This document shows, in pieces, positions 1-64,000 of a stretch of DNA of 64,000 nt. Source of the DNA: a phage; the sequence record PZ496581.1; one strand, given 5' to 3'. The notes under the pieces were generated by a model. The model had not been told where the DNA came from, did not search any database, and saw only the letters and a list, made by a program, of their open reading frames with translations. A program made the translations under genes and the position numbers. The stretch's first letter is position 1, and every line of letters starts with the position of its first letter.

Positions 1-231
1 CCAGTTACTAATATATCCACGGTCTAATAGATAAATCTTAGTAGGGTCTAAATAATTCAACATCGTTTCGAAACAGCCAACTTCATTTCGAGACTTAACA
101 TCGAAACGTCCATCAACTGTTCGTTTAGGGAAATCAATCTTTACATATCTTTCACTAATTTCCATTATGTCATTAATGAAAGTTGTTTTACCAGCATTAT
201 CCGGGCCATCTACTAAAATAATTTTAGCCAT
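1..231 (-). CDS. P-loop kinase-like protein, N-terminal 77 aa only (gene runs past window start)
   Basis: ATG at 229-231 (minus); translation MAKIILVDGPDNAGKTT has a Walker A motif; start overlaps stop of upstream gene. Confidence 0.55.
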   Translation of the reverse strand, partial: MAKIILVDGPDNAGKTTFINDIMEISERYVKIDFPKRTVDGRFDVKSRNEVGCFETMLNYLDPTKIYLLDRGYISNW

Positions 232-232
232 T

Positions 233-1132
233 TTATTCCTCGATTACGACATCTTCGTATTTAGGTATATTATACGGTGAAGAAATTAAAGCATTAAAGT
301 AGATGAACTCACCAAGACCTGGATGGAATACTTCTTCAGGATTTTCGAAATATTGAATCTTCGGACGTCCTTTAAGAATTTGATAGTACTCAGTTTTAGT
401 TGGTTTAAAAATTCGAATCAACGCTTCTTCAGGATACTTATTTCTGTCGAAGCTATTATTTGGATCGGTTATATAAAGCGGTTGACCTAATTGAATTGCA
501 CATTCAACCACTTGTTCAAAACGATAGCACGGGTCACTAATTCGAAATGGATGAAAAATACCATCTAGATGAATAGGAGCCAAATCACCTACAAGACGCT
601 GCATGATGGAAGGACGTATAACTTTCTGGGTTATGATAATCTTATTACCATCGGCACCAGCGTTAACCAGCACTTCTTTTTGACGTTCATTCAACACAGT
701 AGTTTGAAGTGAACGATTAACCGACAACATATCGGTTTTTAAGAATTCGTCAATATAAAAACGTGGTTTATTAGGGTCTGCAGTGATATTGAAATTGAAT
801 TCCACATCAAAAGCGCCGTCATATCCGGTGATATCTGTGATTAGAAAATCACAATCATAATAAGCAATTAATGAATCAACCACAAATTCATTTTCAGACC
901 AGAAATATTTACGAGTGTTATACGCGTTATCTTTATACCATAATGGAACAAACTTAAATTCTGGAAAAAGACGTTCGCATTCTTTAATATCAGATGCATT
1001 ACGTGGATATGTAATCACATCACCCGGATTAGCACGGTGCAAATGAAGTTGGAAGTTGCCATCCTTAAGGATAGCATACTGTCCAGTTTCATAAGACCGC
1101 ATACTCAAAATAGGTACGCGGAAAATAGCCAT
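233..1132 (-). CDS. hypothetical enzyme, 299 aa; candidate sugar transferase of the modification cassette
   Basis: ORF with ATG at 1132 overlapping stop of the gene 42-like ORF; no motif recognised. Confidence 0.55.
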   Translation of the reverse strand: MAIFRVPILSMRSYETGQYAILKDGNFQLHLHRANPGDVITYPRNASDIKECERLFPEFKFVPLWYKDNAYNTRKYFWSENEFVVDSLIAYYDCDFLITDITGYDGAFDVEFNFNITADPNKPRFYIDEFLKTDMLSVNRSLQTTVLNERQKEVLVNAGADGNKIIITQKVIRPSIMQRLVGDLAPIHLDGIFHPFRISDPCYRFEQVVECAIQLGQPLYITDPNNSFDRNKYPEEALIRIFKPTKTEYYQILKGRPKIQYFENPEEVFHPGLGEFIYFNALISSPYNIPKYEDVVIEE

Positions 1133-1848
1133 TAGTCAAGGAATCCTTTAACATAATCAAAATCACGTTCAAACACATGGGCACTTACCATGGTATGAGT
1201 ATAATCACCAACTTCTACACCACATTCGTTAGCGATATAATGAAGTAATTTTCCTTGGAGATAAAAATCCAACTGCATAACAACAGCACAGTTCTGAGAA
1301 CGCATATGACAGTGGGTATAAAGCTTACCATCACGAATATAATAAGTCACTGAGTCAGTACATGGATATTCAAGCGTTTCGTCTGAATCAAGCAAAGCCT
1401 GATCAGAACTTTCTAGAATTTGGAACACAACTCTTCGAGAGTTAGGCTTCTCTTTAAGTTCTTTTAGAAGAGCTGGTAATTGGGCCGCAATGCGAGGACC
1501 ATAGAAAGTGTTGAAGTTCGCCGGCAAAACATCTGATTTTGGTTTAGAAATAAATTTAGCGACATTAGGATATGCCTTAAACGCTTCTTCTGCGTTGGTA
1601 CCACCAGAAATCATAAACTTCCAGAAGTCTTCGGCATATTCATAAGAGATGCGGTTAATACGTGGGTCGGTCATTTTGAATGATGATGGAGTGTCAACAA
1701 CTACTGTCATAGACCCAATTTCATTACAACGTCCAATACGAGAATCAGTTACGAATTCCGGGTTTTCTAAAATTTCACGATTGACTGCTTTAAATGCGGT
1801 TTGAAAATCTGCGGCTTTGATATATTTCATTGTGTTATGTTTTCCCAT
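1132..1848 (-). CDS. 42: dCMP hydroxymethylase-like (thymidylate synthase fold), 238 aa
   Basis: ATG at 1848 with GAGG SD; PCTDSVTYYIRD...MRSQNCAVV resembles the T4 gp42/TS active-site region (recalled). Confidence 0.75.
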   Translation of the reverse strand: MGKHNTMKYIKAADFQTAFKAVNREILENPEFVTDSRIGRCNEIGSMTVVVDTPSSFKMTDPRINRISYEYAEDFWKFMISGGTNAEEAFKAYPNVAKFISKPKSDVLPANFNTFYGPRIAAQLPALLKELKEKPNSRRVVFQILESSDQALLDSDETLEYPCTDSVTYYIRDGKLYTHCHMRSQNCAVVMQLDFYLQGKLLHYIANECGVEVGDYTHTMVSAHVFERDFDYVKGFLD

Positions 1849-1890
1849 GTTTACCTCAATACAATTTATTATATACTCAATTCGTAAAGC

Positions 1891-2130
1891 TTATTTGAAT
1901 TTCTTGACAATGTTGATATAACGTAAAGCTTCAGCATCGATACTTCCAAGAACACTATGAAGAAATGCATCAGCGTAGTATTCCAATTGAACAGGTTCTT
2001 TAATCACTTTAGCCGCTTTAGTTTCAAACAGGCCCATCAGGGCCTGTTTAAGAATTTGTTCATTAGTGTTCAGTTTCATAGTCAAAATCTCTTCATTAAG
2101 TTGGTGGTTAAAAGTTTTTCTAGAAATCAT
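1891..2130 (-). CDS. hypothetical protein, 79 aa
   Basis: ORF track; start overlaps stop of upstream gene. Confidence 0.45.
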   Translation of the reverse strand: MISRKTFNHQLNEEILTMKLNTNEQILKQALMGLFETKAAKVIKEPVQLEYYADAFLHSVLGSIDAEALRYINIVKKFK

Positions 2131-3287
2131 TCCGGGTACCTCAAAGCGTCATCAGAGTTAGTTATATCAATAATAGATATAGAGTTTTCTGCTAACCCGT
2201 TTTTAGATAATTGACGTTTATAATATCTTTCACAATATGTACACGTCGTCCCGCAGATTTCATTAGCACAATCGAAATCTGGATGTCTGAACCACCTTTT
2301 TTCTAAAAAGCCATCTAACAAAGAGGTTTCAATATTTACTGTATGTGAAAACTCAGTTTCGTTTTCAAGAGTGAAAATAGTCTCTAAAGGCTTCCACAGT
2401 TCTAACAAATTACCTTCAAACTTTTCAGAAGCGTATGCTTCAAGAACTTTCAAAATGTAGTCTGTGCTACCTGTACGTCCTGAAACTTTGAATTGAGTGA
2501 TACCAATATCATTATAAAGTTTCAAATCTTGAGGACGAACAAAACGAGTTCTCAACCAGTTAAATGGGTCTGTATCACGAGCTTTAATACAGTGCTGCAT
2601 AGGATATCCGTTTAAGGATTTAGCATCATCAGCTGTAACATCAGTACTATGGAAAATATAGCAAGAGTCACGATAGCTACAATGTGTTGTATACCCTTTA
2701 CCAGCATTAGAACAGAACTCATTTACAAGAACTTCAAATATTATATTGTTCTTATTGCAAAACTCTGCTGCACGCTTCAGGAAAGAAACTGAACGGTTCT
2801 TATGAATTCCACAGCAGACCTTTTTGATATTATATTGGTCATGCAAGTATTTGATTTGAGTTACAGCATCGACATGTAGAATTGTTGAAACTTCAATCTC
2901 AATGTCTTTATTGACTTCACGAACAATTTCCATAACAACAGGGTTAGCGATAGTAATACGCCATACGCCTATTGACCAAAGATACTGAACATAATCCTGA
3001 ATAGCTTTCTTCTTCCACTCAACTAGTTCTCTTTTTGAACCAGGATTTATCGTGTTGAGTGTATAGTTAAAGCAAATACCTAATTCGTTACAACGTTTAA
3101 CGTAATCTTCTAACATCTTTTTGTCAACGTCAGGAAGCCTAAAATCAGGTCTGGCTGCTACAAAAGCCATTTCTCTTGTAGAGCCGTATACTTCATTTAT
3201 CAAGCTATTAGGATAAGTTTTATTGAGCTCTACGATTTTATCAAGAAGAGCTAAATCAAAATTCGTTCCGATTTTAAAAGTATTCAT
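2127..3287 (-). CDS. Cys-rich enzyme of unknown function, 386 aa (C-terminal CX4CX3CX2C cluster)
   Basis: ATG at 3287; long ORF inside the sugar cassette; metal-binding-like Cys cluster CANEICGTTCTYC. Confidence 0.6.
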   Translation of the reverse strand: MNTFKIGTNFDLALLDKIVELNKTYPNSLINEVYGSTREMAFVAARPDFRLPDVDKKMLEDYVKRCNELGICFNYTLNTINPGSKRELVEWKKKAIQDYVQYLWSIGVWRITIANPVVMEIVREVNKDIEIEVSTILHVDAVTQIKYLHDQYNIKKVCCGIHKNRSVSFLKRAAEFCNKNNIIFEVLVNEFCSNAGKGYTTHCSYRDSCYIFHSTDVTADDAKSLNGYPMQHCIKARDTDPFNWLRTRFVRPQDLKLYNDIGITQFKVSGRTGSTDYILKVLEAYASEKFEGNLLELWKPLETIFTLENETEFSHTVNIETSLLDGFLEKRWFRHPDFDCANEICGTTCTYCERYYKRQLSKNGLAENSISIIDITNSDDALRYPE

Positions 3288-3347
3288 TTTTTTTGCATCT
3301 CGCGTTAATTGATGTGATGGTTTTTTTTGCAGGTCTTACTTAAATTA

Positions 3348-3734
3348 TTATAGATTCGGTTTATATGATTTAAATGTTTCGAATTCGCCTTTATTCATAA
3401 GAGCTTTGAATTCGTCAGGACGCATAGCTTTGTCGTCGATAATCCAATCATATACTGGTTTATGTGTTAGCAAATTATGGTACTTCAAACCAATGTTTTC
3501 CAAGTTCTGAATCAGACTTGGGAGAATGTCAATTGCTATACGACCAGGACCTACTGACTTCATACCACGAGCAGTGTAAAGCGTTATGGTATGCCCTGCA
3601 TCATACAGGGCATTAATGGCAGACACCATTTCGACGTCTGGTTTGAAGTTCACGTAATCACGATTGTTATTCCATTCCGTGATGCAATCATCGACATCAA
3701 AACAAAGATTAAGCATGTTTTCTACACGGTGCAT
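3348..3734 (-). CDS. HAD-superfamily phosphatase, about 128 aa
   Basis: FDVDDC (motif I), TLYTARG (II), HKP (III), WIIDDK (IV); ATG at 3734 overlaps upstream stop (TAATG). Confidence 0.7.
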   Translation of the reverse strand: MHRVENMLNLCFDVDDCITEWNNNRDYVNFKPDVEMVSAINALYDAGHTITLYTARGMKSVGPGRIAIDILPSLIQNLENIGLKYHNLLTHKPVYDWIIDDKAMRPDEFKALMNKGEFETFKSYKPNL

Positions 3735-5419
3735 TAGATTCGTTCCCATTGATGAGTGATATCGCCACCGATTGGACGATAGGAAACACCAGTTTCTTTA
3801 TCAGTTAGTACCCATTTACCAGGATTTTTTGTAATCAGAGTAGCCGTTACAGGTTCTGCTACGTCATAACTAATAGAGCCGTCCTGAAGTACACGGCCCA
3901 TGTTACGTAATTGCTTAGTCAGAAGTTCCATACCTTTATAATATGCGGCTACCGCTTTAAGTGGATTATTCTTGAAATAACCACCTAATGCAATCCAGAT
4001 AATTGCCACTGCCAAATGATGATACTCGTTAAACGAACTCATCTTTCCATATTTGTAAACTAATGGATTGATGTTAATAGTCACATTACAAGTTGTTTCA
4101 TCAATAGTAAACTGTCCCCAGGTCGGATTAGCATTGAATTCATCATAACCTGAAACAGCATAAAGCACTTTAGCTTCATCATACAATTTTGGCCCGTAAA
4201 TCTTGGTTTCGCCAAAATATCCACGAGGGTCGATAAACTTGACTTCGCCGTTATCAGTAATCATAGTATTACTGAAGTTCGGGTCACCATGAATAACAGA
4301 GTACTGTCCCTGAGAACGGTTATGATAACGAATAAGATGTTCTAAAGCTTGTTTCAACATTGGCTTCAGACGTCCAATCTTAGTGTAGTTCACATGTGTG
4401 ATTTTACCAAATGAATCAATCAATGGTTGAATGCTTTCACAACGATCAATAACTTTCGTATAGAATTCTTTAGTGAAATCACGACGAACAGTTTCAGGAC
4501 TTACAAAATAAGTGTCTGTGCTGAATTTCAGTGCATCTAAAATTGCATCAACAATTTGTGGACGAGCAAGACTTGATTTGGATTTAATATATTCAAATGC
4601 TGGCTTACCTTTAATGCGTTCCATTTCAAAGTTATTTTCATTAACAGAAACTAACTGAGGAACTGAATCTGATTTCACTTTAAGATACCACGAAATCTCA
4701 TCTTTCTGAAGAGCTCGTCCCTGTTCGGTTAATGCGAATTTAGTTACAGTTTCTTCACCAATTTCAACTGCATTAAAACTACGATTAAGTTCACGAACTT
4801 CATGAGCTTTTTCAAGTTTAGGCATATCACCTAAATCAATTAGATTCATAAGCTCTGATTTATTGAATGCGCTGGCGTAAAGGAATTCTACGAAATCACG
4901 TCCTTTGCAGTATTCATGAATTTCTTCATCAGTAGAACCCATATAGAATTCCCAGTCTTTGAACTGATAAATTCCTACAACATTACCACCTGTTGAACCT
5001 ACGTTAGTGATATTTTCACCGTCGAAATTATATCGACATTCGTCACCCTTAACATAGATTGCGTTAACATTCCAAGACCATGAACCAAAATCAGGAATAA
5101 TATCACACCAGTTAACAATTACATTATGGCCGTCTAAATCTTTGTGTAATTTAGCAAGAGCATAAGCAGAACCATACGCTTCATCAACTGTACGAATAGT
5201 CACATTGAACCCTTCTTGCTCACAATAAGCTCGAACAGTTTCAGCAAATTTTGAATGAACTACTACAATAATTTCATCTGCGCCAAGGTCAGAATAAATT
5301 GTATACAAATTGCTCAGAATAGTGTCTTGTTTATAATTCACAAGAACTTTTGGAATATGATGCGTTATTGGATACAAACGAGTTGCCAGTCCAGCACCAA
5401 GAATAACAGCTTTTTTCAT
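3734..5419 (-). CDS. bifunctional sugar-1-phosphate nucleotidyltransferase (N-term) / APH-type sugar kinase (C-term), 561 aa
   Basis: N-term ILGAGLATRLYPIT matches the RmlA/GlmU-type GxGTRL motif; C-term IHGDPNFSN...FIDPRG matches the Brenner kinase motif; ATG 5419 with GAGGA SD. Confidence 0.85.
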   Translation of the reverse strand: MKKAVILGAGLATRLYPITHHIPKVLVNYKQDTILSNLYTIYSDLGADEIIVVVHSKFAETVRAYCEQEGFNVTIRTVDEAYGSAYALAKLHKDLDGHNVIVNWCDIIPDFGSWSWNVNAIYVKGDECRYNFDGENITNVGSTGGNVVGIYQFKDWEFYMGSTDEEIHEYCKGRDFVEFLYASAFNKSELMNLIDLGDMPKLEKAHEVRELNRSFNAVEIGEETVTKFALTEQGRALQKDEISWYLKVKSDSVPQLVSVNENNFEMERIKGKPAFEYIKSKSSLARPQIVDAILDALKFSTDTYFVSPETVRRDFTKEFYTKVIDRCESIQPLIDSFGKITHVNYTKIGRLKPMLKQALEHLIRYHNRSQGQYSVIHGDPNFSNTMITDNGEVKFIDPRGYFGETKIYGPKLYDEAKVLYAVSGYDEFNANPTWGQFTIDETTCNVTININPLVYKYGKMSSFNEYHHLAVAIIWIALGGYFKNNPLKAVAAYYKGMELLTKQLRNMGRVLQDGSISYDVAEPVTATLITKNPGKWVLTDKETGVSYRPIGGDITHQWERI

Positions 5420-5460
5420 GTTGAAGTCCTCATTGGTAAGTAGGAGTATTGTACACTATT

Positions 5461-5604
5461 CTAGTTAAAGCATTCATACTTTGCTTGTAGTCCAATCATA
5501 ATCCATCCAATTACAAGTGTTGGAATCATTACCGGAGCCGTTAAGCTCCAGTAGATAGTCATGACAAGCATCAATAGTAAAAGTCCTATTGTTATTGCTT
5601 TCAT
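5461..5604 (-). CDS. small hydrophobic membrane protein, 46 aa (below ORF-track cutoff)
   Basis: Own translation MKAITIGLLLLMLVMTIYWSLTAPVMIPTLVIGWIMIGLQAKYECFN; ATGA overlap with SIS gene stop. Confidence 0.4.
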   Translation of the reverse strand: MKAITIGLLLLMLVMTIYWSLTAPVMIPTLVIGWIMIGLQAKYECFN

Positions 5605-6236
5605 TGTTCGCCTCGTAACATGGCACCTAGTGCACCGCCTGGATGGAACTTAAGGAAATCATTAGAGGTAAATCCACGTTCAGACGAAAGGTTGATAGCA
5701 AACGTATCGATAAGTGCTAACAACAATGTAGTGGACATCGTCGGAGCTAAAGAGTTCTCGTCAACTTCTACCGCGATACCGGTGCAGAACGTATAATCAA
5801 AAAGAGCTTCGTATTCTTGTGGAATGTCAGGGTTACAATGTAACAGAATCTGTTTAACCTGAGGACGAATCATACGAAGATGTTTAGCAACACCTATCAT
5901 TTCTTCAGTCTTACCAGAACGACTGATGTGAACTAATACATCATTAGGTGCAATAAATCCTGCGTCACCATGAGAATAATGCCCGGTGTTCAAATACATG
6001 CTAGGAATACCTAGTGAAGCAAAAGTCTCGGAAGCTTTAGTTGCGATATTAGCATTCTTACCAACACCTGTAATAATTACCCGGCTTTCATAATTACTAA
6101 GTCCAGGGCGTCGAAGAGTTTCTAGAATAGCATTATAACGAGCAGGGTTTTGACTAATTACTTTAGCCATAGTGGCAAGAGATGAAGCTTGTTTTACGAT
6201 TGCGTCAATAGCGATAGTAATAGGAGTAGTTTTCAT
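5601..6236 (-). CDS. SIS-domain sugar-phosphate isomerase (KdsD/GutQ-like arabinose-5-phosphate isomerase candidate), 211 aa
   Basis: ITGVGKNANIATKASETFASLGIPS...HGD...ISRSGKTEE matches the SIS phosphosugar-binding pattern. Confidence 0.8.
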   Translation of the reverse strand: MKTTPITIAIDAIVKQASSLATMAKVISQNPARYNAILETLRRPGLSNYESRVIITGVGKNANIATKASETFASLGIPSMYLNTGHYSHGDAGFIAPNDVLVHISRSGKTEEMIGVAKHLRMIRPQVKQILLHCNPDIPQEYEALFDYTFCTGIAVEVDENSLAPTMSTTLLLALIDTFAINLSSERGFTSNDFLKFHPGGALGAMLRGEQ

Positions 6237-6276
6237 ATTTCTCTCATTTAATTAGTTGGCCGTCCTTGGCATTATA

Positions 6277-8988
6277 TCAAAAATCAAACATATCGAACAG
6301 AGATGCTTTCTTCTCGTAATCGAGTTTAGCTGCTGATGTGAATCCTTCAAGTGGTTTAATAAATGTCTTCTCAAGGAGAACAGTGTAGTCCATCCAATGA
6401 AGTACATCGTCTTTAATTAAATCTGTGATTTCAGTACCAGAAGGCCATGCGATACATTTATCACCGAATGGGTTTCCTTCACGTAAAGGCAGAACATATA
6501 CTTTTTCACCTTCTACAACTTGCGGTGCATCGATATTACCTTTGATAGCCCGGTTATACGTCAGAATTCCACGAATATGGAACGGGCATTTGGGACCAGG
6601 GAATCCACCGACGTCATATTTAGCAATGTTATTCGCAGAAGATACCGACGCGATGCTAATATAATTCAACTGACGGAATTCTTTTTCAAACTCTTTAAAA
6701 TATTCTTGTAATGATTCTTCACCTTCCTGAAGCATACGACGAATACATTCCTTAAGAGCTTTCTGTACTGCTTTAGGAGTCGAAGATTTCTGTGTTTCGA
6801 GACCCATGATTTTAAGCTTAGGTTCAGCGTATCTGGTTCCTTCCATATCCCATACATTCAAGGCATAACGTTTCTTACCTGTCCAAAATCCGCCAATACC
6901 TTTAGAACCAAGCGGAGGCCCAGCGATAGCTTCTCGGTCCATGAACATTAAGTGTTGTTTATTGTTCATGTATTCACACATTTCACGGAAACCTCTATCA
7001 ATAGCTGGTTCCATACGTTCACGTGCAAACTTATCTAAGAAGTCTACCCAATGGTTGGTATCACGGAATTTAGATTCACCAACCTTATCGATAATTTTAT
7101 CGGCAGATACGTAAATAGAGTCTGTATCACCATAAAGAACGAAAGCTTCACCTTCTGTACCACAAACTTCATTCAGATATTCATTAACTTTACGTTCAAT
7201 CCACTGTAAAGCCATTTGTCCGAATGTTGTGATTGCAGTAGCATTACGCAAATCATAATAACGGAACCAAACGTTTCCAAGTGCACCATAAAGTGAGTTG
7301 ATGAGCAATTTACGGTTAATTTGTGCAGTCATACCTGCAACTTCAGTACGTTGAGCTCTAAACAACATTTCATTAAGAGATTTAGCAGACAACTTTTTAA
7401 TCTTTTCTTTAATCTCATCGCTGAAGTCGAAACGATAATCAACATCTAATGGTTCGTCAACAGAAAGATTAGGATTATGCAATGCCTCTTTAATTATTTC
7501 ACCATTACGTTGAGCTGCAAGCATGTAACCTTTATGTTCTTTACGTTGATTAAAGACCTTAGTGATTTCAGTTGGAACTACACCATCACGGTCTTTATAA
7601 TACATCATGCCGTTAGGAGAACAACTGTACACATCTGAAGGACGTTCAGCGATTGCGTTAATATAATCATGCAATGGAGCTACTTTAAACGTTCCTGCTA
7701 TTGTTTCCGGGCTAATATTCACTTGGCGAATAATACTTGGATACAGAGATGTAAGGTCGAAACTCATTACATATTTGTATCGATTTGGAATAGGTTCCTT
7801 AACAAAAGCGCCAGGATAAGGTTGAACCGGGTGAGAACGACCTTGTGGAATCACCTTGTTCTGTTCTTTAAGGCTATTAAAAATAATAGCATCCCATGTT
7901 TTAATTGGGCCAAACACAGATTGAATCTGTATCTTAGCATAATAACCCATGTCCAAACTCAAGTTGATGAACTGACGCTTAGCATCAATTTGCAATACAC
8001 GATACACATCGATAATGTTATAAGAAATATATCGTTGGTGATTGCTTTCACGAAGTTTAGAAATAGGGCCGTCATATTTCAGTTTACCAACGTTCAATTC
8101 AAATTCTGAAATGTAATCCAGAGAATACGATGGTTGATTGGTAAAAGAGAATTTTTTGTAAAGGTCAATGTAATCAAGAACAGAGATACCGAACAATGTA
8201 ATGATTTCACGAGAACCATACATGTTTTCGATAACTTTAACACGAGTTTTACGATGTGGTGATAAACGTTTCGCAGTAGATTCGCCAAAAATATTCTTGA
8301 TTCGGTTATACACATATGGAATATCGAATGACTCAACGTTCCATCCAGTCAAAATGACAGGAGTTTTCTGTTGCCAGAAGTTGAGATATTCCATCAACAA
8401 TTCTTTTTCGTTATCGAACGGTATATAAATGATTTTATCGATAATTTCGGATGGAACTTCATCACCACCTTGTTCTTGAAGCTTAGCCGCAATTTCGATA
8501 GACCATTCTTCTACATTACCATACGGAGAATTCAATAGATCAAATACGTAGAACCTGTCGTCAATTGAGTCATAATGGGTGATAGCATCAATCGGATGTT
8601 TTGCTTGTGATGGCTCAGGGAACCCATCCGGAGATGTTACTTCGATGTCGAAGTTAGCCACACGAATTTTTGTATGGTCGTATTTGATTTCATAGTTATA
8701 AGTGTCAGACAAATACGCCAATTTGAAATCGTCCATACCAAGTGCTTCAAGTCCGATATCTTCCATGCGTTTAATCCATTGGGAGGCATCACGCATATTA
8801 GCGAACAACTTACGAGTACACGGCTTACCGTAGATATCGAAATATTTCGTAGCCTGACTTTCTGGACAATGAGCAAACAGTGATGGTTTATATTCTACTT
8901 CACGAGTACGTTCACGGCCATTAGAATCGATGTAACGTTCAAAAATTGAATCACCAATCTGTTCAACCGTTAAGTAAAATTCTTTCAT
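6277..8988 (-). CDS. 43: DNA polymerase gp43 (family B), 903 aa
   Basis: Near-identity to T4/RB69 gp43 as recalled; exo motifs FDIE, NIIDV; YGDTDS polymerase motif. Confidence 0.97.
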   Translation of the reverse strand: MKEFYLTVEQIGDSIFERYIDSNGRERTREVEYKPSLFAHCPESQATKYFDIYGKPCTRKLFANMRDASQWIKRMEDIGLEALGMDDFKLAYLSDTYNYEIKYDHTKIRVANFDIEVTSPDGFPEPSQAKHPIDAITHYDSIDDRFYVFDLLNSPYGNVEEWSIEIAAKLQEQGGDEVPSEIIDKIIYIPFDNEKELLMEYLNFWQQKTPVILTGWNVESFDIPYVYNRIKNIFGESTAKRLSPHRKTRVKVIENMYGSREIITLFGISVLDYIDLYKKFSFTNQPSYSLDYISEFELNVGKLKYDGPISKLRESNHQRYISYNIIDVYRVLQIDAKRQFINLSLDMGYYAKIQIQSVFGPIKTWDAIIFNSLKEQNKVIPQGRSHPVQPYPGAFVKEPIPNRYKYVMSFDLTSLYPSIIRQVNISPETIAGTFKVAPLHDYINAIAERPSDVYSCSPNGMMYYKDRDGVVPTEITKVFNQRKEHKGYMLAAQRNGEIIKEALHNPNLSVDEPLDVDYRFDFSDEIKEKIKKLSAKSLNEMLFRAQRTEVAGMTAQINRKLLINSLYGALGNVWFRYYDLRNATAITTFGQMALQWIERKVNEYLNEVCGTEGEAFVLYGDTDSIYVSADKIIDKVGESKFRDTNHWVDFLDKFARERMEPAIDRGFREMCEYMNNKQHLMFMDREAIAGPPLGSKGIGGFWTGKKRYALNVWDMEGTRYAEPKLKIMGLETQKSSTPKAVQKALKECIRRMLQEGEESLQEYFKEFEKEFRQLNYISIASVSSANNIAKYDVGGFPGPKCPFHIRGILTYNRAIKGNIDAPQVVEGEKVYVLPLREGNPFGDKCIAWPSGTEITDLIKDDVLHWMDYTVLLEKTFIKPLEGFTSAAKLDYEKKASLFDMFDF

Positions 8989-9016
8989 TTAATTTCCTTT
9001 AGACGAGTTATTGTCT
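8989..9016 (-). promoter_or_regulatory. candidate gene 43 translational operator (hairpin AGAC-8 nt loop-GTCT plus SD AAAGGA)
   Basis: Hairpin and SD directly 5' of gene 43 ATG; T4-family gp43 autoregulates through such an operator. Confidence 0.4.
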
Positions 9017-9035
9017 TTTGTTTGTTGATGAACTT

Positions 9036-9063
9036 ATTATACTCCAAATGGGACCGAAGTCCC
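9036..9063 (-). promoter_or_regulatory. -10 TATAAT plus GGGAC-UUCG-GUCCC hairpin between regA and gene 43
   Basis: Minus-strand TATAAT at 9036-9041; tetraloop hairpin 9050-9063. Confidence 0.4.
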
Positions 9064-9069
9064 ATTGCT

Positions 9070-9438
9070 TTAATTACCAATTGTATATTTTGCTTTCAAA
9101 GTCCAGTCATCTTTCTGTTTAAAAGAGATAACACGGAAGTTATTAGTCAGGCCAAACAGATCTTCACGAGCAGAGTCTTCAATAACAATCAAGCCCCAGT
9201 CTTCAAGCAACTGAGCAATCGAATCACGTCGCTGATAGTCTTCACCATCAATATCAACCTGACGTCCGTCCATACGCAGCATTTCTTTAAAGTGGACGAT
9301 GTAATATTTACCTTGCTTTTGGAGGATATGACAGGACTGATAAAGAACTTTATCCTTGTTATTAGCGATGCCCATACGGGTCAGAGTCTCTTTGACTTTC
9401 AGAAAATCTTCGGGGTTCTTCAATTTAATTTCGATCAT
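9070..9438 (-). CDS. regA: translational repressor RegA, 122 aa
   Basis: MIEIKLKNPEDFLKVKETLTRMGIANNKDKVLYQSCHILQK matches T4 RegA as recalled; start trimmed to MIEI. Confidence 0.9.
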   Translation of the reverse strand: MIEIKLKNPEDFLKVKETLTRMGIANNKDKVLYQSCHILQKQGKYYIVHFKEMLRMDGRQVDIDGEDYQRRDSIAQLLEDWGLIVIEDSAREDLFGLTNNFRVISFKQKDDWTLKAKYTIGN

Positions 9439-9440
9439 TT

Positions 9441-10004
9441 TTACCATTCCAATGCTAATTTTTTAAATTGTTTTTGTTCTTTCACATTTTTTGTAACTTC
9501 TTTGAGAAACTCATCAGTGACCATGGCCTTCAGTTCTTTAAGGACTATTGGCAACTTGTTATTTTTTTCAAGGAGCCGCTTATACTCGGTAGCATCATTC
9601 ATGTTGATTGTGTAATGTTTCATCAACAGTTTGATAACTAGTAACTCTGAAGTGTCTTCGACTAGTTTAGCCCATTTAGAGAATCGTCGGCCACGTGGAA
9701 TTGCCGCCATCATATAGTTGAAGTGCGCTTCATCACTTAATTCAGAACCGACTAAGTTCATCATGTAAACGGCTGGCATACATTCTGGGAACTGGGATAA
9801 TGAGTTCTCAACCATAAATTTTGAGTAGTCGACCTGAGCAATTGACATAGATTTCTTTTCATTAATAGCATTAATGATTTTAAAGAATTCATTCTCAGGT
9901 TTTTCTTTAAACATGTCAGCACATTTTTGAATCGCATCAGCGTCGTTAGACTTCCATGCAATTTGGTGCTCGTTAAGTTGGACGTCATCATCAAATAAGT
10001 TCAT
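9441..10004 (-). CDS. 62: clamp loader small subunit gp62
   Basis: 187 aa; position between regA and 44. Confidence 0.85.
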
Positions 10005-10005
10005 A

Positions 10006-10968
10006 TTATTTCCAAGTCAGTTCGCAGGTCAGTTGAAGAAGCATATACATAACATGTAATTCAATATTACTTGCTAATCCATGAAACTTATTATTTTCGC
10101 CTGCAATTTCATAAAGCGAAATAATACTTTTACCTGGTGCAACTTTGTCATAACACTCAGAAACTAATTTATCGATGAACCATGAATAATCAGCGGCATA
10201 TTTTGGAGCTAACGCACGAAGCTGTTTGATATCTTTATTTTTCATTGCTTCTATGACATCATCTACCGTGCCACGATCATTGGTTACAATCGACAAAATA
10301 CCTGCATCAAGAACACCTTTAGACGAGTACTGGTCTAATTGACCAATTGTACGTCGAAAGTCCGGGAAGTTCTTTTTAACCAGAGCTGCAACAACTTTCA
10401 TATCAGCGATTTCGATATTTTCATTCTTACAGATTTCAACCATACGATGAATCATTTTCTTCATCATTGAGATTTTATCTTCTTCGGTTGGACGTCCGAA
10501 TTCGATAACTCGACAACGACTACGTAATGGTTCAATAATTCCATCGATGTTGTTGGCAGTAATAATAATAGAACAGTTACTAGAGAATTCTTCCATGAAT
10601 GTACGAAGGTGACGTTGTGATTCGGCGAGGCCACTACGGTCAAATTCATCAATAACAATAACTTTAGGTTTGCCTTCCATTGAGACTGAACGAGCGAATG
10701 CAGTTAACGGACCACGCACAAAATCAATCTTACAATCAGAACCGTTGACGAACATCATTTCGGCATTGATATCATTACATAATGCTTTTGCTACGGTTGT
10801 TTTACCTGTACCAGGAGAAGGAGAGTGCAAAATAATATGAGGAAGTTTTCCTTTAGATACTAAAGACTTGAATGTTTCATGGTCATACGCGGGCAGAATA
10901 CATTCGTCAATGGAAGAAGGACGATATTTCTGTTCTAGAATGTGTTCTTTGGAATTGATAGTAATCAT
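10006..10968 (-). CDS. 44: clamp loader large subunit gp44 (AAA+)
   Basis: Walker [11 protein letters not shown]; Walker B VIVIDEFD; 320 aa. Confidence 0.92.
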
Positions 10969-11043
10969 GTAATTTTCCTCATTATCATTAAACTGGAGGA
11001 TTTCTCCTCCATAATCGTATCACAATAAACGTAAAGCTTTGAC

Positions 11044-11730
11044 TTAGAAGTCGTGAGTAGAATCGGCTTCCATCGCAATAACATAACTTACTTGAGAGCT
11101 TTCAAACTTGGCTGCAACTTTATCACCAGCTCCCCACAACATTACTTTATAGTTACCTGGCTGGATTTTCATATTAGCCATATTGATTACGAAGTTAAAG
11201 TTGTTAGAACCATCATAATCGGTAAGAGTTAAAGAATACTTAGGACGAGTTAGTCCAGAATCTTCAACTTTATTATAGCCATTGATAACAATTTTACCAT
11301 CTTTATTTGTAATAGCAATTGTATCAATCTGAAGACCACGTGAAACTCGAAGCAATTGTTGAAGGTCTTCAACTTTAATTTCAGTAATCACAGAAGCCAC
11401 TGGGAATTGAATTGGCTTATTAGGAAAAACAATGGTGCTCTTGTCGGCAGCAGGCCAATAAACTGTGGAACGTGTATCTGCAATTTTAATATTGCCATCA
11501 GTGTGCATTGAAATTTCAGCATCATCAGACACTAGACTCAAAATGCTTAAGAAGCTATTCAAATCATAAAGTGCTACGTCAAAATCAATTTCATCAGAGA
11601 TATTTGCTTCCGCATAAGTGGTGCCATTAACTGCACGAGTCATAATAAATTTACCTTGACTCAGCAGAATGCCAGAGTTAATAGAGGCAAAGTTTTTCAG
11701 AATAGCGATAGTATCTTTAGACAGTTTCAT
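11044..11730 (-). CDS. 45: sliding clamp gp45
   Basis: MKLSKDTIAILKNFASINSGI matches T4 gp45 N-terminus; start trimmed to MKLSKD. Confidence 0.9.
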   Translation of the reverse strand: MKLSKDTIAILKNFASINSGILLSQGKFIMTRAVNGTTYAEANISDEIDFDVALYDLNSFLSILSLVSDDAEISMHTDGNIKIADTRSTVYWPAADKSTIVFPNKPIQFPVASVITEIKVEDLQQLLRVSRGLQIDTIAITNKDGKIVINGYNKVEDSGLTRPKYSLTLTDYDGSNNFNFVINMANMKIQPGNYKVMLWGAGDKVAAKFESSQVSYVIAMEADSTHDF

Positions 11731-11772
11731 TTTATTTCCTTTCAAGACAATTCAAAGTTTATAACAAATTTA

Positions 11773-12189
11773 TTATGCAGCAACCATCTGCTTTTTAATA
11801 GCTTCAGGCAGTGATTCAATATATTCTGGAATTTTAGAAGCAACAATTTCGCCAGCTGCAATTAGTTGTTCGTCGGCATCAACACAGTAGAAATCTTCTA
11901 GACGCTCAGAACCATCTTTATCAAGAACGATTTTTCCGCCGGCTTCAATAGAATCTTTATAGTGCTTACGCATCAGATGAATCCACATATCAGATACATC
12001 GTTATCAATAAAACCATAAATCATAAAACGAGTTTCTTGTGGCAAAGATTGGAGTTTTTTAGCACTTGCGTCATCACAATGCAGGACCCATGCTTTACGA
12101 ACACGATTATGGTTATGTGGGTTAGCGTCAGTACGGATAGAAGTAACTTTCAGATCAGCAGCAGTGAAACCTTTAGCAGTAGTAAACAT
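11773..12189 (-). CDS. rpbA: RNA polymerase binding protein RpbA-like, 138 aa
   Basis: Size and position immediately upstream of gene 45. Confidence 0.6.
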   Translation of the reverse strand: MFTTAKGFTAADLKVTSIRTDANPHNHNRVRKAWVLHCDDASAKKLQSLPQETRFMIYGFIDNDVSDMWIHLMRKHYKDSIEAGGKIVLDKDGSERLEDFYCVDADEQLIAAGEIVASKIPEYIESLPEAIKKQMVAA

Positions 12190-12201
12190 ATTATTTCTCT
12201 C

Positions 12202-12402
12202 TTATTCGTAGAAGTCGGTAACTGTCCATGCAGAATTGCGATTAGACGTTATTTTATTATACTCATCTTTAAAAGCAGATTTGAGCATTTGTTCAGTAAC
12301 AATATGTTCTTCACCTGAAAACGTATTGGTCAAAACATATTTTTTAATTTCAGGGGCAACTAGAAGATGTTGTCCGGTTGAATACTCCATGTTGTTCTCC
12401 AT
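12202..12402 (-). CDS. hypothetical protein, 66 aa
   Basis: ORF track; position of T4 45.2. Confidence 0.45.
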   Translation of the reverse strand: MENNMEYSTGQHLLVAPEIKKYVLTNTFSGEEHIVTEQMLKSAFKDEYNKITSNRNSAWTVTDFYE

Positions 12403-12444
12403 TTAATTTGATGTGGTCATTATAACCACATCGTGTTAAAGCGT

Positions 12445-14133
12445 TTATGAAACAGTCATTACCGTAAATCGTCCAACTTTGCTCATTTGAAGATGTTGTC
12501 CATAACGTTGAGGGTCATGGTCTCGATGAGAGATAATGAACACGTTAGTATTTTGTAAACTTCCAAGAATAGTATCTATAGCCTTAACAGCTTCAGAATC
12601 TACAGCGCCGTCAAAAACCTCATCAAGAATCAACGTGTTGATTTTAACACCAGAGACCTTTTCAGCAATATCTCGCCATGTAAACAACAATGCGATATCG
12701 ATACGCGCTTTTTCGCCTTGACTAAATGAAGCATAACTAAAATCTTCACGGCCACGTGATTTTATAGATTCATTGAATTCTTCGTCAATAGAAAACACGT
12801 AATCAGCTTCCATGATTTTAAGATAATGGTTAATCTGCTTGTTGAACAGAGGCACATATTTTTTAATGATAGCACCTTTAATACCAGAATCTTTTAACAT
12901 ATCTGTGATAATACCACGATGGTATTTTTCAAGAACGATATCTGATTTTGTTTTAATGATTTTATCAAGTTCTTTTTGAAGCAAAGCTATCTCATCGGCA
13001 TGGTCGATAAATTCAGCCGAGGCTTGTTCTATTGCAGCTTTAACTTTCTTAGCTTTATCAATAGTGGCAATCATTGCTTGTTTCTTGGTACGAATATCAG
13101 ATGCAAGGTCCTGTTTAGTCTTAACATTAGCTCTATATTCGTCCACTAGGACACTCAGATTATCTCTGTGACATGTAAGTTGCTCGAATGAGTGATTACA
13201 TTCGTGAAGCTTATCGGTAATCTTAGAGACAATAGGATCACCCTGGTGCAACTGTGATGCACAAGTAGGACATGTACCACCATCATGATACATCTTAATA
13301 ACTTTGTTATATGAGTCAATTTTAGATTTAATCAAGAATGCTTCTTGTCCGATCTTGTTGAACGCCTCAGTAGGGTCTTCGTCAAGAACGATATTAAGTA
13401 GACGCTCGTTAGCTTCTTCAATTTCTGCTTTTAATGAACGAGCTTCTTTGGCTAGGTCGTCATACATATTCTGTAGACGCGCTACATTATCACCAGATAA
13501 TTTCTTTTGACGTTCGATATTCTCGTTATAAATCTTAATTTGTTGGATAACACCATCTTTCTTGGCATCGAGAACTTGTCCCTGGGAATTAAGTTCTCGA
13601 ACTTGAGACTTATTGATTTTATCCATTTCAGCGAGTGTGCCGACTTCTAAAAGGTCTTCGACAAGTTTTCTACGAGCAGGGGTGCTAAGAGCCATGAAAG
13701 GGGTATACCCTGCCGTCCCAAGCACAACGATTTGTTTAAAAGACGCGTATGACATTCCGATGCTACGTTCAAATTCTTCTTGGAAGTCACGACTGCTGGC
13801 AGATTCATCAAGACGAACACCGTCAACGGAGATTTCGAAAATATTGGGCTTTTGGCCACGTCTAATGAAGTATTTTTTATCATCGAATTCCATCCAAAGC
13901 TCAACTAAGAGCTCTTTCTTGTTCGTGCTATTAATGATTTGTCCTTTCTTAACATCACGAAATGGTTTACCGAAAAGTCCGAAAGTAATGGCTTCTAACA
14001 TCGTAGATTTACCACCGCCATTTTTACCAGTGATTAATGTCTTTTGGACTTTATCTAATTGGATATCAATAGGATTCCCACCTACCGACATGATGTTTTG
14101 ATAACGAACACGATTTAATTTAAATGATTTCAT
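12445..14133 (-). CDS. 46: recombination endonuclease subunit gp46 (Rad50/SbcC-like ATPase)
   Basis: Walker A GKNGGGKST; coiled-coil middle; 562 aa. Confidence 0.93.
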   Translation of the reverse strand: MKSFKLNRVRYQNIMSVGGNPIDIQLDKVQKTLITGKNGGGKSTMLEAITFGLFGKPFRDVKKGQIINSTNKKELLVELWMEFDDKKYFIRRGQKPNIFEISVDGVRLDESASSRDFQEEFERSIGMSYASFKQIVVLGTAGYTPFMALSTPARRKLVEDLLEVGTLAEMDKINKSQVRELNSQGQVLDAKKDGVIQQIKIYNENIERQKKLSGDNVARLQNMYDDLAKEARSLKAEIEEANERLLNIVLDEDPTEAFNKIGQEAFLIKSKIDSYNKVIKMYHDGGTCPTCASQLHQGDPIVSKITDKLHECNHSFEQLTCHRDNLSVLVDEYRANVKTKQDLASDIRTKKQAMIATIDKAKKVKAAIEQASAEFIDHADEIALLQKELDKIIKTKSDIVLEKYHRGIITDMLKDSGIKGAIIKKYVPLFNKQINHYLKIMEADYVFSIDEEFNESIKSRGREDFSYASFSQGEKARIDIALLFTWRDIAEKVSGVKINTLILDEVFDGAVDSEAVKAIDTILGSLQNTNVFIISHRDHDPQRYGQHLQMSKVGRFTVMTVS

Positions 14134-14384
14134 ATGTATTCTCTTCGAATGAAGTCCTCTACATATTTTAACATGTCATCTCTATCAGCAAAATATTCAT
14201 CTAGTTCCGCATACATAACAACACCTGGTGCATACTCACAGGTAACATACATTGTTCCAAAGAAACGAGGAGTTGATTCCTCGTAATTCTCAGTCCATTC
14301 AACGATACCAATATAACCGTCACCAATACTAAATTCATGACGATGGATTTCATAATCAGTCTTCGTCATTATACGCATCCTCAA
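14130..14384 (-). CDS. hypothetical protein, 84 aa
   Basis: ORF track; between 46 and 47. Confidence 0.5.
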   Translation of the reverse strand: MRMRIMTKTDYEIHRHEFSIGDGYIGIVEWTENYEESTPRFFGTMYVTCEYAPGVVMYAELDEYFADRDDMLKYVEDFIRREYI

Positions 14385-14613
14385 TACACGCTTCAGCCAT
14401 TTTAAGAATAGAGCCGGGAGTATCGTTGTCCATTATATTAAAGCTAAATTCAATAGCCCAGTCGGTGCAGACATGAACTGCTTTAACTTCATTGCCTTCA
14501 ACGCGTAATGGCTCAATCCAATACTTGATGGTGTTCTCGAATCCATCATCATCTTTAACGTCTATTTCAACTTCAAGCCCGAGCCCAGCATTGTTAAATT
14601 CATCTAAAGTCAT
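14356..14613 (-). CDS. hypothetical protein, 85 aa
   Basis: ORF track; between 46 and 47. Confidence 0.5.
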   Translation of the reverse strand: MTLDEFNNAGLGLEVEIDVKDDDGFENTIKYWIEPLRVEGNEVKAVHVCTDWAIEFSFNIMDNDTPGSILKMAEACIEDAYNDED

Positions 14614-15629
14614 TGTGTTGCCTCAATATAAAGTTCGTTGGAATATTTGACCAGCGCTTCTCTGTCTTCGTCTGAGATATCTGGAATCGCGTCAATATAT
14701 TCTTTAATGATATCTTGAAGTGATTTAATCTCGATTTCCTGGTCATCATCAGATTCAACACTGTTATCAACTTTAGAAACCATACGAAGAGAGTGAACTA
14801 CTTTTTCAAGTTCAGATTCAAACTTAGTCAACTCTGAATCAATTTCTGATACTATAACACGTACGGCTAGATTAGTATAATCAGAATAATTAATTTTGCC
14901 TTTAAACGGATAAGTGATTCGTCGATGCCATGTTGTTTCATTAGGAATAAATTCCATACGTTCAACATCAGTGTCAAATACCCAGAATCCGCGTGGGTCG
15001 TTCTCATCGCCTGCAGTAAGGGTCCATGGTGTCCCAATATATTTGACGTTAGCAGCTTCAGAGATTGTGTGGAAGTGGCCGGACCAGACTTGTTTATAGG
15101 TCTTTAAGAAATCAGGTTCAAGCCCATGAGACTTCATTCCTTTATAGAAATAGAAGCCATTTAATTCCCAGTGACCAACACAATATGCGGCAGAAGAAGT
15201 CTTGATGTGCTCTAAGATTTCACCTGTATTTTCTTCACACATCCATGGAATGATATCAATCAGACATCCGTCAAAATCTACAGTAGTTGGATGTTCGTAA
15301 ATAGTAAAGTTTTCAAATTGAGTTAACAATTCAGAAACAGTGTTAGGTGTTATTGTATTCTTAAACGCCATGTCATGGTTTCCTATCGTGACATGAACGT
15401 GAATGCCTGCTTTAGAAATCATATCAACGATTTCACGATTGAATTCCATTGTACGATGTGTTATTGCTTTACGGACGTCAAACCAATCGCCGTACTGAAT
15501 CCAAGTTTTAATCCCGTGTTTCTTAGAGTATTCAATTGCTTGACGAATACCATCACGTTGAATATCTTGAATCCATGGGTCGTCTTGTTTGACTCCGATA
15601 TGGAAGTCGCCTAAGTGCAAAATTTTCAT
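14610..15629 (-). CDS. 47: recombination endonuclease subunit gp47 (Mre11/SbcD-like)
   Basis: MKILHLGDFHIG phosphoesterase motif I, GNHD motif; 339 aa. Confidence 0.93.
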   Translation of the reverse strand: MKILHLGDFHIGVKQDDPWIQDIQRDGIRQAIEYSKKHGIKTWIQYGDWFDVRKAITHRTMEFNREIVDMISKAGIHVHVTIGNHDMAFKNTITPNTVSELLTQFENFTIYEHPTTVDFDGCLIDIIPWMCEENTGEILEHIKTSSAAYCVGHWELNGFYFYKGMKSHGLEPDFLKTYKQVWSGHFHTISEAANVKYIGTPWTLTAGDENDPRGFWVFDTDVERMEFIPNETTWHRRITYPFKGKINYSDYTNLAVRVIVSEIDSELTKFESELEKVVHSLRMVSKVDNSVESDDDQEIEIKSLQDIIKEYIDAIPDISDEDREALVKYSNELYIEATQ

Positions 15630-15673
15630 ATTATTTCCTCATTAGTTAATTCATTCTATCATCCGTTTATAAA

Positions 15674-15700
15674 GCAAAAAAGGAACTCCGAAGAGTTCCT
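15674..15700 (-). terminator. rho-independent terminator (AGGAACUC-UUCG-GAGUUCCU plus U-tract)
   Basis: Hairpin 15681-15700 followed on minus strand by TTTTTTGC. Confidence 0.6.
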
Positions 15701-15911
15701 ATCCACATAGTACACCGTACAGAGGCTCATTTGAACTTTTAAATCGAATGGGCTTGTACGTAATAGTTCCTTCGGCTTTAGCTTTATCATAAGACTCTTT
15801 AAAACGTCTCATTCTTTCTGCTTTGCCTTTACGGATTTTATCGAAATTTTCAGAAGTCGGGATGTTCGTCATGCATAAGCACCTCTCAGAAAATGCCTAA
15901 ATCAATTTCTC

Positions 15912-16118
15912 TCATCGTTTCCACCATTTCTTAACTTGAAATGAATCGACCCACACGAGTTGTTTTGGGTCTGCCTTTACAATAGGCGGACAAATTTCTG
16001 TAATAGAACCGTCGTGATATTCCTTTTCAGAAATTTTAACACAAAGAGGACCTCCCAATTTAAGGGTGAACCCTGCGTTCAGCTTCAGACGTTTAAACTT
16101 TGTTTGAACTAGCGCCAT
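15912..16118 (-). CDS. hypothetical protein
   Basis: ORF track, start trimmed to ATG 16118. Confidence 0.4.
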   Translation of the reverse strand: MALVQTKFKRLKLNAGFTLKLGGPLCVKISEKEYHDGSITEICPPIVKADPKQLVWVDSFQVKKWWKR

Positions 16119-16416
16119 TAATGATGTCCTCAATAGCCTGACGAGTAGTAACCCACTGGATTTTAATTAACTTGTCATTATATGGTTGTCGTAGAATATC
16201 CCGAGATTTCTTAATAGCATATTCGTAAGCTTCGAAGTTGTTTTGAATTGCTGCTTCTTGAGCATGAGCATAAAGACGGTTTAGTTCAAAACGATTCTTT
16301 TTAAGAATCTTTTCGGATTTTTTACGTGCTTCAGCTTCATTTTTCTTTTGGATTTCTTGTAGCATTTTAGCTACTGCATCTTCTGCTTCTTTATTTTCAA
16401 TAATCTCGGTAGTCAT
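16093..16416 (-). CDS. hypothetical protein, 107 aa
   Basis: ORF track. Confidence 0.5.
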   Translation of the reverse strand: MTTEIIENKEAEDAVAKMLQEIQKKNEAEARKKSEKILKKNRFELNRLYAHAQEAAIQNNFEAYEYAIKKSRDILRQPYNDKLIKIQWVTTRQAIEDIINGASSNKV

Positions 16417-16417
16417 A

Positions 16418-16633
16418 TTATCTCATTAAATTAAAATAAAAACGTCCATCCTCTTCAATACAGAACTCGTACTCAACCGGAGTCCCATTTATCGAAAATG
16501 ACACGTCATGTGGGTTCAAAGGGTCGATGTCAAAATTAATTTTAAATTCTCGACCCAACAGTTTTACCAAATAAGGGATTGCTTCGTCAAAAGGTTCTTC
16601 TAAGTAGTTAGAGATGTCAATTGTCATCCTCAT
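16418..16633 (-). CDS. hypothetical protein
   Basis: ORF track, start trimmed to avoid overlap with gene 55. Confidence 0.45.
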
Positions 16634-17192
16634 ATAAAAAATCCAAACTAGGCGAATCGCTAACAACTTCCTTCTTTTCAGCCCCAGGAGCTTTATAAGC
16701 GGATTCTTCATAATGCGTCATTTTATCGTAGATGTCTTGAATAAACGTTTCATCTACCAACGCTACCATATCATCGTCATGACTGTCGTAGACATTATGA
16801 ACGAAGTAACTATATTTCTTTGCAACTTCCTTACGTTCTTTTTTGATACGTTGGACAAAAGCATTAAAACAAGCTCGAGTTATGTATGCATGTGGGTTAT
16901 TGTACTTAGTTTCGTCGAAATTATGAAGTCCCTTAATAGAGGCTTCAATCCCATCTGCAATCATCTCCTGTTTCCAAGACTGGGTATATCCTGAAAAGTT
17001 GAAACGTTTGGACAGGCCTTCGGCGATAAGCATAATTGCTAAACCGATGGTATCATTCTGACGAATAATTTTGTTTGGGTCTTTATTATTTAAGAGCTCC
17101 TTTTTCCACTCGATTATAGCGGCGAGAAGCTCTTTATTATTCACATAGTTATTTTTAGGTTTTTGTTCAGTCATAAGTACCTCTTGGCTCAA
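16617..17192 (-). CDS. 55: late-transcription sigma factor gp55
   Basis: [20 protein letters not shown]...[23 protein letters not shown] matches T4 gp55 as recalled. Confidence 0.93.
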
Positions 17193-17246
17193 TTCATAGG
17201 TCTATTATATCATAATATTTAGAGACCTATCTTAAAGCACGAGATA

Positions 17247-17516
17247 CTATCGGAGCAAACAATAAGCCTGAAACACTTTTTCCATTAAACGTTTGAACTC
17301 ATGGATATCGATATAAAGCTCAGTAAGACCGGCATTATAAAGAAAATCTAAAAAGTTCTCATGTGTTTCGTTATAGTCGCCTTCGTTTAATTGAGATACA
17401 TGAGTTTCCCAAAAACCAACACCTTTAACGAATGGAAAATACGTGACTTTCATGTATTCGTCAACATAAAATTCGCCCAGCTTTTCTTCAGTTATACTGA
17501 TTCGAGTTAATTTCAT
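17247..17516 (-). CDS. hypothetical protein, 89 aa
   Basis: ORF track. Confidence 0.5.
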   Translation of the reverse strand: MKLTRISITEEKLGEFYVDEYMKVTYFPFVKGVGFWETHVSQLNEGDYNETHENFLDFLYNAGLTELYIDIHEFKRLMEKVFQAYCLLR

Positions 17517-17740
17517 TCTAGTTCCTTTGCTGCTTCAAGAGCAGCATCCAGCGAATCAAATTGGTCAACGAAATCAATATTCAACGCATCGTCAACCGTA
17601 GCATATAACCACCATTGTTTGAATTCGTATTCTAGAATAAATCCAGGACCTTCAATCTGAGGAAGACCTAGACTATTTGTACCAACTTCGTAACCAGCTA
17701 GACGCAGGTCATTAATCAAAGTTTCTGTTAATACGCTCAT
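17513..17740 (-). CDS. hypothetical protein, 75 aa
   Basis: ORF track. Confidence 0.5.
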   Translation of the reverse strand: MSVLTETLINDLRLAGYEVGTNSLGLPQIEGPGFILEYEFKQWWLYATVDDALNIDFVDQFDSLDAALEAAKELE

Positions 17741-18117
17741 TTTACCGCCTTAACAATTTTCAGGTCAACGAATTTTTTCTTACGTTGATTTTTCATACGA
17801 CGGATAGTCTTTTCAGAGATTTCATGTTTCTGATAAGCTTTAGATTCAACACCAAATGCAGCAACGTCAAATTCAGAAAGAATATATTGTACTAGAATTT
17901 CACGAATAGAATTACGTCCAATTTTCTGGTCGTGTTTTTGCATGATTTCATAAAGACGGAATTCCCACGCGTCAAGAACTTGAGGAGTAACAATATTGCC
18001 GGATTCCAGAAGAGCAACAACTTTATCGAAAGCGAAAGAATTAACTACGTTTTTGATTTTAGTAGACATATTATTTTCCTCGGTTATTTTATTATCCAAC
18101 GAGAGAATTATACTCAT
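17737..18117 (-). CDS. hypothetical protein, 126 aa
   Basis: ORF track. Confidence 0.5.
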   Translation of the reverse strand: MSIILSLDNKITEENNMSTKIKNVVNSFAFDKVVALLESGNIVTPQVLDAWEFRLYEIMQKHDQKIGRNSIREILVQYILSEFDVAAFGVESKAYQKHEISEKTIRRMKNQRKKKFVDLKIVKAVK

Positions 18118-18135
18118 CTCTCAAGAGTTTGTATA

Positions 18136-18375
18136 CTATTTTTTAAGCATGAAAAGTAAGTAATTTGTATCACGTGGAGTAATATCAACACCCATATCAA
18201 AGATGCCTTTATAGATTGGGTATTTGTTTTCGGTTGTATCGAAGCTGAAACTATTTCCATCACAACTAACAGTAATAGCATCTGTTAAAATGTCATACTC
18301 AATCCTAACAATTGAATCCCCAATTTTAACGTCGAGGTGTTTTTTGAATTTGATAAAATCTAATTCTTGGGCCAC
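18136..18375 (-). CDS. hypothetical protein, 79 aa
   Basis: ORF track. Confidence 0.5.
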   Translation of the reverse strand: MAQELDFIKFKKHLDVKIGDSIVRIEYDILTDAITVSCDGNSFSFDTTENKYPIYKGIFDMGVDITPRDTNYLLFMLKK

Positions 18376-18438
18376 GATATTTTCCTCATTTTAAGACGAT
18401 AGGAAGATAATAACATGTCTTCCTATCGTTGTACATTA

Positions 18439-18639
18439 TTAACCGAACTTTTTAGCGCCTTTCCAGCCTTCGTACATAACTGCACAAGTCAGTAGTACAG
18501 CGTGCTGGCATTCTTTGTATTTGTAAATCCAGAACCAGCGTAAGAAGTCTTCGTCCTCAACACCGTTGAGTTTCATGTTGGCGAAGAATTCAGCTCGTTC
18601 TTCGCGAAGTTTTTGAGATAACATAGATTCAGGATTCAT
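18439..18639 (-). CDS. hypothetical protein, 66 aa
   Basis: ORF track. Confidence 0.45.
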   Translation of the reverse strand: MNPESMLSQKLREERAEFFANMKLNGVEDEDFLRWFWIYKYKECQHAVLLTCAVMYEGWKGAKKFG

Positions 18640-18770
18640 TTTATATTCCAGACCCCATTTTCATCGATGAACTTAATCCAGTCATTTACAGACCATTTAG
18701 TTGTATCACCCTTTGGATTAACATTTAAAGTATATAATCCCTGCTTAAAAAGCATTCGTTTGATATTCAT
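18636..18770 (-). CDS. hypothetical small protein, 44 aa
   Basis: Trimmed to ATG 18770 with GAGG SD. Confidence 0.35.
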   Translation of the reverse strand: MNIKRMLFKQGLYTLNVNPKGDTTKWSVNDWIKFIDENGVWNIK

Positions 18771-18777
18771 AATTTCC

Positions 18778-19071
18778 TCAACTGTAACGATAACATTCGT
18801 TAGCTTTACGTTTGGCTTCAGTATGAGAAGTATTATAATCATAATCTTCTTTACTGTAAACATCTTTTTTCAACTTACGAACTTCTTTGCGGAGTTGTCG
18901 ATTCATTTCATTCTTGACTTCAGAATCAACGCCTTTCATACGTTTCCATTTATCTGAGCGGAAAATGTTTTCAACCATGTCTTTGTGGCTAACACCGTCA
19001 GGAGCTTTACGTTTACCAAAATAGTCATAATCGCGAACTTTCAAATCTTTACGACGATACGTTTTACCCAT
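18778..19071 (-). CDS. hypothetical basic protein, 97 aa
   Basis: Trimmed to ATG 19071 with GAGG SD. Confidence 0.45.
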   Translation of the reverse strand: MGKTYRRKDLKVRDYDYFGKRKAPDGVSHKDMVENIFRSDKWKRMKGVDSEVKNEMNRQLRKEVRKLKKDVYSKEDYDYNTSHTEAKRKANECYRYS

Positions 19072-19122
19072 AAGTACCTCAGAGGTTGATTGATACAACG
19101 CGTTTGATAAAATTCACTTCAC

Positions 19123-19329
19123 TTACTGAAAGGTCTCTTTAAGACCGATTGATTCTAAACGCTGAATAAAAGTCAACATTGGGATATAGTCCCAATGTGT
19201 TTTAGACGTTTGATAAGTACGGACGCCATTAGCAATTTCAACGTTCAAATCGGAAATGGTAATGAATATCGGACGTTCGTTATTTACATTAAGAGATAGA
19301 ACAACTTTCTTCGAATTCAGACTAATCAT
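19123..19329 (-). CDS. hypothetical protein
   Basis: Trimmed to ATG 19329 with GAGGA SD. Confidence 0.4.
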   Translation of the reverse strand: MISLNSKKVVLSLNVNNERPIFITISDLNVEIANGVRTYQTSKTHWDYIPMLTFIQRLESIGLKETFQ

Positions 19330-19494
19330 TTTATTTTCCTCTATAGTAGATGGTTTAATCTTAACACGTCTATTGAGGATGTAAACTGTTTTATGAAAAT
19401 ATTTTCGATTTGAGAGGGGCACAAGGAGATAGTGAAGTGAAGATTCCAATGGATTATATTAGAAATGGGATAAAGAAGACCAGGCGGCACCTGG

Positions 19495-19803
19495 TCAATC
19501 TTCTATGATATCAGAGTCATATCCTAATGAAATCAAGGACTTTTTAAACTCTGCAATATTCTTTTGTTTCTTATCATTTAAAAATATGACAGGATAACGA
19601 ATATTAAGTGAAGTGAATCCTGCACGTTTAGCAAGAGATACGATTAAAGGACGGTCATATTCAATCTTACCATTATTAGTGAGGACTTTATAAAATGTAT
19701 AAGGAGCATTGAGCTCCTTTAAAAGTTTTGTAACAGTATAACATCCTGGACAACGTCCTACTTCTTCAGGGATGCCATAAATTTCAATCTTGTTGTGTTC
19801 CAC
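19495..19803 (-). CDS. nrdH: glutaredoxin/NrdH-like redoxin (CPGC motif), 102 aa
   Basis: CxxC motif RCPGCYT near N-terminus; position upstream of nrdG; apparent GTG start. Confidence 0.55.
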   Translation of the reverse strand: MEHNKIEIYGIPEEVGRCPGCYTVTKLLKELNAPYTFYKVLTNNGKIEYDRPLIVSLAKRAGFTSLNIRYPVIFLNDKKQKNIAEFKKSLISLGYDSDIIED

Positions 19804-20127
19804 AATTATTCCTTGCCAAGAACAGAATTCAGTTTATTAGTAATTTTGTCCAAACGTTCATTGAATTCGCTGGAGGATAAACCCTTTTCCGGAGAAATTA
19901 AACTAATCACGAAAAATACAACAGTAAAAGGAATAAGAAAATAGCTCCAACTGCCATAAACAAAAAGAATGTTACAGTTGTAAGAAAATCAGCTAAACCT
20001 TTACGAAATTTATACATATTTACCCTTAATTAACTAAGCATTGATAAGCACTAAACTATATTGGGAATAAAATTCTGGACCAAAATGAAAAATCATATCA
20101 TTTATAGTATCCATAATATAATTCAAT

Positions 20128-20598
20128 TTAATCATGTTTCCACACCCCATCGGTATTTGTCCAAAGTCGCTGATTATCTGATCCTCGCCACAGCTTTTTA
20201 GTCGGAAGATTTTTCTCATACTTCCCATCAATAATAACATCAACATATTTAAGCATTTCTAGCTGTTTAATATCTTCAAACTTATATCCTGTCCACAACC
20301 AAATGCTTTTATTTGGATAAAGATTTTTTACTGTTTGAGCAATGCAATGAATAACATCTCGATTATCAGGATAGAGAGGGTCACCTCCGGTTATAGTCAA
20401 TCCTTCTATATAATCATTATTCAAACATTCAATTAATTGTTCTAGTGTCTCTCCGGTGAATGGAATACCATTTCTAGCATTCCATGTTGATTTATTATAA
20501 CACCCTTCGCATTTATGCAAACAACCTGTAACGAAAAGAACGACCCTGCAACCAGGGCCATTCACAAAATCGCAAGGATAAAATCTATCATAATTCAT
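20128..20598 (-). CDS. nrdG: anaerobic ribonucleotide reductase activating protein NrdG (radical SAM)
   Basis: Cys cluster CRVVLFVTGCLHKCEGC; 156 aa; directly downstream of nrdD. Confidence 0.88.
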   Translation of the reverse strand: MNYDRFYPCDFVNGPGCRVVLFVTGCLHKCEGCYNKSTWNARNGIPFTGETLEQLIECLNNDYIEGLTITGGDPLYPDNRDVIHCIAQTVKNLYPNKSIWLWTGYKFEDIKQLEMLKYVDVIIDGKYEKNLPTKKLWRGSDNQRLWTNTDGVWKHD

Positions 20599-22412
20599 TG
20601 GTGTTTAACCCTATGCATGATTTCTTTATTTTTACCGAGATTAAATCCGCGTTCGTTAGGATTTCCCAAATAACCGCATGTTCTTCTTATGGTGTTCATC
20701 TTTTTAGGATCAGTTTCTCCACAAACTGAACAAACAAATCCGTTTTCAGTAGGAGTCATTTCATGGGTACTTCCGCATGTAAAACATTTATCTACTGGCA
20801 TATTAACACCAAAATAATCTAAATGTTGTGCAGCATAATCCCATACGGCCTCAAGACCTTTTAAGTTATTTTTCATATCAGGAAGTTCAACATAAGAAAT
20901 GTGACCACCTGTCGCAATGAAATGATATGGCGCTTCATGAGAAATCTTTTCAAACGGAGTAATATTTTCTTCTACTGAAACATGGAAACTATTAGTGTAC
21001 CAGCCTTTATCAGTGACATCCTTTACACTTCCATATTTTTCTGTATCAAGTTTACAGAAGCGATAACAAAGGTTTTCAGCAGGAGTAGAATACAAACTAA
21101 AAGCAAACCCAGTTCTTTCAGTCCACTGTTTAAGATGAGCATTCATTTTAGTTAAAATTTCTTGCCCAATATCACGACCGACAAGAATATTCAATTCGTG
21201 AATACCAATGTATCCTAGGGACACTGAACTTCTACCGTTTTTAAATAACTCAATTATATCGTCATCAGGTTTAAGACGAACCCCGAATGCACCTTCTTGG
21301 TAAAGAATAGGAGCAACAGTCGCTTTAACTCCTTTTAAGGAACTAATTCTACACATCAAAGCTTCAAAACATAAATCCATTCGTTCATTGAATAATTCAA
21401 CAAATTTCTGTTCGTTAAATTGCGTTCCAATATAAGAATCTAACGCGATGCGAGGAAGATTCAATGTTACAACACCAAGATTATTGCGACCATCAAGAAT
21501 TTCATTACCGGTTGAATCTTTCCATACACTCAAGAAACTACGGCAACCCATTGGAGAAACAGGAACTGAAGAACCGGTAATAGCTTTATTATTCTTAACC
21601 GAAATAATGTCAGGATACATTCTTTTGCTTGCACATTCTAACGCAAGTTGTTTAATATCATAGTTTGGATCATCTTTATAAAGATTAACACCTTCTTCAA
21701 CAAACATAACAAGCTTAGGGAAAATAGGAGTTATCCCATCACGACCAAGACCTTTAATACGATTTTTCAGAATTGCTTTCTGAATCATTCGTTCAGTCCA
21801 GTCAGTTCCCGTACCAAATGTAATTGTTACAAAAGGAGTTTGTCCGTTTGAACTAAAGAGAGTATTTACTTCATACTCATAAGCTTGAAATGCGTCATAG
21901 ACATCTTTTTCTGTTTTGGATTGAGCATAATTCAACGCATCAGCGATTTGCCATTTTTCTGCATCCTCAATATGTTTTGCATAGGTGCGTTTAACATAAG
22001 GAGAAAGTACTTTATCTACATTCGCAAATGTAGTTCCGCCATACTGGTGTGAAGCAACCTGTGCGGTAATTTGTGCCATAATTGCAGTAGCAACGCCAAT
22101 TGATTTAGGAGTTTCAATCTGTGCATTACCTAGCTTAAATCCATTCTCAAGCATCCCCTTTAAATCGACTAAACAGCAATTGGTAAACGGAAGAGCAGGA
22201 GAATAATCAATATCATGCATGTGAATGATTCCGCTTTCATGCGCATTCATAATAAAAGACGGGACCATATTTTTGGCAATGTGCTTAGACACAATACCAG
22301 CCATAAGGTCCCGTTGAGTTGGAAAAACACGAGAATCTTTATTAGCATTCTCGTTCAAAAGATCTTTATTAGTTTTATAAATTAATCCTTCAATTTCTTT
22401 TTCAATTTTCAT
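20595..22412 (-). CDS. nrdD: anaerobic ribonucleoside-triphosphate reductase NrdD
   Basis: 605 aa; C-terminal glycyl-radical motif RTCGYLG and Zn-ribbon CFTCGS...CSVCG; ORF is continuous (no intron). Confidence 0.95.
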   Translation of the reverse strand: MKIEKEIEGLIYKTNKDLLNENANKDSRVFPTQRDLMAGIVSKHIAKNMVPSFIMNAHESGIIHMHDIDYSPALPFTNCCLVDLKGMLENGFKLGNAQIETPKSIGVATAIMAQITAQVASHQYGGTTFANVDKVLSPYVKRTYAKHIEDAEKWQIADALNYAQSKTEKDVYDAFQAYEYEVNTLFSSNGQTPFVTITFGTGTDWTERMIQKAILKNRIKGLGRDGITPIFPKLVMFVEEGVNLYKDDPNYDIKQLALECASKRMYPDIISVKNNKAITGSSVPVSPMGCRSFLSVWKDSTGNEILDGRNNLGVVTLNLPRIALDSYIGTQFNEQKFVELFNERMDLCFEALMCRISSLKGVKATVAPILYQEGAFGVRLKPDDDIIELFKNGRSSVSLGYIGIHELNILVGRDIGQEILTKMNAHLKQWTERTGFAFSLYSTPAENLCYRFCKLDTEKYGSVKDVTDKGWYTNSFHVSVEENITPFEKISHEAPYHFIATGGHISYVELPDMKNNLKGLEAVWDYAAQHLDYFGVNMPVDKCFTCGSTHEMTPTENGFVCSVCGETDPKKMNTIRRTCGYLGNPNERGFNLGKNKEIMHRVKHQ

Positions 22413-22882
22413 TTTAAACTCTTTCTAAGTTGCTTCTTAAATGAAGCTATTAACTGTGTTTTGGTGTCAGATTCATTATATTCAAATCCTCTTTGAAGCA
22501 TCTCAGCCATCATTTCCTCTTTACCTAGTCTTGAGAACTCTTTAGTTTTGTCTGGAACAAAATTAGGATGGATATTATTATCAGAATAATCTTGTTTCAA
22601 ATAAGCAAGAAGAGCTTCAAGCCATTCGAGGTAGTCGACATCACGTCCTTTAAGACCGGAACGGTTGAACTTATGCTTCATTTGACCTTCTGCTGCGTTG
22701 CACAGATTACAGAGTAATCCACGAACTCTACCGGCTTTTGGCCCGTTTAATTCGTGGTCGTGGTCAAGATGGTTACCTTGAACATCAGGGTCTAATTCAC
22801 GGTGGCAAATAGGACACTTACCGTTCTGTGCATCATAAAATTTTTGTTTTTCTTCTTTATATTTTGCGCCTGATAATAACAT
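22409..22882 (-). CDS. 49: endonuclease VII (Holliday junction resolvase) gp49
   Basis: 157 aa; CPICHRELDP...HLDHDHEL...LLCNLCN matches T4 EndoVII motifs as recalled. Confidence 0.88.
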   Translation of the reverse strand: MLLSGAKYKEEKQKFYDAQNGKCPICHRELDPDVQGNHLDHDHELNGPKAGRVRGLLCNLCNAAEGQMKHKFNRSGLKGRDVDYLEWLEALLAYLKQDYSDNNIHPNFVPDKTKEFSRLGKEEMMAEMLQRGFEYNESDTKTQLIASFKKQLRKSLK

Positions 22883-22917
22883 GATAAACCCTTACCTTAA
22901 ATAGATAAGGGTATTTA

Positions 22918-23343
22918 TTAACTTAAACGTCTTTCTAAATATTCAATGTATTCTGCGGCTGCTTGCATCAGGTTACCTTCATAGCCGTCGTTATTTTCTT
23001 GTCCGGCTAATTTAGCTAATGCATAAGAAATTCGTTCACCTTCGAATTCACCAAGTTTACTACCTAGCACATCCGCAATATCAGCCGAATCAATTTCTTC
23101 GAGTTCATCTATTGAATGTGATTCCCAGAAGCACCAAAGAGAAGTATCACGGTCATAGATGCAAAGTTTCTCACCTGTGTTCAACATCACTTCGATAATG
23201 CCATGGTCGCCATAACCATCTTCGGTCGTAGTACCAATTACCTTGATGATCGTATCTTTCTTTAATTCAGGAAACTTGACTTGTAGTTCTTCATCTTCTT
23301 TAACAATCTTGAACCACTTACCACGTGTGTCAGAAATATTCAT
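22918..23343 (-). CDS. hypothetical acidic protein, 141 aa
   Basis: ORF track. Confidence 0.5.
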   Translation of the reverse strand: MNISDTRGKWFKIVKEDEELQVKFPELKKDTIIKVIGTTTEDGYGDHGIIEVMLNTGEKLCIYDRDTSLWCFWESHSIDELEEIDSADIADVLGSKLGEFEGERISYALAKLAGQENNDGYEGNLMQAAAEYIEYLERRLS

Positions 23344-23344
23344 A

Positions 23345-23542
23345 TCAATATCCTCTATAAAAGTTGCGATGCGTGCGTTTCGCTTTGCGAAGCTGACGTT
23401 TAGTTGGTCGAACCGTAAATGGTCGTCCGGAGAAAAAATTTGGTTCAGTTTTAATCAACACATACCAATCGTGTTCGCCACTTTTTAATAAACGGTATAA
23501 CAATTTAACTTGCATAATAATCTCTTCCCATTTCCAAATCAA
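23345..23542 (-). CDS. hypothetical protein, 65 aa
   Basis: ORF track. Confidence 0.4.
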   Translation of the reverse strand: MIWKWEEIIMQVKLLYRLLKSGEHDWYVLIKTEPNFFSGRPFTVRPTKRQLRKAKRTHRNFYRGY

Positions 23543-23643
23543 TCATATCGTTTACTGTAGGTTCATCATAACACGTTTCTTCGTCGTTGTAAACTGTTTC
23601 GACGTCTGGCTCGACAGTTTCCCATCGAGCCGAATACCATGGT

Positions 23644-23853
23644 TTAACCCCGGAGTTTATTGAGCTCTTCATAATCAATCCAGGATTCTAGTCCGGACGG
23701 CAAAGCTGATTCAATTTCCCAAAGAAGCTCTTCAATTTTCTGAAGACGATCTAATTCTTCAACAGGAATAGTAACCATTGATGGAGCTCTTGCTGCACTA
23801 ATATCGTAAATCATATTTACCCCAGTTTGACCATGCAATCGCCATATTTCCAT
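23644..23853 (-). CDS. hypothetical protein, 69 aa
   Basis: ORF track. Confidence 0.45.
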   Translation of the reverse strand: MEIWRLHGQTGVNMIYDISAARAPSMVTIPVEELDRLQKIEELLWEIESALPSGLESWIDYEELNKLRG

Positions 23854-24032
23854 TTAGAAATAGACTTTTCGCCATTAGAATAATAAACTTCGAGTTTAGC
23901 ACGATTATTTTTAATTTGAATAACCTTGGCTGTCATCAAAGTTCCATACCCATAGTAAACTGCAACTTCATCACCTACATATACCGCGTTTCCACGGTAG
24001 TCATGGATATAATCAGTTCCTTCAAGCATCAT
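23817..24032 (-). CDS. hypothetical protein, 71 aa
   Basis: ORF track. Confidence 0.45.
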   Translation of the reverse strand: MMLEGTDYIHDYRGNAVYVGDEVAVYYGYGTLMTAKVIQIKNNRAKLEVYYSNGEKSISKWKYGDCMVKLG

Positions 24033-24292
24033 TTAAAATATTCTCGCAGTTGATCAAATCCACCAATGTGACTTCCGTCAGGAGCAAACACTTGAGGCAT
24101 AGTCAATCCGACTTGTGATTCACGTCCAAGCTTAACCAGAAGCTCAGCAATTTTCTCATCATCAAAAACACCTTTTTCTGGCATAACATTAATGAATTCG
24201 AATGGCTGTTTCTTAACAGTCAGCAATCGTTTCGCGTTATCACAGAAAACGCAACGGTGAATAGTAGAGTCATACCCGTACACTTTAAACAT
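24029..24292 (-). CDS. nrdC: thioredoxin/glutaredoxin NrdC, 87 aa
   Basis: MFKVYGYDSTIHRCVFCDNAKRLL matches T4 NrdC as recalled; start trimmed to MFKV. Confidence 0.85.
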   Translation of the reverse strand: MFKVYGYDSTIHRCVFCDNAKRLLTVKKQPFEFINVMPEKGVFDDEKIAELLVKLGRESQVGLTMPQVFAPDGSHIGGFDQLREYFK

Positions 24293-24698
24293 TATTTTTC
24301 CTTTCATCGATTAAATATGCAACACCAAATACAATACATGTAATAAAACCTGTGATACAGATAGAAACCAACAACACTGTACCAAAGAACCAAATCAGGT
24401 TATCTTTAGTAGTTTGTTTGATATCCATCTCACGAATTTCTATAGCTATCGTATCACCTTTATTCAGAAGCGTATAAAACGACGGTGATACACGCCTGTC
24501 AAAAACTCGTCCTTGCTCATCTTTATAGACTGCAATAAATTCTAATTTAGAATATTTTCCTGTAGATTGACCTGAAATTAATTCCACTACCTCCACAGGA
24601 ATTACTTTAGTTTCCATGTAAGTATTCTGGCTGTTCCAAATGAATGGAATGATGGCAAAAACTAAAGCTGCAATAAAACAACGAAGGCTATATCTCAT
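24285..24698 (-). CDS. membrane protein, 137 aa
   Basis: Hydrophobic N- and C-terminal segments. Confidence 0.5.
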   Translation of the reverse strand: MRYSLRCFIAALVFAIIPFIWNSQNTYMETKVIPVEVVELISGQSTGKYSKLEFIAVYKDEQGRVFDRRVSPSFYTLLNKGDTIAIEIREMDIKQTTKDNLIWFFGTVLLVSICITGFITCIVFGVAYLIDERKNNV

Positions 24699-25003
24699 TA
24701 TAATGTTCTCTCAAATTTGTGGAAGCATTTACGGCATTTCAATTTCAAGTTATCAGTGGTCCAGTTAACCAGTTGGACTTGGATAGTTCCACATTCTGGG
24801 CATGGATGTTTTGCTGCCGATTTGGCAGCATTTTCACGTCGTTCAACCATTTTCATTATTTCGTTCCATGCTGGAGGAACGAACTCTTCTTCACTATGAA
24901 TTTTATCTCGCTGAACAAATTCAATCTTTGAACTATCATCAATAAACTTAACTAAGCCATGATTAGTGTTCATATCAATATCCTCTAAAAGACGTAGTTT
25001 CAT
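24698..25003 (-). CDS. zinc-ribbon protein, 101 aa
   Basis: CPECG...CRKC pair of CxxC motifs. Confidence 0.5.
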   Translation of the reverse strand: MKLRLLEDIDMNTNHGLVKFIDDSSKIEFVQRDKIHSEEEFVPPAWNEIMKMVERRENAAKSAAKHPCPECGTIQVQLVNWTTDNLKLKCRKCFHKFERTL

Positions 25004-25953
25004 TATAAAACCTCAATGGCATTTCGTAAACCATCCGCTTTTGCATTAAGAGCTTTTAATGATTTAGTTTGTTCTGCAATCTGGGCTTCGACTTCTTTCA
25101 GACGAGATTTGAGATATTCGCGTTCTTCTCTTAAGTTATCAACTTTTTCTACTTTAGGTTCTTTAATAGGCTTAGGTTTATACGTATTAGGGTTCTTCAG
25201 CTTAATTTGAATACGAGAACTGAATAACATTGAACCGTTATCTTCGGTTTCACTATGCATTTCTACCACGTCCATGATTCTTAACATCATGCGAAGTTTA
25301 TAAGACAGCGAACGAATGGTTTTATTGTGCTTCTTAATTTCTTCAGCTTTCATGGTGCCGAGATTACGTGAGTAGTAATAAGGAACCTGAATATCAATTG
25401 ATAATGATGCGGTACCATTACCAGTTGGTTTGAATACTGCAGTAACCCAATCTTTAACATGAACTTTATTTGTACGATCATCGCCACCTGTGAATAATTT
25501 ACAAGAATGTTTAAAAAGCATATTCACTTGGTTATTGAATTCACAAGCAAATTTATCAGCAAATTTAGTTTCAGGAATGGTAGTTAACCAATCAGCCAAA
25601 TGAGTCTTTTTAACATCATTAACAATAGTGAATTCAACCAAATCGGTTTTAGATGTCACAGATTTAATAAAGCTCGGCTTCATAAAGTTTTTAATGTTAT
25701 CGCGAGCTACAGTAGAAGATAATAAACGAGAACGTTTGAACCATTGAAGCAACGTCCCTAACGAATGAGAATACGCATTTTGAGTATCTTTACAGATATG
25801 ATTTTCTTGGCCTATGTATGTACCAAAATCGCGAAGAATACCACTTACTACATCTCGGTGTGGAACATCAAATCCTAATGAACCAGAAGCACGTTGGGCA
25901 TGAACGTTAGCGATAAGACCTGCAAAGTATTCAATGTAATGTGAACGTGTCAT
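25003..25953 (-). CDS. hypothetical protein with C-terminal coiled coil, 316 aa
   Basis: ORF track; early promoter module immediately upstream. Confidence 0.6.
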   Translation of the reverse strand: MTRSHYIEYFAGLIANVHAQRASGSLGFDVPHRDVVSGILRDFGTYIGQENHICKDTQNAYSHSLGTLLQWFKRSRLLSSTVARDNIKNFMKPSFIKSVTSKTDLVEFTIVNDVKKTHLADWLTTIPETKFADKFACEFNNQVNMLFKHSCKLFTGGDDRTNKVHVKDWVTAVFKPTGNGTASLSIDIQVPYYYSRNLGTMKAEEIKKHNKTIRSLSYKLRMMLRIMDVVEMHSETEDNGSMLFSSRIQIKLKNPNTYKPKPIKEPKVEKVDNLREEREYLKSRLKEVEAQIAEQTKSLKALNAKADGLRNAIEVL

Positions 25954-25982
25954 AATATTTTCCTCTCGTTAAGATAAATTCA

Positions 25983-26011
25983 TTATACTCCAACCATCCT
26001 TGGTTGTAAAC
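25983..26011 (-). promoter_or_regulatory. early-type promoter (-35 GTTTAC, -10 TATAAT)
   Basis: Minus strand reads GTTTACaaccaaggatggttggagTATAAT. Confidence 0.55.
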
Positions 26012-26015
26012 TATT

Positions 26016-26975
26016 TTATGATTTTAATGCATTCATTGCGTTAAAAAGTTTAGAATACTGCAACTGGAGATTCGTTACAACACTTTGAGCATCACGAAGC
26101 TTAGCTTGTGCTTTGTCAAGTTCAACGGATAGTTGGTCTACAGTGGCCTTGATTTGATTGTAATGGTAATCTTCGGCCGGAAGAAGGTCATTAGAAACAT
26201 TTAGTTTTACTGCAGACAGTTTGCACACATTTGGCAAACCTTTAAACATTGATTTACCCGAAGTAGAATATGCACCTAGAACTTCAGCATTGCCAGTTGG
26301 GGTTGCAGTAATTGACGCTTCGAACGTTGCATTTTCCTTTTTAAGATTTTGATAGTATTCAGAGTCTTTGTGCCACCATGACGCAGGAACCTTTTTACCA
26401 ATAGATACACGAGCCTGGATAGCGATATGGCCCTTATTCTTGATAGGGTCGATAATATTAAGCTCACGAGAATAAATTGCTTTAATCTGGTGGATATTAT
26501 CACCTAAAACTTCCAACGCTTGGTGGAATACACGAGCAACGTTATCATTCTTAGGTTTATACGTAAGAGTGAACTCGTTCTCACTGATAACCATGATTTC
26601 CAACTTATCGTAAGTATATTTCAAATGTTTCATGTTAATTGCTTGAGGACGAATACGAGAAGCAATGGCCATCAGATTGTTAAGGTTATTCCGGAACTGC
26701 TTAGCGAAATATTGTCCTTCACCGCCAATACAAAAATTACGAAGTTTCTGTTTGGCTAATAAACGGCTGAACTCACCATTTTTAATGAACTCTTTAACGG
26801 GTGTGTTAGTAACGCATTCAAATTGAGTAAACTTACGAGAATTAATCCCATAATATGAACAGATTTCCTCAATCTCTTCAGGAGTCTTTACAGGCATACG
26901 GATAGGATTAGGACCTGGGGTATATGCGTTCGAGGTAAATTCTTTGATAAGTTCTCTACGTGTAATAGAAGCCAT
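26016..26975 (-). CDS. hypothetical protein with C-terminal coiled coil, 319 aa
   Basis: ORF track; near-identical promoter module upstream. Confidence 0.6.
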   Translation of the reverse strand: MASITRRELIKEFTSNAYTPGPNPIRMPVKTPEEIEEICSYYGINSRKFTQFECVTNTPVKEFIKNGEFSRLLAKQKLRNFCIGGEGQYFAKQFRNNLNNLMAIASRIRPQAINMKHLKYTYDKLEIMVISENEFTLTYKPKNDNVARVFHQALEVLGDNIHQIKAIYSRELNIIDPIKNKGHIAIQARVSIGKKVPASWWHKDSEYYQNLKKENATFEASITATPTGNAEVLGAYSTSGKSMFKGLPNVCKLSAVKLNVSNDLLPAEDYHYNQIKATVDQLSVELDKAQAKLRDAQSVVTNLQLQYSKLFNAMNALKS

Positions 26976-27002
26976 TTTGTGTTCCTCATGTTGAAAAATT
27001 TA

Positions 27003-27031
27003 TTATACTCCAACCATCCTTGGTTGTACAT
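27003..27031 (-). promoter_or_regulatory. early-type promoter, duplicate of the 25983 module
   Basis: Minus strand reads GTACAaccaaggatggttggagTATAAT; spacer identical to copy at 25983-26011. Confidence 0.5.
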
Positions 27032-27101
27032 CATTCCTTAAGAAGTTTTACTACTTGAATAAGATTAGCTCGTTCTGTTTTATTTTTACCATTTAAGCCT
27101 G

Positions 27102-27395
27102 CTAATCGTGAGATTTCATCGTCAGAACGTTAAGTTTATTCAGCGCGCTGAAGATTCCATCAGCCATTGATTTTCCATAACCTTTACACGCTTTAATAAG
27201 TGCTCGCGGCAGATTAGTATAGATTTCAGACGGCATATGAAAATCAAATTTACTAGTCAGTAATTGATGAACTTGGATAGCAATTTGCTCATAATTAAGT
27301 GCTCTGCGATCGTTATGGTCTTTAAACCACACTTTAATCTGTGAAGCACATAAACCGTTAATTTCATGTTTTACCGCATCAGATGTAATGCTCAT
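27102..27395 (-). CDS. hypothetical protein, 97 aa
   Basis: ORF track. Confidence 0.5.
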   Translation of the reverse strand: MSITSDAVKHEINGLCASQIKVWFKDHNDRRALNYEQIAIQVHQLLTSKFDFHMPSEIYTNLPRALIKACKGYGKSMADGIFSALNKLNVLTMKSHD

Positions 27396-27457
27396 AACTA
27401 TTTCCTCAGATTGAATTGGAACTCAAAACCATTATAACCCGTCCTTGGGTAAAGCGT

Positions 27458-27985
27458 TTATGCGTGAACCGTCTTTAAACGTTCTTCAAATTTCCGAAGA
27501 GTACTAATACGTTCTGCTTTCTGTTTTGTATAGTTTGCAATACGTTCTGAAGTGAGAGCGTATCGTTCGTTTACTGTTTCTTTCATGAAGTCAGGGATTT
27601 CACGAGAAGCTTTAATTTCATCAAACTTATCGAGTACTGCCTGGTCTTCAGCAATTAAATTTTCGTACATCTCGATATCTTTCTTGATGAAGTCGATATC
27701 TTCCTGGGTTACTTTGGATAAACGAGATGCTTTATCCTTTTTGTACTGCTCGTTAGTTTCACGAGACCAGAATAATGTACGTTTTTTGTTAGTGTTTTTG
27801 TAGACTTCCACAATTCCAACTGAATCGATGATAACAATCCAATTCCAGCGAGATTTGAAAATCTGACCTCCGTCCACGATAATCTCATTACCATAAGCAA
27901 TGTCATTAAAGAACTTACTTTGTGCTTCAGATTTAAATTTACCGTCGTTATAATTTACCAGGTTGAAAATATCTTTAGCGTTCAT
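27458..27985 (-). CDS. hypothetical protein, 175 aa
   Basis: ORF track. Confidence 0.55.
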   Translation of the reverse strand: MNAKDIFNLVNYNDGKFKSEAQSKFFNDIAYGNEIIVDGGQIFKSRWNWIVIIDSVGIVEVYKNTNKKRTLFWSRETNEQYKKDKASRLSKVTQEDIDFIKKDIEMYENLIAEDQAVLDKFDEIKASREIPDFMKETVNERYALTSERIANYTKQKAERISTLRKFEERLKTVHA

Positions 27986-28011
27986 GTTTTACCTCCAGTA
28001 GTTGATAGGTC

Positions 28012-28040
28012 TATAATAACATAACCATAGACCTTGTAAA
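28012..28040 (-). promoter_or_regulatory. early-type promoter with inverted repeat flanking the -10
   Basis: Minus strand GTTTACaaggtctatggttaTGTTATTATagacct. Confidence 0.5.
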
Positions 28041-28043
28041 CAG

Positions 28044-28331
28044 CTAAAAGAAACTTTTTTCGGTATTTTTTCCACTGAACCAAACAGACTTCGGTATTTT
28101 CTGTAATTTTTCAGATTTAAGTTTCTCTTCCTTCTCTTTCTTATATACATCCTTGTCGTACTGGAGCATCTCTATGGCATTCTTTTGCAAACGATCTAAG
28201 GTAATTAAGGCTTTAGTTTTTCCTTTCAAGGAAGAGTCCTGGCGAACCTCCTCGCTATATTGCATTGTAGAACTAACCATACGATGAGCATAGAGTTCGA
28301 CTGCGGCTTTAATTTTTTGCATAAAATCCAT
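28044..28331 (-). CDS. hypothetical protein, 95 aa
   Basis: ORF track. Confidence 0.45.
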   Translation of the reverse strand: MDFMQKIKAAVELYAHRMVSSTMQYSEEVRQDSSLKGKTKALITLDRLQKNAIEMLQYDKDVYKKEKEEKLKSEKLQKIPKSVWFSGKNTEKSFF

Positions 28332-28469
28332 AACATATCCTCTTTGATTTGTACATCATTATTTTTAAATATTTCTATGCCCTCAGTAGGTTCCTGGTGT
28401 CCTTCTTTGAGGTAAGCCATATGATTATTCATCTTTATAGCTTTTGTTACCTCAGAACTTCCTATAAGC

Positions 28470-29471
28470 TTATTTCAGTAAAGTTACTTCAGAGATTTCC
28501 TCCCAACCATCTTTATCAGTTGAAATAAAATCTGCTACATAAAGAGCCGTACGTAATGATACATTGCGAAGACGAGATACGTTAGCCTTCATCCAGGACA
28601 ATGCTTTATACGTTTCTGCATCCGTCAGACCACGTTTCTGCATCATGTCAGTAGATAATATTACATCTTCAACTCGAACCATAATCTCTTCATTAGAGTG
28701 TACTCCAAGGTCGAGATACACTGAACGAGATACTAAAGCTTGAAGGTGTGGAGCAAGTTTCGAACCCCGTTCTAACTCTTTATCGATATCAACGTTTGTA
28801 ATGAAAACGATAGTACCTTCAAACACAAATTCTTTATCAATACCCTTATCATCGAGATAAGATGACGCAGTGCTCCAACAAACTTTGCGTTTATCTCCGG
28901 TATCTAATGCTGCTTTAAGAAGGTTCAAGATATCCATATCCGAGAATACGTCAACGTCATCGATTAAGAGAACGCTGTCTGCATCACGGTTGAGCCAAAG
29001 TTGTTCGTAAAGGCCAATACCAGAGATTTTACCATTAATGCTTTTGTATTTGATGAAACCATTATCATTAGCATTATTAAGTGCTTTATCCAGAGAATAC
29101 GTCTTACCAATACCAGCTGCACCTGAAATAATGAGTGAACGAATTTTGCCATCGATAATGCCATTCGTCATCATGTTCATTACTTTAAAGCGTTTGTTGA
29201 TACGAGTTTTCATATCTTCAGTGCTTTCAACAACTGCAACTGGTGATGTCTCAACTCCTTCCATTACGATGTCTGATTTGAAGACCCATACTCCACGTTC
29301 AGAACCATCAATCATAACGAAAATTTTACCATCACCTAAGTGGGAACATTCAGGATTAAGCTTTGCTGGGAACCAGGTCTTTGTGGCAACATAAGAACCA
29401 GAGATTTCGTTATTACGATAGATACCTTTTTTGATTTGAACGTTGAACATTTTATTCTCCAATTTACTCAT
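28470..29471 (-). CDS. P-loop AAA-type ATPase, 333 aa
   Basis: Walker A GAAGIGKT; Walker B LLIDDVD. Confidence 0.7.
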   Translation of the reverse strand: MSKLENKMFNVQIKKGIYRNNEISGSYVATKTWFPAKLNPECSHLGDGKIFVMIDGSERGVWVFKSDIVMEGVETSPVAVVESTEDMKTRINKRFKVMNMMTNGIIDGKIRSLIISGAAGIGKTYSLDKALNNANDNGFIKYKSINGKISGIGLYEQLWLNRDADSVLLIDDVDVFSDMDILNLLKAALDTGDKRKVCWSTASSYLDDKGIDKEFVFEGTIVFITNVDIDKELERGSKLAPHLQALVSRSVYLDLGVHSNEEIMVRVEDVILSTDMMQKRGLTDAETYKALSWMKANVSRLRNVSLRTALYVADFISTDKDGWEEISEVTLLK

Positions 29472-29487
29472 TTCGTTTCGATAGGTC

Positions 29488-29516
29488 TATAATAACATAT
29501 CCTAAAAGCATGTACA
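29488..29516 (-). promoter_or_regulatory. early-type promoter
   Basis: Minus strand TGTACA...TGTTATTAT about 20 nt upstream of the ATPase ATG. Confidence 0.45.
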
Positions 29517-29547
29517 CTACTTTTTAAAAATATTTTAACCCCCTAAA

Positions 29548-29564
29548 GGGACCCGAAGGTCCCC
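29548..29564 (-). terminator. GGGACC-UUCG-GGUCCC hairpin (terminator-like)
   Basis: Stable tetraloop hairpin downstream of ORF 29625..29834. Confidence 0.4.
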
Positions 29565-29624
29565 ACATTTACTTATCGCACTTAGCAACATAATTAGGCA
29601 TATCACAGAATACAGAGCGAGTAA

Positions 29625-29834
29625 CTACTCGGCCCTTTGACCATGCTTCAGTTGCTTGTCCGGCCGTGCTATTAATATAGCTTGATTTAAGTTCTCAATA
29701 CCCTGAGAATGTGATGCATTTACCGAACCATTGGAAGGCCCAGAAGACTGGTTACCACCAGCTCCTGCACCTGTGGTAGCACCAACAGAGAATGCCATCA
29801 TTACTGCGAATAAACCAATTACTAATTTTTTCAT
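29625..29834 (-). CDS. small secreted/lipoprotein-like protein, 69 aa
   Basis: N-terminal signal-peptide-like MKKLVIGLFAVMMAFSVGA then Gly/Ser/Asn-rich tail. Confidence 0.45.
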   Translation of the reverse strand: MKKLVIGLFAVMMAFSVGATTGAGAGGNQSSGPSNGSVNASHSQGIENLNQAILIARPDKQLKHGQRAE

Positions 29835-29865
29835 ATTTACCTCAAGTTAAGGGTTATTTATCTAT

Positions 29866-30852
29866 TTATTTATAGTAAGAATTATGATTTTCGAGATAGA
29901 CTTGCTCAAGGAAATCATCCCAGAAACTCATATCTACTTTTTGTTGCATACCGTTCTTAGCGGCTTGTTCTGACGCATGTTCAACTTGGTCAACGATATC
30001 TTCTAGGAATTCTTGTACAGTTTTAAACGTATGTTTACCAAGCTTAACATCGAGAATAAATGGAGCATCCTGAAGTGGGTAAACCAGGTCGCCGGTTTTG
30101 TAAATTTCCAATAATTGAAGTCCACCACGACATGCATGACTCAATGCTTTCCAGTCAATACCTTCGTTGGCTTCCGCCTTACGAGCACGTTCACCGTAGT
30201 TCTCTTCCAGTTTAACCAGGATGGCATTGAACTCTTTATTGGTTAACGTATCTTGGAATTTACGATCTAACAGATTATAGAATGTTTGCTTACCTGTTTT
30301 CTCGTTTTCGGTTTCAACCCACGAAGCAAATTCACCTACAGGCAGAACATTCTTCATATGTGATAAACGAATTACTGCACCGTTATCAAAGTATTGTCCC
30401 CATTCATTAGAACGTTTAAGGGCTTGACGAAGAACAGCCAGTCGAGAACCCTTGACGCCGTATTTAGAAGCTTGCTTACGGACATACCCTAAATAAGATT
30501 TCATGTTAGTGGTATAGAAACGAGACCTGTTATCTTGAATATACTTCCATACATCAGGCAAATCAGATTTAACTACTAGACTTTGTGGAGTGTGAAGCAT
30601 ATCTAATGCGACGGTTTCACCATCCGCGGCTAGTTTAAAGAAATATTTGAGACTATACAACTCATGGTCCACGTCGTCTTTTGTGTTCTTAGAAGATGTG
30701 TTATTCGTGTTCTTGCTCATGTGTTCTTTAACGTTACCGGTCAAGATATCACGAGCATGAGGGACATAAATTTCTTTAAAATCGACGTCAGATTCAGGAG
30801 TAGACGTTCCATAAAGGTGGCTACCAAAGTAAGCCTTAACAATAGTTTTCAT
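29866..30852 (-). CDS. Pol-beta-superfamily nucleotidyltransferase, 328 aa, unknown substrate
   Basis: GSHLYGTSTPESDVD (GS...DxD) with a third acidic residue in ALDMLH; C-terminal helical region. Confidence 0.65.
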   Translation of the reverse strand: MKTIVKAYFGSHLYGTSTPESDVDFKEIYVPHARDILTGNVKEHMSKNTNNTSSKNTKDDVDHELYSLKYFFKLAADGETVALDMLHTPQSLVVKSDLPDVWKYIQDNRSRFYTTNMKSYLGYVRKQASKYGVKGSRLAVLRQALKRSNEWGQYFDNGAVIRLSHMKNVLPVGEFASWVETENEKTGKQTFYNLLDRKFQDTLTNKEFNAILVKLEENYGERARKAEANEGIDWKALSHACRGGLQLLEIYKTGDLVYPLQDAPFILDVKLGKHTFKTVQEFLEDIVDQVEHASEQAAKNGMQQKVDMSFWDDFLEQVYLENHNSYYK

Positions 30853-31618
30853 TATTCACTTTCCTTTCATAATCTTCAATGAACTGTAATATTAAGCGTT
30901 GGTAATTTGATTTAGGATAACCCATTTTACTAATATGGGTTCCGAAAGCCCCACGCTTAGGTCGATTCAATTTAATCCAAAGTTCGTAAAGCATATCATA
31001 ATCTTCCCAGTGTTTACCAGTTCGTTGTCTAGCTTTAGACGCTTCAGACTGTCTCTTTTTAGTTTCTGGATTATCTAGGGCCTTTTTAACAGCTCTTGAA
31101 TGCCGTTCTTTAACATCATCTCTCTTAAAGGCCTCTTTGATAGCAGTAGATATTTTTGCTTTAACTTCAGGTCTATTCTGTGCCTCTATTTGAGAATCTG
31201 ACATTTTAGCCTTTATCTCAGGGAGGCTCATGGTCGCTGAACGCTTATCACGATATTCTTGTGATTCCCATATATCTTTCATTCTATTAGAGTGAATTTC
31301 TGAAAACTTTTCCCTTACGTCTTTATAGCCTCTTGAGGTTAATTTAAGATTTCGTCCTAAAGCATCTTCGCCTAAATTATAGAACGCCCAGTAAGCGTAA
31401 ATCAATCCGTCGGAGTTTGGGTGAATTTTTGATAATAACCAATGAGCGATAAAATGTTCCCTGGCAGTCAATAAAACTTTATTACTCGGGTCATCACTCC
31501 CTCCAATACATGAAGGGATTATGTGATGGGATTCAGTATAATAATTCAACTCAGACTTATCACTGCCTCTAAGTTTTCCTCGTTGAATTATTGCATCATA
31601 ACATTTGATATAATTCAT
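30836..31618 (-). CDS. HNH homing endonuclease (MobD-like) with NUMOD-type repeats, 260 aa
   Basis: ESHHIIPSCIGGSDDPSNKVLLTAREHFIAHW HNH motif; repeated basic helix motifs in C-terminal half. Confidence 0.75.
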   Translation of the reverse strand: MNYIKCYDAIIQRGKLRGSDKSELNYYTESHHIIPSCIGGSDDPSNKVLLTAREHFIAHWLLSKIHPNSDGLIYAYWAFYNLGEDALGRNLKLTSRGYKDVREKFSEIHSNRMKDIWESQEYRDKRSATMSLPEIKAKMSDSQIEAQNRPEVKAKISTAIKEAFKRDDVKERHSRAVKKALDNPETKKRQSEASKARQRTGKHWEDYDMLYELWIKLNRPKRGAFGTHISKMGYPKSNYQRLILQFIEDYERKVNNENYC

Positions 31619-32091
31619 TTGCCTGACTTGTATTCAAGAGTAGGACACACTTTAGCTTTACGAGCTTTTAAAAATTCAACGATAATCGATTTCTTGGGTT
31701 GAATAGGCGCAAGTCCATTTTTAATTCGTTCTTGGTTTTGTGCAATGAGCTCAATTTCTTTATAATATTTTCTGTCGTTATATTTGTCTAACAACCAAGA
31801 CGGACCAATTACCAACCCGGTAGCAATAAAAGCCATGACTGCTACAATTAAAATGCCTACACCAATTGAGGCTGGAACTAATGTCCATAGACTGCTAAAA
31901 ACAAAGAATTTAGTTAAAATTTCCTGGCCAATGATTGTGACTGCTGCTAAAATCGCAAATCCAATAATTGAAGCAGCCAATACCGGGATTAGCGTTTTCC
32001 AAAAATAAGCACACAACGTTTTCGGACGATTCCATGTACTATTAAACGCGGCATAAATTTTAAAGTGCCAAGAGTTTTCATTGATAATCAT
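31615..32091 (-). CDS. membrane protein, 158 aa
   Basis: Several hydrophobic helices. Confidence 0.5.
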   Translation of the reverse strand: MIINENSWHFKIYAAFNSTWNRPKTLCAYFWKTLIPVLAASIIGFAILAAVTIIGQEILTKFFVFSSLWTLVPASIGVGILIVAVMAFIATGLVIGPSWLLDKYNDRKYYKEIELIAQNQERIKNGLAPIQPKKSIIVEFLKARKAKVCPTLEYKSGK

Positions 32092-32100
32092 AATAATTCC

Positions 32101-32631
32101 TTATTTCAAAGTTGGGATAATAGAATCGAGATAAGCTTTAAGAGCAACTGCCTCATCTTTGTCTAATGTAATGATATGTTGACGAAGGTCATCAATTTGG
32201 CGAATAACTACGACATCACCATCTTCATAAGAAGGATTAACGCCTAGGACTGTTGTATAGTCAGGGCGGTCCTGATTTGTAATAAAAGCATTACGGCATT
32301 TAGCCCATTGAAGTTTGGCCTTTTTGGCTGTTTCAGATTCCATTAATTCTTTCACCTTAGTGACGAATGTTTTCCAATTATTAATAGAAAAACATTCGTC
32401 TTCAGTTTCGATATTGGCCGCGTTGTAAAGACCAGGATAAAAACGAACTTGGAGGTCTTCACCAATGTTAATTACCTCTCGACGACGTCCAGACGGATTG
32501 AGTTTCAAAATCTTGTCCAGTTCCATAGGAAGAATAGCAGCATCATCTTCTTGTGTCAGAACATACACATAACCACGTTTTTCGATACATAAATCACCGA
32601 ACAACTCGGTTGTTTCAATTACAGTTTTCAT
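32101..32631 (-). CDS. hypothetical protein, about 176 aa
   Basis: Trimmed to ATG 32631. Confidence 0.5.
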   Translation of the reverse strand: MKTVIETTELFGDLCIEKRGYVYVLTQEDDAAILPMELDKILKLNPSGRRREVINIGEDLQVRFYPGLYNAANIETEDECFSINNWKTFVTKVKELMESETAKKAKLQWAKCRNAFITNQDRPDYTTVLGVNPSYEDGDVVVIRQIDDLRQHIITLDKDEAVALKAYLDSIIPTLK

Positions 32632-32632
32632 A

Positions 32633-32812
32633 TTATTCACCAATTAAAGTTTCAACAAAATTCACCAAAGCATTCTGGCAAGCGTCAACCTGATTTTCAT
32701 AAAAATCTCCGTTATCATTTACCGCATGATAAGCTACATCATTCAAATCTGAATCAGCTTCACGTAAGTCACGGATAAGGTCCATCAATTTATTAGCTTG
32801 TTCACGGGTCAT
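32633..32812 (-). CDS. small hypothetical protein, about 59 aa (below ORF-track cutoff)
   Basis: Own translation MTREQANKLMDLIRDLREADSDLN...; stop overlaps next start (TAAtATG). Confidence 0.35.
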   Translation of the reverse strand: MTREQANKLMDLIRDLREADSDLNDVAYHAVNDNGDFYENQVDACQNALVNFVETLIGE

Positions 32813-32947
32813 TTTACCATACTCGTTTCAATAAGATTCACTATGCCGTTTACCATGTTATAAGTAAACATCGGATAATTGTATTGTACTACAACATAAG
32901 CGATAAGCAAAAGTTTCATTTTGTTCTCCGTTTGTTTTGATAGGACT

Positions 32948-32977
32948 ACTATAACATAGTCCTACCAAGATGTAAAC
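32948..32977 (-). promoter_or_regulatory. early-type promoter with TAGGACTA/TAGTCCTA inverted repeat around the -10
   Basis: Minus strand GTTTACatcttggtaggactaTGTTATAGTagtccta. Confidence 0.5.
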
Positions 32978-33210
32978 TACCGATTGTGTTTTAAATGTTG
33001 ATAAAGTTCTTCAACTTGTTTAGGGTCCAAAACAATTAAGTCATTTTCTTGACGAAGATAAATCCATCCCTTATCCCCAGGGCCATTTTTACAAAACATC
33101 ACCACCATATCATCATCTTCAGCGCTTTCAGGTAAAAGTTCAAGTACACCGTCTTCAGATTTTCCAGTATAATCGTAAAGCATAATATCCTCACATAATC
33201 TCGTTAACAT
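32977..33210 (-). CDS. hypothetical protein, 77 aa
   Basis: ORF track. Confidence 0.45.
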   Translation of the reverse strand: MLTRLCEDIMLYDYTGKSEDGVLELLPESAEDDDMVVMFCKNGPGDKGWIYLRQENDLIVLDPKQVEELYQHLKHNR

Positions 33211-33369
33211 ACATTTGCAATTCGGTGTGGGCTTCGGCCATCTTTTTCATAGCTCTGTTAATGTCGATGTCTCCATCTTCGCAACCATGAGCATTTTCCC
33301 AATCAGATACCGCATTAGCGTACTCTTCAATCAAAAACATTAACTTAGAAATTTTTTCTTTACGTGACA
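33191..33369 (-). CDS. hypothetical protein, about 59 aa
   Basis: Trimmed to ATG 33369 downstream of promoter. Confidence 0.4.
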
Positions 33370-33396
33370 TAACGTTCTCCTCTAGTAAGTAAGGAC

Positions 33397-33426
33397 TACT
33401 ATAACACAACCTGAGGAGAAGTAAAC
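33397..33426 (-). promoter_or_regulatory. early-type promoter; spacer TTCTCCTC complementary to downstream SD GAGGAGAA
   Basis: Minus strand GTTTACttctcctcaggttgTGTTATAGT. Confidence 0.5.
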
Positions 33427-33435
33427 TGATAGATG

Positions 33436-33464
33436 CCAAAAAGCCCCAACCTTTCGGAAGGGGC
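33436..33464 (-). terminator. rho-independent terminator (GCCCC...GGGGC plus U-tract)
   Basis: 29-nt sequence identical to 43941-43969. Confidence 0.65.
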
Positions 33465-33471
33465 TAGTAAA

Positions 33472-33774
33472 TTAGATAGATGTAGGCTCTAATTTTATTT
33501 TCATGAACTCGGCAAATTGTCTGGCAGTTTTTATGCCTTGTTCATGACATTCAAATGCATCATCACAGGGGCTATTTTTGTAATGCTTTGCCATATACTT
33601 ATAGAATTTTTCAGAATTCTCGACATTTTGAATTTCAAACAAAGTATATACGTTTTTAATCCCTGATTCCATAAAGTTACCAAAATATGGGTCGATATAT
33701 GCAGTACCAACGATAGGAGTTGTTGCTGCAAAAAACCCCAGCATCGCCATGACAGCTATCGCTCTTAAGGACAT
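33472..33774 (-). CDS. small exported protein, 100 aa
   Basis: Signal-peptide-like N-terminus [23 protein letters not shown]. Confidence 0.5.
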
Positions 33775-33998
33775 ATAGGCCTCCTGTTAATTTTGGCCAG
33801 TATTATTTTTCGCCTTTGGACGGCCTTAACATCTGCGAGGTATTTTTCCAGCTTGCGCTTGCGTGTATAATCAGCTTTAGAACCAGTTTGACGGATATCC
33901 TCGTTTAAATGAGAAATAGAATGTCCTAATTCTCTTCGGATTTCATCCAATTGGGTTACAGTAAGATTACGAAGTTGTCTTTCGTTTAATTGCTGCAT
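33765..33998 (-). CDS. hypothetical protein, 77 aa
   Basis: ORF track. Confidence 0.45.
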
Positions 33999-34025
33999 AT
34001 ATACCTCTTGGTTAGATATTAGTAT

Positions 34026-34607
34026 TTATAACAACCCTGTCAAATCGTTCCAATGCTTCCGGCATAATGACACATATCTATCGGTATCACCAATTTCAAT
34101 TTGACTGCCATCTGTAATTGGAAGTCCGTCTTCCGTGACTCTAGCTACCATTGTGGCCTTTTTACCACAATGACAGACACCTTTAAGTTCAACAAGCTTA
34201 TCGGCAATAGCCATTAATGCTTGAGAACCTTCAAATAGATTACCTTTAAAATCTGTTCGTAGTCCATATGCCATTACCGGCACATTGTATACGTCAACAA
34301 TACGACTAAGTTGATACACCTTTTCAGTAGTTAAGAACTGAGCTTCGTCAACAAATACACAGTGAATATCCTTTTGTGCTGCAGCCCATTTATAGAATTC
34401 AAAGATATCCATGTCTTTTGTAATTATATTGGCATCCTGACGAATACCAATACGAGAGACTATTTCACCTTTTGAATCGCGAGTATCAATAGCCGGTTTA
34501 AGAACTAATACACCCATGCCACGTTCTTTATAGTTATGTGCGGCAGTAAGTAATGAAGCAGACTTACCAGCGTTAATAGCGGCATAGGTAAAAATTAAAC
34601 TAGCCAT
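34026..34607 (-). CDS. tk: thymidine kinase, 193 aa
   Basis: P-loop AINAGKS, VDEAQF, C-terminal Zn motif CHCG...CRKH. Confidence 0.92.
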   Translation of the reverse strand: MASLIFTYAAINAGKSASLLTAAHNYKERGMGVLVLKPAIDTRDSKGEIVSRIGIRQDANIITKDMDIFEFYKWAAAQKDIHCVFVDEAQFLTTEKVYQLSRIVDVYNVPVMAYGLRTDFKGNLFEGSQALMAIADKLVELKGVCHCGKKATMVARVTEDGLPITDGSQIEIGDTDRYVSLCRKHWNDLTGLL

Positions 34608-34616
34608 AAGAGTCCC

Positions 34617-34799
34617 TTATAGTGAATTCACGTAGTCAATGAGTTCTTGTTCTTTCCTGTCAAATGATTCCAACAATGCTTGATATCCTTCGTCCGTCAA
34701 AGGAGCATATTCATCATACGCATTGGTGGCTGCTTGCTCATCCAATAGGTCATGGATAAGTTCGAACAGTTTAGTTTTCTCTTCTTTAGTCAATTTCAT
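34617..34799 (-). CDS. hypothetical protein, 60 aa
   Basis: ORF track. Confidence 0.4.
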   Translation of the reverse strand: MKLTKEEKTKLFELIHDLLDEQAATNAYDEYAPLTDEGYQALLESFDRKEQELIDYVNSL

Positions 34800-35023
34800 T
34801 TAGGTTCACCTTCTTTAACGAAATCTGGGTAAGGGTAAAATCCTGAGTAAAACCCTTCACCTTTATGATTGCTACAACCTTTGTTCGAACAGTAACACCA
34901 ATAATCAAAATCACAAGCCATTTCGTCATTGCATAAAGCAAAAACTACAGGCCATTCGCATTTTTCGCATTTAGCACCTGTAAGAATTTTTGTTTGACTC
35001 ATAGCCATGTCACCTTTAAGCAA
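34796..35023 (-). CDS. Cys-rich small protein, 75 aa
   Basis: ORF track. Confidence 0.45.
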   Translation of the reverse strand: MLKGDMAMSQTKILTGAKCEKCEWPVVFALCNDEMACDFDYWCYCSNKGCSNHKGEGFYSGFYPYPDFVKEGEPK

Positions 35024-35226
35024 TATTCTTCTACATGTTGTTTACGGCCTTTCTTATCAATAAAGGTATATTCAACGAATGTTCCGATGTAGTCTTTATC
35101 TACATCATGTGGACTATTAATTGGACATTTGGTACGACAAATGCGTTCCCATTGACGAATAATTACTGCCTTATTCTTTGGGTCATATGGATGTGGATAA
35201 TGTATATTCATAATAACGGTTCCCAA
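34999..35226 (-). CDS. hypothetical protein, 75 aa
   Basis: ORF track. Confidence 0.45.
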   Translation of the reverse strand: MGTVIMNIHYPHPYDPKNKAVIIRQWERICRTKCPINSPHDVDKDYIGTFVEYTFIDKKGRKQHVEEYCLKVTWL

Positions 35227-35705
35227 TCAACAATCACAATTTCTAGTTTAGTGGAATACGTATCTAAAATCTCTTCGATGACATCCCAGTTTCCACCACC
35301 AATACCTGCACCAATTCTTGGCATATAAATTACAGGCTTTGTTATCTTATTCTTTCCGAATTCATTTAATTCTATTATACAATTCATTAAAGCAGAGTAC
35401 TCAAAATTAGGTCCAGGCTCAAACTGTGTATAAAGATTAAAGCAATAAGCTTTATGGGTCTTAAAATATTTTTCATAAACCGAATAAGTCCCGAGTTTAG
35501 ACTCGTCTCCGAATTCTGTTTGAAGTTTATCGGCTTCCAGAATTTTTGGATAAGCCTTTGCTAATTGTCCTGCCACACCAGCGCCCATTGTATGAAAACA
35601 ATTACATCCATGAGCAATATTATTACCTTTAGAAAACAGGGCGACAATATCGCCCTTGATATAGTTTTTAATCACTTGCTGCAAGTCCTCTAGTATAAGA
35701 GTCAA
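35208..35705 (-). CDS. macro-domain protein (ADP-ribose binding/hydrolase candidate), 165 aa
   Basis: AHGCNCFHTMGAGVAGQ and PRIGAGIGGGNW resemble the two macro-domain glycine-rich loops. Confidence 0.6.
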   Translation of the reverse strand: MTLILEDLQQVIKNYIKGDIVALFSKGNNIAHGCNCFHTMGAGVAGQLAKAYPKILEADKLQTEFGDESKLGTYSVYEKYFKTHKAYCFNLYTQFEPGPNFEYSALMNCIIELNEFGKNKITKPVIYMPRIGAGIGGGNWDVIEEILDTYSTKLEIVIVDWEPLL

Positions 35706-36015
35706 CTAGACGGTCCACCATAGAATTGCATGCTGCCTTATCTTTAGGTTCCGCCACCGAGCATTCTAATATTTGCCATTTTTTATAGTATCTTTTAATT
35801 AAGGTAGACGCCTTGAACCTACTAGACGCCCCATCTTTTTCTCCGTCTTTATACGCATATAACAATTTTTGTGAAAAATCTACTTTACACTCTTGACTTT
35901 TACCACAGTAATCAGACGCCGTTCTGTTTGTATACTCCGTTACATCAGTATATGTAGTATTAGCAAGAGCGTTAAATGAAACCAAGCCAACTATTAAAGC
36001 CAACATTTTGGTCAT
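35668..36015 (-). CDS. exported Cys-containing protein, 115 aa
   Basis: Signal-peptide-like MTKMLALIVGLVSFNALA; 4 Cys in mature part. Confidence 0.5.
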   Translation of the reverse strand: MTKMLALIVGLVSFNALANTTYTDVTEYTNRTASDYCGKSQECKVDFSQKLLYAYKDGEKDGASSRFKASTLIKRYYKKWQILECSVAEPKDKAACNSMVDRLVDSYTRGLAASD

Positions 36016-36554
36016 TCTTTTATTTCCAGTAGTTTATTTGATTTAAGGTAATTAGCCTTTTCTAGGACTTCAGAAGCATATTTACTTCCAGCACTTGTCT
36101 TCCATCCCGCATTATATGAGGATATAGCTTTTCTTATATCCCCATTATGTATATTTAACCAATAAGAAAATTCGATATAAGCCCATCTGGCTGAATTAGA
36201 CCGCTTAGATAGCATTTTCTTAATTTGGGCATCAGTCATATTATAACCAAGCTGGTTAATTCTTGCCCTCATTGTTGGTAGATAGTTTTGGAACATTCCA
36301 TACGCATGGTGACCTTTCTTATCTTTAAGATTAATACCGGCAGATGATTCTTGCCATAGTATTGCGGCCATTATGTATCCAAGTCCTTTCTTATGCATAT
36401 TTTCATGCGTTTTAAATTTTCCGTCCTTAGAAAACTGTTCCCCAAACTGATAAGCATAATTCAAGTTATCGAGTTGGACATTACTAAAAGTATGCTCGGA
36501 GCTATGTGCTGATAATGAAAGAGCAAATAGACCAGCGAGTAGTGCTTTTCTCAT
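36012..36554 (-). CDS. periplasmic lytic-transglycosylase-like (SLT-domain) protein, 180 aa
   Basis: Signal peptide MRKALLAGLFALSLSAHS; WQESS and YGMFQ motifs. Confidence 0.55.
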   Translation of the reverse strand: MRKALLAGLFALSLSAHSSEHTFSNVQLDNLNYAYQFGEQFSKDGKFKTHENMHKKGLGYIMAAILWQESSAGINLKDKKGHHAYGMFQNYLPTMRARINQLGYNMTDAQIKKMLSKRSNSARWAYIEFSYWLNIHNGDIRKAISSYNAGWKTSAGSKYASEVLEKANYLKSNKLLEIKE

Positions 36555-36562
36555 GTTTACCT

Positions 36563-37021
36563 CTAGATTTTAATCACTGCTTTAGAAGCTTTTCCCGGTA
36601 GTCGTTTACTGTTAATAATAGCCATTCTACATTGAAGAGTCTTCATTTTGAATGCCGGATTTTCGCGACAAACTGTAAGTCCTAACCAAAGATTTCCATC
36701 AGTTATTTCTAAACGGCCTGGGCGATATTCGACACCTTCGACAAAATCTTCATCAACATCTGGACGTGCCGGCATTGATAAAAATTCTGCAACTTCTTTA
36801 ACATGATTTTTTACTTTACGAAATAATTCAAAAACGTAATTCTCATCTATTTCTCTCTGGATGGCACGATCTAAGAGATGTTGAGAATACTTGATATGAA
36901 AGCCTGGTAGTCCAAGAGACTTTGCAGCATCTTTTATACTGGCATTTATTTTGCGGAACTCCGTTTCAAAGATTCGACGGAGTTTATTACGGCGGATAAA
37001 AACGTCTGAATTGATAGTCAT
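36563..37021 (-). CDS. regB: endoribonuclease RegB
   Basis: MTINSDVFIRRNKLRR...YSQHLLDRAIQREIDE...GRLEITDGNLWLG matches T4 RegB as recalled. Confidence 0.9.
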   Translation of the reverse strand: MTINSDVFIRRNKLRRIFETEFRKINASIKDAAKSLGLPGFHIKYSQHLLDRAIQREIDENYVFELFRKVKNHVKEVAEFLSMPARPDVDEDFVEGVEYRPGRLEITDGNLWLGLTVCRENPAFKMKTLQCRMAIINSKRLPGKASKAVIKI

Positions 37022-37049
37022 TTTGATTTCTCCTCTAGTTGACAGATCT

Positions 37050-37078
37050 ATAGTAACACAACTAGAGGAGAAGTAAAC
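37050..37078 (-). promoter_or_regulatory. early-type promoter of regB; spacer is a 14-nt inverted repeat of the regB RBS region
   Basis: Minus strand GTTTACttctcctctagttgTGTTACTATagatctgtcaactagaggagaaatcaaaATG. Confidence 0.55.
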
Positions 37079-37297
37079 TACTTTATTGATAAAATGGAGT
37101 TAAAGCCCAAGATTCTTTAGATACCATATTGGCGAAATGCCTCATCTCTTCGATTTGGCGACGACGCTGGTCAGCATAGTCTTCTTCGCCTTCTTCCTTA
37201 CAATCTTAAAGGTCTTCTTCAAGATACTTTAAGTATTCACTACAAATTTTGTTGACCTTTTCTTGGAAGTCCAATAACCCAGTAATAGTAGAAGCCA

Positions 37298-37543
37298 TTA
37301 GTATTTTTCCTCAGGCTGAAATACTGCGCGGCAAGCCCACATACTAGCTTCCTTTAGACGCTCTTTAGCACAGTTAAGTTGGGACAAAGCCGTCAGAGCT
37401 TCAGGAGTATTTGCTGATAATGCTTCTTCTGCCAGGGCGTCCAGAATAAGTCCTAAACGAACTTCAGCATCTTTGATAGCATTCACTTTGCCGATTTTGT
37501 CATCGGTGTGTGGTTTGTAACCTTTAATATCTTCAATCGACAT
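37298..37543 (-). CDS. hypothetical protein, about 81 aa
   Basis: Trimmed to internal Met MSIEDIKG. Confidence 0.4.
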   Translation of the reverse strand: MSIEDIKGYKPHTDDKIGKVNAIKDAEVRLGLILDALAEEALSANTPEALTALSQLNCAKERLKEASMWACRAVFQPEEKY

Positions 37544-37757
37544 AAGGAATTTCCTCATCGGTGGCAAGGTCATATTCGACCAATTGGATAGGCTCATTAA
37601 TACCATATCCACGTACAGTGATATCAGTTGTCGGATAGTTTCCAGTAATATCACCCATTCTAAATGATTCAATGAATGATTGCTCGCCTGAGCAACTAAA
37701 CCAGGCGGCAAAACATTTTAAAACATCTTCAGACCCTTCTATAATCAATTTAGCCAT
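37533..37757 (-). CDS. hypothetical protein, 74 aa
   Basis: ATG at 37757. Confidence 0.45.
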   Translation of the reverse strand: MAKLIIEGSEDVLKCFAAWFSCSGEQSFIESFRMGDITGNYPTTDITVRGYGINEPIQLVEYDLATDEEIPYVD

Positions 37758-38120
37758 TATAGACTCTCAGTAAAGGTACGAGCGATAACGTCGCGCTGCT
37801 GTTCTGGAGTCAGAGAGTTAAAGCGAACTGCATAACCGGATACACGGATGGTCAGCTGCGGATATTTTTCCGGATGCTTAACTGCATCTTCCAGAGTTTC
37901 GCGACGCAGAACGTTAACGTTCAGGTGTTGACCACCTTCAATTTTAACTTTAGGTTGATGTTCAATTTCAATTTCACGGGCATGCAAACCGTAGAAAATT
38001 TCCGGGTCTACAATAGCGTCCTTCTTTAAAAGTCTTAGAGACAATAATCCGGGCTTGAGTACCGTCTTCAAAATAAATAGTGCCTTTATGTGCACCTTCA
38101 AGAATTTGATATGCTTTCAT
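37757..38120 (-). CDS. GrcA/YfiD-like autonomous glycyl-radical cofactor, interrupted by an apparent +1 frameshift near 38020
   Basis: ATG 38120 with GAGG SD opens a 42-codon frame; GrcA-like C-terminus ([14 protein letters not shown]...[12 protein letters not shown]) continues in the +1 frame. Confidence 0.55.
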
Positions 38121-38126
38121 ATAACC

Positions 38127-38408
38127 TCAATTAGAAAATAAATTTATCCAAGATTTTTCTTTAATCAAAAATGGGTCGGAATTAAACGCCATTAAACTTT
38201 GAGTGATTAATCCCTTAAATGGCCCATCAATAAATTCCATTTTGAAATGCGGAATACTAGTCATCAACCGTGCATTAGGAGCAGTACAAAGAACCTGCTG
38301 CCCTGCGAACGGGCCTTTAGTCAAACGGTATCGTTTAGGTTTAAAATGGTAAATCTCGTAATTTTCTACAAGGGCCCTTTTATTGCATACTGGGCTGTTA
38401 TAACACAA
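38127..38408 (-). CDS. hypothetical protein, 93 aa (TTG start in ORF track)
   Basis: ORF track. Confidence 0.4.
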   Translation of the reverse strand: MCYNSPVCNKRALVENYEIYHFKPKRYRLTKGPFAGQQVLCTAPNARLMTSIPHFKMEFIDGPFKGLITQSLMAFNSDPFLIKEKSWINLFSN

Positions 38409-38433
38409 TATTCAAAAACTTCAATAGTGGTCA

Positions 38434-38973
38434 TCATTGCATTCCAATCACAAAAAATTGAGGACGAGCATTACCACCGATGCAATATTTGCTTTTGCAG
38501 CAGTGCTGTAATGTTTTAATGTGGACATTGTAAATCTTATCCATATCAGGAGCTTTAATAGGCTCGTCAATTATATACAGAATACGAGAAAGCGTTAATC
38601 CACGGAATTTAGAACCTTCATTGCCAATAAAACTACGAACAGAATCAGTAAATAAACGGAATCGAATATCATCGCTAGAATAACGAGAAAATTCTTTTTC
38701 AATGTTGCCAGCAGAAATTTTAGCATAAGCTGAAGTATTAGAAAGAACAATAACTGTTCCGCCATCATACAGCCAATTAGCAGCAAAGTTAGTCACAGCA
38801 ATTGATTTACCTGATTGTCGGCCACCGTCTAAACGAAGTGTACAGTACTGCTTGAGTACGTCTTCAAATGGTGGGACATAACCGTTCTTACAAATTTCTT
38901 CTACTCTAGCATCAGAATGGTGTGTAAAAGCATTCATCAGGGATAGATAAGGACCAGTTAAAAATGTTCTCAT
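38434..38973 (-). CDS. P-loop-like protein, 179 aa
   Basis: GGRQSGKS Walker-A-like motif. Confidence 0.5.
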   Translation of the reverse strand: MRTFLTGPYLSLMNAFTHHSDARVEEICKNGYVPPFEDVLKQYCTLRLDGGRQSGKSIAVTNFAANWLYDGGTVIVLSNTSAYAKISAGNIEKEFSRYSSDDIRFRLFTDSVRSFIGNEGSKFRGLTLSRILYIIDEPIKAPDMDKIYNVHIKTLQHCCKSKYCIGGNARPQFFVIGMQ

Positions 38974-39145
38974 TTAGTTTCTCTTTTAGGTTGGGCCATT
39001 CCGTGGCACATGTTAGGTCCTTCGACTCGCTATGTAAACCCATTACCGCATTGCGCTCGACCTTATTACAGGTTGGAAAAGGTACATCACTCAGAGGACT
39101 CGACGTTCATAAGGAGAGGTTGCGTTTCCCTTTATTAGGCAAGAA

Positions 39146-39475
39146 TTATACTCTAGGCTTTTGAGCTTGTTTGGTATTGGATTCCCATGCGGCTTTGGTA
39201 ATTTTGTTAGCGGCATAACCAAAGGCATTAGATAGAACACCTTTAGAGTTGAATACATCCAATCCAATAAGTACACCGGCTGTGTTAAATTTAGGAGCAA
39301 AGTACGCATTAGTTTTAGAAAGAGCTTTTTTCAATTCAGGGTCTTGAACCAAGCCATCAAAAACGCCTTTACTATTTACTTTATATGTTACTTTGGGATT
39401 TTTACCTTCTTCGATAGCAGCTTTCTGTTCCGCAGATAATGTAACTTCAGTGATAAACTCCTGATATGTTTTCAA
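39146..39475 (-). CDS. internal-protein-like (capsid targeting sequence MKTYQEFITE), 109 aa
   Basis: N-terminal CTS-like decapeptide ending in Glu; apparent TTG start. Confidence 0.55.
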   Translation of the reverse strand: MKTYQEFITEVTLSAEQKAAIEEGKNPKVTYKVNSKGVFDGLVQDPELKKALSKTNAYFAPKFNTAGVLIGLDVFNSKGVLSNAFGYAANKITKAAWESNTKQAQKPRV

Positions 39476-39500
39476 TTTGTTCCTATTGTTTTAATTTATG

Positions 39501-39815
39501 TTATTCTTTAGGGAAGTTTTTAGAGTATGCATCATAAAGTTTATTACCAATACGACGGAAGACTTTAGCTGCAAAACGGTTTTCAGGGTTTTTAATCATG
39601 ATTTGCATCATGTAAGTTCCTGCATCCGAAAGAGCTTCTTCATAATACCCATTAATTTCTTTAAGAGTCCTACGTTTACCACCAGGACCATCAACAGTAA
39701 TTTTCCATTTACCTGTAGAAGTGCGGCTCGGTGGCTCAACTTGTTCAATCCAAATATAACCACCTTCAACGCGTTGGTTGGCGGATTCTGCAATAAATTC
39801 TTTATACGTTTTCAT
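39501..39815 (-). CDS. internal-protein-like (CTS MKTYKEFIAE), 104 aa
   Basis: ATG start; CTS-like N-terminus. Confidence 0.6.
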   Translation of the reverse strand: MKTYKEFIAESANQRVEGGYIWIEQVEPPSRTSTGKWKITVDGPGGKRRTLKEINGYYEEALSDAGTYMMQIMIKNPENRFAAKVFRRIGNKLYDAYSKNFPKE

Positions 39816-39878
39816 TTTTGTTTCCTTGTTTGTTTTGATAGAGTAATTATACCATATTAATACTTAAGCGTAAACCGT

Positions 39879-40139
39879 TTAAGCTTTACCGCCAGAAATA
39901 ATTCCGAAGTTGTTAAAATCATATCCAATATCGTCAACATCTACTTTAGGACTTGCTACAACATAAGCAATTTCACTACGTTTTGCATAGGTGTTGATTT
40001 CTTTACCATTGCCACCTAAGAAAGAATACCCATTACGTTTTAATGAGCCAAAGTCTTCCGCATCACCAATGAAAGCTTTAACTTTAAATTTAGGGTCTTT
40101 GGTATCTGCTTCAACGATAAATTCTTGATACATTTTCAT
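39879..40139 (-). CDS. internal-protein-like (CTS MKMYQEFIVE), 86 aa
   Basis: ATG start; CTS-like N-terminus. Confidence 0.6.
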   Translation of the reverse strand: MKMYQEFIVEADTKDPKFKVKAFIGDAEDFGSLKRNGYSFLGGNGKEINTYAKRSEIAYVVASPKVDVDDIGYDFNNFGIISGGKA

Positions 40140-40145
40140 TTTTCC

Positions 40146-40559
40146 TTAGTAAATTGATTTACCATAGTATTTGTACCAAGTCGGACGTTGAGCAATTTTT
40201 TCATCTAAGCGTGCTTGACTTATCGCAATGGACGCTTCGGGCGGGACATAATTATTACGAAATTCGGCAGGGATGTCGGAAATATCCTGGACTGTCGTGT
40301 CCTTGATTTTGAAACCACGTTTCAAACATTCAGCGATTAGCTCGATTTGACGTAAACGTAAAAATTCGAGTTTGTCGTAAAAGAATGTTACGTGACCTGT
40401 GCCTAAGATAAATGTTGGAGAGATTTTAAAATCCTTTACACGTTTACCGTTTTGAACATGTTTACGGACTGCACCAAATACGCGTGGTAATTCACGATAC
40501 TCAGCCATAAGATGTTGGTCGGTCAGTTCAGAAACAAGTGTTAAATTGATACGGGTCAT
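40146..40559 (-). CDS. denV: endonuclease V (pyrimidine-dimer DNA glycosylase) DenV
   Basis: [12 protein letters not shown]...[16 protein letters not shown] matches T4 DenV as recalled; start trimmed to MTRINL. Confidence 0.9.
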
Positions 40560-40582
40560 AATTTCCTCCAAGTAGTTGATGA

Positions 40583-40616
40583 ATGTATAGTATCAAAGTC
40601 CTTGGAGGAAGTAAAC
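40583..40616 (-). promoter_or_regulatory. early-type promoter of denV; spacer TTCCTCCAAG is the inverse complement of the RBS region CTTGGAGGAA
   Basis: Minus strand GTTTACttcctccaaggactttgatacTATACATtcatcaactacttggaggaaattATG. Confidence 0.55.
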
Positions 40617-40617
40617 A

Positions 40618-40899
40618 CTATTTTTCTGAAGCGCCTGAAATATATTTTTCAAGACGTTGTTTCATCAGCGAGCCGTTCTTAGCGATTTCTTCCGGTTTAT
40701 CGCACATACGTAACAAGGCTTCAAGCTTAGCGATATCGCTGGTACGTTCAAATTTGCGAGTATCTATCTTACTAGCAAGTTCAGAAATACGTGCTAGTAG
40801 ACTTTCGGCTTCAACCAAAGCTGCACCTAGCTTAGTTGCAAATGTGTCAGTAGCTTCGTTAAGAATAGATTCTGATAAAAATTCACTATATGTTTTCAT
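40618..40899 (-). CDS. internal-protein-like ([13 protein letters not shown]), about 94 aa
   Basis: Start trimmed to MKTYSEF. Confidence 0.55.
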
Positions 40900-41384
40900 A
40901 TATACGCTTTCCAAGTTCCTGTTTTAAATGTTGAGATTACGCGTTTCGCGCGATTAGGTGTCTGACGATACCATTTAGATTGGGCTAGATTTACTGCCGC
41001 TTCATCCCAACGTTTCTGTTGAAGCATACGAAGAGAATTAGTAAAACCAGCGACGCCTGCTACACCCATTTGGAAGACCATATTGACCAATGCACATCGA
41101 CGAACCGCATCTAAAGAATCATATACCGGTTTAAGTTTAGCATTACCCAAGATTCCGCGAACGGCTTTATCGACGTCTTCATTAAATAGCTTTTCAGCCT
41201 CATCAAGGGTAATTGTACCGTTGCATTTACGTCCGATCATTCTGTCAAGTTCAGCTTTAGCTACGGCTAAAGACGGGTTCTTTGTTACTAAATGGCCTAT
41301 GCCAATCGTCCAAAAGCCTTCAGTGTCTTTGTATAAAGTCAGTCTAAGACCTTCGTCATTACGAAGCATTTCAAATATATTCAT
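40896..41384 (-). CDS. e: lysozyme e (endolysin), 162 aa
   Basis: [15 protein letters not shown]...TIGIGHL matches T4 lysozyme as recalled; start trimmed to MNIFEML. Confidence 0.93.
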
Positions 41385-41412
41385 AATACCTCCCACGTTT
41401 ATAGGAGGTATT
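41385..41412 (-). promoter_or_regulatory. RBS-sequestering inverted repeat upstream of lysozyme e (AUACCUCC...GGAGGUAU)
   Basis: 8-bp inverted repeat with the SD in the 3' arm, directly 5' of the ATG. Confidence 0.5.
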
Positions 41413-41418
41413 TATTAC

Positions 41419-41877
41419 TTATAGGAGGGTAGTGAGCACCTTATATAATGATTTGCCCATTACATATTCCCATTGAGAAGGTTTAATTAAAGCGAATGCA
41501 TCAAATTCAGGAATCTGTCGTCCGTCTGGGAATGTATGATAGGAATTACAAACACTGTTTCTGAATTGCTCGTGCTCTACAGGGATGGTATATAGGAACA
41601 GATGAATATTCTTATTGTCTGAGTAATGATGTTCACCTAGGTCTTTCAGGAAGGCAGGGTCATATTGTGTAAACCCAGTTTCTTCTTCGCATTCACGAAT
41701 AGCGGCTTCAATAGGAGATTCACCCGGCTCGACACGTCCTTTAGGAATATCCCACCGATGAGCTAAAGAACCTTTAGGACGAGAACCAGTTACACGCCCC
41801 ATGAATAATTCTTTATCTTCGGTAAGGAAAATAATACCGGCTGATAGTTCTTTCACTTTATTTTTCTTACTCATCAT
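41419..41877 (-). CDS. nudE: Nudix hydrolase NudE
   Basis: Nudix box GRVEPGESPIEAAIRECEEETG. Confidence 0.85.
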   Translation of the reverse strand: MMSKKNKVKELSAGIIFLTEDKELFMGRVTGSRPKGSLAHRWDIPKGRVEPGESPIEAAIRECEEETGFTQYDPAFLKDLGEHHYSDNKNIHLFLYTIPVEHEQFRNSVCNSYHTFPDGRQIPEFDAFALIKPSQWEYVMGKSLYKVLTTLL

Positions 41878-42118
41878 CTCGGTCCCATGATTTGGCCATT
41901 AATTCGGACATAAATTCTTCAATGCGCGTTTCTTTAGATGGACTTTCACTATTAGAGACCGCAAGTTTGTAATCTGCAATAGGACAGAACATATCAAGGT
42001 CCATATTAAGGTCGTCTTTGATTTTTTCTTCTGACACATCTTTATCGTATGTGTACAGATAACTATCACATGATTCTGATTTAATGTAAATTGCTATACT
42101 CATCTCAAATTCCTGCAT
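41867..42118 (-). CDS. hypothetical protein, 83 aa
   Basis: ORF track. Confidence 0.45.
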   Translation of the reverse strand: MQEFEMSIAIYIKSESCDSYLYTYDKDVSEEKIKDDLNMDLDMFCPIADYKLAVSNSESPSKETRIEEFMSELMAKSWDRDDE

Positions 42119-42591
42119 TCGGTAATAAAACGTTCAACTTCATTATTCTTGGCTTTTATCTTGTCTTTATGTTCTTGTAAACTACTTTTAATAAGATTAA
42201 TAATGATGGCGACAGTGCCGCCGCCAATGATGCCACCAATAATACTTACGATAGTAGATGCTAATAAGATAGCAATAATATCAACAAAACCGAAAGAACT
42301 CACCTTAGTACTAAAAAACCATACCGATGGTACAAATATAATCCATCCTGCTATCCATTGGCACTTATTGAAAAACTTTTCAAGATCAGCTTGAGTTGTT
42401 CGTATTACTTCATCGATAGGTTGATAACCGTTAATGTATCTGTTCACGATAATACCTGCTGGCTGGTCGATTTTAAATTCTTGGCAAATACGTTTAACTA
42501 AGTAGGATGGACATCCTGTCCAATCTACTGAATAGTATGAAATACCTTTATTGCCGTCGTCTATATTAGACCAATATGTTTTGTTAATCAT
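42100..42591 (-). CDS. membrane protein, 163 aa
   Basis: Hydrophobic segments, Gly-rich helix IIGGIIGGG. Confidence 0.5.
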   Translation of the reverse strand: MINKTYWSNIDDGNKGISYYSVDWTGCPSYLVKRICQEFKIDQPAGIIVNRYINGYQPIDEVIRTTQADLEKFFNKCQWIAGWIIFVPSVWFFSTKVSSFGFVDIIAILLASTIVSIIGGIIGGGTVAIIINLIKSSLQEHKDKIKAKNNEVERFITECRNLR

Positions 42592-43160
42592 TACCAGCCT
42601 TCCATAGGGAATTCCAGATAAACTTGAGCGTTGACACGAATTTCATTGGTAATCTTTTTAACTCGGTCTGTATTACGAGATACACGTCCGAACCAACGCC
42701 ATCCATTACTAATTGCACGAGAACCAGTGTGCCATGTTTGCCAATCAAACTGAAGAAGAGTACGGTCCGGAGCTTCCCATTTCTCTAGTTCACCTTTTTC
42801 AATTTTTTCGAGGACTTCTTTGTGCCACTGACGATAGATAAGTTCGCCATCAGAAGTTTTAACATCTACAACCCAATCGCCATCTTTCTCTTCAACCTGT
42901 GGTTTATCCCAAGAAATACTAATATATGATTCACTGTCAATAGAAGTCGCCGGGTTTTTCTTTACTGTAAGACCTTCACTTTCCAGCCATTCAATAGTAT
43001 TTGCGCATAACTCAGAAGAACACCTCATCGGAAACCGGCAAGATTTTTCACCTTTAGCTGCGGTGTTATACATCTTTTCTAAAATACGCTTTTGCACGTT
43101 TTTAAAAATAGTTTCAGCCGATTCTTCAGATTTTTTATTCAGTTCAGTATAAAGACTCAT
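42591..43160 (-). CDS. hypothetical protein, 189 aa
   Basis: ATG with AGAGGAAAA SD; early promoter at about 43185-43217 upstream. Confidence 0.55.
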   Translation of the reverse strand: MSLYTELNKKSEESAETIFKNVQKRILEKMYNTAAKGEKSCRFPMRCSSELCANTIEWLESEGLTVKKNPATSIDSESYISISWDKPQVEEKDGDWVVDVKTSDGELIYRQWHKEVLEKIEKGELEKWEAPDRTLLQFDWQTWHTGSRAISNGWRWFGRVSRNTDRVKKITNEIRVNAQVYLEFPMEGW

Positions 43161-43184
43161 AACATTTTCCTCTGTAGTTGATAA

Positions 43185-43217
43185 GTCTATAGTATCACAT
43201 CTAGGGAAGAAGTAAAC
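43185..43217 (-). promoter_or_regulatory. early-type promoter
   Basis: Minus strand GTTTACttcttccctagatgtgatacTATAGAC. Confidence 0.5.
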
Positions 43218-43269
43218 AACTTTTTTAGTAAGTTATAGACCCCCTAATGGGGACCGAAGTCCCCATTCT

Positions 43270-43896
43270 TTACTTACGAGTTTTTGCATACTGAGCAGCG
43301 TCAGCAGCCAAACGACCTGCTTGTCGAAGTTTTTCTTTAATCTCATCATGAAGTGGTTGAGTATACTTCAAACCTTCGATAGTCAAATAAAGACGATAAA
43401 GGTCTGGGGTATCAAGGTTGTTGATATGTTGGCCATTACGAAGAATATTGAATTCACGAACGAGTGAAGATGTATCAGATTCAATATCACGAACAAGCGA
43501 AGATAGTTGTTTATATTTTTTTTCCAGGCTAGAAGTATCAAACTTAAGAGCAGGAGCTTTAGGAGTTGCTTTTACTTCCGGCTTAGGCTCAGGTTTTGCT
43601 ATTGCTTTAGGGGACGCAGGTTTAGGAATGGTAGGAGCAGGTTTTACTTTAGGCGAACCCGATTTAGCAGAAACACCACCACTAACAATATCTTTGAATG
43701 CTTTAGAAGCTCTGTAATATTCTTTTTGGCTGGAAGTGTCGATACCGTACATGGCTTGAACGTTTTTGAAAAACTCTGTACTAGTTTTTGTACCAGAAAT
43801 AGCATCGTAAGCAGCTTGCCATTTCTCTTTTGTCATACGTACACCGGCTTCGGTGATTACTTCCGTTTCGGCTAAAAATTCATTAAAAGTATACAT
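43270..43896 (-). CDS. internal-protein-like (CTS-like MYTFNEFLAE), 208 aa, Pro/Lys/Ala-rich middle
   Basis: ATG start; CTS-like N-terminus; late promoter TATAAATA upstream. Confidence 0.55.
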   Translation of the reverse strand: MYTFNEFLAETEVITEAGVRMTKEKWQAAYDAISGTKTSTEFFKNVQAMYGIDTSSQKEYYRASKAFKDIVSGGVSAKSGSPKVKPAPTIPKPASPKAIAKPEPKPEVKATPKAPALKFDTSSLEKKYKQLSSLVRDIESDTSSLVREFNILRNGQHINNLDTPDLYRLYLTIEGLKYTQPLHDEIKEKLRQAGRLAADAAQYAKTRK

Positions 43897-43931
43897 TGAT
43901 GGTCCTTAGAAAGTAGGTTTATTGTTTACTA

Positions 43932-43939
43932 TATTTATA
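43932..43939 (-). promoter_or_regulatory. late promoter TATAAATA
   Basis: Minus-strand TATAAATA about 35 nt upstream of the 43896 ATG. Confidence 0.55.
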
Positions 43940-43940
43940 C

Positions 43941-43969
43941 AAAAAAGCCCCAACCTTTCGGAAGGGGCT
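43941..43969 (-). terminator. rho-independent terminator, second copy of the 33436-33464 element
   Basis: GCCCC...GGGGC hairpin plus U-tract; ends the tRNA/small-RNA transcript. Confidence 0.65.
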
Positions 43970-44011
43970 ATATACCTTGTCGGGTTCCCACCTGCTAAGG
44001 CAAGTGTTTGT

Positions 44012-44103
44012 ACGAAACGCCGGGATTCGAACCCGGTTATTAAGCAGTTGACGCTACTCAATATTTTTAAAAGGCCATATCTCGACCATATCCGAACGTT
44101 CCG
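44012..44103 (-). ncRNA. tRNA-like small RNA (canonical T-arm, paired acceptor ends; no clean cloverleaf)
   Basis: Minus strand has CCGGG-TTCGAAT-CCCGG and complementary 7-nt ends CGGAACG/CGTTTCG; about 92 nt. Confidence 0.3.
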
Positions 44104-44635
44104 TCAAAAACGCTACTCGGCTTACGGCAAAGATATTTCCTCGAATCGATAATTCTGTGCGCCGTTTCTGCTGTGATGTAAGGGGATATTAACGAATCAT
44201 AAAGATTTATTAAGACCAGTCCTTACTCAGGGAACATCAGTCCGACGACTTGCCGGTAGCGACCCGGCTTCTTATTTTGGCATATCATCAATTTGCTCTC
44301 GACGCCGACGCCATAGATTAATCGCTTCATAAACACATTCAGCATTTGGTATATGACGACAATAGTATAGTGATTCGCGTTTCTGGAACCGATGTTGTAA
44401 TGGAATTTCGTTTAAAAGGTCTTTACGGTCAAAGTATTCAAAACTAGTTAACCCTGAACGGTTTTTAAGAAACTTCCAATGTCCGAATTCATTTTGAAAA
44501 TAGACATAATCAGCATGCTGATACAGCGAATTAATTAACCTATCGGAAATAACTGTTTCACGTTCGTTAAAATAAAACGTTAAGTCATGAACTACCAGAT
44601 AAATATTGCCCTTTCATATTTTCCTCACTTGAAGT

Positions 44636-44711
44636 TGGTGCCTCTAGAAAGATTTGAACTCTCACCATTAACCTTAGAATGATTATATGCTATCCATTAC
44701 ACTATAGAGGC
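44636..44711 (-). tRNA. tRNA-Arg (anticodon TCT)
   Basis: Hand-folded cloverleaf: acceptor GCCTCTA/TAGAGGC, anticodon loop ATTCTAA, T-loop TTCAAAT, encoded CCA; 76 nt. Confidence 0.8.
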
Positions 44712-45362
44712 AATTAAATTATTTACAATATCTTCTTTATAAACTTCAGCATAATGAAGTTCATATATTTCCCATCCTAATGATTTTATAATATCATGGC
44801 GTTCTTTATAATAAGGGGCCAAAATCTTTTTCTTAGGATTGGAGTAATGTTGATTTCCATTAACTTCAATAATAATCTTTTTATCTATTAAAGCGATATC
44901 CGTGCAATACGCTCGGTTTTTAACCGGTTGGTATTCTTCAATAAATGAAATTCCGTTTTCTATTAATTTAGATTTCAAAAATTCACAAGGCACAGATTTA
45001 AATTTTGTATTTTTCTTCCAAGGATGTTTATCGGGGTTTTCATTCAACCATTTTTTCCGAGCATTAGATATTTTTATTCTAGATTCCTCAGAGTGTTCTC
45101 TACCTAATGAAGCGGCTGACAATTTTTGTCTAGTCTCTTCCGAAATTACTACAGGAACACCAGTCTTTTTAGATACAACATACTGGTTTAAATTACCTGA
45201 AGCTATACGTGCTTTATTCATTGCTGCAATGGCTGATTTAGAACTTTCTTTATACAATTCCAATTTAGGGTTGGATTTACACCATCTAGTGTGGTTAGCC
45301 ATCCATCCTTTAGGTTTATTAGAAATATCAAATTCCATATTACAATGTTTACAAATGCTCAT
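44697..45362 (-). CDS. freestanding endonuclease-like protein (N-terminal Zn finger, NUMOD-like repeats, C-terminal DUF559/Vsr-like nuclease motif), about 221 aa
   Basis: CKHC...HTRWC; IALIDKKIIIEVNGNQHY motif; lies inside the tRNA cluster; stop overlaps tRNA-Arg 3' end. Confidence 0.55.
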   Translation of the reverse strand: MSICKHCNMEFDISNKPKGWMANHTRWCKSNPKLELYKESSKSAIAAMNKARIASGNLNQYVVSKKTGVPVVISEETRQKLSAASLGREHSEESRIKISNARKKWLNENPDKHPWKKNTKFKSVPCEFLKSKLIENGISFIEEYQPVKNRAYCTDIALIDKKIIIEVNGNQHYSNPKKKILAPYYKERHDIIKSLGWEIYELHYAEVYKEDIVNNLIASIV

Positions 45363-45372
45363 TACCAATTAT

Positions 45373-45390
45373 CTCCTATAAATATAGGAG
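45373..45390 (-). promoter_or_regulatory. perfect 8-bp palindrome CTCCTATA-aa-TATAGGAG over the endonuclease RBS
   Basis: Hairpin would sequester the AGGAG SD of the 45362 ATG. Confidence 0.45.
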
Positions 45391-45435
45391 TATTTATTAT
45401 TTGGATAGAGCACTTAATTTACTTCGTTTAAATTA

Positions 45436-45507
45436 CTGGCGCACTTGGACTCGAACCAAGATAAAGGAGTTAACAGCTCCCCGTAATAACCTTTATACGA
45501 TGCACCA
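45436..45507 (-). tRNA. tRNA-Asn (anticodon GTT), no encoded CCA
   Basis: Hand-folded: acceptor TGGTGCA/TGCGCCA, anticodon loop CTGTTAA, T-arm CTTGG-TTCGAGT-CCAAG; 72 nt. Confidence 0.6.
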
Positions 45508-45513
45508 TTTGTT

Positions 45514-45588
45514 TGGTGACCCTGGCTGGTTTCGATCCAGCTACCTATCAGTTATGAGCTGACAGCTCTCCCATTGAGCTACAGGGCC
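45514..45588 (-). tRNA. tRNA with CAT anticodon (elongator Met or Ile2), encoded CCA
   Basis: Hand-folded: acceptor GGCCCTG/CAGGGTC, D-arm GCTC-AATGGGA-GAGC, anticodon loop CTCATAA; 75 nt. Confidence 0.8.
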
Positions 45589-45667
45589 TAAATAACTTTC
45601 TATTATGAAAGGCACTTTAGAGCACCTTTGGTAATAGAGGGTACGAATTAATAATAACACATAATTC

Positions 45668-46183
45668 TTAAAGCAAATCAATCATTTTAACAGTTGGCAA
45701 AACGATTTCTTCTTCAATATAAGCAAATTCAACACATTCAACTACACGCAAGAAATCATAATCATAATATTCAGAAGCATGGCCAAGAATATCAATGAGA
45801 CCTTCTGATACCAAATATCCATTCTCACGGAACAGGTCGAATACACGCGATTCGTCTTCTTCAGATTTATTACCAAGGTCGACTTCAATATCAAAGACCT
45901 TTTTAATGAATTCTGGATAAAGCTGGTCTGAGAACAGTCCTTCAACCAAGTATTCATAGATTAAAAGCGAGCAATCACTGAATGGTGTATTACCACAGTA
46001 ACGTTCAGCTTTAGTGCTAGAATGACGACTCTTAAATTTCTTCAAGAGATATTTAAACTGTTGGAGCTCATGCTCTTCCACACCAAATAATGTTTTGGTT
46101 TTATAGTTGTCGCCGTCATTTTCCGAAGTAGTGACATCAATTACGTAACCCTTAGGAATTGTACTGCCTAAACAAATATTCAT
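45668..46183 (-). CDS. hypothetical protein, 171 aa
   Basis: ORF track. Confidence 0.55.
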   Translation of the reverse strand: MNICLGSTIPKGYVIDVTTSENDGDNYKTKTLFGVEEHELQQFKYLLKKFKSRHSSTKAERYCGNTPFSDCSLLIYEYLVEGLFSDQLYPEFIKKVFDIEVDLGNKSEEDESRVFDLFRENGYLVSEGLIDILGHASEYYDYDFLRVVECVEFAYIEEEIVLPTVKMIDLL

Positions 46184-46187
46184 TTAC

Positions 46188-46478
46188 TCACCGTACCATA
46201 TTAATGTAATTATATTCAATGCAACGTAATTTCAAAGGATTCTTGAAAATATCATATTCAAGAGGGCCTTTTTCTGTTTCAATAAAGAAATCAAAGTTAA
46301 CTGTGTTAAATTTATCATCTTCACAGAGTAATTTAACCTGTGAAGATGAACGGTCGATATAAACCTTTTCAACCTCAAAGTTAGTCAGAATACCGTAGTC
46401 ATCGACTAGTGCTTTAGCTGCACGTTGATCGCTTTCATATCCATTCTCAATGGACGATACTTTAGCATAAAGAATCAT
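46188..46478 (-). CDS. hypothetical protein, 96 aa
   Basis: ORF track. Confidence 0.5.
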   Translation of the reverse strand: MILYAKVSSIENGYESDQRAAKALVDDYGILTNFEVEKVYIDRSSSQVKLLCEDDKFNTVNFDFFIETEKGPLEYDIFKNPLKLRCIEYNYINMVR

Positions 46479-46855
46479 GAATGTTCCACCATTTCAAAGG
46501 TATGAGCATCAACAATATGATACCAGTCAAAATTTTCTTCTGCGTTTTTATAAATTTCGCGAAGAGCCTCAACAGTTTTTCCTGTAGCAACAAGGTCGTC
46601 AATACCACCAAGAGGATAACAGTCATAACCAGCAAACAGAAGGAAATTAATAGTTTCTGTAGGTTCTGGATGCAGAACACCGTTATCGTCTACCACTTCA
46701 AAGAAAGTGTAAGAAGGAGTACAAGTTTTAATCCAAGCCCATGCTTGAGCTGCTGAATCAAATGGTCTGCGTATCAAACGACAATCAGGGTCTTTAGAAG
46801 GATTTGCTTCAAAATCCGCATATACGTGATATTTCATTTTACTCACCTTTTGCAA
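46475..46855 (-). CDS. hypothetical protein, 126 aa
   Basis: ORF track. Confidence 0.5.
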   Translation of the reverse strand: MQKVSKMKYHVYADFEANPSKDPDCRLIRRPFDSAAQAWAWIKTCTPSYTFFEVVDDNGVLHPEPTETINFLLFAGYDCYPLGGIDDLVATGKTVEALREIYKNAEENFDWYHIVDAHTFEMVEHS

Positions 46856-47045
46856 TTTTATCCATAACGATAGCGATTAAGCCGATTAGAAATGCTACTA
46901 CCAATGAGATAGAGTTTTCAGTTGTTGTCAGTAGTCCACAAATGAATCCTACAAACATCGAAAAACTAAAAGCCATTGAAGCAATTACTACAGCAACATT
47001 ACGAATCAGTTCAGCGCGTTTCATTTTATTTCTCCATTTACTCAT
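46839..47045 (-). CDS. small membrane protein
   Basis: Hydrophobic core; true start may be ATG 47024. Confidence 0.45.
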   Translation of the reverse strand: MSKWRNKMKRAELIRNVAVVIASMAFSFSMFVGFICGLLTTTENSISLVVAFLIGLIAIVMDKIAKGE

Positions 47046-47059
47046 TTGTTTTGATAGGA

Positions 47060-47091
47060 CTACTATAACATAGTCCTATCAGCATGTAAAC
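47060..47091 (-). promoter_or_regulatory. early-type promoter with GATAGGACTA/TAGTCCTATC inverted repeat around the -10
   Basis: Minus strand GTTTACatgctgataggactaTGTTATAGTagtcctatc. Confidence 0.5.
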
Positions 47092-47094
47092 TAC

Positions 47095-47382
47095 TTACAG
47101 AAGAGTTTTTGCAATAATTTTAAGCTGAGCTACAGAAATATGCTTAGCTTTAAACAGTGCAGTCTCTTCAGCCGGAGAGATAACAATAGTAGCGCCATCT
47201 TTCTTGGCAGACCATCCATCCCCTAAGTAAACAGTACCTTTTACTTCTTCGCCGTCAACCAGACTAATCATTGGTTTACCCTCACGTCCTTTATTTGCTT
47301 TAATAACTTCGGAAGTAAGGGTTGCTTCGGTCAGAGTAGAAACGTTAGCAACAGGTGATATAAATTCTTGATAGGTTTTCAT
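47095..47382 (-). CDS. internal protein I-like (CTS MKTYQEFISP), 95 aa
   Basis: ATG start; CTS-like N-terminus; T4 ipI position next to 57B. Confidence 0.6.
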   Translation of the reverse strand: MKTYQEFISPVANVSTLTEATLTSEVIKANKGREGKPMISLVDGEEVKGTVYLGDGWSAKKDGATIVISPAEETALFKAKHISVAQLKIIAKTLL

Positions 47383-47416
47383 TTTATTTCCTTGAGGTTG
47401 TTTATTTGATAGGATG

Positions 47417-47446
47417 ATAGTAACACACCATCATCCTTATGTAAAC
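47417..47446 (-). promoter_or_regulatory. early-type promoter with AGGATGAT/ATCATCCT inverted repeat
   Basis: Minus strand GTTTACataaggatgatggtgTGTTACTATcatcct. Confidence 0.5.
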
Positions 47447-47459
47447 TGGTTTGTGAAAA

Positions 47460-48145
<686 letters not shown>

Positions 48146-48149
48146 TTTA

Positions 48150-48884
48150 TTACCTTAAGATTGTTTCAATTTTAGAATAAAGCTCTTCTAAAGAGCCGTC
48201 GTTTGTAATAACTAAATCGCCTTCTTCAATAGGCAACCCAGCTTCTGTAATATGTTTATCAGTGGATTCCGTACCAGAGCGAACCACATGAATAACTGTA
48301 GCACCCATCGCTCTAGCGGTTTCCATTTCATGGACTTGGCGTGTATCGGTTACAACATAGTAATCGAAATCACTTCCAATATAATCCATATAATTTAATG
48401 CAAAAAGTTTAACCCAATACATACGGTCAAATAAATTAACGACAACATCCGTACCGAGGGCTTGCATAAGACGGCGGATTGACCATGTGTCGTTGATATT
48501 ATTTATAGCTTCACGCAGGGCTTCATACGGTTTAATATCTAGATATGAATACCCACCTTCTAATGATGATAATACTTTAACATTATTAATTGGTAAATAT
48601 TGACTTTGTAAATAAATTAGCGCTTCTTCCATTAATTCAATAACATCCAACTTATTGATATTTAATGGTGTTTCACGGTCGTATCCAACACCTTCAAAGT
48701 ATTCATATTTCAACTCTGTGAATACATCAGGATCTTCAGCATGTTTACGACCCCAGGCTATTGCTAGAGCGTCTTTAATCGGATATGCCAATTGGTATTT
48801 TACGGATTTAAAGTTTGAATTGATGTAATCAGCAGTAGTGTCTTTACCACTACGTTTGATGCCACTTAAAAAGATTAGCTCCAT
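48150..48884 (-). CDS. 1: deoxynucleoside monophosphate kinase gp1
   Basis: MELIFLSGIKRSGKDTTAD...MQALGTD...VIHVVR matches T4 gp1 as recalled. Confidence 0.92.
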   Translation of the reverse strand: MELIFLSGIKRSGKDTTADYINSNFKSVKYQLAYPIKDALAIAWGRKHAEDPDVFTELKYEYFEGVGYDRETPLNINKLDVIELMEEALIYLQSQYLPINNVKVLSSLEGGYSYLDIKPYEALREAINNINDTWSIRRLMQALGTDVVVNLFDRMYWVKLFALNYMDYIGSDFDYYVVTDTRQVHEMETARAMGATVIHVVRSGTESTDKHITEAGLPIEEGDLVITNDGSLEELYSKIETILR

Positions 48885-48937
48885 AGGTTTTCCTCATATA
48901 ATTTATGAGTGATTATAACATACGGAGCTAGAAGCGA

Positions 48938-49522
48938 TTAACGCAAGGAAGGGTGTCTAGAAATGGATTTAGATTCGACCGCTTGACGCGGTTGTTGAGA
49001 TACAATGACTTCACCATCCTTTTCTATCGTCATATACGCATAGTGAATAGTTGCTACGCACGTAACGGCAGGGTCAGAATCTTCAGTGTAACTAAATTCA
49101 ATTTCGCTCAGATCGGAAATCCATGGTTTATAGAAATTTGCCGTCAAAACTACTTCAGTCTTATTGTTGTTTAAAATGTGCAAAGTAACAAACTCAGGAC
49201 CATCGGAGTGGGCCGTATTATGTCCGGTTATATAGTTATTAGTGCTGAGCATCCATTTATACATGTTCATCCAGGACGTCATGTCTTCATCAACTATAAA
49301 TCGTACAACAAAAGGGTCATATTCAAATGTGGTGCCTGCACGCATTGCACGTCCTAACCCCATTGTGCCTGTCACAGTTTCAACAACAGGAATTCTCACA
49401 CCTGGCAATGGAGCCGTTTGGGCATTGAGCACAAAACCTGAAGTTCGTGTACTATCCGGGATATCCACAACAAAGTTTGTTATATTTGTTTGGTTAAAAA
49501 TCTGTCTCGTTGGACGAGTCAT
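48938..49522 (-). CDS. 3: tail completion / sheath stabiliser gp3
   Basis: Position between genes 1 and 2; start trimmed to ATG 49522 with GAGG SD. Confidence 0.7.
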   Translation of the reverse strand: MTRPTRQIFNQTNITNFVVDIPDSTRTSGFVLNAQTAPLPGVRIPVVETVTGTMGLGRAMRAGTTFEYDPFVVRFIVDEDMTSWMNMYKWMLSTNNYITGHNTAHSDGPEFVTLHILNNNKTEVVLTANFYKPWISDLSEIEFSYTEDSDPAVTCVATIHYAYMTIEKDGEVIVSQQPRQAVESKSISRHPSLR

Positions 49523-49624
49523 AAGCACCTCAAAAACGCTTTAATAAAAATGCAGTATAATGGTTTTAGGTCTCTTCCATTAATCTGGTTCAACAGAATA
49601 TCAGAAGAACGGAAGAGAATAGAA

Positions 49625-50446
49625 TTAAGATTTCCAAACAGTATTCGCAGAGAAACGTTTTCCTTTTGACATAAACTGCTGAGTAGGTAACATGATTATG
49701 TTAGCCCAGTCTTTAGGAGCTATTTCTGTTATTGTTCCTCTAATGTGGCCTGGCAGGTATGCTTTAATCATTTTGTCCGCACCTTGAAATCCTTTCACCT
49801 TGCTCCAGTCTATCTTCAACTTTGTGTTATTAGTAATAGTAGTTGTGCTAGCATATTGCTTCAGCAATTCTTCAAGAAACTGTTGACGTGCTTTAGGTGG
49901 GATATAGTGCAAGTTTAACCCGTACATCAAATTATGTTTACCTAATCCTAAATAAATAATCAAAGGATATCGGTCCCAATACGGCAGAGTATCTTTATGT
50001 TTAGCATCATACACGTAAGTATAAATTTTGCCTGGCGTAGGCTTGACTACTTTATGACCTTTTACACTTTTCTTAATTGTTTCAACAAACCACTTAGATG
50101 ATTTGTTGTTTACTGCTGCGCCTTCATTTCTAATCTTTTCTCGTATTGAACTGCGAAACGAGTTTATCATCAGAAGTTGACGTTCTTGCTTATTGAGTTT
50201 ATTTTTAGGTTTAGATTCAAGCATTTCAATTTTCTGTGCAGTCTTAATAGATGATGCATATCTAGACATTGCAGATGTAAACGACGAGTATTTTATTCCT
50301 TTTGATTCTGCAAATGCTTTTGCAGTGATTCCTTTCTCTTTAGCTTTCTTGTATTCTAATCCTATCTCAATCCATTTTCTTTCATTCATAGACTGAGCAA
50401 TCTTAGGGGCTTGTACGCCTTCAGATATAATTTGGAATATGCTCAT
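49625..50446 (-). CDS. 2: DNA end protector gp2
   Basis: 273 aa basic protein; position between 3 and 4. Confidence 0.8.
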
Positions 50447-50448
50447 AA

Positions 50449-50898
50449 TTACCCCTTGTATCCGAGTTTTCTAAGACCATCTTCGGTTAGAACTCGAAAT
50501 TTTATATTTCTCTTTTCAGCAACAGCTGAGGCAGCTTTCCATTTGTCACAGTTCACAGACCACGTGTAGATTTCATTCATATAACGTTTCTTAGCCGCAG
50601 TTGTAAGATTCACCGGTTTAATAGGTGGCTGAGTTTCTTTTTTTGGTTTTATTTCTACAAAGAACTCTTGACCTGATGCATCTTTCATCCATATGTCCAT
50701 ATAGTATCGACGTTTCTTACCTTCAGCATTACAAAAATATGGAATTACTGCCGTTTCACTACCCCATGCAATAATTTCTGGATTTTTATCCAACCATTCG
50801 AAAAAGAATTTTTCCCAGTTTGAACGATACGTTATTTTGGTATGGTCTCCACGGTATTTTTTTAAATTTTTTGGGACCCATTTACCAGAGTAGGCCAT
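50449..50898 (-). CDS. 4: head completion protein gp4, 150 aa
   Basis: Start trimmed to [14 protein letters not shown]; size matches T4 gp4. Confidence 0.8.
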
Positions 50899-50909
50899 GT
50901 TGTCCTCCT

Positions 50910-50932
50910 TATAAATAGTATTATTATTTATA
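50910..50932. promoter_or_regulatory. divergent late promoters (plus TATAAATA 50910-50917 for gene 53; minus TATAAATA 50925-50932 for gene 4)
   Basis: Two TATAAATA elements back to back in the 61-bp gap between divergent late genes. Confidence 0.65.
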
Positions 50933-50959
50933 CCAATTTCATATTGGAAGGAGACTATC

Positions 50960-51535
50960 TTGTTATTTACATTCTTCGACCCGATAGGATATAGTGCTAA
51001 AACAGTTAATAAGAACGCACCTACTATTCCTATGACGGACATATTTCGTAATTATAAAGAGTACTTTAAGCGTGTGGCTGCCAATTATAGATTACGTTCT
51101 TATTACATTAAAGGCTCTCCACGTCCTGAAGAACTAGCAAACATAATTTATGGCAACCCTCAATTATACTGGGTCCTTTTGATGTGTAATGACAACTATG
51201 ATCCGTATTATGGTTGGATTACATCTCAGGAAGCAGCGTATCAAGCTTCTATTCAGAAATATGCAAATGCCGGCGGAGACCAAATTCTTTATCATATTAA
51301 CGAGAACCGTGAGAAATTTTACAATTTGGTTTCATATCCAGACGAGCCTTTAGTGTGGTACGATAAAGGTGATGAAGCTCGTAAGTATCCACAATATAAA
51401 GGACCTTTAGCTGCAGTAGATACTTATGAAGCGGCAGTATTAGATAATGAAAAACTTCGTAAAATAAAAATTGTTGCAAAAGAAGATATAAACTCGTTTA
51501 TTACTGATTTGATTCGTGAGATGGAGATTGCATAA
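50960..51535 (+). CDS. 53: baseplate wedge protein gp53
   Basis: MLFTFFDPIGYSAKTVNKNAPTIP as recalled for T4 gp53; apparent TTG start with GGAG SD. Confidence 0.85.
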   Translation: MLFTFFDPIGYSAKTVNKNAPTIPMTDIFRNYKEYFKRVAANYRLRSYYIKGSPRPEELANIIYGNPQLYWVLLMCNDNYDPYYGWITSQEAAYQASIQKYANAGGDQILYHINENREKFYNLVSYPDEPLVWYDKGDEARKYPQYKGPLAAVDTYEAAVLDNEKLRKIKIVAKEDINSFITDLIREMEIA

Positions 51536-53268
51536 TGGAAATGATTAGCAGTAGCCTTAATTGGTTCGTGGGTGTTGTCGAGGACAGAATGGACCCATTA
51601 AAACAAGGGCGAGTTCGAGTTCGAGTCGTTGGTCTTCATCCAGCGCAGAGAGCACAAGGTGACGTACAAGGTATTCCTACAGAAAAACTTCCATGGATGA
51701 CTGTTATTCAACCTATTACGTCTGCATCAATGTCAGGTATTGGCGGTTCTGTTACAGGTCCTGTTGAAGGAACTCGAGTATATGGTCATTTCTTAGACAA
51801 ATGGAAAACAAACGGGATTGTACTTGGTACATACGGCGGAATAGTACGTGAAAAGCCTAATAGACTTGAAGGTTTTTCAGACCCGACAGGCCAGTATCCG
51901 CGACGTTTAGGTAATGATACGAACGTATTAAACCAAGGTGGTGAAGCTGGTTATTATTCGAACTCTAACGTAATTCAAGATAACAACTTGGATTATGGTA
52001 TAAACCCAGATGATACAGATTTAGCAAATATTCCAGAAGATGATGACCCTAATTTTACAATAACAGAAATGTTACGTCGTGACGAAGGTCTTCGTGATAA
52101 AGTGTATTGGGACCATCTCGGATATCCTACAGTAGGTATTGGACACCTTATCGTAATGGAAAAAACCCGAGATATGTCTCGAATTAATAAATTGTTATCT
52201 GATCAAGTAGGGCGTGAAGTAACAGGAAATCCGGGAACTATTACATTAGAAGAAGCAACAGCGTTATTTGAGAAGGACCTTGCTAAGATGCAGAAAGACA
52301 TTCGTTCTAATTCTAAAGTAGGTCCTGTTTATGCTAAAATGAACAGGTCTCGCCAAATGGCATTAGAAAACATGTGCTTCCAGATGGGCGTTGGCGGTGT
52401 AGCAAAATTCAATACTATGCTTAAAGCAATGGCCGAAGGTGATTGGAAAACTGCATACAAATCTGGGCGCGATTCATTATGGTTTCAACAGACTAAAGGA
52501 CGCGCTTCACGTGTAACAACAATTATTTTAACCGGTAACATGGAATCATATGGTGTTCCTGTTAAAACACCACCTTCACCAGGAGTTGGTGCTGATTTAG
52601 TTACTAGAAATACCGATCCAGAAGACCCAGCTGGTCCTCCTGTTCCATTAGATTCACGCATCCTTTTTAAAGAACCAGAATCAAGTTATCGTGGTGAGTA
52701 CCCATATGTTCATGCTATGGAAACAGAAAGTGGACATATCCAAGAATTTGACGATACTCCAGGTAATGAACGTTATCGCTTAGTTCATCCAACAGGGTCA
52801 TATGAGGAAGTTTCTCCGTCTGGGCGTCGTACTCGTAAAACTGTAGAAGACCTTTTTGACATCACTAATGGTGATGGGAACTTCTTGATTTCTGGCGATA
52901 AACTTGTTAACGTTGGTGCTAATGAAATATATTATAACATGGCAGACCGCCTCCATCAAATAGACGGCAATGACACAATCTTTATTCGTGGTAACCAATC
53001 TAAAACTGTTGAAGGCGATGGAACTCTATACGTTAAGGGTAATATCAAAATAGTTGTTGACGGAAATGCAGATATTCTTGTTAAAGGTGATGCCAAAACT
53101 CAGGTCGAAGGGAATCATGATTACACCGTCAACGGAAACGTTAAATGGACTGTTAATGGTAATGTTGATATGACTGTTGCCGGTGATTGGGCAGAAACAA
53201 TGTCTACAATGAGCTCAGTAGCTTCAGGACAATACACCGTTGACGGATCTCGTATTGATATTGGGTAA
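51535..53268 (+). CDS. 5: baseplate hub + tail lysozyme gp5
   Basis: 577 aa; lysozyme domain ITEMLRRDEGLRDKVYWDHLGYPTVGIGHL; C-terminal VxGxxxx beta-helix repeats. Confidence 0.93.
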   Translation: MEMISSSLNWFVGVVEDRMDPLKQGRVRVRVVGLHPAQRAQGDVQGIPTEKLPWMTVIQPITSASMSGIGGSVTGPVEGTRVYGHFLDKWKTNGIVLGTYGGIVREKPNRLEGFSDPTGQYPRRLGNDTNVLNQGGEAGYYSNSNVIQDNNLDYGINPDDTDLANIPEDDDPNFTITEMLRRDEGLRDKVYWDHLGYPTVGIGHLIVMEKTRDMSRINKLLSDQVGREVTGNPGTITLEEATALFEKDLAKMQKDIRSNSKVGPVYAKMNRSRQMALENMCFQMGVGGVAKFNTMLKAMAEGDWKTAYKSGRDSLWFQQTKGRASRVTTIILTGNMESYGVPVKTPPSPGVGADLVTRNTDPEDPAGPPVPLDSRILFKEPESSYRGEYPYVHAMETESGHIQEFDDTPGNERYRLVHPTGSYEEVSPSGRRTRKTVEDLFDITNGDGNFLISGDKLVNVGANEIYYNMADRLHQIDGNDTIFIRGNQSKTVEGDGTLYVKGNIKIVVDGNADILVKGDAKTQVEGNHDYTVNGNVKWTVNGNVDMTVAGDWAETMSTMSSVASGQYTVDGSRIDIG

Positions 53269-53272
53269 TATA

Positions 53273-53788
53273 ATGGCACAAATACTTCCTTTAAATACCG
53301 ACTTAGGAGAAGACATGGAAGGGGCGTCTATTGACGTCCTTTTTACTCCACAGTTAGAAACAACCGAAACTTTAGTGTCAATAAATATAACAGATTATGA
53401 ACCGACACAAGGCATTACGGTAGATGGTAATCGTTTATATGGAACATATGAAAGTGTGTTTAGCTTTTCTTCGGACGCATTGAAATACCGATTAAATGAT
53501 GATTTTGAAACCGCATCTTCATGGGATGATTTACCAAAAGATGAGTCCACACAGTTATATTTGTGGAGAGCTCCTCAGAATCTTCGTAAAGTGTTTAGTT
53601 ATACGGTTGAAATGATTTATAACTACCAAGAAGAAAGTTCATCAGGCGGTTCTAGAAGTGACTCTGGTACAGAACCTCCACCGGCTCCAGTACAAAAAAC
53701 TCTTACTAAGGTTTATACAAAAACTATAGTAGGAAATTGGAGCAAATGGGCTCATCAATTACGAAACTATGTTTATGTGAGGCCGTGA
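53273..53788 (+). CDS. gp5.1-like protein
   Basis: ATG 53273 right after gp5 stop. Confidence 0.6.
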
Positions 53789-53790
53789 AA

Positions 53791-54084
53791 ATGTCTGGCT
53801 TAAGTTACGACAAGTGCGTTACAACAGGTCATGAAGCATGGCCTCCTACTGTAATAAATGCTTCCCAATCTAAAGTGTTCACTGGCGGTATTCCTGTTCT
53901 TGTGGCGGGAGACCAAATAACACCTCATACAGAAATTAAAAAACCATACGAGACTCATGGAGGTGTTACTGAACCTCGTACATCTAAAGTATACGTCACC
54001 GGTAAAAAGGCCGTTCAAATGGCTGACCCAATTTCATGCGGGGATACTGTTTCTCAGGCCTCGTCAAAAGTCTTTATAAAATAG
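53791..54084 (+). CDS. 5.4: gp5.4 PAAR-like spike tip protein, 97 aa
   Basis: Start trimmed to MSGLSYDKC; size matches T4 gp5.4. Confidence 0.7.
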
Positions 54085-54092
54085 GAATTAAA

Positions 54093-56066
54093 ATGGCAAA
54101 CACTCCTGTAAATTATCAATTAACCCGAACAGCGAATGCTATTCCCGAGATTTTTATCGGGGGCACATTTGCCGAAATCAAACAAAACATTATCGAATGG
54201 CTCAATGGACAGAATGAATTTCTTGATTATGATTTTGAAGGTTCACGCTTAAACGTATTATGCGACCTTTTAGCATATAACACTCTTTACATCCAACAGT
54301 TTAGTAATAGCGCTGTGTATGAAAGTTTTATGCGTACTGCAAACTTGCGTAGTTCTGTTGTACAAGCGGCTCAAGATAACGGATATCTGCCTTCATCTAA
54401 ATCAGCAGCACAAACAGAAATTATGCTCACATGTACGGATGCATTAAATAGAAACTATATCACCATTCCACGTGGCACTCGTTTCTTAGCATACGCTAAA
54501 GATACTTCTGTTAACCCGTATAACTTTGTTTCTACTGAAGATGTCATTGTAGTTAAAGACAAAAATAACCAATATTTTCCACGTCTTCGATTAGCTCAAG
54601 GACGTATTGTTCGCACTGAATTAACATTTGATAAATTAAAACCTATCATTATTCGTGATAAGAATATTGACCGTAATTTGGTTAAGTTGTATGTTGACGG
54701 AGCAGAATGGATTAACTGGACTCGTAAGTCGATGGTTCACGCTGGTTCTACGTCAACAATCTATTATATGCGTGAAACAGTTGACGGGAACACCGAATTT
54801 TATTTTGGTGAAGGCGAAATCTCTATTAACACGTCAGAAGGTGCGTTAACGTCTAACTATATTGGTGGCCTTAAACCTGTTCAGGGTTCTAAAATCGTAA
54901 TTGAGTATATTTCTACTAATGGCGCAGATGCTAACGGTGCTGTAGGATTTTCTTATGCTGATACATTAGCTAATATCACTGTAATCGGTATTAACGAGAA
55001 CCCTAGCAATAACCCAGACTTTGTTGGGGCCGATGGTGGTGGTGACCCTGAAGATATTGAACGTATCCGCGAATTAGGCACAATTAAACGCGAAACTCAA
55101 CAACGTTGTGTAACCGCTTCCGACTATGACACATTCGTCTCTGAGCGGTTTGGTTCTATTATTCAAGCGGTTCAAACATTCACAGATTCATCTAAACCAG
55201 GGTACGCATATATTGCTGCTAAGCCTAAATCTGGATTGTATTTGACTTCTGTTCAACGTGATGATATCAAAAACTATTTGAATGATTATAACTTAGGGAC
55301 TATTACACCTGTTGTTATTTCACCTGATTATTTGTTTATCAAAATGAATATCAAAGTTACGTACGCGTTGAATAAACTCCAAGAATCAGAACAATATCTT
55401 GAAGGGCAAATTATTAATAAAATTGACCGATATTATATTGAAGATGTAGAAATTTTTAACTCATCGTTTGCAAAATCTAAAATGCTAACTTATGTCGATG
55501 ATGCAGATATTTCTATTATTGGTTCTTCAGCTACTATTCAAATGGTTCGCGAAGTACAAAACTTCTATAAAACGCCTGAGGCCGGTATTAAATACAATAA
55601 TCAGATTAAAGATAGATCGTTGGAATCTAATATATTCTCGTTTGATTCGCACAGACCTAATCCAGAAAATGCAAACGAAACTATTAAATATGGTGTTCGC
55701 ATAGTATCTTCTGACCGTAATGACCGTGGCATAGGTCAAGTTATTATTGGTCCATTTGCCGACGGCGATGTTGTTGAAAACGAAAATATACAACCTTATA
55801 CAGGTAATGATTTTAATAAACTTACTGTTACTGACGGACGAAACAAATACTATTCAATTGGTGAAGTGAATTATCCTGCCGATTCGATTTATTGGAACAT
55901 TGCTAAAATTGACCTCACTTCAGACCGTTTTGAAGTTCAAACAATTGAACTTTATTCCGACCCTGCAGATGATATTATTTTTACAAAGGATGGTTCTTTA
56001 ATCGTATTCGAAAACGACTTACGTCCTCAGTACTTAACTATAGATTTGGAGCCTATTTCACAATGA
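54093..56066 (+). CDS. 6: baseplate wedge protein gp6
   Basis: Start trimmed to ATG 54093 (MANTPVNYQL) with AGGAA SD; about 657 aa. Confidence 0.9.
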   Translation: MANTPVNYQLTRTANAIPEIFIGGTFAEIKQNIIEWLNGQNEFLDYDFEGSRLNVLCDLLAYNTLYIQQFSNSAVYESFMRTANLRSSVVQAAQDNGYLPSSKSAAQTEIMLTCTDALNRNYITIPRGTRFLAYAKDTSVNPYNFVSTEDVIVVKDKNNQYFPRLRLAQGRIVRTELTFDKLKPIIIRDKNIDRNLVKLYVDGAEWINWTRKSMVHAGSTSTIYYMRETVDGNTEFYFGEGEISINTSEGALTSNYIGGLKPVQGSKIVIEYISTNGADANGAVGFSYADTLANITVIGINENPSNNPDFVGADGGGDPEDIERIRELGTIKRETQQRCVTASDYDTFVSERFGSIIQAVQTFTDSSKPGYAYIAAKPKSGLYLTSVQRDDIKNYLNDYNLGTITPVVISPDYLFIKMNIKVTYALNKLQESEQYLEGQIINKIDRYYIEDVEIFNSSFAKSKMLTYVDDADISIIGSSATIQMVREVQNFYKTPEAGIKYNNQIKDRSLESNIFSFDSHRPNPENANETIKYGVRIVSSDRNDRGIGQVIIGPFADGDVVENENIQPYTGNDFNKLTVTDGRNKYYSIGEVNYPADSIYWNIAKIDLTSDRFEVQTIELYSDPADDIIFTKDGSLIVFENDLRPQYLTIDLEPISQ

Positions 56067-59000
56067 CAGTAAAAGCGCCAGCAGTCACAAGTCTCAGAAT
56101 ATCCAAGTTGTCCGCTAACCAAGTTCAAATACGCTGGGATGACGTTGGTGCTAATTTCTACTATTTTGTAGAAATCGCTGAGACTAAAACGGCAGACGGG
56201 GGAATAATTCCCCCTGCCAGCTACAGATGGATAAATTTAGGATATACTCCTAATAGCAACTGGTTCGAAAGTAGCTTAGACCCATTAACTTCTTATATTA
56301 TTCGTGTATCAACTGCCGCCGAAGGCTTCGAGAGATCTGATTGGGTATATACCGAAATATTTGAATCATTTCAGACTAACGCGTATACATTTCAACATAT
56401 GATTGAAATGCAATTGGCTAACACTTTTATTAGAGAAAAATTTACAAATAACAACATGGCTTATGTCGATTTTAATAACGACACTATAATGGCAGCTCTA
56501 ATGAATGAATCGTTCCAATTTAGCCCTGCTTATGCAGATATTTCATCTATTAAAAATTTCATTATTGGCGAAAATGAGTATCATGAAATTCAAGGTTCGA
56601 TTCAACAGGTGTGTCATGATATAAACCGTGTTTATTTGATGGAATCCGAAGGAATTCTTTATTTGTTTGAACGGTATCAGCCTGTGGTTAAAGTCTCTAA
56701 TGATAAGGGACAAACCTGGAAATTGGTTAAATTGTTTAATGACCGTGTAGGGTACCCTGTATCAAGAACAGTGTATTACCAGTCAGATTACACCACGTAT
56801 GTTCTTGGGTATGATAAATTATTTTACGGCCGTAAATCAACTGACGTTCGTTGGTCTGCTGATGATGTGAGATTTAGTTCTCAAGATATAACATTTGCTA
56901 AAGTTGGTGACCAGTTAAATTTAGGATTTGATGTAGAAATATTTGGTAACTATGCATCATTACCTGCTAACGTATCACGTATTGCAGAAGCTATCGTTTG
57001 CAATGACGATTATGTATACGTTGCTGCTCGAGATAAAGTTCGTTTTATTAAAACTAGTAATGCCCCTATTGATTCAGACCCGTTATCTCCGACATATTCC
57101 GAACGTTTGTTTGAACAAGAAACATTTAACATCACAGGTAACCCTAAGGCAGTTTGCTATAAAATGGATTCTGTCGGTGGTAAAATATTTGCACTGATTA
57201 TCGGTGAAGTTGTTAATCTTAATGACGACCCGAGGACCACTCCTATTGTTGATTCTGCTGATAAGGGTGTTTACGTTCTAGACCATGATGCTGGCACATT
57301 TAAACGTGTGTTTGGTAATACTGAAGAACGCCGTCGTATTGAACCTGGGTACACCAGTATGTCTACTGATGGTGTTGAGTTATCTATTTCATCCAGTAAT
57401 TTTAAATTTTTAGAATCGGATATTGTTGATGACCCAAAAACACAAATCAAGTACGGTTTAATCGGTGCTGTTAAATATGAGTATCCTCGCGAATGGTTGG
57501 CTGATAAACATTATCATATGATGGCATTTATTTCAACTGAAGACTCTCAATGGGAATCGTTCACTCCTCAACCGATGGAATACTATGCCGAGCCATTCTT
57601 TAGTTATTCTAGAAAGTCTGGTACCCGATGTTGGATTAATAACTCAGACAAGGCCGTTGTAATTTATTCTGATTTACTTTACACTAAGGTTATTGAGAAT
57701 CATCCACTTAGTTCTTCAAACCGTGAAGTTCATGAATATTGGAAGGATGGTGACTGTACAATAGTGATGCCTAACGTAGATTTCACCGGATTTAAAAAAT
57801 ATGCATCCGGCATGATTTTCTATAAATCATCGGGTGAGATTATTTCTTATTATGATTTTAGTTATCGTGTTAGAGATAATGTTTCTATAATTTGGAAGCC
57901 TACTAATATATTCTTAACAGCATCGTTACAAAACCAAGAAAAAGATACCACATGGACTCCTGTAGAAGAGAACGGTATTGCAGACCCAGATTTACGACCA
58001 TTGCTCACTACAATGATGCCAGAGTCTTATCTTTTAGACAATACAAACTTCGAAGCATTCTGCGAGGCTTATATTCAGTATCTTTCTGACGGTTATGGGA
58101 CTCATTATAACAACCTTTTAAATCTTATTAAAAATCAATATCCGCGCGAAGAACATGCGTGGGAATACTTATGGTCTGAGATTTATAAACGAAACATTTA
58201 CTTAAACGCCGAAAAACGCGATTTAGTGTCTCGTTTCTTTGAATCAAGAAGTTATGACTTCTATTCAACTAAAGGAACTGAAGCATCATATAAATTCTTG
58301 TTTAAAGTGCTCTATAACGAAGATGTTGAAATTGAAATTGAATCTAGTTCCGGGACCGAATATGATATCATCATTGAATCTGATTCGTTGACAGAAGATT
58401 TGGTCGGACAAACCATATACACTGCTACAGGACGTTGTAATGTGACGTATATCGAGAGAAGTTACTCTAAAGGTAAATTACAATGGACTGTAACAATTCA
58501 CAACCTCTTAGGACGTTTAATCCAAGGACAGGAAGTTAAAGCTGAAAGACTCCCTGGTTTTGAAGGTGAAATTGTTCGTGGTATTAAAGGTAAAGAGCTT
58601 TCTCAGAACAACATCGATTACATAAATCGTGGTAGAGCATACTACGTAATGAAGATTAAATCTAAACTTCCATCATCTCGTTGGAAATCAGACGTATTAC
58701 GTTTTGTTCATCCGGTTGGATTTGGATTTATCGCAATTACCCTTCTCACAATGTTTATTAACACCGGATTAACACTTAAACATGTTGAAACCATTATTAA
58801 TAAATACAAAAACTATAAGTGGGATTCTGGATTACCGACTAAATATGCAGACCGAGTGGCTAAATTAGACCCACAAGGAAATGTTGAGTTTAACCCTATT
58901 ACAGGTGAAGCGATATATGAAATAGGCCCTATGGCTGGACAAGATTATCCATTGCCTGAAGATTATAACGCTGAAAACAATAACTCCATATTTCAAGGTC

Positions 59001-59158
59001 AACTTCCATCGGAACGACGTAAACTGATGAGCCCATTATTTGATGCGTCCGGAACAACATTCTCTAGATTTAGAGATTTGGTTGAACAACGGTTAATCGA
59101 TAATGTAGGAAATCCAAGAGACCCCGTGAATCCACCACAGGTTAAATTAGATGAATGA
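56063..59158 (+). CDS. 7: baseplate wedge protein gp7
   Basis: 1031 aa; ATGA overlap with gp6 stop. Confidence 0.9.
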   Translation: MTVKAPAVTSLRISKLSANQVQIRWDDVGANFYYFVEIAETKTADGGIIPPASYRWINLGYTPNSNWFESSLDPLTSYIIRVSTAAEGFERSDWVYTEIFESFQTNAYTFQHMIEMQLANTFIREKFTNNNMAYVDFNNDTIMAALMNESFQFSPAYADISSIKNFIIGENEYHEIQGSIQQVCHDINRVYLMESEGILYLFERYQPVVKVSNDKGQTWKLVKLFNDRVGYPVSRTVYYQSDYTTYVLGYDKLFYGRKSTDVRWSADDVRFSSQDITFAKVGDQLNLGFDVEIFGNYASLPANVSRIAEAIVCNDDYVYVAARDKVRFIKTSNAPIDSDPLSPTYSERLFEQETFNITGNPKAVCYKMDSVGGKIFALIIGEVVNLNDDPRTTPIVDSADKGVYVLDHDAGTFKRVFGNTEERRRIEPGYTSMSTDGVELSISSSNFKFLESDIVDDPKTQIKYGLIGAVKYEYPREWLADKHYHMMAFISTEDSQWESFTPQPMEYYAEPFFSYSRKSGTRCWINNSDKAVVIYSDLLYTKVIENHPLSSSNREVHEYWKDGDCTIVMPNVDFTGFKKYASGMIFYKSSGEIISYYDFSYRVRDNVSIIWKPTNIFLTASLQNQEKDTTWTPVEENGIADPDLRPLLTTMMPESYLLDNTNFEAFCEAYIQYLSDGYGTHYNNLLNLIKNQYPREEHAWEYLWSEIYKRNIYLNAEKRDLVSRFFESRSYDFYSTKGTEASYKFLFKVLYNEDVEIEIESSSGTEYDIIIESDSLTEDLVGQTIYTATGRCNVTYIERSYSKGKLQWTVTIHNLLGRLIQGQEVKAERLPGFEGEIVRGIKGKELSQNNIDYINRGRAYYVMKIKSKLPSSRWKSDVLRFVHPVGFGFIAITLLTMFINTGLTLKHVETIINKYKNYKWDSGLPTKYADRVAKLDPQGNVEFNPITGEAIYEIGPMAGQDYPLPEDYNAENNNSIFQGQLPSERRKLMSPLFDASGTTFSRFRDLVEQRLIDNVGNPRDPVNPPQVKLDE

Positions 59159-60155
59159 TTCAAGTGTTATCTATCGTGCAATAGTTACATCAAAATTTAG
59201 AACAGAGAAAATGCTGAATTTTTACAATTCAGTTGGGGATGGAGACGATAAGAACTCCATTTATATTACATTTGGGCGTTCAGAGCCTTGGGCGTCAAAT
59301 GAAAATGAGGTGGGCTTCGCCCCACCTTATCCTACAGATTCTGTTCTTGGTGTTACTGATATGTGGACCCATATGATGGGCACCGTTAAAGTTTTACCTT
59401 CAATGTTAGATTCTGTTATTCCTAGACGTGATTGGGGAGATGTGCGATATCCAGACCCTTACACGTTTAGAATTAACGATATAGTCGCATGTAATACTGC
59501 TCCGTACAACGCGACAGAAGTTGGAGCCGGTTGGTTAATTTACCGTTGTTTAGATGTCCCTGACGTAGGGCTCTGTTCAATAGAATCTTTAGATAATAAA
59601 GATGAATGTCTTAAATTAGGTGGTAAATGGACTCCGTCTGTTCGTTCTATGTCTCCTCCTGAAGGCAGAGGCGATGCTAATGGGGTTATCGAAACCGGTG
59701 ATGGATATATTTGGGAATATCTTTATGAGATTCCTGCCGATGTGTCAATTAACCGTTGCACTAATGAATATCTTGTAGTTCCATGGCCGGAAGAAATTAA
59801 AGAAGACCCCACCCGTTGGGGATATGAAAATAACTTAACTTGGCAACAAGATGACTACGGCTTGATTTACCGTGTTAAAGCCAATACGATGCGGTTTAAA
59901 GCATATTTTGATTCTGTTTATTTCCCTGAGGCAGCTTTGCCTGGTAACAAGGGTTTTAGACAGATATCAATTATCGCAAACCCGTTAGAAGCTAAGAAAA
60001 ATCCAAATGACCCTAATGTTAAAGCAGAAAAGGATTATTACGACCCTAGAGACCTGCAGCGTCATTCTGGTGAAATGATTTATATGGAAAACCGACCACC
60101 TGTTATTATGGCAATGGACCAAACAGAAGAAATTAACATTTTGTTTATGTTTTAA
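59151..60155 (+). CDS. 8: baseplate wedge protein gp8
   Basis: 334 aa, matches T4 gp8 length and position. Confidence 0.9.
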   Translation: MNDSSVIYRAIVTSKFRTEKMLNFYNSVGDGDDKNSIYITFGRSEPWASNENEVGFAPPYPTDSVLGVTDMWTHMMGTVKVLPSMLDSVIPRRDWGDVRYPDPYTFRINDIVACNTAPYNATEVGAGWLIYRCLDVPDVGLCSIESLDNKDECLKLGGKWTPSVRSMSPPEGRGDANGVIETGDGYIWEYLYEIPADVSINRCTNEYLVVPWPEEIKEDPTRWGYENNLTWQQDDYGLIYRVKANTMRFKAYFDSVYFPEAALPGNKGFRQISIIANPLEAKKNPNDPNVKAEKDYYDPRDLQRHSGEMIYMENRPPVIMAMDQTEEINILFMF

Positions 60156-60158
60156 TTA

Positions 60159-60182
60159 GGGAGCCTTCGGGCTCCCATTTTT
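60159..60182 (+). terminator. rho-independent terminator after gene 8 (GGGAGCC-UUCG-GGCUCCC plus AUUUUUG)
   Basis: Hairpin with U-tract directly after gp8 stop. Confidence 0.7.
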
Positions 60183-60187
60183 GTATC

Positions 60188-60195
60188 TATAAATA
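60188..60195 (+). promoter_or_regulatory. late promoter TATAAATA for gene 9
   Basis: TATAAATA 33 nt upstream of gp9 ATG. Confidence 0.65.
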
Positions 60196-60227
60196 GAATA
60201 TAATATCGGACAACAAAAGGCAGAATT

Positions 60228-61100
60228 ATGGCATTTTTTAAGCAAACTCCTAAACAATTAATCGATACCGGCGAAATTGGTAATGCCTCAACAGGTGATA
60301 TCTTATTCGACGGTGGTAATAAAATAAATGACGATATCAACGCTATTTACAATGCATTTGGCGATCAACGTAAAATGGCCGTAGCAGATGGAACCGGACC
60401 TACAGGTCAAACTATTCATGCCACAGGTTATTATCAAAAAGGAAAGGCGGTCGATTATCAAACTCCTATTAAACCAGGCACTATGCATGATATTGATGCT
60501 TCTGATGGCGGTGTGATTGTTATTATTGACCGTCCTGAATTAGGTGACTCTGTAGAATTCATAAACTCTAATGGGTCTATTTCTGTTAACAATCCTTTAA
60601 GTATCCAACTAACCGATGGTTCAATTAAAGGTGTTCTTAATAATCTTGTTATTTCCATCCCTTATACCCATGTTGTTCTTCGTTGTGTTGAACTTAATGG
60701 GACAACTTCAGTATGGAATTATTCTACTGATAGCATGTTTGGGCAGAAAGAATCTCCTGTCGATGGTACTTGGAGTCTTACAGGAAACACAGTTTCTATT
60801 CCTCTGTTTTATCGCACAGATTATAACACGGCTAAATTGCTTGTTACATGCCAATCCGCTGACGGTAGAAAAATAAAAACATGCGAAATAAATATTCTAA
60901 TAGATACAATTAACTCAGAAGTTCTTTCTACCGAATTTGCAGTAATGCGAGTTGGTAATGTAGATGAAACCGACGAGATTGCTAATATTAGCTTTAGTAT
61001 TATTAACAACTTTGCTACTATGACGATTACATCCGATATTATTGGATTACGTTCAGCAGTTAAAATTATCTCAACTCAGAAAATTGGGGTCGCTCAATAA
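60228..61100 (+). CDS. 9: baseplate wedge / long-tail-fiber socket protein gp9
   Basis: 290 aa; position and size. Confidence 0.88.
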   Translation: MAFFKQTPKQLIDTGEIGNASTGDILFDGGNKINDDINAIYNAFGDQRKMAVADGTGPTGQTIHATGYYQKGKAVDYQTPIKPGTMHDIDASDGGVIVIIDRPELGDSVEFINSNGSISVNNPLSIQLTDGSIKGVLNNLVISIPYTHVVLRCVELNGTTSVWNYSTDSMFGQKESPVDGTWSLTGNTVSIPLFYRTDYNTAKLLVTCQSADGRKIKTCEINILIDTINSEVLSTEFAVMRVGNVDETDEIANISFSIINNFATMTITSDIIGLRSAVKIISTQKIGVAQ

Positions 61101-62905
61101 TGAAACAAAATATTAAAATTGGTAACGTCGTTGATGACGGACAAGGCGATTACCTTCGTCGAGGTGGTGAAAAAATAAATGAGAACTTTGACGAAATCTA
61201 TTATGAATTAGGTGATGGTGAAGTTCCTTATGCCGCTGGCGCATGGAAGACTTATGATGCGGCTGATGGTCTTAATCTTAAGGCTGCTTGGGGTAAATCT
61301 TATGCAATTAATACTACTTCTGGGCGAGTTTCGGTAAATCTTCCTAAAGGGACAATTGCAGACTATAATAAAGTTATTCGTGCTCGTGACGTATTTGCAA
61401 CTTGGAACATTAACCCTGTTACTTTAATTCCGGCAAACGGAGACACGATTAAAGGTTCTTCATCTCCGGTAGAAATTAACGTTCAGTTCTCTGATTTAGA
61501 ATTAGTTTATTGTGCTCCTGGACGTTGGGAATACATCAAGAACAAACAAATTGACAAAATAGTTAGCTCTGACATTAGTAATGTTGCTCGTAGAGAATAT
61601 CTGGTTGAAACCCAAGGTCAGACTGATTTCATGGATGTTTTTAACGGGACCTCTTATAACGTTAACAACATTCGCGTAAAACATCGTGGCAACGAATTGT
61701 ATTATGGTGATGTATTCAGTGATAATAGTGATTTTGGTTCTCCAGGCGCTAATCCTGGTGAACTGGTTGCACTTGATGGATTTAATATTAGATTACGCCA
61801 ACCATGTAATGTTGGAGACACTGTACAAATTGAGACATTCTTAGATGGTGTTTCTCAGTGGCGTAGTTCATATACTCGTCGCCAAGTTCGCATTTTAGAT
61901 AGTAAATTGACTGCTAAAAAGTCTATTGACGGAAGTATTTACGTCACTGATTTGAGTACATTCAGGTCTATTCCATTTACAGCATTTGGTATTAATCCTA
62001 CGGAACCACCTAACCCGAATTCTTTAGAAGTTCGCTTCAATGGTATTCTCCAAGAATTAGCTGGTACTGTTGGAACTCCTATTTTCCGTTGTGAAGGCGT
62101 GGATGCTGATTCTGAAGAGTCATGCGCTAATCTCGGTGGGACATGGACTCAATCGTATACAGATTACGCGATTGAATATACTGATAATATCCCTAGCGCA
62201 ATTCTGTTTGACCGTCAATTTGAAGACCAAGACATTATTACCATCACATGGTTTAATAACGATTTAGGAACTCTTCTTGAAATGGAAGAAATCCTTGATG
62301 TCGCTGACGAGAAATATGTTTCTCAAGGGTCTAACATTGAAATTACTGGTGACGTTGCATTAACCGATTTCGATAAAATTGGATGGCCTAATGTAGAACC
62401 TGTTCCTAAGTATGAACGTGAATTCTCGACTATCTCAGCAATATTTGATACAATTTATCCTGTCGGGACTATTTACGAAAATGCGGTTAACCCTAATAAT
62501 CCGGCCACTTATTTAGGTTTTGGTTCGTGGAAAATTTGGGGACAAGGCAAAGTATTAGCAGGTTGGAATGACGACGCGTCGGATCCTAATTTTGCATTAA
62601 ATAATAATGACCTTGACGTCAATGGTAACCCTACTCATACCGCAGGTGGTACCGTTGGTGTAACAACCATCACATTAGAAAATGCTGATTTACCAGCTAC
62701 ACAAACCGATGAAAAGATTCTTATTTCTGATGATAATGGTACAGTAATTATAGGCGGTTGCCAATATGACCCGGATGCAGAAGGTCCTATTTACACTAAA
62801 TATCGTGAAGACCATGCAAAGACTAATGGATCTCATGTTCCAGCGCGTTCTATAACTAATATTCAGCCATCTATAACTGTATACCGTTGGGTAAGGATTG
62901 CATAA
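61100..62905 (+). CDS. 10: baseplate wedge protein gp10
   Basis: 601 aa; TAATG overlap with gp9. Confidence 0.9.
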
Positions 62906-63564
62906 TGACTGTACTTAATACAAAGGCGGGAGTTATTTCCCGTCATGCTGATTTTTTGAATTACAGAAAAAATCCAGCTCAAATTGATGTTTTAAACAAC
63001 CAAGCTGTAGGTTCCGTGACTATTTCTCAGTTAGCTCGCGGTTTTTATGATGCTAACGTAGAATCTGCAATAAATGATGTCCATAATATGGCACGAGCTG
63101 ATATTGGTACTGTTGTCACAAACACTTCAGGCGTATCGCCTGAAGGTACAGCACAAGTTGATTATTGGACTTTTTCTGGTGATGTTCTCGACGATACTTT
63201 GGCCCCTGGAACGCCAGTCGTTATTAACGTATTTGGACTTGCTGTTAAAGCAACAATTGGTATGACTGATAACGAATTAACTGCGCAAGTTCGTATAGCT
63301 TTACAAGAAGCCATTGCTAATCAAATCGCTATTTCTTCTTATAAAGACCATCCGTCTGAAGGTAATAAACTTCAGGTGACATATTTAGATAACCAACGTC
63401 ATGTGTTGCCAACATATGCTTCGTTTGGTGTAACAATTTCGCAAGAAATTTTGTCTGAAGCAAAATCCGGATACGGAACATGGAATTTATTGGGTGCCCA
63501 AACGGTTACTCTTGATAACCATAGTACTCCTACCGTTTTCTACCACTTTGTGAGAGCCTCATGA
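62905..63564 (+). CDS. 11: baseplate wedge / short-tail-fiber attachment protein gp11
   Basis: Start trimmed to [13 protein letters not shown]; about 219 aa. Confidence 0.88.
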
Positions 63565-64000
63565 GTAATAACAATACATACCAACACGTTTCAAACGAAT
63601 CCATTTACGTTGAATTCGACCCTACGGGGTCGAATTTTCCAGACACGGTCACTAATGTCCAAGCCGCATTAGCTGCTATTTCTCCTTCAGGTGTTAATGG
63701 TGTACCGGAAGCAACAACTACTACACCTGGAATTATTCAAATAGCTACTCCACAGGAAGTTATTGATGGATTAGATAATAGTAAAGCTGTTACTCCGGCA
63801 ACACTGAATGCTCGTCTACAATATCCTAATGCAACCGAAACTCAATATGGCTTAACTCGTTATGCTACTGAAGCCGAAGCAGTAACCGGAGTAATTGACG
63901 ATGCATCAATTACTCCGCTTAAATTGAATCAAAAAATAGACAATGTATTTCAGACAAAAGTGTCAACAGAAGCAACAAATGGTGTAATTAAAATTTCAAC
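63561..64000 (+). CDS. 12: short tail fiber gp12, N-terminal part (runs past window end)
   Basis: ATG 63561 overlapping gp11 stop; [27 protein letters not shown] as recalled for T4 gp12. Confidence 0.85.

Follow-up and report, generated by a model that had tools for sequence, protein, structure and literature searches.

The locus described here lies in a cluster of tRNA genes within a 64,000-nt stretch of DNA (the window) from an RB69-like coliphage, sequence record PZ496581.1. The gene order is tRNA-'Met'(CAU), tRNA-Asn, ORF, tRNA-Arg(UCU), all on the minus strand, and the ORF, which has no paralogues in the window, runs from an ATG at 45362 to a TAA at 44699-44697 (Table 1). The tRNA-'Met'(CAU) is probably a lysidine-type tRNA-Ile; this reading follows Nolan et al. 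(PMC1524935), and the corresponding T4 gene is annotated as tRNA-Ile. An overlap between the stop of the ORF and tRNA-Arg, already noticed in an earlier sequence-only reading of this DNA, amounts to 15 shared nucleotides: the last 4 codons and the stop (44697-44711) are also positions 1-15 of tRNA-Arg(UCU).

Table 1. Features of the locus, in order of their position in the window
Feature	Coordinates	Strand	Basis
Cassette-linked tRNA-Arg(UCU)	44636..44711	minus	ARAGORN; Rfam 57.6 bits
221-aa ORF, free-standing Vsr-like (EDxHD/DUF559-type) homing-endonuclease candidate	44697..45362	minus	ORF listing, Pfam, PHROG, AF2 model
Vsr-like PD-(D/E)xK nuclease core, aa 131-210	44733..44972	minus	
Family-specific linker motif NPDKHPWKxxxKFKSVPCExLK	44973..45038	minus	alignment of 44 sequences
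Two tandem NUMOD3-like helices (ISEETRQKLSAASLG / HSEESRIKISNARKKWL), aa 73-106	45045..45146	minus	Pfam, model
Putative N-terminal C2HC zinc-finger module (C4, C7, H24, C28)	45279..45353	minus	conserved ligands, beta-beta-alpha model
Predicted three-tier 5' UTR RNA hairpin	45352..45416	minus	folding and homologues
Perfect palindrome CTCCTATA-aa-TATAGGAG, inner stem	45373..45390	minus	sequence
Putative T4-type late-promoter box AATAAATA	45391..45398	minus	exact TATAAATA at same position in homologues
tRNA-Asn(GUU), upstream of the UTR	45436..45507	minus	ARAGORN; Rfam 53.6 bits
tRNA-'Met'(CAU), left border of the slot	45514..45588	minus	ARAGORN; Rfam 59.4 bits

Architecture of the encoded protein

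The 221-aa ORF, N-terminal Zn finger and NUMOD-like helices proposed from the letters of the sequence are all present. The putative zinc finger has the spacing C4-x2-C7-x16-H24-x3-C28, and its four ligands are kept by all homologues with an N-terminal module of this kind; it is modelled with a pLDDT of 96-97, and two relatives give a Pfam zf-C2H2 match. The ORF scores slightly under the Pfam cut-off for NUMOD3 (18.9 bits, E 1.5e-3, against 20.4 bits), and the AF2 model places helices at residues 75-85 and 92-108 of this region. HTH domains occur N-terminally in relatives. The linker motif that follows is invariant at K112, W115, K120, S123, P125, C126 and K130 in the alignment of 44 sequences and may have a role in DNA contact.

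The C-terminal part contains the motif IIIEVNGNQHY (aa 163-173), which had been likened to DUF559/Vsr-like PD-(D/E)xK nucleases. That likeness is borne out both by Pfam, where DUF559 (PF04480) passes marginally at 21.4 bits against a 20.6-bit cut-off, and by the predicted fold. RAP (PF08373) falls short at 23.9 bits against 24.2, and among 44 relatives the Pfam matches at E<=0.01 are to RAP in 38, MTES_1575 in 21, DUF559 in 18 and NUMOD3 in 8. Sequence searches of the PDB with the ORF protein and with the 44-sequence profile returned no nuclease; fold comparison alone gave one. The AF2 model (pLDDT 90.9) has 3r3p as its top Foldseek match (E 4.8e-4), with matches to I-Bth0305I, DUF559 and Vsr, so that the nuclease fold, for which an HHpred check had been proposed, was found, along with an hhalign E of 6.8e-4 against I-Bth0305I. 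The model shows the Vsr-type PD-(D/E)xK catalytic fold of the EDxHD endonucleases. A GIY-YIG domain, whose absence had been suspected, gave no Pfam match in the ORF, and BLASTP found no similarity to T4 SegB.

Six residues of the nuclease core, E143, D155, E166, N168, G169 and H172, are invariant in the 44 sequences. Motif comparison and hhalign pair D155/E166/N168/H172 with I-Bth0305I D196/E206/N208/H213, with a shift of one residue near the Asp and the His; in Vsr the counterparts are D51 for D155, the F62 position for E166 and H69 for H172. D155, E166, N168 and H172 are the candidate catalytic residues of the ORF. At the final Asp position of EDxHD (Vsr D97, I-Bth0305I D222) the family has a near-invariant Tyr, Y185, whose placement follows from hhalign and from the ungapped spacing to a conserved Gly, and the nearby D190 is conserved in only about 70% of the 44 sequences. 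With Y185 in place of the final Asp, the chemistry of the active site may differ from that of known EDxHD enzymes.

A conserved predicted hairpin and putative late-promoter box in the leader

The SD of the ORF, GGAG at 45373-45376, lies within a perfect 8-bp palindrome that had attracted attention in the sequence-only reading. The palindrome is exact as DNA, but as RNA its 2-nt loop cannot form, and the stem is one of 7 bp closed by a 4-nt loop. Moreover, this stem forms just the inner tier of a larger structure in which the start-codon region is paired as well. Inverted repeats of 8 bp without mismatch are in themselves not improbable: the window holds 20 of them, against 11 +/- 5 in random Markov-1 sequences built from its base-transition frequencies, and the 46-nt hairpin, taken by itself, has a folding energy of -8.1 kcal/mol (z = -1.8). 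The significance of the palindrome comes from its position over the SD, from the larger structure and from conservation in seven homologous loci.

In the predicted three-tier hairpin the outer tier, UAAGUGCUC/GAGCAUUUG, takes in the G of the AUG, the middle tier is CCAA/UUGG, and the inner tier, CUCCUAU/AUAGGAG, holds the SD. Folding of the 5' UTR, another check that had been proposed, yields a stable structure over 96 nt (-22 kcal/mol, z -4.24, with 0/200 shuffles folding as well), and the probability that the SD is unpaired on the read-through RNA of the window is 0.00. An equivalent structure is kept in the seven homologous loci, with different arm sequences in that of an Acinetobacter phage. 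Column-wise counting of covariation on the UTR alignment was dropped, as indels in the loops misalign the arms, and per-sequence folding and pairing probabilities were used in its place. Folding energies of the read-through RNA lie between -22 and -29 kcal/mol in 7/7 loci, with a probability of a free SD of 0.00 to 0.16, whereas for the modelled late RNA they are -2.6 to -4.2 kcal/mol, with the SD mostly free in 5/7; at the Providencia locus the SD is still hidden in the modelled late RNA (P free 0.04). Pairing of the SD, the AUG or both in a stable read-through structure is what T4-type control entails, and the comparison with homologous loci supports the earlier suggestion that translation from read-through transcripts may be repressed.

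How such repression would be relieved is suggested by the putative late-promoter box beside the left arm. The box AATAAATA directly abuts the left arm of the inner stem, and its predicted +1, the A at 45385, falls inside that arm. An exact TATAAATA stands at the base of the left arm in six distinct homologous UTRs, from which the box of the window departs at the first base; RB69-type late promoters have A or T at this first position of a box that spans -13..-6 (PMC1524935). The off-consensus first base, together with an SD-AUG spacing of 10 nt, means that expression may be weak. All told, the hairpin-plus-late-box design is conserved among the homologous loci. It is also the documented design of I-TevI, I-TevII, I-TevIII, segB and Aeh1 mobE (PMC2988022), and hairpins upstream of Vsr-like endonuclease genes have been reported previously (PMC2677866).

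Two other promoter candidates were rejected. One is a copy of TATAAATA within the loop of the hairpin, at 45377 on the + strand; it is antisense to all local genes and is taken to arise incidentally from the TATA-rich palindrome. The other is a middle promoter of MotA type in the conserved GTGCTCTATCC stretch. Its spacing does not fit any -10 element, and the outer and middle left arms of the hairpin account better for this stretch.

Mobility and the tRNA niche

The flanks of the locus are matched by 238 phage records from related Mosigvirus, about 12 of which hold the ORF, Mizar and WFK among them. Phage MM02 provides the empty site, in which tRNA-Met is followed after 3 nt by a different tRNA-Arg. 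Sporadic distribution among collinear relatives and a precise empty site, the pattern by which homing genes are recognised, are thus both present. The tRNA-Arg(UCU) allele of the cassette occurs at >=90% identity only in 12 phage records, all of which also have the ORF, and it differs along its whole length from the resident Mosigvirus tRNA-Arg. In phage DCP548 the tRNA-Arg is chimeric, its 5' two-thirds being of the cassette type and its 3' third of the resident type; its acceptor stem is broken, and Rfam gives 37.6 bits over model positions 6-65 only. Phage G2285 has kept the UTR up to the right arm and lost the ORF and tRNA-Arg, and the copy of the ORF in PTE-Eco05 appears frameshifted.

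The cassettes of the window and phage Mizar differ at 5/878 nt and their flanks at 85 and 43 per kb; such near-identity of the cassette across diverged backbones indicates recent spread. The copies of the ORF in the window and DCP548 are separated by a dS of about 2.3 within flanks that differ by only about 3-7% over the nearest 500-600 bp, which points to independent invasions of one site. No clean gradient of co-conversion was found in the flanks of 5 genomes, which are mosaic. In these genome comparisons the ORF behaves as a mobile element, and its mobility would explain the variable tRNA content of Mosigvirus genomes. The strongest signs of mobility, namely the presence/absence polymorphism, the swapped tRNA-Arg allele and the chimeric tRNA junction, had no part in the sequence-only reading.

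Two further ideas about the element did not hold up well. One was that tRNA-Asn travels with the mobile cassette, as the 800-bp insertion had suggested. It was rejected: AV115, AV109 and AV114 have tRNA-Asn without the ORF, phages DCP548 and PSD2001 have the ORF without tRNA-Asn, and tRNA-Asn is a separate polymorphism, not an obligatory part of the element. A target inside the body of the resident tRNA-Arg was suggested by the replacement in Mosigvirus and is weakened by the Jiaodavirus phages, which have an identical tRNA-Arg sequence with and without the ORF; if the target is in tRNA-Arg, the immunity of carriers cannot there rest on a changed tRNA.

We consider with good confidence that the gene at 44697-45362 is a candidate selfish homing enzyme that cuts DNA, of a known but little-studied nuclease type, and the features of the locus are jointly best explained, in all likelihood, by a Vsr-like homing endonuclease that homes into the tRNA-Arg(UCU) region and is expressed under T4-type control by hairpin and late promoter. 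For this system we infer DNA cleavage, a target location, homing, promoter activity and translational repression of the ORF, along the following lines. Binding of an extended DNA site would fall to the C2HC zinc finger and the two NUMOD3-like helices, and cutting to the C-terminal Vsr-like PD-(D/E)xK domain, which has the fold of the EDxHD homing endonuclease I-Bth0305I. When a carrier and a non-carrier phage infect the same cell, the enzyme would cut the allele without the endonuclease, within the tRNA-Arg(UCU) gene or beside it, and recombinational repair from the carrier genome would transfer the ORF to the recipient together with its UTR and the tRNA-Arg allele linked to it. Transcription of the ORF would be passive, as part of the tRNA precursor, from early or middle promoters that lie upstream, the three-tier hairpin burying the SD and AUG on these RNAs; late transcripts initiated from AATAAATA at 45385 would lack the 5' arms and be translatable.

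Alternatively, the ORF might be a relic, decaying or domesticated, that no longer homes and is kept only through the entanglement of its 3' end and leader with expression of tRNA-Arg, a possibility that we judge unlikely. The Tyr in place of the last catalytic Asp could be taken for decay, but Y185 is near-invariant across >600 clusters and is therefore a family trait. The non-consensus late box and the 10-nt spacing would also suit a relic, though A or T at -13 is normal in RB69-type late promoters. The ORF does overlap an apparently functional tRNA gene, and one frameshifted and one deleted copy exist; against this, the ORF protein is under purifying selection (dN/dS 0.06-0.24 against its homologues) and the nearly identical cassette in diverged backbones speaks for recent spread.

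It is also quite improbable that the protein acts on RNA, as a RAP-like PD-(D/E)xK endoribonuclease or an RNA-binding protein that processes or protects phage pre-tRNA. Such a role would account for the residence of the family in tRNA clusters, and the best Pfam match across the family is indeed RAP, a domain tied to organellar RNA metabolism. That said, the solved structure closest to the model is a DNA homing endonuclease, and NUMOD3, the zinc finger and the HTH domains of relatives are DNA-binding modules typical of homing endonucleases. A factor for tRNA processing should be conserved with the cluster, yet the ORF is found in only about 5% of near-identical genomes, where its gain, loss and decay are all visible, and its expression is predicted to be late, after the early and middle transcripts that carry the tRNA genes. 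A non-mobile Vsr-type mismatch-repair nicking enzyme or restriction-like defence nuclease is very improbable. The ORF has no match to Vsr at the sequence level, lacks a counterpart to the His-rich zinc-binding stretch FWHHHHC of E. coli Vsr and has no partner methyltransferase nearby; its NUMOD3/zinc-finger modularity, tRNA slot and presence/absence pattern are typical of homing endonuclease genes.

With the present reading of the ORF, a 'hypothetical protein' that occurs in T4-like phages of E. coli, Klebsiella, Enterobacter, Providencia and Acinetobacter can be annotated as a probable homing endonuclease whose architecture is defined. The family comprises >600 clusters at 50% identity (E<=1e-10), and relatives at E<=1e-3 amount to 1,421 clusters. 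Among 44 non-redundant relatives on viral contigs, 41 have tRNA genes within 4 kb and 34 within 300 nt, tRNA-Arg(UCU) directly adjoins 18 of the 44 viral loci, and tRNA neighbours are present on 3/3 further metagenome contigs. Arg(UCU) accounts for 18/45 of the neighbouring tRNAs against 21/331 overall, with a hypergeometric P of 8e-15 that is optimistic because related loci are not phylogenetically independent.

This large, uncharacterised Vsr-like branch is thus tied to tRNA-Arg(UCU) genes. It is conceivable, and we suggest it tentatively, that these >600 clusters form a subfamily specialised on phage tRNA-Arg(UCU), cutting in or beside the gene and carrying tRNA-Arg alleles and neighbouring tRNAs between genera. 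Our searches found no earlier account of a family of proteins devoted to a single tRNA gene in many phage lineages. It is now known that their tRNA genes play a part when phages escape host defences that cleave tRNAs, and breaks made by SegB reportedly amplify or swap tRNA genes used against host defences that target tRNAs. If the suggestion is right, the subfamily would drive turnover of phage tRNA repertoires, and its enzymes could supply breaks of the same use. Were tRNA-Arg(UCU) the target, the family would also amount to an existing collection of natural nucleases whose specificities are related yet diverged, and to a mechanism for the horizontal exchange of phage tRNA genes.

Comparison with known systems

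The closest parallel to the protein is found in I-Bth0305I and the EDxHD family (Dassa 2009; Taylor 2011), in which Taylor et al. include Hef proteins of T4-like phages; tblastn of the ORF gave no Acj9 or LIMEstone matches. Both proteins have an N-terminal DNA-binding NUMOD region followed by a C-terminal Vsr-like nuclease, and share an I-E-V-N-G...H motif in which D, E, N and H all correspond (PMC3239194; PMC2677866), the x position being Asn in each (N168 of the ORF, N208 of I-Bth0305I). The EDxHD family also has phage members, some of them free-standing like the ORF, and hairpins upstream of the start codon. The similarity to I-Bth0305I is nevertheless marginal, being detected by hhalign and not by phmmer. 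I-Bth0305I has a NUMOD2/HTH region where the ORF has NUMOD3 and a C2HC zinc finger, the loop preceding the His is one residue shorter in the ORF, the final Asp is a conserved Tyr in the ORF family, and the ORF lies between tRNA genes and not in an intron, intein or split gene. DUF559/NGO0050-type proteins and RAP have in common with the ORF the Vsr-like PD-(D/E)xK core and the D...ExxG..H and R...GW motifs. Unlike the ORF, DUF559 proteins are mostly small bacterial single-domain proteins whose role is unknown, RAP is eukaryotic, organellar and linked to RNA, and neither has the NUMOD3/zinc-finger module or the context of a phage tRNA cluster.

The regulation has its counterparts in I-TevI, I-TevII, I-TevIII and Aeh1 MobE, where, as is predicted for the leader of the ORF, the RBS is held in a hairpin on early and middle read-through RNA and a late promoter in the 5' arm yields late RNA that can be translated. 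These enzymes belong to the GIY-YIG or HNH families and three of the four are intron-encoded; the read-through RNA of the ORF, unlike theirs, is a tRNA precursor.

It is T4 SegB that most resembles the ORF in its setting. The order in T4 is tRNA-Ile, segB, tRNA-Arg, and the ORF does occupy the segB slot between tRNA-Ile(CAU) and tRNA-Arg(UCU), as had been recognised beforehand. SegB is also 221 aa long, and segB is under the control by a late promoter in a hairpin that is predicted for the ORF, with a leader that resembles that of the ORF in sequence (CATAAATACTCTTAG..AATAGGAGAT). The motif recognised by SegB is one of tRNA genes, and tRNA genes are transferred with segB as it homes (PMC2330249). 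Its catalytic domain, however, is of the GIY-YIG type, unrelated to the ORF protein, and segB ends 5 nt before tRNA-Arg with no overlap, whereas the ORF overlaps the tRNA gene. Homing endonucleases are established elements, as are the ways in which they are regulated and their occurrence in tRNA clusters, and the present locus changes no paradigm. What it adds is that the tRNA-Ile/tRNA-Arg slot has been colonised by unrelated endonuclease genes, the GIY-YIG SegB in T4 and the Vsr-like ORF in the window, with a third candidate nearby in AV110 and KpV477, where a T5orf172/MUG113-type ORF stands just after tRNA-Arg.

The locus and its leader

The window comes from an RB69-like coliphage (genus Mosigvirus); when 1.5 kb around the locus served as query, 238 phage records matched, with identities of 97-99% for the best. 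The sequence-only reading had described a 221-aa ORF in the tRNA cluster that ends inside tRNA-Arg and has its Shine-Dalgarno (SD) sequence within a palindrome. This description is right in every detail, since the gene order, the tRNA overlap and the exact palindrome could all be verified. The three tRNAs of the locus score 54-59 bits with Rfam. Positions 1-15 of tRNA-Arg(UCU) are the ORF's final four codons and stop (GCC TCT ATA GTG TAA), and the palindrome, CTCCTATA-aa-TATAGGAG, includes GGAG, 10 nt upstream of the ATG.

Features of the window and of the loci compared with it (L and H handles denote the loci compared)
Feature	Source	Position	Strand	Remarks
tRNA-'Met'(CAU)	window	45588-45514	minus	first in local order; passes Rfam
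tRNA-Asn(GUU)	window	45507-45436	minus	second; passes Rfam
Leader of the ORF	window		minus	third; 73 nt, after tRNA-Asn
ORF, 221 aa	window	45362-44697	minus	fourth
tRNA-Arg(UCU)	window	44711-44636	minus	last; passes Rfam
Putative late-promoter box	window	45391-45398		AATAAATA
Palindrome	window	45373-45390		exact
Plus-strand box match	window	45377-45384	plus	TATAAATA
Leader stretch resembling that of segB	window	45363-45420
114-aa gene	window	ATG 44617	minus	extra G at 44609-44611
rnaD/rnaC-like stretch	window	44011-44275	minus	264 nt
Short ORFs over that stretch (examples)	window	44223-44345, 43906-44061
segB leader	T4 (L072)	2915-2965	minus	GGTCATATTTTGAGAACATAAATACTCTTAGAAATAGGAGATATTTATG
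Chimeric tRNA-Arg	DCP548 (L007)	2152-2227
Leader remnant	G2285 (L010)	about 1586-1660
ORF copy in two pieces	PTE-Eco05 (H36)	25959-26622
T5orf172/MUG113 ORF, 177 aa	AV110 (L009)	1325-1858	minus
ORF of equal length	KpV477 (L071)	1291-1824
Second endonuclease-like ORF	ENA contig k141_49174 (L012)	2002-2655
tmRNA call	IMG/VR contig L021	3509-3839

The surroundings of tRNA-Arg hold two further features. A stretch 91.7% identical to T4 rnaD and rnaC, the stable 'species 2' and 'species 1' RNAs found 3' of tRNA-Arg in T4, has no Rfam model, and the short ORFs called over it are probably spurious. The 114-aa gene directly downstream of tRNA-Arg is intact in Mizar and in the ORF-free Mosigvirus MM02; an additional G in codon 3 of the window's copy (GGG vs GG) brings a stop after 10 codons, so that the gene is a genuine pseudogene there unless the homopolymer was misread in sequencing.

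The palindrome noted over the SD is exact over 8 bp, but an 8-bp stem closed by 2 nt is sterically impossible, so that the predicted stem has 7 bp and its loop 4 nt. Folded alone, this inner hairpin is unremarkable (-8.1 kcal/mol, z -1.8), and a perfect inverted repeat of 8 bp is nothing unusual in the window. The 96-nt leader is predicted to form a stable three-tier structure of -22 kcal/mol (z -4.2; 0 of 200 shuffles fold as well), as the proposal of an occluded ribosome-binding site had implied. Its outer tier (UAAGUGCUC/GAGCAUUUG) extends to the G of the AUG, followed by a middle tier (CCAA/UUGG) and the inner tier (CUCCUAU/AUAGGAG), which holds the SD.

A putative late-promoter box immediately precedes the left arm of the inner tier, and an exact TATAAATA occupies the equivalent place in the six distinct homologous leaders. 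In RB69-type late promoters the box spans -13 to -6 and begins with A or T (PMC1524935), which places the predicted +1 at A 45385, within the left arm. Read-through RNA, modelled as -80 to +30 across 7 loci, folds at -22 to -29 kcal/mol, with a probability of 0.00-0.16 that the SD is unpaired in all seven. The modelled late transcript folds at -2.6 to -4.2 kcal/mol, and the same probability is 0.38-0.76 in five E. coli/Klebsiella loci, 0.25 in the Acinetobacter phage and 0.04 in the Providencia phage. That the Acinetobacter phage arrives at the same outcome with arms unrelated in sequence (CAUGAAGUA/UACUUCAUG) speaks for selection on the structure. On the plus strand, the palindrome's loop and stem also read TATAAATA, antisense to every local gene; the window has only two other such matches on that strand, and this one is probably incidental.

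Gain, loss and decay of the cassette

Only about 12 of the 238 matching records hold the ORF. At the empty site of MM02, tRNA-Met is followed after 3 nt by a tRNA-Arg(UCU) of quite different sequence, with neither tRNA-Asn nor the ORF. The tRNA-Arg allele that overlaps the ORF occurs at >=90% identity in ORF-bearing phages only and has a D-arm of the T4/Jiaodavirus type, not the resident Mosigvirus type; the gene therefore came with a foreign tRNA-Arg that displaced the resident one. tRNA-Asn is a polymorphism independent of the ORF, being present without it in AV115 and absent beside it in DCP548 and PSD2001.

Other genomes preserve intermediate states. Escherichia phage DCP548 has a diverged ORF copy (79% amino acid identity) joined to a chimeric tRNA-Arg whose 5' two-thirds are of cassette type and whose T-arm and 3' acceptor strand are of resident Mosigvirus type. 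The chimera, which marks a recombination endpoint within the tRNA gene, receives no ARAGORN call and 37.6 bits from Rfam over model positions 6-65 only; because its acceptor stem cannot pair, DCP548 probably lacks a working tRNA-Arg(UCU). In Escherichia phage vB_EcoM_G2285, tRNA-Asn remains, as does the leader as far as TATAGGA, with the late box and the greater part of the hairpin; a deletion of about 1.1 kb has removed the ORF, tRNA-Arg and most of the next gene, leaving a footprint of element loss. In Escherichia phage vB_EcoM_PTE-Eco05, tblastn recovers the copy as two separate matches spanning 664 nt, where the annotation gives two hypothetical proteins; this copy is probably frameshifted and decaying.

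Between the window and Mizar there are 5 differences in the 878-nt cassette, against 85 in the upstream and 43 in the downstream kilobase, which fits recent spread into diverged backbones. Window-type and DCP548-type ORFs differ by a dS of about 2.3 at one site whose adjacent 500-600 bp of flanks are only about 3-7% different, indicating separate invasions.

A modular Vsr-like protein

Against six homologues the ORF shows dN/dS of 0.06-0.24, and its protein is thus under purifying selection. This, like the recent spread, contradicts the idea that the ORF is a decaying relic, which we regard as unlikely.

Pfam matches are marginal: RAP (E 4.3e-5), DUF559 (21.4 bits against a 20.6-bit cut-off) and NUMOD3 (E 1.5e-3). 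A sequence search of the PDB matched no nuclease. The AlphaFold model, built on 44 sequences, has a pLDDT of 90.9, and Foldseek ranks I-Bth0305I (3r3p) first (E 4.8e-4). The motif LAIEVNGVYW[H]S of that enzyme aligns with IIIEVNGNQHYS, and D155, E166, N168 and H172, invariant across the family, correspond to its D196, E206, N208 and H213 (PMC3239194). E166 falls at the 'invariant glutamate' position noted when Vsr-like endonucleases were first described (PMC2677866). Unlike Vsr (D97) and I-Bth0305I (D222), this family has a near-invariant tyrosine, Y185, in place of the last Asp.

The N-terminus is a conserved C2HC finger (C4, C7, H24, C28), modelled as beta-beta-alpha, followed by two NUMOD3-like helices (residues 73-106) and a family-specific invariant motif, KHPW..KFKSxPCE (109-130). 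Searching 5.8 billion proteins gave 131 relatives; among 1.84 billion cluster representatives, scanned exhaustively with HMMER, 1,421 reached E<=1e-3 and 628 reached E<=1e-10. Most have in common only residues ~85-220 (one NUMOD3 helix, linker and nuclease), and their N-termini vary from this zinc finger, sometimes duplicated, to HTH domains, a modular build typical of homing endonucleases.

An RNA-directed, RAP-like role would account for the tRNA context, but it leaves unexplained the DNA-binding modules, the nearest structural neighbour and the pattern of gain, loss and decay, and is slightly less probable still than a relic. It is very improbable that the protein is a genuine Vsr repair enzyme or acts in restriction. 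What had been noticed from sequence is real, and its interpretation is supported: the ORF appears to encode a so far uncharacterised homing endonuclease of the known Vsr-like kind, with cleavage and homing predicted.

Association with tRNA genes and comparison with known systems

The T4 gene order (tRNA-Ile, segB, tRNA-Arg, rnaD, rnaC) bears out the suggestion that the ORF sits in the slot of segB, the gene for a GIY-YIG homing endonuclease. The CAU tRNA of RB69-type phages is regarded as a lysidine-type tRNA-Ile (PMC1524935), and with the window's so taken the slot is exactly the same. T4 SegB is also 221 aa long, but the proteins are unrelated. In AV110 a 177-aa, GIY-YIG-related T5orf172/MUG113 protein (Pfam E 1e-8) directly follows tRNA-Arg(UCU), and Klebsiella phage KpV477 has an annotated ORF of equal length and position whose end overlaps tRNA-Thr by 10 nt. 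Neither phage has the Vsr-like ORF, and the 177-aa ORF may represent a second kind of mobile element that can occupy the tRNA-Arg neighbourhood in its place.

Homologues with 50-64% identity lie in tRNA clusters of four other T4-like phage groups: between tRNA-Leu and an overlapping tRNA-Arg in Klebsiella and Enterobacter phages, 44 nt after tRNA-Arg in a Providencia phage, and between tRNA-Asn and tRNA-Ser in an Acinetobacter phage. An IMG/VR scan yielded 55 loci with family members (44 non-redundant), of which 41/44 have tRNA genes within 4 kb and 34/44 a tRNA <=300 nt from an ORF end. Arg(UCU) makes up 18 of 45 neighbouring tRNAs, against 21 of all 331 in these loci (hypergeometric P 8e-15, an optimistic value given the relatedness of the loci); 13 of these 18 are situated immediately upstream on the same strand. 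The three additional metagenome contigs, picked for length, all have tRNA neighbours: tRNA-Arg(UCU) 54 nt upstream in one, and an adjoining tRNA-Gly or tRNA-Glu in the other two.

[quoted passage not shown] Read most simply, the tRNA-Arg(UCU) gene region would be the target of this branch. Jiaodavirus complicates this reading, since its phages share one tRNA-Arg whether or not they carry the ORF; their target site may span the tRNA-Leu/tRNA-Arg junction and be disrupted by the insertion itself.

On the 155-kb phage contig k141_49174, a second endonuclease-like ORF (NUMOD3 match, weak Phage_endo_I match) lies just upstream of a family member, with two tRNA genes between them; several nuclease genes seem to accumulate in tRNA clusters. 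A further family member adjoins an ARAGORN tmRNA call (tag AQQQKALIT*) in a phage tRNA array.

Our literature search found no paper describing a family association with tRNA-Arg(UCU). In the searchable literature, neither the close tie between this branch and phage tRNA clusters, tRNA-Arg(UCU) in particular, nor the ORF's overlap with its co-travelling tRNA is described. The location is a known hotspot and the regulation, as predicted from the leader, of a known kind: hairpins have been noted upstream of Vsr-like endonuclease genes (PMC2677866), and the same hairpin and late-promoter design is documented for I-TevI, I-TevII, I-TevIII, segB and Aeh1 mobE (PMC2988022). The T4 segB leader (CATAAATACTCTTAG..AATAGGAGAT) itself resembles those of the Vsr-like ORFs of PSD2001, DCP548 and the window, reflecting either a leader owned by the slot, with ORFs swapped behind it, or convergence under a late-box-plus-anti-SD constraint.
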